Assembly (NCBI GenBank): GCA_024278215.1
Contig: JAJRTR010000007.1
Location: 1-37,612 of the forward strand
From: a bacterium
GTDB lineage: Bacteria > UBP15 > UBA6099 > JAJRTR01
Direction: 5' to 3'
DNA: 37,612 bases
In this document: positions 1-37,612 of the stretch, one piece after another
Position numbering within the stretch: position 1 is the stretch's first letter
Layout of the letters: every line of letters starts with the position of its first letter
Made by a program: the position numbers and the translations under genes
The notes under the pieces: generated by a model
The model's database searches: none
What the model was told of the DNA's origin: nothing
The model's input: only the letters and a program-made list of their open reading frames with translations

Positions 1-451
1 CGAGCAGATTCTCGGCGTCACCGATTACAACGGCATCGACGAAGTCCGCCGTCGGCTCGGGGTTCGCGCTGATTGCCACACCGCCTGCGATCACGAGCGG
101 CAAGCCGGTTCTTCGTTCAGCCTGCTGCTCGACACCACCCGATTCCAACATGCGAACCATATTCACGTATCCGCCTTCAAAAGGTAGCGAAAACGCCACG
201 AGATCATAATCCGACAACGGCCTTCCGGCCTCGATCGTCCGAAGCTTCCGTTTCTTATTCAGTTGCCGGTCTGGCATGAATGACCGGTCGCATCTTACCT
301 CCTCCCTGCTGTTGAGCAGATGATAAATCCACAGGAAACCCAGGTTTGCCATGCCGGCTTTGTAATGTTCGGGAAAGCAGAGCGCCACTCGAAGCTGGAA
401 ATCTTCCCAGCGGCCTTTCTTTCCGTAGTCGTAGAGCCATTTCTCCGGCAT
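1..451 (-). CDS. Radical SAM protein, N-terminal (B12-binding-like) part; runs off the window edge
   Basis: Not in the ORF track because it has no stop in the window. Manual translation from ATG at 451: MPEKWLYDYGKKGRWEDFQLRVALCFPEHYKAGMANLGFLWIYHLLNSREEVRCDRSF...RPLSDYDLVAFSLPFEGGYVNMVRML...PLVIAGGVAISANPEPTADFVDAVVIGDAE. The ALxFPxxYxxGMxNLGF and AGGxxxxxNPEPxxDFxD motifs match this family. An alternative TTG start lies at 466. Confidence 0.8.
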   Translation of the reverse strand, partial: MPEKWLYDYGKKGRWEDFQLRVALCFPEHYKAGMANLGFLWIYHLLNSREEVRCDRSFMPDRQLNKKRKLRTIEAGRPLSDYDLVAFSLPFEGGYVNMVRMLESGGVEQQAERRTGLPLVIAGGVAISANPEPTADFVDAVVIGDAENLL

Positions 452-553
452 ACTCCTGAAATCCAATCAGTTTTCTTTTTCGCCGCTCCCTGTCGAATAG
501 TCGATCAAGCTTTAGCAACAGCTGAAAACAGACTCACTGTTTTTAACGGGTCC

Positions 554-1768
554 CTATCTATCTTTCCTCGGTTTCTTTTTCAGGAATGATGGTATGTCAA
601 GATCATCATCCACCGGGGAAGGTGTTTCAGTGACTTTTTTCGTCCATGACGGTTTGGGCTCATCCGGCATCTCTTCCATATCAAGTTCCGGGCTGGTTTT
701 CTGATCCGGACCCGGTTGAGGCCGCGGCACCGGTTGTCGCCGGGGAGCCTGGGGTTCAGGCTGCGGCAGCGAATGTTGCTTCTGCTGCGAACGCGGTTCG
801 GGACGCCTGTCCTGCACCTGCGAGTCGAATGCCGTCGCGATTACAGTCACCCTTATACCGTCTTTCAGGTCTTCGTCTATCACAGTTCCGAAAATGATGT
901 TCGCGTCTTCCGAGGCCGCTTCGTTTATAACTTCGGCGGCGATATTCACATCTGTAAGACTCATGTCGGGGCCGCCGGTTATGTTGAGCAGGATACCTTT
1001 CGCGCCCTTGATGGACGTTTCGAGAAGCGGGCAGGATATTGCTTCCTCCGCCGCGCGGCGTGCCTGGTCGTCACTGCTGCTGAAGCCGATACCGATAAGC
1101 GCGGTGCCTGCGTTCTGCATGATGGTTTTGACATCCGCATAGTCCAGATTGATGACGCCCGGCACGGTAATAAGGTCTGAAATGCCCTGCACTCCCTGCC
1201 TCAGCACATCGTCCGCCGTCTTGAAAGCTTCCACGAGCGCAGTGTCTTCATCCATTATGTCAAGCAGCCTGTCGTTCGGGATCACGATCAATGTATCGAC
1301 TTCGCGCGACAGGGCCTCAATGCCCTGCAAAGCAACGTTCATCCTGCGTTTCCCTTCGAAGGCAAACGGTTTTGTGACGACCCCGATGGTGAGAGCACCG
1401 AGATTTTTCGCGGTTCGCGCGACAATGGGAGAAGCGCCTGTGCCCGTGCCGCCGCCCATACCCGCCGTGATGAAGATCATGTCCGCGCCTTCGATAGACG
1501 ACTCGATCTCGGCTATGCTGAGTTCCGCGGCCTTGTGGCCGATCTCCGGGTCGGCACCCGCGCCGAGCCCTCGTGTCACTTTTCCGCCGATCTGGAGTTT
1601 TTCCTTTGCCTTGCTCACTTCCAGAACCTGGGCGTCGGTGTTGACCACTATGAAATCCACACCACATATACCGACCTCTATCATCCTGTCTACAGCGTTG
1701 CAGCCACCGCCGCCAACACCTACAACCTTGATTTTCGCAAACTTTTCAACCTTTGGCTCGAAGTTCAC
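554..1768 (-). CDS. ftsZ: Cell division GTPase FtsZ
   Basis: [20 protein letters not shown] tubulin signature, INLDYADV, C-terminal DLDIPSFL peptide; GAGGAGG RBS before the GTG start. Confidence 0.98.
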
Positions 1769-1894
1769 CTGGTACCTCCTCGAATACAGGGTATGTCCCT
1801 GTTGTCGGGCTCCAACGGGTGAAGCCGACTTACGGATTCCACGGCGCGGCGCGCCGAGTTTTCTATAGTTCTGATTCCTTTATCTTTGTTGTCT

Positions 1895-3141
1895 TCACTT
1901 CGAAAAACCTTTAAAGAATTTCGTTATCGTGTTGATTACATTGTGTATAACAGAATCCGACGGCGGCACTGCCGAGTAACCTGCACGCACCGAATGCTTC
2001 GCCGCCCACGACAGCATTCCGAAGGCTGTCGAACTGAATGTGTTGCTGATCTTATCGCTGAACGGACCATTGTATTTCGGACTTGCCACACGGGCTTTAA
2101 AACCGAGTATCTCTTCGGCCATCTCCGGCAATCCGTCCAGCAGCGCTGTTCCGCAGGTGATTACGACACCTGCGGGAAGCACCGTTGGCGGCAGGTTGTT
2201 CTCCATATCGCCGCGGATAATCCTCAGCAGTTCGGACACTCGCGGCTGGATCACCTGGCTGAGCATTCCTTTGGGCACCTGCGTTCTGTCCTCGCCGCCG
2301 ACATGATCGATTTCTATCGGGTCGCTGTCGTCGACGCCTTCCATGTATGCGCGTCCGTGCTCGATTTTCAGACGTTCCGCCTCCGCCCTGGATGTGCCGA
2401 AGTATACAGCTATGTCATTGTCGATATGTGCGCCGCCTACCGGAATCACCCATGAATTCAGCAGATAACCATCCTTGAAAACGGCGACATCCGTTGTGCC
2501 CGCCCCTATATCCAGCAGAACGATCCCCACCTGTTTTTCGTCGCTGTTCAGCACCGCTTCTCCCGAAGCGAGCCCCCCGAGCAGCAGGCCGTCTATCGGT
2601 ATGTCAAGTTTCAGAATGCACTTCGTAAGGTTATTTATAAAGGATGTCGAGCCGGTGATGATCTGCACCCCGACTTCGAGATTCATCCCGGACATACCCA
2701 GCGGGTCTTTTATTCCGCTCTGACCGTCGAGAGAGAAATCCTGTTCGATAATGTCAACAATCTGTTTTTCCGGCGGCAGCATCAGGTAGCGCGACGCTTC
2801 TATGGCTTTGCGAATGTCATCATGTGTCACTCCCCCGTGCGGGTCGAGGACAGGCGCTGTACCCCTGCTGCTGTTGGCTGCGATGTGCGATCCGCTGATG
2901 CTTATAAGCGCGCCGTCCATAACACGGTCGGCCATCTTTTCAGCTTCGCCGACAGATTCGTAAACCGCGCCGGTGACTGATTCGAGATCGACTACAAGAC
3001 CTTCTTCATGCCTTCGTTCGGCGAACTGCCGAGCCCGATTATGTTGAGATCACCGGAAGAATCGATCTCACCGATAGCCGTCAGCACCTTGGATGTGCCC
3101 ACGTCGATTACAGATAATGTTTTTACCTGTTCCTTTTTCAC
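1895..3141 (-). CDS. ftsA: Cell division protein FtsA, split by a 1-nt frameshift at ~3000
   Basis: The N-terminal part from GTG 3141 (VIDVGTSKV...GLGSSPNEGMKK) is in one frame. The continuation GLVVDLESVTGAVYESVGEAEKMADR...LLDIGAGTTD...PVGGAHIDNDI...AERLKIEHG is in the frame of ORF 1895..2935. One added base restores MKKGLVVD. It lies directly upstream of ftsZ. Confidence 0.93.
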
Positions 3142-3452
3142 TTTGCTTCCATTCCCGGATATCGCGAATTTGATATTGTGCTGAATATCGACAACATCAA
3201 CACCAGGACTACAAATGGCGCCAGCGGCGCCCCGCTCCATTGTTCTATCCATAACGCTGCGTAGCAGAAAAATCCCTTCTTCAATAATCCCGGGAGAATC
3301 TTCCTCTCCCGGTCCCTGATGGATGCCGTCAACTCATCTGCCAGTACAAGTGTGATGATAAAACCCGTAAGTCCGTCGAAAGCAAGGCCGCCCGCATGCA
3401 GCGAACTCGATAGCAGCAAACCGATTATCAGACCTGCGACGGTTTCAATCAT
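3138..3452 (-). CDS. Small membrane protein, probable divergent Sbp/DUF1290 family
   Basis: 104 aa, hydrophobic; GLIIG...D.L...IR...IF..I...R pattern. Its position between DUF881 and ftsA matches the ylxW/ylxX-sbp-ftsA order of Bacillota. Its TGA overlaps the ftsA GTG. Confidence 0.6.
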   Translation of the reverse strand: MIETVAGLIIGLLLSSSLHAGGLAFDGLTGFIITLVLADELTASIRDRERKILPGLLKKGFFCYAALWIEQWSGAPLAPFVVLVLMLSIFSTISNSRYPGMEAK

Positions 3453-4380
3453 CAGGTGTCTCCGTATTCATTACTTCCGGCCCGTTTTCCTTCTTTTCCT
3501 TTTTCTCCGCTTGTTTTTCCACCGCTTCTTTCTTCTGTGCCGGTTCTTTGTTTATTTCGTTCGCTTTTTTCTTATCCTTTTCTTTTGCGTCTTTGTCTGT
3601 CTCGACTTTCGCGCCGACTTCTGCGCCGACAACGGTTTCCTCTTTTCTTTCCGGTTTTACTTCAACTTTTACCTTCACAGTTTTTTTCAATATTTTTTTC
3701 TTCTTCGGCGATGCAGTGTTTTTTTCGGTTTCCGGTTTCTTTTTGTTTGCCGTTGCCGCCGCTTTTTTCTTTTTTTCGGTTTCTTCCTTCGCTTTCTTTT
3801 CTTTCTTTACTTCGATGTGCATTTTTGCGCCGCCGTCATATGCAGGAATATCGAGTGTTTCGATTTTATCTACCTGTACCTTCAACTTTTCCTCGGCAAG
3901 CAGGTCTACCACTCCGCCCATCATGAGTATCGACTGCTTGAGCACTTCCGGGTCGCCCGTCGCATCTACGACATAGGGGGGTACCGTATTGCGACCGTTT
4001 ATGCTGATGGCAGGCCCGATGCACCTGATCTCCGTTACCGCAACTATCCTGTTGCCGTTTATCGACATCGCTTCGGCACCGGCGGCGAACAATTCGTTGC
4101 GAATCATTAGCAGGTCTCGCTCGTGAACGATCAGCCTTTCCGTCTTGAGCGGCCTGTTTCGTCTCCGCGTGGCGTCCGTGACGGTGATCCTGATGCCGGG
4201 ACCTGTGACGGGAGTCAGTCCGGCGAGTTTCAATACTTCCTCCTCGACCGGCAGTTCCGGTTTCTCAGGCTCGACCCAGGTCATGCCCCGCCATGAGATT
4301 TCAGGCCATTCTCCGCGCACTATATTGCCCGCGGCGAGACCAAGGACAAGAGCTGTCGCGAAGAGTAATATCCGTCTCAT
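3445..4380 (-). CDS. DUF881 (YlxW/YlxX-like) division-cluster protein with a Lys/Glu-rich C-terminal tail
   Basis: AGLTPVTGPGIRITVTD, IVHERDLLMIRNELFAAGAEAMSINGNRI, IRCIGPAISING, PPYVVDATGDP motifs; N-terminal hydrophobic segment. Confidence 0.9.
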   Translation of the reverse strand: MRRILLFATALVLGLAAGNIVRGEWPEISWRGMTWVEPEKPELPVEEEVLKLAGLTPVTGPGIRITVTDATRRRNRPLKTERLIVHERDLLMIRNELFAAGAEAMSINGNRIVAVTEIRCIGPAISINGRNTVPPYVVDATGDPEVLKQSILMMGGVVDLLAEEKLKVQVDKIETLDIPAYDGGAKMHIEVKKEKKAKEETEKKKKAAATANKKKPETEKNTASPKKKKILKKTVKVKVEVKPERKEETVVGAEVGAKVETDKDAKEKDKKKANEINKEPAQKKEAVEKQAEKKEKKENGPEVMNTETPDD

Positions 4381-4395
4381 GATTTTTTGTTTTTC

Positions 4396-5223
4396 TTATC
4401 CTTTCGCCGGTATGAACGAAGGTACGGAAAGCAGTTCAAAGTTGAGTCCCTCGAATTTTTCGCCGGCTTCTTTGAGTTTTCTGTAGACGATGGGTACAAG
4501 CATTAGCTTCTTTTCGATGTCACTCCCGTCGCCGAGCAACACGTAGGTTCCATCGCGGAGAATTACTTTTATTCCGCGATGATCGAACCTGATAATTCCA
4601 TATCTTTTTTTGAGATTCGCCCCATCCGTCCGATACATTCTCATCAGTATATCCTGATACGGGAACACGAGCTTCTGGCCGATATCCGCATGCTTTACGG
4701 CATCGCTGTGGATGCGGAGCAGTCGCGGATCGGAAACACCGCTCAGCTTCTCGAGTATGATCATATCGCTGTCCACGAGATAGTACTGCCTTCCGTTTGT
4801 GATGTATGCGAATGGCTGCCTCTCGTAAACTTTTATGCGTACCTTCGACGGGACGACCCTGTGCACTGAAACGCTTTTCACCAGCGGCTGACTCTCGATC
4901 GAGTGTTTTATTGTGCCGACGGGAAGCGTAAACAGATTTTCACCGATAGAAATCTGTGAGTCTTCATACATCTGTTCCGCATTAGCCCTTTTCACACCAG
5001 TTATTTCGACCACTTTCACCTTGAAAGCATCCACGTTCAACACAATAATGCTCGACATGCACAGGAAAAAGAAAAGCACCGCGAATACCCGCAGATATCT
5101 GGTCCTCTTCCTCTTTACCAGTCGTCTTTGAGGCGTCGCGATAGTGCGCTTCGTAGCAGCGTAATAAGCAGAAGTCCGATATTTCCGCCCCTGCTGTGAT
5201 CCGGTATTCCTGTGCATCGCCAT
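4396..5223 (-). CDS. ftsQ: Cell division protein FtsQ/DivIB
   Basis: Basic N-terminus, single TM helix, POTRA-like segment (VKVVEITGVK...GENLF...PLVKSVSVHRVVPSKVRIKVYERQP); dcw position. Confidence 0.88.
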   Translation of the reverse strand: MAMHRNTGSQQGRKYRTSAYYAATKRTIATPQRRLVKRKRTRYLRVFAVLFFFLCMSSIIVLNVDAFKVKVVEITGVKRANAEQMYEDSQISIGENLFTLPVGTIKHSIESQPLVKSVSVHRVVPSKVRIKVYERQPFAYITNGRQYYLVDSDMIILEKLSGVSDPRLLRIHSDAVKHADIGQKLVFPYQDILMRMYRTDGANLKKRYGIIRFDHRGIKVILRDGTYVLLGDGSDIEKKLMLVPIVYRKLKEAGEKFEGLNFELLSVPSFIPAKG

Positions 5224-5254
5224 ATCTTATCCCACCTCTGTCGTGTAATTTTCC

Positions 5255-6367
5255 TCAATTGAGGAACGGGGTTATTTCCTCCGCCATTTTCGCGGCAACG
5301 CCCGGCGTATAATGCTTCCCGGCTGTTTCCGCCATACTTTCGAGTGTTGCAGGACTCTCAAGCAGTTCGAATATTTCTTTGTCGAGTTTTTCTCCGGTCA
5401 TGTCGGCGTCCGCGATCATTTTCGCCGCACCCTTCGCTTCGAGTTCACGCGCGTTGTGGAACTGATGGTCAGCCGTGGCGAAAGGATAGGGCACAAGGAT
5501 CGCGGGTATGCCGATGGAAGTCACTTCGGCTATCGTCGTAGCCCCGGCCCTGCACACCACGAGGTCGCACGCGCAATAGGCTTCGAACATCTCGTGCAGA
5601 TAATCTTTCACGACCACCTTCAGCAACATATCATCGCCCGGCGCGATCTCTCTATAATGTTTCTTCGCGGCATCATAATTGTTTTTGCCCGCGAGGTGCA
5701 GTATCTGCACGTCGCTTCTGTCCCTGTTTAGGCTTGCAAATTCATAAGCCGCCGTGTTGATGGACTGCGCCCCCTGGCTGCCGCCGAAGATAAATACTGT
5801 TTTTCTCTCCAGATCGAGCCCCAGCATTTCACGCGCTTTTCTCTTATCCATTTTCTTCATTCCGTCGAACCGCGACGGATTGCCTGTAAATATCGCTTTA
5901 TCGCCGAATTCGCGGGCGGTCGTTTCGTAGCTGACGAAGACTCCGCGGGCAAATCGCGACAGCATCCTGTTTGCTTTGCCGACGACGGAATTCTGCTCGT
6001 GAATGAACACCGCCCTGCGGCAGAGCGCTCCGCCTATCACGGTCGGGAAGGAGCCGTAGCCGCCGAATCCCACGATGACGTCGGGATCGACTCGCCTCAC
6101 CATCGACATTCCATTTGCAGCTACCGCCATTATCTCGACTCCGAAAAGCAGGGTTTGCGCGGACAACTTTCGCTTCGGTATTTTTACGACACGAACCGGC
6201 TCAAACCCGAGTTCGTATCGTTCCGCGATTACCTGTTCCTGCCCGTCTTTTTTTCCCGCTATCAGCACTTGAATGCGGGATTGCATCTGTTGCAAGTGTT
6301 TTGCGAGGGCTATCGCCGGATATATATGGCCGCCCGTCCCCGCTACTCCCAAGAGTACTTTTGGCAT
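5255..6367 (-). CDS. murG: Lipid II GlcNAc transferase MurG
   Basis: GTGGHIYPA, GFGGY, HEQN, GGSQGA, CRAGATTIAE, HQFHNA. Start placed at ATG 6367 behind GGAGG. Confidence 0.97.
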   Translation of the reverse strand: MPKVLLGVAGTGGHIYPAIALAKHLQQMQSRIQVLIAGKKDGQEQVIAERYELGFEPVRVVKIPKRKLSAQTLLFGVEIMAVAANGMSMVRRVDPDVIVGFGGYGSFPTVIGGALCRRAVFIHEQNSVVGKANRMLSRFARGVFVSYETTAREFGDKAIFTGNPSRFDGMKKMDKRKAREMLGLDLERKTVFIFGGSQGAQSINTAAYEFASLNRDRSDVQILHLAGKNNYDAAKKHYREIAPGDDMLLKVVVKDYLHEMFEAYCACDLVVCRAGATTIAEVTSIGIPAILVPYPFATADHQFHNARELEAKGAAKMIADADMTGEKLDKEIFELLESPATLESMAETAGKHYTPGVAAKMAEEITPFLN

Positions 6368-7553
6368 GGCTTCCTCCACTTACCCTTGACCCGTGCGACG
6401 AGATATTGAGCAGAATGCCCACACCTATAAATGAGCAGACGAGCGACGCGCCGCCGAAGCTGATAAAAGGAAGCGTTGTGCCCGTCACCGGGACAAGCCC
6501 GGTCGCAACGGCCATGTTCACTATCGCCTGGAACGAGATCATCCAGACTATGCCGACCGCCAGGTAAGCACCGAGCGGGTCATTGCATCGATTCGCGATT
6601 CTGAGGCCCCTGTAACACACCAGCACAAACAGCAACGCTACCGCCGTCATCCCGATAAGCCCCAGTTCCTCTCCGATTATCGAGAAGATAAAGTCCGACG
6701 ACTGCTGCGGAAGATAGAATCTTTTCTGCAGCGAATTGCCCAGTCCCTGCCCGAAGACGCCTCCGTTGGCTATTGCTATCATTGATTGAATCTTCTGAAA
6801 TCCCGCGCCCATCGGATCGGAATCGGCATGTAGAAAACCTATTATCCGCCTGGCCCTGTAGCCTGCGCACATCACGAGTGGCACCGCCGCCGCAACTCCC
6901 GCGAGACCGATGCCGAGGAGATATCTTTTCTTTATACCAGCCACAAAAAGCATCACGAAAACGATAACTCCGACCATTGCCGTCATTCCGAAATCCGGCT
7001 CCATCATCAGCAACACGCTCATGATCGCAAGCACTATCATAGGCCATACAAGTATCCTTATATCGTTTATTTTTTTCTTGTAGTGATCGAGAAAAACAGC
7101 CATGAAAACGATAATTGCGATCTTGCTGGGCTCTCCGACGTGAATCAGAAATCCACCGACTGAAAGCCAGCGCCGTGCGCCGCCTATGCGCTCACCCATG
7201 ATCGGTGCGAGTATCAGCAGCACAATCGCCGCGCCCAGTATGACAGGCACGAGTTTGCGATAATACCTGTAATCGAAAACCGATGCCGCACACATCAGCG
7301 TTAGCGCAATAAACAGCCATTTCAACTGCTGTTTCAGAAAATACGTCGTGTCCGCCAGCAACGTATAGGAAAAGGCTCCGCTGGACGAAAAGATCATTAC
7401 AATGCCGATACAGGTGAGCATGATAATGAAAACAAGCAGCGAGAAATCGAACGAGTTTATGTCGTATTTCGAGGCGGCATCACTATCGCCCCAGAAGGTA
7501 CCGCCCGCAGGCGGTTTCCTTCGGTTAACTGTTTTTCTTCCGTTCGATTTCAT
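6201..7553 (-). CDS. ftsW: SEDS-family peptidoglycan polymerase FtsW; 3' end reads ~170 nt into murG
   Basis: GARRWL, GEPSK, EPDFG, SDFIFSIIGEELG, GTTLPFISFGG motifs; multiple TM helices. Start placed at ATG 7553. The homologous region ends near 6385. Confidence 0.93.
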   Translation of the reverse strand: MKSNGRKTVNRRKPPAGGTFWGDSDAASKYDINSFDFSLLVFIIMLTCIGIVMIFSSSGAFSYTLLADTTYFLKQQLKWLFIALTLMCAASVFDYRYYRKLVPVILGAAIVLLILAPIMGERIGGARRWLSVGGFLIHVGEPSKIAIIVFMAVFLDHYKKKINDIRILVWPMIVLAIMSVLLMMEPDFGMTAMVGVIVFVMLFVAGIKKRYLLGIGLAGVAAAVPLVMCAGYRARRIIGFLHADSDPMGAGFQKIQSMIAIANGGVFGQGLGNSLQKRFYLPQQSSDFIFSIIGEELGLIGMTAVALLFVLVCYRGLRIANRCNDPLGAYLAVGIVWMISFQAIVNMAVATGLVPVTGTTLPFISFGGASLVCSFIGVGILLNISSHGSRVSGGSHAKSTLGSSGDGRPYISGDSPRKTLATDAIPHSSADSGKKRRAGTGNRGTIRTRV

Positions 7554-8898
7554 TTCTGAAAACCGTTCCTCTTTCCTCGTAATTTTCGTACAGATCGAAA
7601 CTCGACGACGACGGCGACAGCAGCAGAACTCCACCGGGCACCGTCATCTCCAGCCCCGTTTCTATCGTTTCCAACATCGTTTCAGTTCTCTTCAATTCGA
7701 TACCTTCGGTTTTTTTAAATTCGTCTGCGACTCTCCGAAGCCCCGGACCGAGCACGACCACTTTCGTCCCGCTCCGCACAATGGCTTCTTTCAACGGAGT
7801 GTAATCGAATCCCTTGTCGTCTCCATTCAGTATCAGAGTCACATGCCGTGAGTCGAAGGTCTCCATCGCCGCGAGCACAGCTTCAATATTCGTTGCCTTC
7901 GAGTCGTTCACAATATCGACGCCACCGATCTCTCCGAGCGATTCCAACCGGTGTGGAAGCCCCGCGAACGAGACGACTTCAGAACGTATATCTTCCGGCC
8001 CGGCGCCCGCCGCAATCGACGCCGCCGATACGGCCAGCACATTTGCGATGTTGTGGCTGCCCTTCAGCGCGACATCCTCTTCCCGGCAGATCGTGTGCCT
8101 GATGCCGTCCCATACGGCGACGAGACTGCCGCCCGACAGGAACGTGCCGCTGACGACTTCGAACCTGACACTGAACTCCGCTATTCGCGCACTGGTAATA
8201 TTCGCCATTGCTTCCACGAGCCTGTCGTCTCTGTTCAGCACCGCCGTCGATTCCGGCTTCATCTTCCCGAGCATACGCGCCTTCGCTCTCGCGTATTCCT
8301 CGATTGTCCGGTGTCTCGCCAGGTGGTCCGGCTGCACATTAAGAACAACACCTACCTGCGGACTGAATGTGCGGCAGAGTTCGAGCTGATAGCTGCTGAC
8401 TTCCACAATGTGCAGTGTATCTTTCGTGCTGCCCGTCGCCGCCTCGATGAACGGATGTCCAATGTTGCCGCTCACCCTGACGTCGTCACAGCATCGCTTT
8501 AGAATATTTCCCGCCATCGTCACCGAAGAAGTCTTTCCATTCGTTCCCGTGACGGCGACGATACGGCCCCTTGCGATCCGCGATGCGATCTCGATTTCCG
8601 ACACCCACTCGCCGCCTGCTCTGCGCACCGTGAGAAGCCTTTCGTCAACCGGCGCGAGGCCCGGACTTACGACGACAAGATTCGGCCTGAGATTCGCCGT
8701 TTCCGCAATGGGAATAAACCTTGCGCCGCTGCCCTCCGCTTCTTCAATCGCCGCGACCAGCGACGACAGGTCTTCACGCGCGTCGGTGATCCACACCTTC
8801 CTGCACATCGGTGAAAGAACTTTCGCACAGGACTTCCCGGTCATCCCGAGCCCTACTATCAGGACTTCGGCTTCGGCAAGATCAGTCACTCGTACCAC
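7525..8898 (-). CDS. murD: UDP-MurNAc-L-Ala:D-Glu ligase MurD
   Basis: GLGMTG, VVSPG, VTGTNGKTS, EVSSYQL, DHLARH, HRLE, NDSKATN, LLSP..SSFD. Start placed at GTG 8898 behind AAGGGAG. Confidence 0.96.
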   Translation of the reverse strand: MVRVTDLAEAEVLIVGLGMTGKSCAKVLSPMCRKVWITDAREDLSSLVAAIEEAEGSGARFIPIAETANLRPNLVVVSPGLAPVDERLLTVRRAGGEWVSEIEIASRIARGRIVAVTGTNGKTSSVTMAGNILKRCCDDVRVSGNIGHPFIEAATGSTKDTLHIVEVSSYQLELCRTFSPQVGVVLNVQPDHLARHRTIEEYARAKARMLGKMKPESTAVLNRDDRLVEAMANITSARIAEFSVRFEVVSGTFLSGGSLVAVWDGIRHTICREEDVALKGSHNIANVLAVSAASIAAGAGPEDIRSEVVSFAGLPHRLESLGEIGGVDIVNDSKATNIEAVLAAMETFDSRHVTLILNGDDKGFDYTPLKEAIVRSGTKVVVLGPGLRRVADEFKKTEGIELKRTETMLETIETGLEMTVPGGVLLLSPSSSSFDLYENYEERGTVFRNEIERKKNS

Positions 8899-8911
8899 GA
8901 CATCGGCTCCC

Positions 8912-9871
8912 TTATGCGAACAATGCAAGCCCGGCGATTGAACAGGCGGCCGTTATAAGCCAGAACCTGCTTGACACCTGGGCTTCCGACCATCCGCCGA
9001 GTTCGAAGTGGTGATGTATCGGACTCATCCTGAACACACGCCGCCCTGTGAGTTTGAACGACGCGACCTGGATCACCACACTCATTACTTCCGCGACGAA
9101 CAACAGCCCGGCGACTGCGAGAAAAAGTTCCGTCCTCGTGACCACCGCCACCGCTGCCAGCACTCCGCCGAGGAACAACGAACCGCTGTCGCCCATGAAT
9201 ATCGCCGCCGGATTCGTGTTGTACCACAGGAAACCCGCGACCGCTCCGCACAGAACGCACAACAGCGGCACCAGCGCCGGATCGCTCGTCCTGTAGATAA
9301 GCACAATGTACGCCGCGCCGACCACGAGGAAACAGCCCGATAGAAGCCCGTCAACTCCATCTGTGAAATTGAGTGCGTTAATTGTGCCGACATATACGAA
9401 GATGACGAACGGCATAAACAACCTGCCCATACTCCATGCTCCGTCTCCGAACGGCACTTTAATCATGTCGGGCGCGACTCCCTGCCGGTTCATGAAATAA
9501 CCTAAATATGCGCCGATTACGATCTCGATTATTAACTTGTAGCGTGCACCAACCCCCTTCGTGTTTTTTCCCGTGAATTTCGACAAATCATCCACGAGCC
9601 CTATCAGAAATGAAAGAGTGCCGATCAGCAATACAAGTTTGACTTTCGGATAATGCCACCCGCCTACCACGATTGTCACTACGATCACGGCGACAAAGAA
9701 TCCGATTCCACCCATCATCGGCGTCCTGTTTTTCTTCTGGTGCGCCTCCGGCATCTCTTCCCTGATTGTCTGTTTCAGCCCCCAGCGATTCAGCAGCACT
9801 ATCAGAACACGCACAGCCGCAATGGACAACAAAAACGACAATCCTGTGATCCATGCGAGGTTCTGCATCAA
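8912..9871 (-). CDS. mraY: Phospho-N-acetylmuramoyl-pentapeptide transferase MraY
   Basis: TPMMGG, GLVDD, NFTDGVDGL, FMGDSGS, PIHHHFEL motifs. Confidence 0.97.
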   Translation of the reverse strand: MMQNLAWITGLSFLLSIAAVRVLIVLLNRWGLKQTIREEMPEAHQKKNRTPMMGGIGFFVAVIVVTIVVGGWHYPKVKLVLLIGTLSFLIGLVDDLSKFTGKNTKGVGARYKLIIEIVIGAYLGYFMNRQGVAPDMIKVPFGDGAWSMGRLFMPFVIFVYVGTINALNFTDGVDGLLSGCFLVVGAAYIVLIYRTSDPALVPLLCVLCGAVAGFLWYNTNPAAIFMGDSGSLFLGGVLAAVAVVTRTELFLAVAGLLFVAEVMSVVIQVASFKLTGRRVFRMSPIHHHFELGGWSEAQVSSRFWLITAACSIAGLALFA

Positions 9872-11256
9872 CTTTTTGCCGGCAGGCTCACTATCCTTTC
9901 AGTTCTCATTCCGCGGCTGCCCTTCACGAGCACAAGATCGCCGGGTTTGAATAGTTTTTCCGCTTCCGCCTCGAGTTCCTCGAAGCTGTCGAACGACAAT
10001 ATATTTTCATTTTCAAGAGCATTCGCTTCCGTCGCGCCCTCCGCTATTGCACGTGCTTCCCGGCCCATCGTGACTAGCGCGTCCACATTGCCCGCGACAC
10101 ATTCCATGCCGATCGAGTAGTGCTCTTCACGGCTGTGATCTCCGAGTTCGAGCATATCCGCCAGCACGGCGACACGGCGGCCTTTGTGGTCGAGCCTTCC
10201 GAGCAGGTCGAGCGCGAACCTCAGCGAGGTGGGATTCGAGTTGTACGAATCGTCGAGCACTATTATTCCGTTCGAGTGCCGCATGATCCGCATCCTTCCC
10301 TTTTCGTCGATCGGTTTTGCGAGTCCGTCTTGTATTTCGTCGATTCCGAGTCCGAGTTCCAGTGCCGCCGCCGCGCCCGCGAGCGCGTTATAAACACCGG
10401 CTTTCCCCGGCACAGTCAGCCGCGCCTCGAAACTCACGCCGCCCGCTACGACCGTCAATTCAGTGCCGTCGAGCGTGTATCTCACATTGCGAGCCGTGAC
10501 ATCGCCAGCTTCCATACCGAAAGTTACGACCTCGGCATCGGTCATGTCTTTCAACATGCCGGTCCATTTGTTATCAGCGTTGAGAAACACTTTGCCGCCG
10601 GGCTGCATGTTCTCGATGAGTTCGCCTTTTGACAGCGCGATCTCTTTTTCGGAGCCGAGAGTACCGATGTGCGTCTTCCCGCAATTCGTGATAATGCCGT
10701 ACTGCGGCATTGCGATGGAAGCGAGGTCCGCGATCTCGCCGCGCGCCCGCATACCCATCTCGATCACAAGGTATTCTGTCGAGGCGTTGACCCGTAACGC
10801 CGTGTGCGACACGCCGATCTCGTTGTTTTCGTTTTCGCGTGTACTCACTGTATTGTATGAAGACAGCAGGTTGCGAATAAGATTTTTTAAAGTGGTTTTT
10901 CCTCCGCTTCCGGTAATACCGATACGCTTCGCGCCGGGGCAGTTCATAATATTTGTTCTCGCAATATTCATATATGCGCGGAGAGGATCATCGACTTTTA
11001 AGACAGTGAATCGAGGCGGCAGGTCGGGAAGCTGCCGCTCGGATTTTGCCCACAGAGCGCCGGAAGCGCCCTTTTCGGCGGCGGTGGTGATATAATCGTG
11101 GCCGTCGAAGTTGGGACCACTGAGCGGCACGAAAAACAGGTCGCGGCAGTCGAGCCTCGTATCGGTGACAAGCCCGGCCACCATTACGCTGTGCCCGCTC
11201 CTCAAGAGTCGACCGTCAACGGTTTCTGTGAATTTTTCCAGCAGCATCGGCTTCAA
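9868..11256 (-). CDS. murF: UDP-MurNAc-tripeptide:D-Ala-D-Ala ligase MurF
   Basis: GITGSGGKTT, NNEIGV, EMGM, DDSYNSNP, DMLELG, LVKGSRG. Start placed at TTG 11256, just after the murE stop (ATG 11247 is an alternative). Confidence 0.96.
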   Translation of the reverse strand: MKPMLLEKFTETVDGRLLRSGHSVMVAGLVTDTRLDCRDLFFVPLSGPNFDGHDYITTAAEKGASGALWAKSERQLPDLPPRFTVLKVDDPLRAYMNIARTNIMNCPGAKRIGITGSGGKTTLKNLIRNLLSSYNTVSTRENENNEIGVSHTALRVNASTEYLVIEMGMRARGEIADLASIAMPQYGIITNCGKTHIGTLGSEKEIALSKGELIENMQPGGKVFLNADNKWTGMLKDMTDAEVVTFGMEAGDVTARNVRYTLDGTELTVVAGGVSFEARLTVPGKAGVYNALAGAAAALELGLGIDEIQDGLAKPIDEKGRMRIMRHSNGIIVLDDSYNSNPTSLRFALDLLGRLDHKGRRVAVLADMLELGDHSREEHYSIGMECVAGNVDALVTMGREARAIAEGATEANALENENILSFDSFEELEAEAEKLFKPGDLVLVKGSRGMRTERIVSLPAKS

Positions 11257-11257
11257 A

Positions 11258-12757
11258 CTAATACCTTTCCATAAGCAGGTTTCGCACGACTTCCCGGTCG
11301 TCGAAGTGGATCGTGCGATCACGAAATATCTGGTAATCTTCGTGTCCCTTACCGGCGATTACCACTACGTCGCCGTCCCTTGCGACATCAATTGCTTTCT
11401 TTATACCGGCGAACCGCTCGACCTCGATGAAATGCTTGAAATGCTTCGACGGATCAATTTTCACCATCGCCTGTTCGACACCGAGCACGATCTGGTCGAT
11501 GATCTCGGCGGGGTCTTCGGACCTCGGGTTGTCAGACGTCACAATAACGATATCCGCCTCGTGCGCCGCGACAGAGCCCATGATCGGTCGCTTCGCCTTG
11601 TCGCGGTCGCCGCCCGCGCCGAACACTACTATCAGCCTGCCGCGGCATATCTCCCTTGCAGCCCTCAGTACATTCAGCAGTCCGTCCGGACTGTGGGCGT
11701 AGTCGACAATTACCGTAAAGTCCTGCCGCCCACCCGCCGTGATTTTTTCGAACCTGCCGGGCACTCCCGAAACTCCGGCCAGCGATGCCTGTATATGTTC
11801 TGTTCCGATTCCCCGCGAAATGCCATAAGCGATCATCGCCATTGAATTGTAAACATTGAACCCGCCCATGAGCGGCGACTCGATGTCGAAGCCGTCGCGC
11901 TCCGCGCTTTCAACACGGAACCTTATTCCCGTATCCGAACATTCGACCGCGACGGCCCTGACGTCCGCTTTTTCGTCATTCACTGCATATCCAATGATGC
12001 GCCCACCGCTGCCTTCGGCTATGTCGCGGCCCCGCGCGTCATCCGTGTTGACAATCGCCACCGATTTCTCGTCGAGATACTCCGTGAAGAAACTTTTTTT
12101 CTTCTGGTAGTACTCCTCGATGTCGTTGTGAAAATCCAGGTGATCCTGCGACAGGTTTGTGAAAACACCCGCGTCGAACTTTGTCCCGGCAATCCTGTGC
12201 AGCGCCACAGCATGAGAACTGACCTCCATCGCCGCGTGCGTGCAGTTGCTTTTCGTCATCATCCACAGAAAATACTGCAAGTCCAGCGATTCGGGTGTTG
12301 TGCGTTTAACCGAAAGTGCTTTGTCCGCAATCCTGTTCTCGATTGTGCCCAGCATTCCTGTAGCTATTCCCGCCTGCCTCAGCAGATTGTCTATCAGGAA
12401 AACTGTTGTTGTTTTTCCATTCGTTCCCGTCACGCCGATAACTTTCAATTTTTCCGAAGGCCTTCCGAAATATTCCGCCGAAATCAAGCCCATCGCCCTG
12501 CGTGGATTCTTAACCCTTATAACATTTATGTCCGCCGGTGCCTCAACTTTTTTATTCACCACAAGTGTTGTCGCGCCCCGTGTCAGCGCTTCGGGAATGT
12601 AGTCGTGCCCATCAACATTAAAGCCGGGAATGCAGAAGAACAGTGAGCCCGGCTCGCATTCCCTGGAATCGAAACTCACAGAGCTCACACCCGCATCCAG
12701 CGTGCCGCTGTCGAGCACGAACTCTATTCCCTTTGTGATCTCGTCGAGTTTCTTCAT
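11258..12757 (-). CDS. murE: MurE ligase; the DNPR motif points to meso-DAP specificity
   Basis: VTGTNGKTT, TTPES, MEVSSH, DHLDFH, VDYAHSPD, GGDRD, SDNPRSE, AGKGHE. Confidence 0.97.
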   Translation of the reverse strand: MKKLDEITKGIEFVLDSGTLDAGVSSVSFDSRECEPGSLFFCIPGFNVDGHDYIPEALTRGATTLVVNKKVEAPADINVIRVKNPRRAMGLISAEYFGRPSEKLKVIGVTGTNGKTTTVFLIDNLLRQAGIATGMLGTIENRIADKALSVKRTTPESLDLQYFLWMMTKSNCTHAAMEVSSHAVALHRIAGTKFDAGVFTNLSQDHLDFHNDIEEYYQKKKSFFTEYLDEKSVAIVNTDDARGRDIAEGSGGRIIGYAVNDEKADVRAVAVECSDTGIRFRVESAERDGFDIESPLMGGFNVYNSMAMIAYGISRGIGTEHIQASLAGVSGVPGRFEKITAGGRQDFTVIVDYAHSPDGLLNVLRAAREICRGRLIVVFGAGGDRDKAKRPIMGSVAAHEADIVIVTSDNPRSEDPAEIIDQIVLGVEQAMVKIDPSKHFKHFIEVERFAGIKKAIDVARDGDVVVIAGKGHEDYQIFRDRTIHFDDREVVRNLLMERY

Positions 12758-12811
12758 GTCTTTTATCCCAAGTTGATATGCCTGCGCCCGCCCGCGTGCA
12801 GAACGCTCTTG

Positions 12812-14548
12812 CTAATAAGCAACTACTCCGTTTTTTGTATTCGCGGACGGCGGCACATTCATTACCCAGAGGGACTTCTCCATAATTTCTTTAAAAACCG
12901 GCGCTGCAACTTCCGATGCGTAATACTGATTCTTCGGCCTGTCGATAAGAACCATGACAAGCACCTTTGGATTCTCCGCCGGGGCCATCCCAATGAAACT
13001 GGCACGGTATGCCTCCACGTAGCCGCTGCTGCCGAGTATCTTCGCAGTTCCCGTCTTCCCGGCGACGTTATAGCCGCTTATCTGCGCATTGACTCCGGTT
13101 CCTTCTTCGACTGTTTTGTTGAGGATGTACCTCATGATCTTCGCGGTCTCCGGCTTCAGCACACGCCGTATCCGGTGCGGCTCGAACTGAAAAACCGCCC
13201 TGTTTTTGCTGTCGACAACCCGCTCGATAATGCCCGGCTGCATCAATACCCCATCGTTCGCAATCGCTTCATACGCCATCGCCATCTGAAGGGATGTAGC
13301 GCTGAGCCCATAGCCGTAGCCGACTGTCGCAACTGTAACGTCACGCCAATGCTTCTGCCTCGGCATCAGCCCTCTTTCTTCGCCGTTTAATTCAAGATCA
13401 TATTTTTTCCCGAAGTTGAACTTATCGAGATAACGCCTTAGCCTCTTCTCTCCGAGTTTCATTGCGATGCGGGCGCTGCCCGTGTTATATGAGTGTGTGA
13501 CTATTTCCGTTACCGATTTCATAGCGGGCATATCCTTCGTCGTGTGCTCGTGGATTTTTCTGCCGTTGACTGTAAAATACTTTTCGCATCGGAACTTATC
13601 TTTGAAAGGATCAACAACACCCGCGTCTATGGCGGATGCGACAACAATAGGTTTCATCGTCGAGCCGGGTTCATTAACTATTGATATCGGTCGGTTCCTG
13701 AAACTCCTCTGGCTGTATTCGCTGAAATGATTCGGATCATACGACGGATAACTCGCCATCGCCAGAATTTTGCCGGTGTCGACTTCAATTACCAGCGCAT
13801 TGCCCGATTCCGCATCCGCGCTCTTTACACCATTCTCCAGCGCCGTTTCCGTATGATGCTGTATCACCTGATCGATCGTGAGCACAACATCCATCCCGAT
13901 ACGCGGCTCCTCACGCTCCATCGTGGAAAACGGCACATTGCGCCCACGCGCGTCTTTCTCGAGTAGGATGTAACCGCGTTCGCCCTTCAGGTAGTCTTCA
14001 CAAACGAATTCGATGCCTTCCATGCCCCTGTCAGAGCCCAGGAAACCAACTACCCCGGCTCCGAGTTTGCCTTTGGGGTACACTCTCTTTGTTTCCTTTA
14101 TAAAACCGATGCCCTGCATATTTATCTCGCGTATCCTGTTCACCGTATCCAGGTCCGCGCCCCGCTTGATCCAGATAACACCATTTTTCGGTTTCTGCGA
14201 GAGGACATCGGAGATGCTGCTCCGGGGTATTCTCATCGCGGCGGCAATTTTCTTCGTATAGTCGTCACGGTTTTCAGCAGTCACGACCGAGGGTGTAATA
14301 TAAATTGAAATACGGGGTTCGTTCATCGCGAAAACACGCTTGCCCGTACGGTCGAGTATGCGACCGCGCCAGCCCTGCAACTCGATCCTTCGCAACCCCT
14401 GCCGCGCACGCCGCGCGCGAAGCTCCGCTCCGCTCACCTGCTGGACTACTACCGTATGTACGATTACAACCACAAATAAACCGACGAGGGTGCAGAGTAA
14501 TATGTGAATTCTTTTACGTGTAACAGGAGGCAGGGACATTGCCTTCAC
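12812..14548 (-). CDS. ftsI: Class B penicillin-binding protein (FtsI/PBP2B-like)
   Basis: N-terminal TM, RGRILDR, R.YP.G, G..GIE, EPGSTMK (SxxK), SYN (SxN), KTGT; dcw position. Confidence 0.93.
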   Translation of the reverse strand: MKAMSLPPVTRKRIHILLCTLVGLFVVVIVHTVVVQQVSGAELRARRARQGLRRIELQGWRGRILDRTGKRVFAMNEPRISIYITPSVVTAENRDDYTKKIAAAMRIPRSSISDVLSQKPKNGVIWIKRGADLDTVNRIREINMQGIGFIKETKRVYPKGKLGAGVVGFLGSDRGMEGIEFVCEDYLKGERGYILLEKDARGRNVPFSTMEREEPRIGMDVVLTIDQVIQHHTETALENGVKSADAESGNALVIEVDTGKILAMASYPSYDPNHFSEYSQRSFRNRPISIVNEPGSTMKPIVVASAIDAGVVDPFKDKFRCEKYFTVNGRKIHEHTTKDMPAMKSVTEIVTHSYNTGSARIAMKLGEKRLRRYLDKFNFGKKYDLELNGEERGLMPRQKHWRDVTVATVGYGYGLSATSLQMAMAYEAIANDGVLMQPGIIERVVDSKNRAVFQFEPHRIRRVLKPETAKIMRYILNKTVEEGTGVNAQISGYNVAGKTGTAKILGSSGYVEAYRASFIGMAPAENPKVLVMVLIDRPKNQYYASEVAAPVFKEIMEKSLWVMNVPPSANTKNGVVAY

Positions 14549-14597
14549 CTTATAATGTATTTGCTTTTCAGCGAAGGGCGCCCCGTAGTCGACCTAA

Positions 14598-14999
14598 TCA
14601 ATACGGCCCGGGCGCCGCTCTCTCTCCCCGTGCGACGCTTCCGCTCGCGCCGCCAAGGTCAATATGCACAGAGCGTTCCGGCATCCTGTAGTTGTAGCCG
14701 GCTTTGCTCAGCATTTTTTCGATTCGCTCGTAACTTTTCATTTCTGCGACCTCGACTTCCAGTACCTGGATTTGTTCATCCAGTCTCATAGTCGCCTTAT
14801 TTATATCGTCGGACTCGATAAACTTGCGGTCAATTTCGCCTTTCACCCATACGCTGTATAAACTCAGAAATGTCACCACCGCCGTGATGGCCAGTATCCG
14901 GCCTGCCAACAATGCCGCAGCCCTGAAACCCGCATCCCCGTTTTTTTTGTCCCGGGCCGGTGTGTAAATATCGAAATTTCCCCTGTGTCTGTTAGTCAT
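14598..14999 (-). CDS. ftsL: FtsL-like cell division protein
   Basis: Single TM followed by a coiled coil (LDEQIQVLEVEVAEMKSYERIEK); lies between rsmH and ftsI. Confidence 0.7.
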   Translation of the reverse strand: MTNRHRGNFDIYTPARDKKNGDAGFRAAALLAGRILAITAVVTFLSLYSVWVKGEIDRKFIESDDINKATMRLDEQIQVLEVEVAEMKSYERIEKMLSKAGYNYRMPERSVHIDLGGASGSVARGERAAPGPY

Positions 15000-15005
15000 G
15001 TTTCT

Positions 15006-15974
15006 TCATAACCTCTCGACCGATCTTAGTTGCGCGCTGCGTGCGCGCGGGTTTTCGTATATCTCTTCTTCCGACGGTTTTACAGATTTGCGGTTCACCC
15101 ATTTCACGAGCGGTTCACCGCTGCACATACATTCATCATGTGGAAGCTCACAACTGCATCCTCTCGCGGCGCGTGTAAATATGTCCTTCGTTATCCGCGC
15201 CTCAAGTGAGTGATAGGTCAGCACCACGATCCGGCCACCGCGCTTAAGTCTCCCGATTGCCGCGGGCAGCGACTCCGCCAGAGACTCCAGTTCCCTGTTG
15301 ACCCTCGATCTCAGAGCCAGAAAACACCTCGTCGCCGGATGCACCCTGCTCCTGCCCCGCTTCGACACCGATGCGATCACTTTCGACAGACGCCCCGTAG
15401 TCTCGATGGGAGACAACTCACGCTCCTCCACGATCTTCCTGGCGATCCGCCTCGCTCGCCGCTCGCCGAACCTGAAGAAAAGATTCAACAATTCCGCCTC
15501 GCTCGCCGCTGCAATGATGTCCGCCGCCGTCTCCGTGGATTCCGTTCCGTCATATCTCATATCCAGCGGATCGTCTCTCATAAAACTCAAGCCCATTTTC
15601 GCATCATCCAACTGGATGGAACTCAAGCCCAGGTCATACAACACACCATCCGCGGGCGGCAACTGAAGTTCGTCCCACACACGACCGAAATCCTTGAAAT
15701 CTGCATGAACAGCCTCGAAACGCGGAAACCACTCCAGCCGCTTTCTCACTATCTCCAGCGACCTCGCGTACCGGTCGAATCCGATCAGCCTGCCGCTTCC
15801 TTCAGCGAGCTTCCCTGCTATAAGTTGTGAGTGTCCACCACCTCCAAGTGTGCAATCCGCATATACGCCATCGGCTTTTATATCCAGCGCCGCCAGCGTC
15901 TCGCGCGGCAGAACCGGAATATGTTTATCTTCATCCTCCGTCATCATCGACTCTTTCTTCGCAACCCGGTTCAT
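15006..15974 (-). CDS. rsmH: 16S rRNA m4C1402 methyltransferase RsmH (MraW)
   Basis: HIPVL, DCTLGGGGHS, DLGLSSIQLD, PLDMR, HPATR, YHSLE, NPRARSA.LR. Confidence 0.97.
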   Translation of the reverse strand: MNRVAKKESMMTEDEDKHIPVLPRETLAALDIKADGVYADCTLGGGGHSQLIAGKLAEGSGRLIGFDRYARSLEIVRKRLEWFPRFEAVHADFKDFGRVWDELQLPPADGVLYDLGLSSIQLDDAKMGLSFMRDDPLDMRYDGTESTETAADIIAAASEAELLNLFFRFGERRARRIARKIVEERELSPIETTGRLSKVIASVSKRGRSRVHPATRCFLALRSRVNRELESLAESLPAAIGRLKRGGRIVVLTYHSLEARITKDIFTRAARGCSCELPHDECMCSGEPLVKWVNRKSVKPSEEEIYENPRARSAQLRSVERL

Positions 15975-16519
15975 ACACCGAGTTCGTCCATGGCATCCTC
16001 GACCGCCGCATCATAATCTGTCTGGGATTCATACATCTCGAATGTCGCTTTCGCCCAGATCGTTATTTTGTGCCCTACTCCGGTGACCACAAGTTCGCCA
16101 CTCTTCTCGGTGTCGATTCCCGCAAATTCGCGTAGATTCCTATTCAGCAGTATCCTGCCCGACTTGTCGATCTCGCAATCCTGCGCATAGCCCAGAAGCT
16201 GCTGCCGTACCATGTCCACCTTCCGCGAATTCCTCATGCTGTTGATTTTCCTGATAAGCTTTCTCCACTCACTTACAGGAAACGCCCAGAGATGCCGGAA
16301 TTCCTTCTTGCCTACACCCCGTGTGACCACAACCCGCTTTCCCTCGCTACCCAGTTGCTCCTTCAACTGCCTGGGAAAACTGAATCTTCCCTTCGCGTCG
16401 ATCTTCGGGTAAGCATCTCCGTAAAGATACACAGATTCTTCGGAAGCGCTCAAAGGTCCGACAGGGACCTTATTGTCTTCCGGGTTGACCGGATTGTTGT
16501 TATCATCCATACTATTCAC
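15971..16519 (-). CDS. mraZ: dcw cluster transcriptional regulator MraZ, with an N-terminal extension
   Basis: Two DxxGR repeats (IDAKGRF, IDKSGRIL); first gene of the dcw cluster. Confidence 0.93.
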   Translation of the reverse strand: MNSMDDNNNPVNPEDNKVPVGPLSASEESVYLYGDAYPKIDAKGRFSFPRQLKEQLGSEGKRVVVTRGVGKKEFRHLWAFPVSEWRKLIRKINSMRNSRKVDMVRQQLLGYAQDCEIDKSGRILLNRNLREFAGIDTEKSGELVVTGVGHKITIWAKATFEMYESQTDYDAAVEDAMDELGV

Positions 16520-16626
16520 GGGTCTTAAGAATTTTGTGCAACAAAACGGTTGTAAAAACCGACATTATTTAAAGCGGAGGAAGAAATAGATGAGTTTTGT
16601 AAAAGCCCCTGAAGATTTCATCGCCG

Positions 16627-16666
16627 CCATCCCACTTTATGGTTTTTTATGCCGCTTGTTACCATT
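16627..16666 (-). promoter_or_regulatory. Possible degenerate MraZ operator (10-bp periodic repeats)
   Basis: The minus strand reads AAATGGTAAC AAGCGGCATA AAAAACCATA AAGTGGGATG, just downstream of the putative promoter. MraZ is known to bind GTGG-type direct repeats with a 10-bp period. Only one perfect GTGGG is present. Confidence 0.35.
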
Positions 16667-16675
16667 TGATGCCTT

Positions 16676-16706
16676 ATCTTGACACGTTATATATAACCCT
16701 GTCAAG
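16676..16706 (-). promoter_or_regulatory. Putative sigma70 promoter for the dcw cluster, embedded in a palindrome
   Basis: Minus strand TTGACA-18 nt-CAAGAT with an extended -10 TG. The region is the near-perfect palindrome CTTGACA-C-GTTATATATAAC-CC-TGTCAAG. Confidence 0.45.
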
Positions 16707-16868
16707 GGGGAGTTAAACTTTTTTGATGATTTTTTTTCTTCGATAATAATCGATAAATGGAGTAAATCAACGATTTCGATAGCTGCTAAATTACGATTTG
16801 ATATAGTTAACCATATCTAACCAATTACAATGAACGCGCCGGATTTTAAGGTTTCAATAATCCGCAAA

Positions 16869-16916
16869 ATACCATATATCGAGTTGCAACACTATTACAG
16901 CCACTATATATTGTGG
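16869..16916. promoter_or_regulatory. Tandem NrdR-box-like sites
   Basis: ATACCATATATCGAGT (16869-16884) and CCACTATATATTGTGG (16901-16916), 32 bp apart; they match the acaCwAtATaTwGtgt consensus and the usual tandem spacing. Confidence 0.5.
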
Positions 16917-17260
16917 CGTCATTCGTCTTCCAAATTTCGCGCAGAAGTCTATTCAAAACAGAATAATCTGCATTTTTCGTCTCAACTCGGGTAATTAAAA
17001 TTAATAAATTATTTTTTTCAGGTATAACAGCATTTTTTATTTTTTTGCATTTTGTAAAGGTGTGGGGGAACTCATCGGCATAATAATTGGGTTGTGTTCC
17101 CACTTCCGTTTTTGTATATTACTAATCTGAGTTTCTGAATTTTGGTCAGAATTTCACGAACATGACCGGAATTCCGCCGTTGAATTCCTGATAGTGTCTG
17201 CGGATAATCAGTGCTTTCTGCGAAAACACACAAGTTTTGGATATTTGAGATTGCACTTTT

Positions 17261-17289
17261 TTGTAAAACAATCAGGTTCCGTTTATAAT
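17261..17289 (+). promoter_or_regulatory. Putative sigma70 promoter for the cupin gene
   Basis: TTGTAA-17 nt-TATAAT, 42 nt upstream of ATG 17332. Confidence 0.5.
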
Positions 17290-17331
17290 ACCCGCATTGC
17301 AAAACGCCCAACACTATAATCGGGAGCAGAA

Positions 17332-18441
17332 ATGGTTAACGATGCAAACAGCGACATTGAAAGCATGATTCAAAAATGTATTAATAATGAAATGGATGTA
17401 AAGCAGGTCGCATCAATTGTGGAATCCGGCATGCGCTCGCTTCCGGCTATAGCAAAGTTGATCACACAGGATATGTCGATACGGAAGATAGAAGCAGTCG
17501 AGTCGGTACTCAAGGCTGTTCTGCTGGAACTTTTCAACAAAGGTTTAAGCGGGTCCGAAGCCCGCGAACTTGCGGAATTCCAGAAAAGAATCGGTTTTGT
17601 GATGAAATACAAGTCCTATACGATAAAAGCCGCCAATCCGCTGGGATATTCGATTTTTCTACAGAATGCACGTGAAGGTTTCAGTTTTCAGAGGCACATC
17701 ACGCATAAAACAGAGGTTTTTCATATACTTGAGCCGCTGCCCGGCGGTTTTGTTTTTCTGTGCGAATATGACGAATGGACAGATTGCTACGAAAAAGATG
17801 CTTTCGACAACTGGCTCGGTGGGAATCCGGACGCCCGTTTCGACCGCTTCCGTTTCGACGCGAAACCCGGCGACGTGTTCGTTATTGATAAATTAAATGT
17901 TGTCCATACTGTCGTCGGGTGCGTACTCGAAGAATTCGCCACTGTCTCCACCGACATGGTCGACAGACTCCACGACCAGAACGCGGGGAAGGGAATCCCT
18001 GAAAGATTCTGCCGTAAATTCGCGACGAAGAAACTTATGGAGACTAATCCGCCCGTTTCCAACAGGCTCGTGGACATCGCCGGGGGCAAACATATTATTA
18101 AGAAACTTGAAGCGGTAGGAATCAAAGGCGGGAAGAGAACATCCGTCGACTGCGCAGCGATAAAACTTACTTGGTATACCGTCGACGCAGAACAAAGTAC
18201 GGATACATTTGAAACCGGTGGCGACGCCCTGTCTCTTTATGTTACCAGTGGCAACGGCCGTGTGCTTATCGGCGACAGAAACGAATCAGCGAATCCGGAC
18301 ATTTCATCCGTTTCCGCGCAAAAAGGAGACCTGCTCATGGTCGCACCGGGAATGCACTATCAATTAATTAATGATGGCCCGGAACCATTCAGAATCTCCG
18401 AACACAGGCTCCCGTACGAAATCGCTCTGATTGTGGAATAA
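17332..18441 (+). CDS. Two-cupin-domain protein; the first cupin resembles the type II mannose-6-phosphate isomerase cupin
   Basis: FSFQRHITHKTEVFHIL and KPGDVFVIDKLNVVH...DMVDRLHDQN resemble the SLQxHxxxxE / PGD...H...DxVRLxDxY motifs. Second cupin: LYVTSGNG...KGDLLMVAPGMHYQLINDGPEP. Confidence 0.65.
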   Translation: MVNDANSDIESMIQKCINNEMDVKQVASIVESGMRSLPAIAKLITQDMSIRKIEAVESVLKAVLLELFNKGLSGSEARELAEFQKRIGFVMKYKSYTIKAANPLGYSIFLQNAREGFSFQRHITHKTEVFHILEPLPGGFVFLCEYDEWTDCYEKDAFDNWLGGNPDARFDRFRFDAKPGDVFVIDKLNVVHTVVGCVLEEFATVSTDMVDRLHDQNAGKGIPERFCRKFATKKLMETNPPVSNRLVDIAGGKHIIKKLEAVGIKGGKRTSVDCAAIKLTWYTVDAEQSTDTFETGGDALSLYVTSGNGRVLIGDRNESANPDISSVSAQKGDLLMVAPGMHYQLINDGPEPFRISEHRLPYEIALIVE

Positions 18442-18471
18442 GAATTCTGTAGCGCCGCTTGCAAAAGCGGC

Positions 18472-19302
18472 TCAGTAGATAATAAACCCGAAAACAAGAG
18501 CCCAGGCAGCCACGATGCCGAGCAGCAATATGTCGGAAAGAACAGTTTCCAGGTGTTCGCGCCTTACATCCGCGCGGGCGACGACTATCGAGTACCTCCA
18601 GACAGCCGCAAGCACGAAAAGCGCTGTCACCCACATATAATCAGTGTTATATTTTTCATGCCCGACCCCTGAAAAACAATATGCCAGATAGCCGACGCCG
18701 GTCAGCGCCCCCGCGCACCAGAATGAGTACCTCAACATGGAAACACCGGATTTGTCGCTGTCGCCGGTGATGTGGAATATCTTTTTGCCGAGTACAACAT
18801 AAAGAGATAGGAAAAAAGCTACCGGGTATACCCACGGCGACACGGGCGCGTCGATGGCGACTGCGCCCGCGAAAACGCGCAGCATCATTCCCATGGAAAT
18901 AATCACCGCGCCTGCGAACGCGTATCTTTTAAGTGTAAATGTGTATATATACATTAGAACAGTATAGGTAAGGATAATCGACTGGAATGAGGTACCGAGA
19001 TATAGCGCGACCGCTGCCGCGCCGACGGCAGCGAACCCCGCCATAACGGTCATGCTCGATATGCTTATGGCCCCGGCGGCGAAAGGGCGGCGGCTCCGGG
19101 CGGCGTCCAGGCGGTCATGTTCGGCATCGTGCAGGTCGTTAACTATGTATATATGGCTCGCTATGAGGCAGAACCCCGCGAAAGCAACCATTTCCCGCAA
19201 CAGCAACGCTCGCGTAAATAGACCGCCGGAGAAAAACACCGGCGCAAGCACCAGTAGGTTCTTCAGCCAGTGCATGGGTCTCAGTGCGCGGATATGGTTC
19301 AC
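18472..19302 (-). CDS. UbiA-family prenyltransferase (decaprenyl-phosphate phosphoribosyltransferase-like)
   Basis: RPMHWLKN, YIVNDLHDAEHDR...RRPFAAG, RVFAGAVAI..PVSPW; multiple TM helices. Confidence 0.85.
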   Translation of the reverse strand: MNHIRALRPMHWLKNLLVLAPVFFSGGLFTRALLLREMVAFAGFCLIASHIYIVNDLHDAEHDRLDAARSRRPFAAGAISISSMTVMAGFAAVGAAAVALYLGTSFQSIILTYTVLMYIYTFTLKRYAFAGAVIISMGMMLRVFAGAVAIDAPVSPWVYPVAFFLSLYVVLGKKIFHITGDSDKSGVSMLRYSFWCAGALTGVGYLAYCFSGVGHEKYNTDYMWVTALFVLAAVWRYSIVVARADVRREHLETVLSDILLLGIVAAWALVFGFIIY

Positions 19303-19436
19303 TATAGCTTTTTCCCTGGAAAATCTGCTTGCTTAACACGAATACATAGAAAAAGTCCTTGTGGGGGCACAATGAATATGTTTATGTTTCAACACCCACG
19401 AGCAACTTGCAATATATGACAATCCATTTTTCTGAA

Positions 19437-20429
19437 CTATCTTTTTTTGGCGTACATGCGCAGCTTGTATCCGAGGTTGTTTTCACAGATAAACTGTGCG
19501 AGTTTTTTCTTTATCGCTTCCGGCTGGATGTAAGGTGACTTATATCTGCGTTTGACATTGTTTCCGATATAGGGATCGTCGAACTGGAGGTGGTTTGTTA
19601 TGGTGTCTATTTCACCCAGTTCGGTGCCGACCTTGAAGACTTTGAAACCATATTGATTGAGAAGCGTCTCGAGGCTGGCCGGAGTGAAATACCACAGGTG
19701 CCCCCATCCGAACGCGGCCGTCTTGCCGTGCATCATCCGGATTGCCAGGCTGTCACAGTTGGGCACGAGAATGACAATCATCCCGTTGGGCTTGAGCAGC
19801 CGGTGTGCCTGCTCGAGAATATCCCTCGGATTGGTGAGGTGTTCGAGCACTTCCCAGAGCGTAATGACATCGAAAGATTCCGGTTCGAGATCGAGTTCTT
19901 CGAGCGGTTTGCCGTAGATGTCGAGTCCGAACTTCTTTTCCGCCACCGCACGCGCCTTTTCGTTTAATTCCACGCCATGTGCATCCCAGCCTTTTTTACG
20001 CGCCAGATCGAGGAATATGCCGAGATTGCATCCGATGTCCAGCAGTTTGCCCGGCTCCGCGAACATCATCATGTCCTCGAGCGCACCGCGGAACTTCTTT
20101 GTGTCGTATTTCAACTGCCGCTCGGTCTGCAACACTTCTATCCAGTAATTCTGCGAGGGAAGCGAACGATACTGAGCGCGAATCTTGTCTTCGTCCAGTT
20201 GCGGGTTTATATAGAGCATTCCGCACTCGAGGCATTTAACATAAGTGAAGCCGTCTTTTTCGAAAGCGAAAGATGTGTCGTCGAGCCGGCATACAGGACA
20301 CTTGACATGGCGTTCGAGGCTCTTCTTCAGCTTGCCTGTGCGGCGATCAAGCATCATGCTTTTTTCTTTTTCCATCAACTCCCAGTAGGTATCGCGTCCC
20401 GTCTCTTTCACAAAATCATAAGTTCCCAT
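19437..20429 (-). CDS. Class I SAM-dependent methyltransferase with an N-terminal CxxC...CxxC motif
   Basis: CPVC...CLECG, LLDIGCNLG, FDVITLWEVLEH..P, HLWYFT. Start placed at ATG 20429 behind GGGAG (GTG 20492 is an alternative). Confidence 0.88.
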   Translation of the reverse strand: MGTYDFVKETGRDTYWELMEKEKSMMLDRRTGKLKKSLERHVKCPVCRLDDTSFAFEKDGFTYVKCLECGMLYINPQLDEDKIRAQYRSLPSQNYWIEVLQTERQLKYDTKKFRGALEDMMMFAEPGKLLDIGCNLGIFLDLARKKGWDAHGVELNEKARAVAEKKFGLDIYGKPLEELDLEPESFDVITLWEVLEHLTNPRDILEQAHRLLKPNGMIVILVPNCDSLAIRMMHGKTAAFGWGHLWYFTPASLETLLNQYGFKVFKVGTELGEIDTITNHLQFDDPYIGNNVKRRYKSPYIQPEAIKKKLAQFICENNLGYKLRMYAKKR

Positions 20430-20659
20430 TTCAAAGCTCCCGATCTGTATTTTTATTGTCGTATTTCGTATTCGTGCGATTACCGCTTGCACTTTTCGTG
20501 CATTCTTCCTTTATCGTCCTTTCAGCTTTTCGCTCAACCACTATACATTATGTTTCGGATAAACTGCGCAGTTGGTTGAGTAAAACATAATAATACTTTT
20601 CAGGCAATGAGCCGACACCGTTTGCTTCGACGTCGGCCACAATGGAAAAGAAAAAGGAA

Positions 20660-21739
20660 TCACTCGCCGGCATCGCACATGTTTAATCGTTCGAGCACCT
20701 TTCGGACAACCCTGTCGGCGCCCAGGCCGTCAACAAGCGCTCTGCCTTTTTCCATCATTGACTGTCGCAACTCGTAATCATTGATTACAGTATCCAGAAC
20801 ATCGGTAATATGTTCGAAAGAGGGTTTGAAGCCGAGTTGCAGAACCGTACCGAGCTGCTCGAACCTTTCGGCTATCTTTTCCTGGTGGTCTACCGCGGGA
20901 ACGGAAACAGCGGGCGCGCCGCAAGCCGCGAGCTCGTACAATATCGTGCCGCCGCAGGTGATAACAAGGTCGGCATCGAGCATAGCGGCAGCCATATCCC
21001 GAATTGTCGGCACACATAAAATATCAAGTGTCGAATTCATCCGGTTCGGGTTCGACGAATACAGGCGGCTGACGAGCATCACGTCCGGCGAGTCAAGGAT
21101 GGATTCGAGAGCAAGCATCAGCCTTGGTACAACTCTTGAAAAACGGTGGCCGCAGTCTACAACAAGCACCTTGCCGACCTTCCTTGCAATTTCTCGAATC
21201 GTGTTGTGAGCGCACGCGAATTCCGGCCTGAGCAACACGTATTCGGGGCCGGACAGGATTTCCGTTCCGCCCTGGTTCTCATAATCAAGGTACTCGTGCA
21301 CAACACCCGCGTTGAGGAGCAAAGTGGTATCGAAGCGCCCCCTGGCAAAGTCGTCTATCTGCAATGACACCGGAGCCAGTTCGACAAACTCCTTTGCATA
21401 TTCCCTTGTGATTTTCGTCCAGTCCTTGAAGGCATAATCAGGTATATGTTCCGCCGGGTCCAACACAAGAATATGAGGATCAAAACGCCTTATTTCCGAT
21501 ACCGTTTTTTCGCATTTTTCCGGCATCCGGATGCGATTGAAACCGAACCCATCGCGGTCCAGAAAAGAATCCAGTCCCGGTATGTCACGCGACCAGAACT
21601 CGATCCGCGGGTCGGAAATATGACGCAAAAAAGCCTCTGCGAGCGACGCACATCTCGAAGCATGTCCGAACCCCACCGCTCCCGAGCCGTCCACCCTGAA
21701 AGCTATGCGTGTTCCGCTTTTTTTTGCCCTGTTTTCCAT
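20660..21739 (-). CDS. PseG/SpsG-family GT-B fold protein (nucleotide-sugar hydrolase or glycosyltransferase)
   Basis: FRVDGSGAVGFGHASRC, GPEYVLLRPEF, DLVITCGGTILYELAACGAP, HQ, VDGLGADRV. Confidence 0.85.
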   Translation of the reverse strand: MENRAKKSGTRIAFRVDGSGAVGFGHASRCASLAEAFLRHISDPRIEFWSRDIPGLDSFLDRDGFGFNRIRMPEKCEKTVSEIRRFDPHILVLDPAEHIPDYAFKDWTKITREYAKEFVELAPVSLQIDDFARGRFDTTLLLNAGVVHEYLDYENQGGTEILSGPEYVLLRPEFACAHNTIREIARKVGKVLVVDCGHRFSRVVPRLMLALESILDSPDVMLVSRLYSSNPNRMNSTLDILCVPTIRDMAAAMLDADLVITCGGTILYELAACGAPAVSVPAVDHQEKIAERFEQLGTVLQLGFKPSFEHITDVLDTVINDYELRQSMMEKGRALVDGLGADRVVRKVLERLNMCDAGE

Positions 21740-21922
21740 GCTATCCTTTCACCCACTTTCGCAAGTTATTCTGCAAAACCGTTCTCTGGGGTATTCACTT
21801 GTGACTTCCGGGGTATCATGTCATCAGGGTGAAGTAAAGCATTTATATCAAAAACGCGCGATTCGGGAAATATTCGAAGTTGCGGCATACGTGTCGTGTC
21901 GACCCTGATTACGGCACCGGCG

Positions 21923-24900
21923 TCAGTCCTGTTCGAGTTTCTGTTTGGCGATTTTGACCTGGAACCAAGCGCGCACTTCCTTGTCGAGTTTTTTCCAGCC
22001 TTTGGATTCCTGCGTGGCCCAGACTACGTAGTCTTTGCCGAGCTGCTGCTTGAGTTTTGTGTAGGGAAGTTTCTTGTATATCTTAAGGTCGCCGTAGCTC
22101 TCGCGCAGACTCTTGTCTTCGTCCATGTCCCAGTGGAATTCGACAAATGCGTTAGCGAGTGATTCCTCAAGCGATTTGGGGTACTGGAGCGGCACCATAA
22201 TGACGTGCTTTTCCCAGTCGTAGACGGCGACGCCGCTGCCCGGGAGCATCATGATCTTGGGTATGCCGTCTTTTTTTATGCGCGGCAGGCTTTCGTCGAA
22301 TATCTGCGGGTCTACTTTTGGCGAGAGGAAGAGTTCGAGTACTTTGGAGACTGCTGTTTTGTTTGCGATTTCACGGACGTTTACGAGCACAGCCATGGGG
22401 TCGACTTTGACTTTTTTCGCCATGAGCAGCGCGTATTTCTTTATCCTTATTATCTCGTTCTTGTAGGCTGTTTCTTTCTGTTTGATGGAAACGCCTTTCA
22501 TTTCGAGTTCGTGATCCTTGACGCCTTTCTGTTTCTTAGCGAGCATCGCCCTGTCGTTGAGTTCCTCTATGACTTTCCCCTCGAGTTCTTCGCCGAGGTC
22601 GAGGAATTGTTTGATCTGGTCGTCGGAGATGCGGCCCTTAATAGTGGTGAGAAATTTGCTGAGCTGATTTTTGAGAGCCTGTTTTGCGTTTCTGGCCTGT
22701 ACGATTTTCGCGCGCTCATCATTGGAGATGGACGCTCCGGATTTCATCTTTCGGTCGAGAACGGCGGTGGCTTTGACGAGTCCGTCGAGTTTCTGCACGA
22801 ACTGACCGGCAGCCTGGCCGCCGGGGAAGCTGCGCACCATCTCGTTGCGACCTGCGACTATCGCCTGTATCCTGTCCTGGGTGGCTTTTAGTTTTTGCTC
22901 GTAAGTCTTCAACTCTTCGATCATGGCAATATGCTTGTTGAAGCCGAAAGCTTCCTTGTACATTTCCTGGAGCGAGTCGGAGAGATAGATGTATTCGAGC
23001 CCCATTTCATCCTGTTCTTCGGGCGGCTCGAAGTTTTTGTCTTCCTCGATGCGGTTGAGAACATTGCCTTCTTTCGGGATGTATTGCTCGTCGAGAAGCC
23101 CGAAATTGATGAGTTTCAGCTCTTTTTCTTCGAGTGGGATGTGATTGTCCTTGACTTTAGGAAGTTTTTTCTGGACAGTTCCGATAACGATATCCCAGAA
23201 GAGGGCGTTGAGTTTTTCGAGGTTGTCGCGGTCGCTGGGGTCTTTCTTGAAAGCTTCCTGGATTTCGGCAATGGTTTCATCGTCGACGAGTTCGTCTTCA
23301 AGCCTGATGTTGTCGGGGATGTACATGAGTTCGAGCGAATGGCCATCCTTGAACAGTATGGCGGCCTCCTGTTCGGAGCGTTCGACGATGAACTGGAGGA
23401 CGCGCATAGCGTAGTCTCTTTCGTGCTTTGCTTTGCCTCCGTTGTCCAGGTCGAGCGTGATGAACATGATGGGGAAACATTCTCCGAAGTTGTGGATGCG
23501 TCCGAAAACGAATTCGTTCCATTTCGCCTCGCCGACTTTTGCCTGCTTGAGCAGCGCTTCGTGATCGTACTCGATGGCGCAAGCCCTGAACTGGTCGTTT
23601 TTTGGGTTCATAACAAAGTTGGCATGTTCGATATCGAGAGTTTCGAGCATCTCGAGTTTTGTGACGAAGTCGAACTTGGCGGGCGGTATGCCGCCGAGAG
23701 ATGAACTGCTTGCGGCGTCTTTTGGTTTGAAGCCGATGTCGGCGCAGAATTCGGTGAACTCGGCGTTGATTTCGTCGAATTCTGAAAGCAATTGACTGTG
23801 AAGTTCTTCCATCTTCTGCGCGGCATGTTCGGCTTCGCCGCCGAGGTTTGCTACTTCGTCGCGGAACTGTGACACATAAGTTTCAAGCAGCAGGATGCAA
23901 CTGTCGGGCGAAAGACCGAGCATATTCATGATCTGCGAAAGCTGGTTGGCAGTTTTCAGAAGTGTCTCGTTGAGCAGCGGCAGCCTCTTAGCGAAACTCT
24001 TGAGCACATGGACCATTACGGCGGGTTTCGCCATCAGGAACGGCTCGATCTTTTTCGCGGGAAGCGGCATAGCGTGTACTTCCGTGAGAGCACGCACACC
24101 ACAGCTTCTTTCCATGCCGCCGAACATCGCGTTTTCACTGAAGATGTCGCCCTTGCCCTTGATTATTTCGATGTTGCGATTGCCGAGATAAACTTCGAGT
24201 TTACCGGCGAGCAGGATGTACATTGTTTTGTCGATGCTCTTTTCGGGGCAGACAACCTGGCCGGGGTCGAATTTCACTAGACCGGGTCTCGGCGGCCCCT
24301 TGGGTTCCGGGGCTTCCGGCGGGCTCCCGGCGGCCTGCCCCGAGAGTATTCTGTTATGAAAAAGTTCCGTATGATTGTTGAATGGTGTTGAAACGGCGGC
24401 GTACATTTCCATCGGGACCGAGCCGTATTTGTCTACCATACGCCCCACCTGGTAAGGAAGTGCGGCTTTCAATTCTTTGACAAGTTTGTGTTCGGGCGGC
24501 GCTTCCTTCTTTTTTGCTTCATCTCCCGAAGCGGCTGCTTCGGCTTCGTATTTTTTGTTGGCCGCAGTCTGAAGCATTGTGGCAGCCTCGTATATGCCGC
24601 GCGTGTATATCTCGAGCAATCCTTTTGCTTTAAGAGAAAGCGAATCGCTGCGCGTGATGCTGTTGCTTGTCTGGCCGACACGCTGTGCGATGGTTTTTGC
24701 AAGCCCGAAACCGATCTTCGGATTGCCCGCTACCGTCTGCGCGAACCCTTTGCCGCGAAGGTTGATAACCATAACCTGCGCCGGCCCGTCTTCGCTGACC
24801 TTCATGGACGCCGAACGCGGTTCGCTCAATATCGCGCCGATCTCGCCGATAAACGACCCTGCCTGGTCGATCTCGCCGACGAGCATACCTTCGTTTTCGA

Positions 24901-25045
24901 CACGATCCTGGGCGACGAAACCTTCGGCATCAACAACAAATACTTGCAGTTTACCAGACCTCAGCACAAATATCTCGTTGCTTTCTTCGCCCTGAAGACA
25001 AAGGTATTCACCCGGTTGTAATGTCCTTATGTTCTGTGGCGCCAT
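21923..25045 (-). CDS. Large protein with two cyclic-nucleotide-binding domains, a coiled coil and an unassigned C-terminal domain
   Basis: cNMP1: GEYLCLQGEESNEIFVLRSGKL...FIGEIGAILSEPRSAS. cNMP2: GQVVCPE...MYILLAGKL...FSENAMFGGMERSCGV. Then a helical K/E/Q-rich stretch. Confidence 0.85.
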   Translation of the reverse strand: MAPQNIRTLQPGEYLCLQGEESNEIFVLRSGKLQVFVVDAEGFVAQDRVENEGMLVGEIDQAGSFIGEIGAILSEPRSASMKVSEDGPAQVMVINLRGKGFAQTVAGNPKIGFGLAKTIAQRVGQTSNSITRSDSLSLKAKGLLEIYTRGIYEAATMLQTAANKKYEAEAAASGDEAKKKEAPPEHKLVKELKAALPYQVGRMVDKYGSVPMEMYAAVSTPFNNHTELFHNRILSGQAAGSPPEAPEPKGPPRPGLVKFDPGQVVCPEKSIDKTMYILLAGKLEVYLGNRNIEIIKGKGDIFSENAMFGGMERSCGVRALTEVHAMPLPAKKIEPFLMAKPAVMVHVLKSFAKRLPLLNETLLKTANQLSQIMNMLGLSPDSCILLLETYVSQFRDEVANLGGEAEHAAQKMEELHSQLLSEFDEINAEFTEFCADIGFKPKDAASSSSLGGIPPAKFDFVTKLEMLETLDIEHANFVMNPKNDQFRACAIEYDHEALLKQAKVGEAKWNEFVFGRIHNFGECFPIMFITLDLDNGGKAKHERDYAMRVLQFIVERSEQEAAILFKDGHSLELMYIPDNIRLEDELVDDETIAEIQEAFKKDPSDRDNLEKLNALFWDIVIGTVQKKLPKVKDNHIPLEEKELKLINFGLLDEQYIPKEGNVLNRIEEDKNFEPPEEQDEMGLEYIYLSDSLQEMYKEAFGFNKHIAMIEELKTYEQKLKATQDRIQAIVAGRNEMVRSFPGGQAAGQFVQKLDGLVKATAVLDRKMKSGASISNDERAKIVQARNAKQALKNQLSKFLTTIKGRISDDQIKQFLDLGEELEGKVIEELNDRAMLAKKQKGVKDHELEMKGVSIKQKETAYKNEIIRIKKYALLMAKKVKVDPMAVLVNVREIANKTAVSKVLELFLSPKVDPQIFDESLPRIKKDGIPKIMMLPGSGVAVYDWEKHVIMVPLQYPKSLEESLANAFVEFHWDMDEDKSLRESYGDLKIYKKLPYTKLKQQLGKDYVVWATQESKGWKKLDKEVRAWFQVKIAKQKLEQD

Positions 25046-25370
25046 AGCTGATGCTCCCTTGGAATTATCTTTAACAACATTTATTTAAGCTTTTTGACTA
25101 TATCATTTCATGAATTTCGAGATATGCTTTTCTGGAACTACTATTATTATATATTTTCTTTATTATGTCTATGGAGCCTCTTGTAATAATCAGAACTTAT
25201 GAGTTTTGTACAACGCTGTCAGAAAAGTTTGGAATGCAAAAACGACAGTTTTTGCGAATTTTGTTTTTTATATTATGCCGTCTTTACACCTGCAACGACA
25301 CAGTCACTTCGTTCCATATTTTTTACACCATCTCCTGTGAACAATTGCAATAATCCCGAAGCCGCCGTCT

Positions 25371-26762
25371 TCACTCGGCCTCGACAAGCGCGAAAAGCTT
25401 TCCGGCGCCTGTGCCCACAAAAACCGTATTGTTCGCTAACGCCACCGAACCTCTTATCATGTGCTTCATCAGTTTTTTCCACACTACCGTTCCATCGGCA
25501 ATATTGACGGCATAAAGATAATCGTCATAGGAACCGACATAGGCGATATTGCCGGAGATGACCGGTCCCGCGTCGAAGCCGCCTTTTGTGGTGAACCGCC
25601 AGACGATCTCGCCCGTTTCGGCATTCAGCCCGGCAAGGTCTCCGTCGAATGCACCACCGACTACGACAATACCGTCTTTAACAGCCGGCGAGGCGGAAAC
25701 CTGTTCATCGATTTTCGTTTTCCATTTCATCTTTCCCGTTTCGCTGTCGAGCGCATAAACATTGCCGTCCCATGAGGTGAAATAAACCGTTCCGTCGACA
25801 ATCGCGGGCGTGGAATACACACAGTTACCCGTTTCATAGCTCCAGACGATCTCACCCGTTTCGGCTCTGACGACATAAATAAAACCGTCATTCGAACCGA
25901 AATAAACTTTGCCGTCGTATACGGTCGGCGCACCTTCGATCCAGTCCAGCGCCTTGAAAACGACACCGGTCACTTTCTGTTTGGGCAGTTTATGGAGTTT
26001 ATCGCCGGATGTTGTTTTATCGACCTCGCCGCCGGGCTTTTCGGCTTCGCCGCCGACCGCATTACTGCCGCCTGCCGCCTCATAGGGATCGGCGGATTCG
26101 GGATTCAGCTTCACAGGCATTTTCACAGCCGGTTCAAATGTGTTGATGTCTATTGCGTAGAGCCCCCTGTCGAGCGCGCCGAAAAAGATGTTCTTTCCAT
26201 CCGTCGCCGCCGCGCCCTTTATTCCGCGCGGAACAGTGAACGTTCTTTTCTGCTCACCGGTTTTCAGGTCGAGACAATAAAAATTTCCGTTCATCGAACC
26301 GATGTAGACATTACCGTCGATAATCAGGGGTGAAGCTATCACAGCGTCGCCCGTCTCGAAATGCCATATCGGCGCGCCTGTTTCCGCGTTCACGCCATAG
26401 ACGGAACCGTCCATCGAGCCCGCGACGACAACATCGTCCGCTGCTACGGGCGACGATCTGAAGGCGGCGCGCCGGCCCGGAGGCGCGGCTGTGTCGGGGA
26501 TGTCCACTTCCTGCTTCTTGTCCGCCCTCGCTCCGTAGGCCTCGAAAGTCCACATAACTGCAAGCGGCGGCGTTATCTCTTCATCGGCGACACCGGTCGA
26601 CTGCTCCGCATTGCCCCGAAACGAATTCCACACCGCGTCGCTTCCCGCATGTTCTCCCGGTACAGGTGCCTTATCGCCTGCACATCCGGAAATCGCCACA
26701 AGCGAAAAAACGAAAACCACAACAGGTAAAGTATGCTTCCTTAATGTTGTTAGATATATCAT
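25371..26762 (-). CDS. PQQ-like beta-propeller repeat lipoprotein (BamB-like fold)
   Basis: Repeated SSP...GS.DG.VYA.+AETG...W motifs. Signal peptide with lipobox ISGC if the start is ATG 26762. Confidence 0.85.
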   Translation of the reverse strand: MIYLTTLRKHTLPVVVFVFSLVAISGCAGDKAPVPGEHAGSDAVWNSFRGNAEQSTGVADEEITPPLAVMWTFEAYGARADKKQEVDIPDTAAPPGRRAAFRSSPVAADDVVVAGSMDGSVYGVNAETGAPIWHFETGDAVIASPLIIDGNVYIGSMNGNFYCLDLKTGEQKRTFTVPRGIKGAAATDGKNIFFGALDRGLYAIDINTFEPAVKMPVKLNPESADPYEAAGGSNAVGGEAEKPGGEVDKTTSGDKLHKLPKQKVTGVVFKALDWIEGAPTVYDGKVYFGSNDGFIYVVRAETGEIVWSYETGNCVYSTPAIVDGTVYFTSWDGNVYALDSETGKMKWKTKIDEQVSASPAVKDGIVVVGGAFDGDLAGLNAETGEIVWRFTTKGGFDAGPVISGNIAYVGSYDDYLYAVNIADGTVVWKKLMKHMIRGSVALANNTVFVGTGAGKLFALVEAE

Positions 26763-26887
26763 TAGAAGTACCTTTGCGATTGTTGCCGGTCTCCACCAAC
26801 CTTTGCGCAAACCGGAGATTTGTTGTTCACTATTGTACCAGTGCAGAAGGAATATTTTCAACATTTCAAGAAAGTGCAGGCCTGGTA

Positions 26888-26916
26888 TTGCCAATGAAAA
26901 GACCTGCTACTATAAT
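26888..26916 (+). promoter_or_regulatory. Putative sigma70 promoter for the acyl-CoA ligase gene
   Basis: TTGCCA-17 nt-TATAAT. Confidence 0.6.
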
Positions 26917-27006
26917 CTGTGACCAGATAATGACGCCAAAACAAACTTTAAGATGGTCTGAAAACTTGTCTGCAGGAGACAAAATCCAAAATATAGAGAA
27001 GAACCT

Positions 27007-28866
27007 ATGTTGAATGAAAAGATAGCGAAATCCGCGAACATCCCCGAGTCAATGATGAGAGCTGCCGACCTTTACGGTGAAAGCCCGGCGCTGTACTACA
27101 AGAAATTTCCCGGCGACAAATACTCGGGCAAGTATTCTTTCAAACAGATGGCCGATATACAGCGTGTAGTCGGCACAGTGCTGGTCGAGGAATTCGACTT
27201 GAAACCGAAACAGAAAGTCGGCTTCATTTCCGAGAACCGGCCGGAATACAACCTGGGCGATCTCGGTACGTTATGCGCGGCGGGCATATCATGGGGCCTC
27301 TACGACTACGACGTTAAAACCCAGGAGGTCGTCGAGTACAAGCTCAACGACAGCGAGACGTCCATCCTGATAACAAGCCCGGATTTTCTCGATAATGTCA
27401 GAACGGTTTTCAGAGGCGGCAACACCCCTCTCAAGAAAGTAATCGTCATGGATATGCCGCATAACAAAATCGATTATCTTCCACACGAAACACCTTTCTC
27501 CGACATATTGAAAAACGGCATCGAGGATGCCGACCTCATCGAAAACAGGCTCAGCACCGTCAACAGGGACTCTGTCGCGCGTATCATTTATACTTCCGGC
27601 ACAACAGGCAGGCCCAAAGGCGTCATGCTCACCCACGGCAACCTGCTCTCGAATGTCGAGATGTCATCTAAACTCCTTGACATTACGCCCGGCGAACGCC
27701 TTATATGTTTCCTTCCCGAGGCACATTCGTTCCAGGGATTTGTAACCCTCGCCACACTGCTCAACGGCGGTCAGATGTGGTATTCTCATAAAAAAACGAT
27801 TCTCGACGATATGAAACTCATCGAGCCGACACTTTTCGCGGGCGTACCGCTCGTCTATAAACGCATCGCCGAAGGCATGAGGTCAAAAGTTCTCGAACTC
27901 ACTAAAGGACAGATAGACCTTGCCGCAGACTACTCGAAAAATCCGATCAAACAACTCATCAGGTCTAAAGTGCTCGGCCCCATCATCCGCAAAAAAGTCG
28001 GGCTCGGCAAAATACTCCGCGCTGTCTCCGGTTCCGCCAAACTCGAGCAGGAACATTTCAACATGCTCAACAATATCGGCTTCACCGTGCTCGAAGGCTA
28101 CGGAATCAGCGAAACATCGCCCGTGATTTCATGCAACGAACTCGATAACTTCAAACCCGGCTCTGTCGGACGTCCGATACCCGGTTGTGATGTAAAGATA
28201 ATGTCGCTCGACACAGACGAATACGGCAAGCGCGAGGAAGTGCCGCAGGGCGAAGAAGGCGAAGTGCTCGTCAAGGGCCCGAACGTTTTCAAGGGCTACT
28301 ACAACGATGAAGTGAAAACAAAAAAAGCATTCTATGAAGGCTACTACGAAACCGGCGACCGCGGCCACATGGACAGCGACGGATTCCTCTATATCCACGG
28401 TCGCTGCGGGCTCCAGGTGAAGATGGCAAACGGCGAATTCGTCGACCTCGACCAGCTCGCCGCCAACATTCTTAAACATACCAGCATCATACAGTCCGTC
28501 GCCATAGACTGCGAACTCAAGCAGTTCGTCATCGCTATCGTTTCCATCGACTGGGAACCGGAATCAATCAGGGAACTCGCGGACAAAATGGGAATACCCT
28601 TCAGTGGCGATGTCAACGAATTCGCGAAAAACCCGGCTGTTATCGACGCGATCAAAAAAGAGATCGAAGAGAAGGAACCCGATTTCGGACACCCCAAAAG
28701 CCCCAAAGTACCGAAGAAATACCTCATCGTCACACCGATGTCGCCCATCACAGGCGAGATAACATCCACACTCAAGTTCCGCGTCAGAAACATTCTCAAG
28801 AAGTATGAAAAGCAGCTTGAAAAACTCAGAAACTCAGACGATAAGTTCATGGTCGCTATGGACTGA
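27007..28866 (+). CDS. Long-chain fatty acid-CoA ligase (AMP-binding family)
   Basis: IIYTSGTTGRPKGVMLTH, EGYGISETSP, GSVGRP, VKGPNVFKGYY, TGDRG, ITSTLK. Confidence 0.92.
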   Translation: MLNEKIAKSANIPESMMRAADLYGESPALYYKKFPGDKYSGKYSFKQMADIQRVVGTVLVEEFDLKPKQKVGFISENRPEYNLGDLGTLCAAGISWGLYDYDVKTQEVVEYKLNDSETSILITSPDFLDNVRTVFRGGNTPLKKVIVMDMPHNKIDYLPHETPFSDILKNGIEDADLIENRLSTVNRDSVARIIYTSGTTGRPKGVMLTHGNLLSNVEMSSKLLDITPGERLICFLPEAHSFQGFVTLATLLNGGQMWYSHKKTILDDMKLIEPTLFAGVPLVYKRIAEGMRSKVLELTKGQIDLAADYSKNPIKQLIRSKVLGPIIRKKVGLGKILRAVSGSAKLEQEHFNMLNNIGFTVLEGYGISETSPVISCNELDNFKPGSVGRPIPGCDVKIMSLDTDEYGKREEVPQGEEGEVLVKGPNVFKGYYNDEVKTKKAFYEGYYETGDRGHMDSDGFLYIHGRCGLQVKMANGEFVDLDQLAANILKHTSIIQSVAIDCELKQFVIAIVSIDWEPESIRELADKMGIPFSGDVNEFAKNPAVIDAIKKEIEEKEPDFGHPKSPKVPKKYLIVTPMSPITGEITSTLKFRVRNILKKYEKQLEKLRNSDDKFMVAMD

Positions 28867-28932
28867 GCCGGCAGTTTATCACAATGACGGCGACGATTCA
28901 GCATTCTGCGCCGCTTTAGCTTCAACACAACA

Positions 28933-28961
28933 TTGCACCGCAATTTCATAAATGCTATAAT
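28933..28961 (+). promoter_or_regulatory. Putative sigma70 promoter for ribBA-ribH
   Basis: TTGCAC-17 nt-TATAAT with an extended -10 TG. Confidence 0.6.
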
Positions 28962-29051
28962 CCGTTCTGTTCCGCGAGGAACTTACATATTATGATTAAA
29001 TCACAGGGAATGCCGGGGAAAGTGGGAACTATCGACCCGGAGGGTGGCAGG

Positions 29052-30302
29052 ATGTTTGAATTCGCAACGGTAGAAGAAGCAATTGAAGATATGAAAACCG
29101 GAAAAATGATTATCGTGGTGGATGACGACGACCGCGAGAATGAGGGCGATATTGTTGTCGCGGCAGAGCGATGCACCGCTGAACACATAAACTTCATGTG
29201 TAAATATGCGCGCGGCCTGATCTGTGTGCCACTTACGATGGAGAGGTCCGATCAACTCGAACTGGGCCTGATGGTCAACGATAATACCGAAAAACACAAC
29301 ACCGCTTTCACGGTAAGCGTCGACGCGCGGCGCGGCACAACTACAGGCATTTCGGCGCAGGACCGCGCGCGAACCGTCCAGGCGCTCATTGGCTACGAAA
29401 CACGGCCCTCCGACCTGCTGCGGCCCGGCCACATCTTCCCGCTCGTCGCCCGCAAAGGCGGCGTGCTCACACGTGCCGGCCACACCGAAGCCTCTGTCGA
29501 CCTCGCAAGACTCGCGGGCCTGACCCCCGCGGGCGTGATCTGCGAAGTTATGAACGAAGACGGCTCGATGGCAAGGCTGCCGCAACTTTTCGATTTCGCA
29601 AAAGAACACGGCATGAAAATATGTCAGATACAGGACCTGATACAGTACAGGTCGAGAACGGAACGGCTCGTGCGACGTGTCGGAGAGGCGATGCTCCCCA
29701 CCGAATTCGGCGATTTCAGGGTTATCGCTTTCGAGAGCACCGTGAGGAAAGAACGAAGACATCTTGCACTGGTCCTCGGCGATTTCCTGCCCGACGACGT
29801 TGTGATGGTCCGGGTCCACTCGGAATGCCTCACCGGCGATGTCTTCCATTCGCTAAGATGCGATTGCGGCGATCAACTGCACGAAGCGATGCAAATGATC
29901 AGCAATAAAGGGAAAGGTGTTCTGCTTTATATGCGCCAGGAGGGACGCGGCATCGGACTGGGCAACAAGATAAAAGCTTATGGACTTCAGGACAACGGCC
30001 GCGACACCGTCGAGGCGAATGTCGAACTCGGATTCCCACCCGACCTTCGGGATTATGGAACCGGCGCACAGATTCTCGCAGACCTGGGAATCAAAAAGAT
30101 TACTCTGCTCACTAATAATCCCCGTAAAGTTGTCGGGCTACAGGGATACGGCATCGAGATTATCGAACGTTGTCCGATTGTGATAAAAGCACGTCCGCAA
30201 AACGAAAATTACCTGCGCACGAAAAAGGAAAAAATGGGGCACCTGCTGGATGTGCAGTGTACACGCGCAGCCTCCTCCGCCCCGACCGAAGGAGATAAAT
30301 AA
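29052..30302 (+). CDS. ribBA: Bifunctional DHBP synthase / GTP cyclohydrolase II
   Basis: [63 protein letters not shown]. Start placed at ATG 29052. Confidence 0.97.
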
Positions 30303-30303
30303 C

Positions 30304-30768
30304 ATGGGAAAGTCTTATGAAGGAAAGCTCTTAGCGGATGGACTCAAGCTGGGTATTGTCTGCGGAAGATTCAACGATTTCATAACCAGCCGCCTGCTTG
30401 ACGGCGCGAAGGATGCCATTGTGCGCCACGGCGGAAGCGAAGACGACATAGATGTCGCATGGGTGCCCGGCGCGGTCGAAGTCCCGATTGTCGCGAAAAA
30501 AATGGCCGCCTCGAATAAATACGATGCCGTAATCTGTCTCGCCGTCGTCATCAGGGGCGGAACACCTCATTTCGACTATGTTTGCAACGCCGTTACGAGA
30601 GGCGTCAACACTGTCGCGCTCGAAACCGGCGTGCCGACCATCTTCGGCGTGATCACTTCCGACTCTATCGACCAGGCAATTGAAAGAGCAGGCACAAAAG
30701 CAGGCAACAAAGGCTTCTCCGCCGCTCTGAGCGCTATCGAAATGGCCAACCTGATGAAAGAATTCTGA
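30304..30768 (+). CDS. ribH: 6,7-dimethyl-8-ribityllumazine synthase
   Basis: [43 protein letters not shown] 30304 follows GGAG. Confidence 0.97.
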
Positions 30769-30772
30769 TTCG

Positions 30773-31270
30773 TCAACCGAACCATTTTGTGGCAAGGTCG
30801 ATTGCGAATTGCCCGACCAGCAGCACGATATAGTATCTGACTACTTTTCCGATGAATGAAACAACGAGGAAGTTGCGGAGGTCTATTTTTAAAATACCGG
30901 ACGCAACCGATGTAAGCGACACCGGCGGCACACTGATTATATTTGAAACCAGCACTACCGCCTCGCGCACATTGCCCAGTCTGCCTGTATCGAAACTCTC
31001 GATTTTGTTCTTCACTTTGACGCTCATCTTCATAGCGCCGCTGCCCATCGAGTAATATATCCAGCTCCCCGGCACACTGCCCGCCGCAGCCACGACCGGA
31101 AGCAGCCACGGGAAACTCGTGCTGTATTGCGCTATGTCAATCTGCGTGCCGAATATATTGAATGTCATCATGTCCATATTCGCCAGCACAAGCAGCGCCA
31201 GTTCCGACGGCAGAAAAAAGAACACGCTCGAAATGAACGCGCATATCGGGGCGAGAATATATGCAGCCAT
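30773..31270 (-). CDS. VTT/DedA-like (YqaA/SNARE-associated) membrane protein
   Basis: FFLPSE, AAAGSVPGSWIYYSMG, SVASGILK, F....FIGKVVRY. The ORF-track extension to 31348 lies inside the MITE, so the start is placed at ATG 31270. Confidence 0.75.
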   Translation of the reverse strand: MAAYILAPICAFISSVFFFLPSELALLVLANMDMMTFNIFGTQIDIAQYSTSFPWLLPVVAAAGSVPGSWIYYSMGSGAMKMSVKVKNKIESFDTGRLGNVREAVVLVSNIISVPPVSLTSVASGILKIDLRNFLVVSFIGKVVRYYIVLLVGQFAIDLATKWFG

Positions 31271-31297
31271 TGTACCTTTTCTTAAAACACAGTCCGG

Positions 31298-31478
31298 AGA
31301 GCCAATTGCAAAATTATGATTCGGCTGCGGTCGACTGCAACTGTCCATAGCTGCGTTGTCGGCACAAAATCATCCTCAACGTACTCGGCGAGTACACCTG
31401 CGGGGATTTTGCACCTCCGCCTTGCTTCTGAAAAATTTCGTTCGACCTCGCTACGAACATAACTTCGCAATTGGCTCT
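31298..31478. mobile_element. ~180-bp MITE-like element with terminal inverted repeats
   Basis: The left end AGAGCCAATTGCAAAATTATGATTCG and the reverse complement of the right end AGAGCCAATTGCGAAGTTATG-TTCG match. The right end finishes in ...CTCTA. Internal nested palindromes (caaaatc...gattttg, gtactc...gagtac). No coding capacity. Confidence 0.75.
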
Positions 31479-31504
31479 ATTTATTGTCAGGCAGCATACT
31501 CCAA

Positions 31505-31720
31505 CTATTTCATGGCTTCGGCCAGATGTCTCGCAATTGGTTTCGCCAGTTTTTTTGATATGTCGGACATCTCAATGCCTATCACTTTTCCGTCTTCGCC
31601 ATATTCCAGCCTGACATTGTCCTCTACTTCTTCCGAATGCAGTGAAAAACCGCTGCCGAATGAAATATAAAGAATATCTACATCTTCATCAAACCAGACT
31701 TTTACTTTATTCTTACCCAT
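31505..31720 (-). CDS. DUF2283 small protein (putative antitoxin)
   Basis: WFDEDVDILYISF...EVEDNVRLEYGEDGKVIGIE is the DUF2283 pattern; AGGAGG RBS before ATG 31720. Confidence 0.85.
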   Translation of the reverse strand: MGKNKVKVWFDEDVDILYISFGSGFSLHSEEVEDNVRLEYGEDGKVIGIEMSDISKKLAKPIARHLAEAMK

Positions 31721-31989
31721 CTCGTCCCCTCCTTCTTTTTCAGTTCTTTCTCCAGGTTTCGGCATGGGTATACCGTAACGATCTTAATCACGTTCTCCAT
31801 TTTTATAAACGGAACTACGAGGTTGGTTTCCACACCGCCAATTTTCACTTTCCTTAATGCGACCATTGTCCGGTAGGCCAGATCGTAGTACACGTAATCA
31901 GGCGCATCGACCGCTTTCTCTATCTCTTATTTTCTGAGCCCGCGTTCTCGCAGTTTGAGTTTCGCGTGTTTTGAATATTCTATCTTCAC
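31702..31989 (-). pseudogene. DUF4258 (RelE-like putative toxin) with an in-frame TAA at codon 21
   Basis: From GTG 31989: MKIEYSKHAKLKLRERGLRK*EIEKAVDAPDYVYYD...IKIVTVYP. The stop is at 31927-31929. The HA..+..ERG and IVTVY motifs fit DUF4258, and the gene overlaps DUF2283. Confidence 0.8.
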
Positions 31990-32081
31990 TTGTGTTCCGG
32001 TTTATCCGGGAATCTTTCCTTTCGTCCCGATCAATAATCACCATGTATTTTACTTCCACGACTATGTTATCCATATTTTTC

Positions 32082-32110
32082 ATTATACCCTTCAAAACAC
32101 GCAGGGGCAA
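32082..32110 (-). promoter_or_regulatory. Putative sigma70 promoter upstream of the DUF4258/DUF2283 pair
   Basis: Minus strand TTGCCC-17 nt-TATAAT. Confidence 0.5.
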
Positions 32111-32129
32111 GATAACTCAATGGTTCTTA

Positions 32130-32290
32130 AAACCGCAAACCGGCCGGGCGTTAGGGTTAGCTCCCTGCCAGACCGACCGGCGCTTTGGGTTTTATTCGGG
32201 CGGCGAATCATGTCCGCCGCCACGGGAATGAGACTGGACTTTTCACGCCCGCTCCGAAGGTCCACCGGGATTCTTCGGATTCCGGCTTTT
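32130..32290 (-). ncRNA. Structured GC-rich non-coding element, possible DGR spacer RNA remnant
   Basis: Three stems: 32253-32259/32273-32279, 32199-32207/32213-32221 and 32140-32147/32173-32180 (with an inner AGGG/CCCT). It lies downstream of the avd fragment, where TR, spacer and RT would normally follow. Confidence 0.45.
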
Positions 32291-32343
32291 GTGTGTCCTT
32301 TCCCCCGTGTTCTTTGTGTCTCCGTGTTTGATCTTTAGTTTTT

Positions 32344-32428
32344 TTCAACACAGAGGCACGGAGGGCACAGAGAAATTCTTGGAAAATTCAATTTCTTCCC
32401 CCTGTGTCCTCTTTGCCTCTGTGTTGAA
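32344..32428. repeat. Imperfect palindromic (REP-like) repeat truncating the avd fragment
   Basis: TTCAACACAGAGGCA (32344-32358) pairs with TGCCTCTGTGTTGAA (32414-32428); inner GAGGGCACAG/CTGTGTCCTC. A degenerate single arm lies at ~32300-32330. Confidence 0.75.
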
Positions 32429-32443
32429 CCTTTTAATCTTTTT

Positions 32444-32551
32444 TCTCGTTCCAAGCGTGTATCGCTTGTTTTTCGGGAATCGCGCCGCCCGTTCCATCAG
32501 CCATTTGGTCACGAGATACGCTTTTTCAAGTGCGACTGCTTCGGTTGAAAT
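32444..32551 (-). pseudogene. avd: 5' fragment of an Avd-like (four-helix-bundle) DGR accessory gene
   Basis: 36 codons, (I)STEAVALEKAYLVTKWLMERAARFPKNKRYTLGTR, matching the Avd-family N-terminus KxYxxxxWxxxxxxxFPxxx+xxLGxR. The start position is ATT behind AGGTG. Homology stops just before the palindrome. Confidence 0.7.
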
Positions 32552-32587
32552 TCTGAAACACCTGTCTTTCTGAAAAAAAAATCGCGA

Positions 32588-32606
32588 GCAGGGACTCCGC
32601 CCCTGC
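32588..32606 (-). other. GGA-triloop hairpin downstream of the DGR variable region
   Basis: Minus strand GCAGGGGC-GGA-GTCCCTGC: an 8-bp stem with one G-T pair, followed by a T tract. Confidence 0.65.
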
Positions 32607-32611
32607 ACCCC

Positions 32612-32701
32612 GACAAAGGACAAAGGACAAAGGACAAAGGACAAAGGATCAAAGGATCAAAGGATCAAAGGATCAAAGGATCAAAGGATCAAAGGATCAA
32701 A
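32612..32701. repeat. Short tandem repeat array: (GACAAAG)x5 then (GATCAAAG)x~7
   Basis: Read directly from the sequence; it abuts the stop codon of the CLec lipoprotein gene. Confidence 0.97.
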
Positions 32702-35700
32702 TCAGTCCTGGGCACAACGAAAGCCGTTCTGGAGGTACGAGTAGGTCGGATAGTACCCGTAGCGGTTGGACGCCCGCACGCGCCTCGGGTAGTCGCCCCA
32801 CGAGCCGCCCCGCAAAACACGGTAAGTACCAGACGTCGGACCTGTGGGATCAGTTGTCGGACTTGATGAATAGTAACTTGAACTATACCAGTCGTTCACC
32901 CATTCCCATACGTTCCCCGCCATGTCCATGGCTCCGTAATAGCTCGCCCCGGACGAGTAACTGCCCACTTCCGTTGTGTCTCCGACACAATATGATCCGT
33001 TTTTGAAGTTCGCCAGCGAACACGTCGGGGCCGTGTCGGCCCACGAATAGATATTCTCGCTCGGACTTGGTCCACGCGCCGCTTTCTCCCATTCGGCTTC
33101 GGTGGGCAACCGACCGCCGATCCAGCCGCAGTACGTGCTCGCTTTGTTCCAGTCAACGTATATCACCGGGTAGTTATCGTACGTCGCATTGCCATAATAT
33201 GACGAATGAGTATAAGATGCCGAGCTTGACGGCGCGGAGCACGTGCCCGTGTCCACGCAGGCTTTATACTGCGCGTTCGTCACTTCGTACTTCTGTATCT
33301 TGTACTCGGAAAGCGTCACCGTATGTTTGGGCGATTCTTCGCTGTAGCAATCCGTATCCGCGGCGGCGCAGCCCATGACGAAGTCCCCGGCGGAAATGGT
33401 CAACCATGCGTTGGTGTCCTTTGCGTCGTTCTGGCAGGTGGCCGAGCATCCGTCGCCCCCGGTGGTGTTGCCGTCGTCGCATGTCTCTCCGTTGCTTGTG
33501 TCGGTGGTGGAGTAGCCGCAGAAGGAGACCGTTCCCGATGCCGTCTGGCAAGTGGCATTACATACGTCGCAACTCGTCTGGCCATAGGTGCAGGTTTCTG
33601 TAACGGTGTTGCCGTCGTCGCATGTTTCGCCTGATTCGGTCACGCTATTACCGCAGACGGACGTTGTGGTTCCGTCGCACGTGGCGTTGCAGTAGTTTGG
33701 CTGGCCGTTGTTCGAGCCGTCGTCGCAGGTTTCGCCCTGTTCGGTGGTTCCGTTACCGCATACCGGCCCGCTCACTCCATAGTCCTGGGCACACCGAAAA
33801 CCGATGACGTTGTACGCGAGGGTCGGATTGTGGTTGTTGCGGTTGGACGCCCGCAAGTTCCCCGAGTTGACGTCCCACGAGCCGCCACGAAGAACACGGT
33901 AAGTACCGGACGTCGGGCCCGGAGGATCAGTCGACGGACTCGATGAATAATAACTCACATCATACCAGTCGTTTACCCATTCCCATACGTTCCCCGCCAT
34001 GTCCATGACGCCGTAATAGCTCGCACCGGATGCGTAGCTTCCCACTTCCGTTGTGTCACCGACATTATAGTCTAAGTTCGCAAGCGATGACGTCGGAGCC
34101 GTGTCGCCCCAGGGATATATGTTCTCGCTCGGACTCGGCCCGCGTGCCGCCTTCTCCCATTCCGCTTCAGTCGGCATCCGCCCGCCTATCCAGCCGCAAT
34201 ATGTACTCGCCTGGGTCCAGCTCACGTATATCACCGGATAATTGTCATAAGTCGCATTGCCGTAATATGACGAATGAGTATAAGATGACGTGTCTGACGG
34301 CGCGGTGCACGTTCCCGCGTCCACGCAGGCTTTATACTGCGCGTTCGTTACTTCGTACTTCTGTATCTTATACTCGGAAATCGTCACTGTGTGTTTGGGC
34401 GATTCATTGTTGTTGCAATCCGTATCCGCGGCGGCGCAGCCCATGACGAAGTCCCCGGCGGAAATGGTCAGCCATGCGTTGGTGTCCTTTGCATCGTTCT
34501 GGCAGGTGGCCGAGCATCCGTCGCCCCCGGTGGTGTTGCCGTCGTCGCATGTCTCTCCGCTGCCGGTGTCGGTCGTGGAGTCGCCGCAGAAGGAGACCGT
34601 TCCCGATGCCGTCTGGCAAGTGGCGTTACATACGTCGCAACTCGTCTGGCCATACGTGCAGGTTTCGGTAACGGTGTTGCCGTCGTCGCAGGTTTCGCCA
34701 GACTCGACCAGGCTGTTGCCGCACACGGAACCGGTCATACCGTCGCAGGTAGTGTTGCAATAATTTGGCTGACCGTTGTTCGAGCCGTCGTCGCATGTCT
34801 CTCCGTTGCCTGTGTCGGTGGTGGAGTCGCCGCAGAAGGAGACTGTTCCCGATGCCGTTTGGCAAGTGGCGTTACATACGTCGCAACTCGTCTGGCCATA
34901 CGTGCAGGTTTCTGTAACGGTGTTGCCGTCGTCGCAGGTCTCGCTGTTAACGGTATCTGTGTTTCCGTCACCACAATAGGGGCCGTTTACTACTGTTACC
35001 TGTGCACTGCCGGAAATTGTTCCGGATGTGGCAGCGACAGTACCGACGCCTTCTGTGATTGCGGTGAACAGACCGCTGGAGTCGATTGTACCGACGCCGC
35101 CCGTGACACTCCATGTTATAGCCATGGTGGCAGTTGCTGTAACGGCCATGCCGTAAGTGTTTTTCGGTGTGGCGGTAAATTGTGCTGTCGCGCCCACCGC
35201 GACCGTTGTGGTGGCGGGTGAGACGTCGATGATTGAAACCACAGACCCGGTGTTCTCGTAGTCCAGCACATCCTGTATGTTGATGTTCCGGTAATCGCAG
35301 CCCGAGTTGTGGAACGCATCCACGGCGGCGGTCAGGTTGTCTATCTTATCCTGAGACACCCTGGAGAGAATCACGCCTTCGCGCGCGGCCAGTGCCACGG
35401 CAGCGTCGGCGATTACCGTGGTGCGGTAATCTGCCGTGCCGCGGGTTAGTTCGCCCTCGCGGATTTCCGGGATAATACACTTTATTGTATCGGTGGCACC
35501 ATCGGGCCATGTTGCAATCGCGGTCATGAGGTGGTTTACGCCGATGGGCACTTCGAGCATGGAGACCTTACCGTGACCGCCGGAGGCGTCGATTTGCGTT
35601 GTCGCCGTTACTGACGGGAACACGGAATCATCTTCAGCGTAGTAACCGGTGACAGTGACTATTATGTTGATAGTGCCTGTGGCTGCTGTTCCGTCGTCGC

Positions 35701-35860
35701 GGTCGGCGGTTCGGCTGTTGAAGTGAAGCTCGAACGCAGCATTGCCGTGGCCGGGCGTGGCGGATATTGAGGGTGAAACGCCGCCACCGCCTCCACCGCC
35801 ACAACCACACAGAATAGCGAATACAGCGAGCACTACTGTTATCATCAATGTTTTTTTCAA
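32702..35860 (-). CDS. Surface lipoprotein: Ig-like domain, Cys-rich (DUF4215-like) repeats and two FGE-sulfatase/CLec domains; putative DGR target
   Basis: TTG 35860 behind AAGGAGG; lipobox LCGC plus a poly-Gly linker. Big_2-like segment (VSPATTTVAVGATAQFTA...WSV..GVGTIDSSGLFTA); CGD...GETCDDGN repeats; two copies of F.MG...EVTNAQY...R.PTEAEWEKAARG...DMAGNVWEW...RVLRGGSW...GFRCA. Confidence 0.92.
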   Translation of the reverse strand: MKKTLMITVVLAVFAILCGCGGGGGGGVSPSISATPGHGNAAFELHFNSRTADRDDGTAATGTINIIVTVTGYYAEDDSVFPSVTATTQIDASGGHGKVSMLEVPIGVNHLMTAIATWPDGATDTIKCIIPEIREGELTRGTADYRTTVIADAAVALAAREGVILSRVSQDKIDNLTAAVDAFHNSGCDYRNINIQDVLDYENTGSVVSIIDVSPATTTVAVGATAQFTATPKNTYGMAVTATATMAITWSVTGGVGTIDSSGLFTAITEGVGTVAATSGTISGSAQVTVVNGPYCGDGNTDTVNSETCDDGNTVTETCTYGQTSCDVCNATCQTASGTVSFCGDSTTDTGNGETCDDGSNNGQPNYCNTTCDGMTGSVCGNSLVESGETCDDGNTVTETCTYGQTSCDVCNATCQTASGTVSFCGDSTTDTGSGETCDDGNTTGGDGCSATCQNDAKDTNAWLTISAGDFVMGCAAADTDCNNNESPKHTVTISEYKIQKYEVTNAQYKACVDAGTCTAPSDTSSYTHSSYYGNATYDNYPVIYVSWTQASTYCGWIGGRMPTEAEWEKAARGPSPSENIYPWGDTAPTSSLANLDYNVGDTTEVGSYASGASYYGVMDMAGNVWEWVNDWYDVSYYSSSPSTDPPGPTSGTYRVLRGGSWDVNSGNLRASNRNNHNPTLAYNVIGFRCAQDYGVSGPVCGNGTTEQGETCDDGSNNGQPNYCNATCDGTTTSVCGNSVTESGETCDDGNTVTETCTYGQTSCDVCNATCQTASGTVSFCGYSTTDTSNGETCDDGNTTGGDGCSATCQNDAKDTNAWLTISAGDFVMGCAAADTDCYSEESPKHTVTLSEYKIQKYEVTNAQYKACVDTGTCSAPSSSASYTHSSYYGNATYDNYPVIYVDWNKASTYCGWIGGRLPTEAEWEKAARGPSPSENIYSWADTAPTCSLANFKNGSYCVGDTTEVGSYSSGASYYGAMDMAGNVWEWVNDWYSSSYYSSSPTTDPTGPTSGTYRVLRGGSWGDYPRRVRASNRYGYYPTYSYLQNGFRCAQD
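32705..32809 (-). repeat. Putative DGR variable region, terminal copy (VR2)
   Basis: GGSWGDYPRRVRASNRYGYYPTYSYLQNGFRCAQD; differs from VR1 mainly at codon positions 1-2. Confidence 0.8.
33782..33886 (-). repeat. Putative DGR variable region, internal copy (VR1)
   Basis: GGSWDVNSGNLRASNRNNHNPTLAYNVIGFRCAQD; AAC-rich, with the same 3' end TGTGCCCAGGACT as VR2. Confidence 0.75.
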
Positions 35861-35943
35861 TTGAACAACCTCCTTTTTATAACCATGAATACCGCCTTCA
35901 TAACCTTCACGCAAAAATATATGATTCATACCTTTACATTCAC

Positions 35944-36990
35944 TCACGGTTCAACATATACATCTAATTCAAACTGTCCTGTCTTATAATCTTCCAGCGA
36001 CATCTCGACGATGTCGTTCGTCAACTGCTCGTCCATAACGTCATCATTGATCGTGTCGACAGCGGCGTCCGCCGCGTCAGTGACATCCATCTCCGTAGCA
36101 TCAGCCTCAACGTCAACCGGTTCCTCTATAACCGTAATATCTTTATCAGTGGATTCTCTCATTTCTGTTCCCGTTCCAGTTACAGTTCCGGATTTGGGTT
36201 TTCCCACAGCCTCACCATTTTCACCGGCAGATTTTTTATCATGCTTCATGATGCCCTTGCCATGTTCCGCACCTTTACCCTTGCCCTGCGCTCCTCTGCC
36301 TCTCTTTCTCTCCTCCTTGCCCTTCTCCAGTGTTTTTCCCCCATGAGATTCATTTTTCACCTCTTGGGCCTGTTCATGCGCCTTCTGTTTCATTTCAATC
36401 GGCATAGGCACAGCTCCACCAACTACCCCTGTGGAATCGACTGTTACAATGAAATCCGGCATGACAATAGTCTCTACGCCACCCGCCTCGACGTAAATCT
36501 CGCCAGCGGTAACACCGAAGGTTGAAATCCGGTCCGCTGACACATCCACAAAAAGGTCCGTGCCACGCACGCCCGCAACAGCGGTAGGCGTTCTTATCGT
36601 AAATGAGGATTCCACAGAACGCAGCTTGCCGACATGCGCGTTTATATTGCCTTTTGCAATAACGAACCCTGAATTTTCGTTTCCGTTACTATCACGCTCA
36701 AGCCGGGAAATGTCGAGAGTAGTCAGCGCTTGAATCTTCAACACATGTCCGTTGCCCCATAAAAGAAGGCACGACGATGACGGCCCGGTTCGCACGGTCG
36801 CACCGACAGACAACTTACCGCCCGCGGCAACTTCGGTCCACTCCGCCCCGGCTGACGTGCGTGCCTCAACCACGCCATCTACTCTCTGTACTGTCACCAA
36901 AGTCTGTTCGGCAACCGCCGCATTGATTCCGAAAAGAATCACCATGGCGACCACCGCCGCTATCATATTCAATTTCCATAAGTTTTTCAT
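35944..36990 (-). CDS. Secreted FecR-domain protein with a low-complexity basic then acidic C-terminus
   Basis: Signal peptide; G..VRTGPSS...FTIRTPTAVAGVRGTD...V..GEIYV FecR motifs. Confidence 0.82.
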   Translation of the reverse strand: MKNLWKLNMIAAVVAMVILFGINAAVAEQTLVTVQRVDGVVEARTSAGAEWTEVAAGGKLSVGATVRTGPSSSCLLLWGNGHVLKIQALTTLDISRLERDSNGNENSGFVIAKGNINAHVGKLRSVESSFTIRTPTAVAGVRGTDLFVDVSADRISTFGVTAGEIYVEAGGVETIVMPDFIVTVDSTGVVGGAVPMPIEMKQKAHEQAQEVKNESHGGKTLEKGKEERKRGRGAQGKGKGAEHGKGIMKHDKKSAGENGEAVGKPKSGTVTGTGTEMRESTDKDITVIEEPVDVEADATEMDVTDAADAAVDTINDDVMDEQLTNDIVEMSLEDYKTGQFELDVYVEP

Positions 36991-37471
36991 TTGTTACCCC
37001 GCCTTTCATTTGTCGCAAAAACTTGATTCGTGTGTAAAAAGCCGCGGATGACATTTGTCAACGGACAATAAGCGACGATAGCGAACTCGTAAAGAGCGTT
37101 TTTGCGTATTTCCGACGACTTTAGAAAAACACCTGTGTTGAAAATGACTAATTACACGCGAATCAAACTTGCGTATTTATAAAGAATTCGTGTTTTTGCC
37201 ATTTATTTTCTCTCCGAGATCCGATACCTGAGTTTTTTGTCCCCAGCTTTGCAATACTAACATGTGTACAACAAACATATCTTTATGTATATGCTTGTTA
37301 TGCATTTCGTTGCGTTTTGATCAACTTTCAGAGTATTTTCGCACAGAATACTATATTCAACTATTGATTAGTATTCGCATTTTATCAAAATTCATGATAA
37401 TTCAACAGTATTTCGTAAAAAAACTTCAGAGTGGCTCGTGTGCTTTATCACTATTCGCGAAAAACACATGT

Positions 37472-37612
37472 TCAGGACTCCTGATCTGGAGGAAAAGAGT
37501 TTGACACCAGTTCGTAGACGAGGCGAAGGTTTGTGTTGGGATAACGGGTCTGTGATTCGTTGAGAGTTTCGATCAGGGTGAGCAATGCGTTGTCTGAGGA
37601 GTGATTTGTGAG
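37472..37612 (-). CDS. 3' end of an unidentified gene entering from outside the window
   Basis: Open frame from the window edge, LTNHSSDNALLTLIETLNESQTRYPNTNLRLVYELVSNSFPPDQES*. GC content is higher than in the adjacent AT-rich spacer. Confidence 0.35.
   Translation of the reverse strand, partial: LTNHSSDNALLTLIETLNESQTRYPNTNLRLVYELVSNSFPPDQES

Follow-up and report, generated by a model that had tools for sequence, protein, structure and literature searches.

We conclude that a predicted lipoprotein gene found in a window of 37,612 nucleotides (the whole stretch of DNA analysed) is probably the relic target of a diversity-generating retroelement (DGR), whose two variable regions, VR1 and VR2, were both written from a single template repeat (TR) and have since become frozen; we give this reading a probability of about 0.6. 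The gene ends in two tandem modules, each closed by its own VR; the two VRs differ almost exclusively at codon positions 1 and 2, and a stump of the DGR accessory gene Avd is left just downstream of the gene. Coordinates of the features are collected in Table 1.

Table 1. Features of the target gene and its surroundings in the window
Feature	Position	Strand	Remark
FecR-domain gene, upstream of target	35944..36990	-	syntenic with G005 locus, 48% identity
Target gene, predicted lipoprotein of ~1052 aa	32702..35860	-	counted from TTG 35860
Signal peptide and lipobox (KKTLMITVVLAVFAILCGC), Gly run next	35801..35860	-	direct reading
Big_2 Ig-like domain	34991..35239	-	Pfam E 9.8e-5, slightly below Pfam's cut-off
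Tandem module 1: Cys-rich repeats and FGE-sulfatase domain 1, 359 codons	33782..34858	-	
VR1, internal: GGSW DVNSGNLRASNRNNHNPTLAYNVI GFRCAQD	33782..33886	-	7 AAY codons
Tandem module 2: Cys-rich repeats and FGE-sulfatase domain 2, 359 codons	32705..33781	-	
VR2, terminal: GGSW GDYPRRVRASNRYGYYPTYSYLQN GFRCAQD	32705..32809	-	2 AAY codons
Tandem GATCCTTTG / TCCTTTG repeats, immediately 3' of stop codon	32614..32701	-	
GC hairpin then T run, terminator-like	32586..32602	-	
Avd stump, residues 1-36 only	32444..32551	-	NF033474 and likeness to G005 Avd
Long inverted repeat at end of Avd likeness	32345..32428	.	self match, other strand
GC-rich repeat	32078..32304	-	3 genome copies, TATAAT box at end
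DUF4258-like frame before DUF2283 gene	~31766-32000		interrupted by TAA
DUF2283 gene	31505..31765	-	

Layout of the target gene

The ORF around the target gene spans 32702..35947 on the minus strand and is open from 35947; a TTG at 35860, preceded by AAGGAGG, is the likely start. From this start the protein reads as a signal peptide, an N-terminal domain that matches no known family, a Big_2 domain, Cys-rich repeats, FGE domain 1, Cys-rich repeats again and FGE domain 2. The signal peptide (direct reading of the sequence) has KK, a hydrophobic run and then LCGC, and relatives of the protein carry LSGC or LAGC at the lipobox position. Judged by its sequence, the protein would be a bacterial lipoprotein, as its signal peptide ends at the lipobox Cys. 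Pfam matched two stretches to FGE-sulfatase (PF03781, E 1.7e-108), along with DUF4215 Cys-rich repeats and Big_2. The tandem duplication of about 1.07 kb, comprising a Cys-rich repeat and FGE-sulfatase module, that an earlier note on this DNA had reported was borne out: the final 718 codons of the gene are two 359-codon modules at an offset of 1077 nt.

The best solved relatives of the FGE domains are formylglycine-generating enzymes (e.g. PDB 6MUJ and 2Q17; E 5e-36), and Pfam family PF03781 is common to these enzymes and the window domains. The domains also match the DGR target TvpA (PDB 2Y3C) with E 3.1e-19 over domain residues 87-242. In the alignment to 6MUJ the LCHDSYC of the enzyme, whose cysteines we take to be catalytic, stands opposite a gap and the GDYP of the window domain, right where the VR lies; with a gap and a Pro at this place the FGE cysteine pair is absent, and VR1 is likewise without Cys. 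The FGE-type domains, devoid of the cysteine pair of the active site, are thus predicted to be non-catalytic. The protein appears to belong to the DGR target class FGE-sulfatase (CLec), its C-terminal GGSW...GFRC segment being the variable part.

Substitution pattern in VR1 and VR2

The two VRs, of 35 codons each, align without a gap. Among the 24 codons between GGSW and GFRC, 16 are unlike and every change is non-synonymous; the 23 base mismatches are divided between codon positions 1, 2 and 3 as 13, 8 and 2 (dN 0.58, dS 0.05, dN/dS 11.6). On realignment the coordinates and counts of the earlier note (16 of 24 codons changed non-synonymously, 21 of 23 mismatches at positions 1-2) were found to be correct. 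The rest of the two modules, 331 aligned codons outside the VR, had 140 mismatches distributed as 33, 19 and 88 (dN 0.077, dS 0.51, dN/dS 0.15); comparison of positions 1-2 versus 3 between the VR and the remaining codons gave a Fisher p of 1e-6 (21/23 versus 52/140). The differences flanking the VRs (CTT CGT/TTG CGG and GGT/GGC, both named in the earlier note, and CGG/CGT) are synonymous. A comparison of all pairs of seven homologous domains gave differences at positions 1/2/3 of 0.58/0.49/0.44 in the VR and of 0.26/0.20/0.54 outside it, and NNC codons in the VR are conserved across relatives. These observations support the view that VR1 and VR2 carry the hallmark of DGR mutagenesis, and we infer that the loops were written by a DGR.

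Two other measures did not show a significant difference between the VR and the rest of the modules: mismatches involving A made up 15/23 in the VR versus 72/140 outside (p 0.16), and the ratio of transitions to transversions was 8:15 in the VR versus 73:67 outside.

Of the 24 codons, 2 are unlike at the third position between VR1 and VR2; of the 331 codons outside, 88 are (binomial p 0.028, or 0.011 when the GGSW codons are counted in). The higher likeness within the VRs fits a scenario in which the modules had already diverged to dS 0.51 when one template overwrote both loops, so both loops may well have been written after module divergence. The two third-position differences in the VR, AAC/GGG and GTC/CAG, need either AAA codons in the template or drift afterwards. 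The third-position argument has a small base of 24-28 codons, with p values of 0.01-0.03. Near-identity between the modules is also seen in some stretches outside the VR (alignment windows 60-140), showing that local gene conversion occurs.

One could argue that in a relic DGR target the terminal VR was the sole homing site, VR1 being an older terminal state captured by duplication and VR2 having been rewritten further. The hairpins speak for this account: the GC hairpin 3' of VR2, which could serve either in termination or in target recognition by a DGR, is kept at the same place in three homologous loci (G005, G001 and L053), while VR1 continues into coding sequence with no strong hairpin after it (z 0.76). 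Besides, in P0002, a metagenome relative of the target, the two VRs have 24 and 25 residues, and one TR would not give unequal lengths. Against it stand the third positions and the seven unchanged codons, which are identical in VR1 and VR2 despite the flank dS of 0.51; furthermore, the 3' sequence TTTCGNTGTGCCCAGGAC is kept in both VRs, and the internal VRs of a published multi-VR ORF were detected by a TR-based program (PMC3521204). We consider homing to the terminal site alone unlikely.

Adenines in TRs of related targets

From 599 confirmed metagenome relatives, the 80 highest-ranking matches, at 78 distinct loci, made up our set; TR-VR pairs were sought with a regex and an adenine-aware scan, a procedure that covers loci whose VR fitted the regex. 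True pairs were detected by the adenine-aware scan in 2 of the 78 loci, L066 and L114, each with a VR of 24 codons. The L066 TR differs from its VR by 15 A and 5 non-A mismatches of 117, the L114 TR by 13 A and 4 non-A mismatches. A further locus, L071, has an RT, and neither regex nor scan found a TR in it.

When the VR1/VR2 mismatches were placed on these TRs, 16 of 23 fell on adenines of the L066 TR (p 6.5e-4) and 15 of 23 on adenines of the L114 TR (p 2e-3). The variable sites thus coincide with adenines in TRs that related FGE targets actually possess; VR1 and VR2 are compatible with a single AAC-rich template, as the earlier note had proposed for both segments, and the layout of this template matches that of those TRs.

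The DGR remnant downstream of the target gene

The place of the tandem repeats after the stop codon is taken in homologous loci by a degenerate spacer rich in CCTTTG. The Avd stump was matched by NF033474 with E 0.0019 over profile positions 4-32 of 104, far under the cut-off; to residues 1-36 of the Avd in a same-order genome, G005, it has 64% identity (E 2.5e-9). The stump is without an ATG at the position where the intact relative starts; it is a remnant rather than a gene. A GC-rich repeat and the small genes beyond it occupy the expected site of the remaining cassette, and the layout of the DUF4258-like frame and the DUF2283 gene is the same in another genome (G002:C86). A search of the whole window with Rfam gave nothing at gathering scores; at E <= 1, the only matches within positions 31000-32800 were of miRNA type and fell on the long hairpin, a likeness that hairpins show in general.

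Related loci

The locus on contig C375 of G005 is syntenic with that of the window: it carries FecR, a 707-aa single-VR orthologue of the target, an intact Avd and an RT stump. This Avd (103 bits) was the sole match above cut-off among 41 genomes, and a contig search with it returned only its own G005 contig. The RT stump consists of the first 65 residues only, with 41-44% identity to DGR RTs. Avd was cut after residue 36 in the window and after ~29 in G001, the RT of G005 after residue 65, and the G002 locus contains a four-helix-bundle pseudogene. This suggests that the mutator was lost repeatedly across related loci and the diversified receptor kept. The Avd stumps of the window and of G001 both lack the ATG present in G005, which could point to an early shared inactivation; the latter fits badly, however, since the VRs of the two genomes differ fully.

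Of the 13 genomes of the order, 9 contained close FGE-VR homologues, yet not one of the order's five RVT_1 matches was adjacent to such a homologue. As for cassette loss beside a kept target, we found no passage on it in a preprint that mentions 'inactive DGR'; it may still be in print.

Searches for TR, RT and Avd

The assembly to which the window belongs is a draft of 4.55 Mb in 207 contigs, 95% complete. A TR-like copy would have the form GGCGGCTCGTGG...GGNTTTCG, unlike the VRs at adenines only, and the earlier note expected such a non-coding copy near a DGR-clade RT; the genome-wide search by blastn, adenine-aware scans and tblastn found neither. From this assembly blastn returned VR1 and VR2 only, and adenine-aware scans with 129-nt and 93-nt queries gave no TR, the best foreign site having 16 non-A mismatches of 93. 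No DGR-clade RT was detected in the assembly: the single RVT_1 match, on C160, is group-II-like (QGGPLSP motif; TIGR04416, 236 bits), and tblastn with four DGR RTs hit this gene only, at 24-28% identity. There was no second Avd in a tblastn search of the whole assembly. Nor did the adenine-aware scan find a TR at five homologous loci of four related genomes (G005, G007 with two loci, G008 and G001).

With no TR or RT here, and no TR at the five homologous loci, we cannot claim that a DGR is at work; the locus appears decayed. Of the lipid-anchored, bivalent hypervariable protein suggested earlier, the lipoprotein nature and the two FGE-type domains are supported; a working DGR is not. The DGR origin as such, which had been staked on a TR-like copy or else on a bias of mismatches to template-A positions, is not refuted: no TR was found, but the bias is present as judged by two proxies, the codon-position inversion and the overlap with adenines of the L066 and L114 TRs.

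A partial copy of the gene on contig C155 had been taken for an assembly break at a hypervariable VR; this idea was dropped, as the pseudo-copy is truncated, is interrupted by an in-frame TGA and lacks a VR.

Given a draft of 207 contigs, one has to consider a DGR elsewhere in the organism, alive on an unbinned contig, a mobile element or at a distant locus and diversifying both VRs in trans. Systematically missed cassettes could also produce the pattern seen above, with FGE-VR homologues common in the order and no RVT_1 match adjacent, and DGRs with distant VRs are described (PMC3521204). Still, the cassette site is fully assembled and contains the cut Avd and unrelated DNA, and tblastn brought up neither a second Avd nor a DGR RT. 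Also, VR variants were not seen: the 90% cluster of the target protein has a single member in a collection of 5.8 billion clusters. A 17-base word from the invariant VR scaffold had three matches in viral contigs, all in unrelated sequence and attributable to chance. We regard such a living DGR as quite improbable, and even more doubtful is the wider proposal that FGE-VR lipoproteins of the order are diversified in trans by a mobile or phage-borne DGR escaping binning. If in-trans diversification were true, this would be a living bivalent receptor in which a single template served to randomise each of two sites independently, and the internal one would be reached without the usual downstream hairpin.

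Positive selection on exposed loops of duplicated domains with no retroelement involved, the Avd-like stump being an unrelated four-helix-bundle fragment, would agree with the missing TR and RT and with the non-significant A-involvement test, but it is very improbable, as it leaves unexplained the third-position likeness beyond that of the flanks, the NNC codons kept across relatives and the overlap with adenines of real TRs, and as the stump is so similar to an Avd that is above NCBIfam's cut-off and fused to an RT stump at a syntenic locus.

Comparison with known systems

Treponema denticola TvpA resembles the target in being a lipoprotein that carries its VR as the C-terminal segment of an FGE-type domain; it has one domain, one VR and an intact DGR, and here the target differs. 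Bordetella phage BPP-1 (Mtd, Avd, TR, bRT), the DGR prototype, is a phage tail-fibre system with another lectin subtype and an intact cassette. Its order of target, Avd and RT is that of the G005 relative, and BPP-1 and the window target both have a C-terminal VR in a lectin-type fold; the window locus, in contrast, has a chromosomal gene, a decayed cassette and two VRs in the target.

P0002 (1200 aa, 65% identical to the target protein) has the same N-terminal domain, lipobox, Cys-rich repeats and two FGE modules, and its junction past the first GFRCAQD is homologous to that of the target. When its modules were compared with each other, 201 of 214 residues were identical outside the VR and 8 of 25 inside. 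Unlike the target, P0002 has two additional domains of ~100 residues between the modules, as well as the unequal VRs mentioned above.

Several VRs per ORF have already been published (PMC3521204, PMC5758913, PMC6642488). MarpuDRAFT_1558 of Marichromatium purpuratum 984 is a 3366-bp ORF with three tandem FGE-sulfatase paralogues and a VR in each (Schillinger et al. 2012, PMC3521204), and Wu et al. 2018 count one CLec1 target gene whose three VRs include two internal ones (PMC5758913). With multi-VR ORFs in print, and P0002 of the same two-VR build, the description of an internal plus a terminal VR in one gene as 'unusual' was overstated. MarpuDRAFT_1558 shares with the window gene tandem FGE-sulfatase modules in one ORF, each ended by its own VR, at least one of which is internal; the window gene differs in having two modules (versus three), no TR, no RT and a mere stump of Avd. 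The MarpuDRAFT_1558 cassette is present, since the case was found via TR and RT.

Proposed history and its meaning

In the history that we propose for the relic target, a membrane-anchored lipoprotein would carry on its Cys-rich stalk two binding domains that are FGE-type (C-type-lectin-fold) but non-catalytic; in each of them the loop that faces the ligand would be the 24 DGR-written codons between GGSW and GFRC. The ancestral DGR would have adjoined the target gene on its downstream side, with Avd next to the target, the RT after Avd and a TR close by. Error-prone reverse transcription of this single AAC-rich TR would have replaced both loops, with template adenines randomised and all remaining bases copied faithfully. 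Afterwards the cassette may have been destroyed: Avd was cut past residue 36, TR and RT were lost, and the site would now be filled by a hairpin together with a repeat element and a small module resembling a toxin-antitoxin pair. With the retroelement reduced to a stump beside the target gene, the two tips are most likely frozen and diversification has presumably ended; loops left as last written would give one protein with two different fixed binding surfaces.

The locus would then be a clear case of DGR aftermath, with NNC codons scrambled at positions 1-2 and with third positions and scaffold codons intact. The window gene and P0002 would be the second and third examples of a protein in which tandem FGE modules each have a VR of their own, and the third-position argument offers a way to ask, from sequence alone, if an internal VR was a homing target. 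Repeated loss of the mutator with the receptor retained may bear on the question of when hypermutation pays in comparison with fixed specificity.

Variable segments of the target gene

Between the GGSW and GFRC motifs, the internal (VR1) and terminal (VR2) variable segments differ at 16 of 24 codons, and all 16 differences are non-synonymous; the 23 mismatches fall 13/8/2 at codon positions 1/2/3 (dN 0.58, dS 0.05, dN/dS 11.6). Our recount thus agreed exactly with the 16 codons and 23 mismatches of the earlier note. Over the 331 module codons outside VR, 140 mismatches are distributed 33/19/88 (dN 0.077, dS 0.51, dN/dS 0.15). The mismatch pattern is not due to chance (Fisher P = 1e-6 for the codon-position contrast between VR and the other 331 codons). 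Neither the share of mismatches involving A (15/23 in VR versus 72/140 outside, P = 0.16) nor the transition/transversion ratio (8:15 versus 73:67) differed significantly.

Third positions differ at 2 of 24 codons between VR1 and VR2, whereas the figure for the remaining 331 codons is 88 (P = 0.028, or 0.011 once the four GGSW codons are added). Scrambled first and second positions, together with third positions closer than those of the flanks, are what two rewrites off one template would be expected to give after divergence of the modules. Mainly because the third positions are alike, at few sites, we read both segments, not the terminal one alone, as homing targets of a diversity-generating retroelement (DGR). 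One could argue that the terminal segment was the only target and that VR1 was captured by duplication; no hairpin follows VR1, as would fit this scenario, but the similarity of third positions speaks against it, and we regard it as unlikely.

Relatives provided a yardstick. A metagenome scan with an alignment of seven homologous domains (query A1) confirmed 599 relatives; the best 80 matches made up 78 distinct loci, in which an adenine-aware scan found two true pairs of template repeat (TR) and VR, in L066 (15 A and 5 non-A mismatches of 117) and L114 (13 A and 4 non-A mismatches). Each pair adjoins a reverse transcriptase (RT) gene and the accessory gene Avd, and VR is 24 codons long in both. 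Adenines of these TRs coincide with 16/23 (L066, P = 6.5e-4) and 15/23 (L114, P = 2e-3) of the VR1/VR2 mismatches; codons invariant in the window (CGG GCG TCC, CGC, CCG ACC) are mostly free of adenine in the two TRs. Among the seven homologous domains of the order, differences at positions 1/2/3 are 0.58/0.49/0.44 in VR versus 0.26/0.20/0.54 in the rest of the domain, and in most pairs VR third-position differences are far below first-position ones. A paralogue in another related genome (G007:C29) has NNT codons all through its VR.

Target gene and encoded protein

The draft genome (4.55 Mb, 207 contigs, 95% complete) contains the window as one entire contig, C113. The start codon is likely the TTG at 35860, as the earlier note had it, with AAGGAGG ahead. 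The N-terminus, KKTLMITVVLAVFAILCGC followed by a Gly run, reads as a lipoprotein signal, with LSGC or LAGC occupying the lipobox site in relatives. Pfam and NCBIfam models matched a Big_2 domain, Cys-rich acidic repeats (DUF4215, TIGR02232) and two FGE-sulfatase stretches (E = 1.7e-108); the final 718 codons are made up of two 359-codon modules at an offset of 1077 nt. The N-terminal domain has 67% identity in the related genome G005 and is also kept in homologues P0002, P0004, P0006 and P0008. In an alignment with solved FGE, the enzyme's LCHDSYC sits exactly at the VR site, and the target protein has neither cysteine; its domain matches the DGR target TvpA (E = 3e-19). We predict that the FGE-type domains are binding modules, not enzymes.

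An extra, truncated Cys-rich/FGE module is present in the same genome (G000:C155:57-749, minus strand; L034, L039), sharing 82% identity with domain 2 across 196 residues. Its repeat part is interrupted by an in-frame TGA; the copy stops short of the VR and carries a CEGDGREEPKH motif as in the second module of P0002.

Search for a template and a reverse transcriptase

In the genome itself, blastn with 211 nt around VR2 returned only the query and VR1, all other matches having E of at least 0.037. An adenine-forgiving scan (129 nt) gave, below its reporting limit and besides the other VR, only adenine-rich places with at least 56 A mismatches; with a 93-nt core the best foreign place had 16 non-A and 46 A mismatches and was rejected as an A-rich stretch. 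Four DGR RT queries found a single gene (24-28% identity), the sole RVT_1 match of the assembly (G000:C160:95905-96930, L009), which has HTH_17 and phage-integrase-like genes as neighbours. It was rejected as a DGR RT, being group-II-like (TIGR04416 236 bits, cut-off 300; weak GIIM match); an orthologue is present in G003:C157. Thus, neither the TR-like copy nor the DGR-clade RT that the earlier note proposed to look for was found in the 95%-complete assembly by blastn, adenine-aware scans or RT queries. The earlier note's derivation of both VRs from one template gained from the overlap with L066/L114 TR adenines and from the third positions, but the assembly yielded no TR.

Close FGE-VR homologues were seen in 9 of the 13 genomes of the order, and five RVT_1 matches in 4 of the 13: one true DGR, two group-II-like, one retron-like and one frameshifted group II intron RT; none of the five was beside an FGE-VR gene. 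The complete small DGR in G003:C176:1-2491 (L011) consists of a target end with VR, Avd, TR (GRICNSNFNAGNANNGAFNSNFNNLPSNVNANIGSRLAK in translation) and RT; its target is phage-type, unrelated and not of FGE type.

A living DGR outside the assembly would be compatible with the draft state of the genome and with the lack of RT beside any FGE-VR gene in the order; however, the cassette site is assembled and decayed, a second Avd was not found in the genome, and the 90% protein cluster of the target has one member, which makes it quite improbable.

Probable decay of the cassette

A 99-aa frame at 32345-32644 matches the NCBIfam DGR Avd model (profile positions 4-32 of 104, E = 0.0019), and residues 1-36 of the G005 Avd map to 32444-32551 with 64% identity (tblastn against the whole genome, E = 2.5e-9). 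A piece of the retroelement, an Avd stump, appears to survive downstream of the target gene. With the TR yardstick, the third positions, the relatives and the Avd remnant, VR1 and VR2 do bear the DGR mark; the same four observations make it very hard to maintain that no DGR was involved at all.

Avd stumps of the window (32530-32560) and of G001 (L042, about 5300-5310) have a common ATT TCA start region without the ATG of G005, indicating either early inactivation in common or an unusual start codon.

Features of the window, further copies of the GC-rich element and cut points of the cassette
Feature	Position	Strand	Remark
Target gene frame	open from 35947	minus	
N-terminal domain, ~200 residues	about 35150-35800	minus	no Pfam or NCBIfam match
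VR1	33782-33886	minus	gapless alignment to VR2
VR2	32705-32809	minus	gapless alignment to VR1
Perfect tandem array (GATCCTTTG, then TCCTTTG)	32614-32701		11.5 copies (TRF), directly 3' of stop codon
Long near-perfect inverted repeat	32345-32428		located exactly where Avd likeness stops
GC-rich element, window copy	32078-32304	minus	
GC-rich element, further copies	G000:C155:13197-13420; G000:C125:10247-10460		
DUF4258-like frame	about 31766-32000	minus	in-frame TAA
DUF2283 gene	31505-31765	minus	intact
Cut point, window	after Avd residue 36		
Cut point, G001:C1	after about Avd residue 29		beside another FGE-VR gene
Cut point, metagenome locus L053	after at least Avd residue 38		no RT match in its 10.7 kb
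Cut point, G005	after RT residue 65		

In G005, G001 and L053 the position of the tandem array is taken by a degenerate CCTTTG-rich spacer, ahead of the GC hairpin. In Rfam, the inverted repeat matched only a generic miRNA-type hairpin, under all gathering scores. The GC-rich element (~190-230 nt; three copies in the genome, 81-84% identity; part also in L015, G002:C86) ends in each copy in a TATAAT box, followed by small toxin-antitoxin-like genes. It had no Rfam match, and just 2 of 62 predicted pairs showed compensatory change in 3 sequences, leaving the structure unsupported. The next frame we take to be DUF4258-like from its resemblance to the intact G002 copy. At 85% identity, the DUF2283 gene is far more similar to its G002:C86 counterpart than the FGE domains of the two genomes are to each other, which hints at a mobile module. 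On G002:C86, the closing portion of an FGE-VR gene is followed by a four-helix-bundle gene interrupted by a TAA, a partial copy of the window's GC-rich element and the DUF4258/DUF2283 pair; therefore, the window's layout recurs.

The locus G005:C375, from the same order, starts with a FecR-domain gene (48% identity to the window's), followed by the orthologue of the target (707 aa, one FGE domain with its own VR; N-terminal part 67% identity), a CCTTTG-rich spacer and GC hairpin as in the window, an intact Avd (115 aa, 103 bits; sole match over cut-off in 41 genomes searched) and the first 65 residues only of an RT, which overlaps the Avd stop and has 41-44% identity to DGR RTs; beyond lie unrelated DNA and small genes. 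Because of this gene order, the ancestral layout would be target, Avd, RT. The point at which the cassette was cut appears to vary from lineage to lineage.

Two small genes past the RT stump (L038, 7700-8250) resemble a toxin-antitoxin pair; G005 and the window alike have a toxin-antitoxin-like module at the expected place of the DGR RT.

Known systems and proposed function

An internal plus a terminal VR in one gene, called unusual in the earlier note, has precedents in three publications: one ORF of Marichromatium purpuratum 984 with three tandem FGE-sulfatase paralogues and three VRs (PMC3521204); one CLec1 target, counted by Wu et al., that has two internal VRs among its three (PMC5758913); and 31 DGRs in which more than one VR overlaps the same ORF, reported by Yan et al. 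(PMC6642488). Like the target protein, the metagenomic 1200-aa relative P0002 (65% identity) has a two-FGE-module build with a homologous junction; its modules are identical at 201/214 residues outside VR and 8/25 inside, and one of its two VRs is a residue longer than the other. Several VRs per ORF are therefore already known. The window adds a decayed cassette and recurrent decay in the lineage, which we do not claim as undescribed.

The target protein would be held at the membrane by its lipid and would display two FGE-type lectin-fold domains; its other parts are the N-terminal domain, which matches no known family, an Ig-like domain and a stalk rich in disulfides. Mutagenic retrohoming would have set the variable loop of each; since the cassette is lost, both loops, which differ at 16/24 residues, would now be fixed, and the protein would most likely have two distinct, stable specificities.
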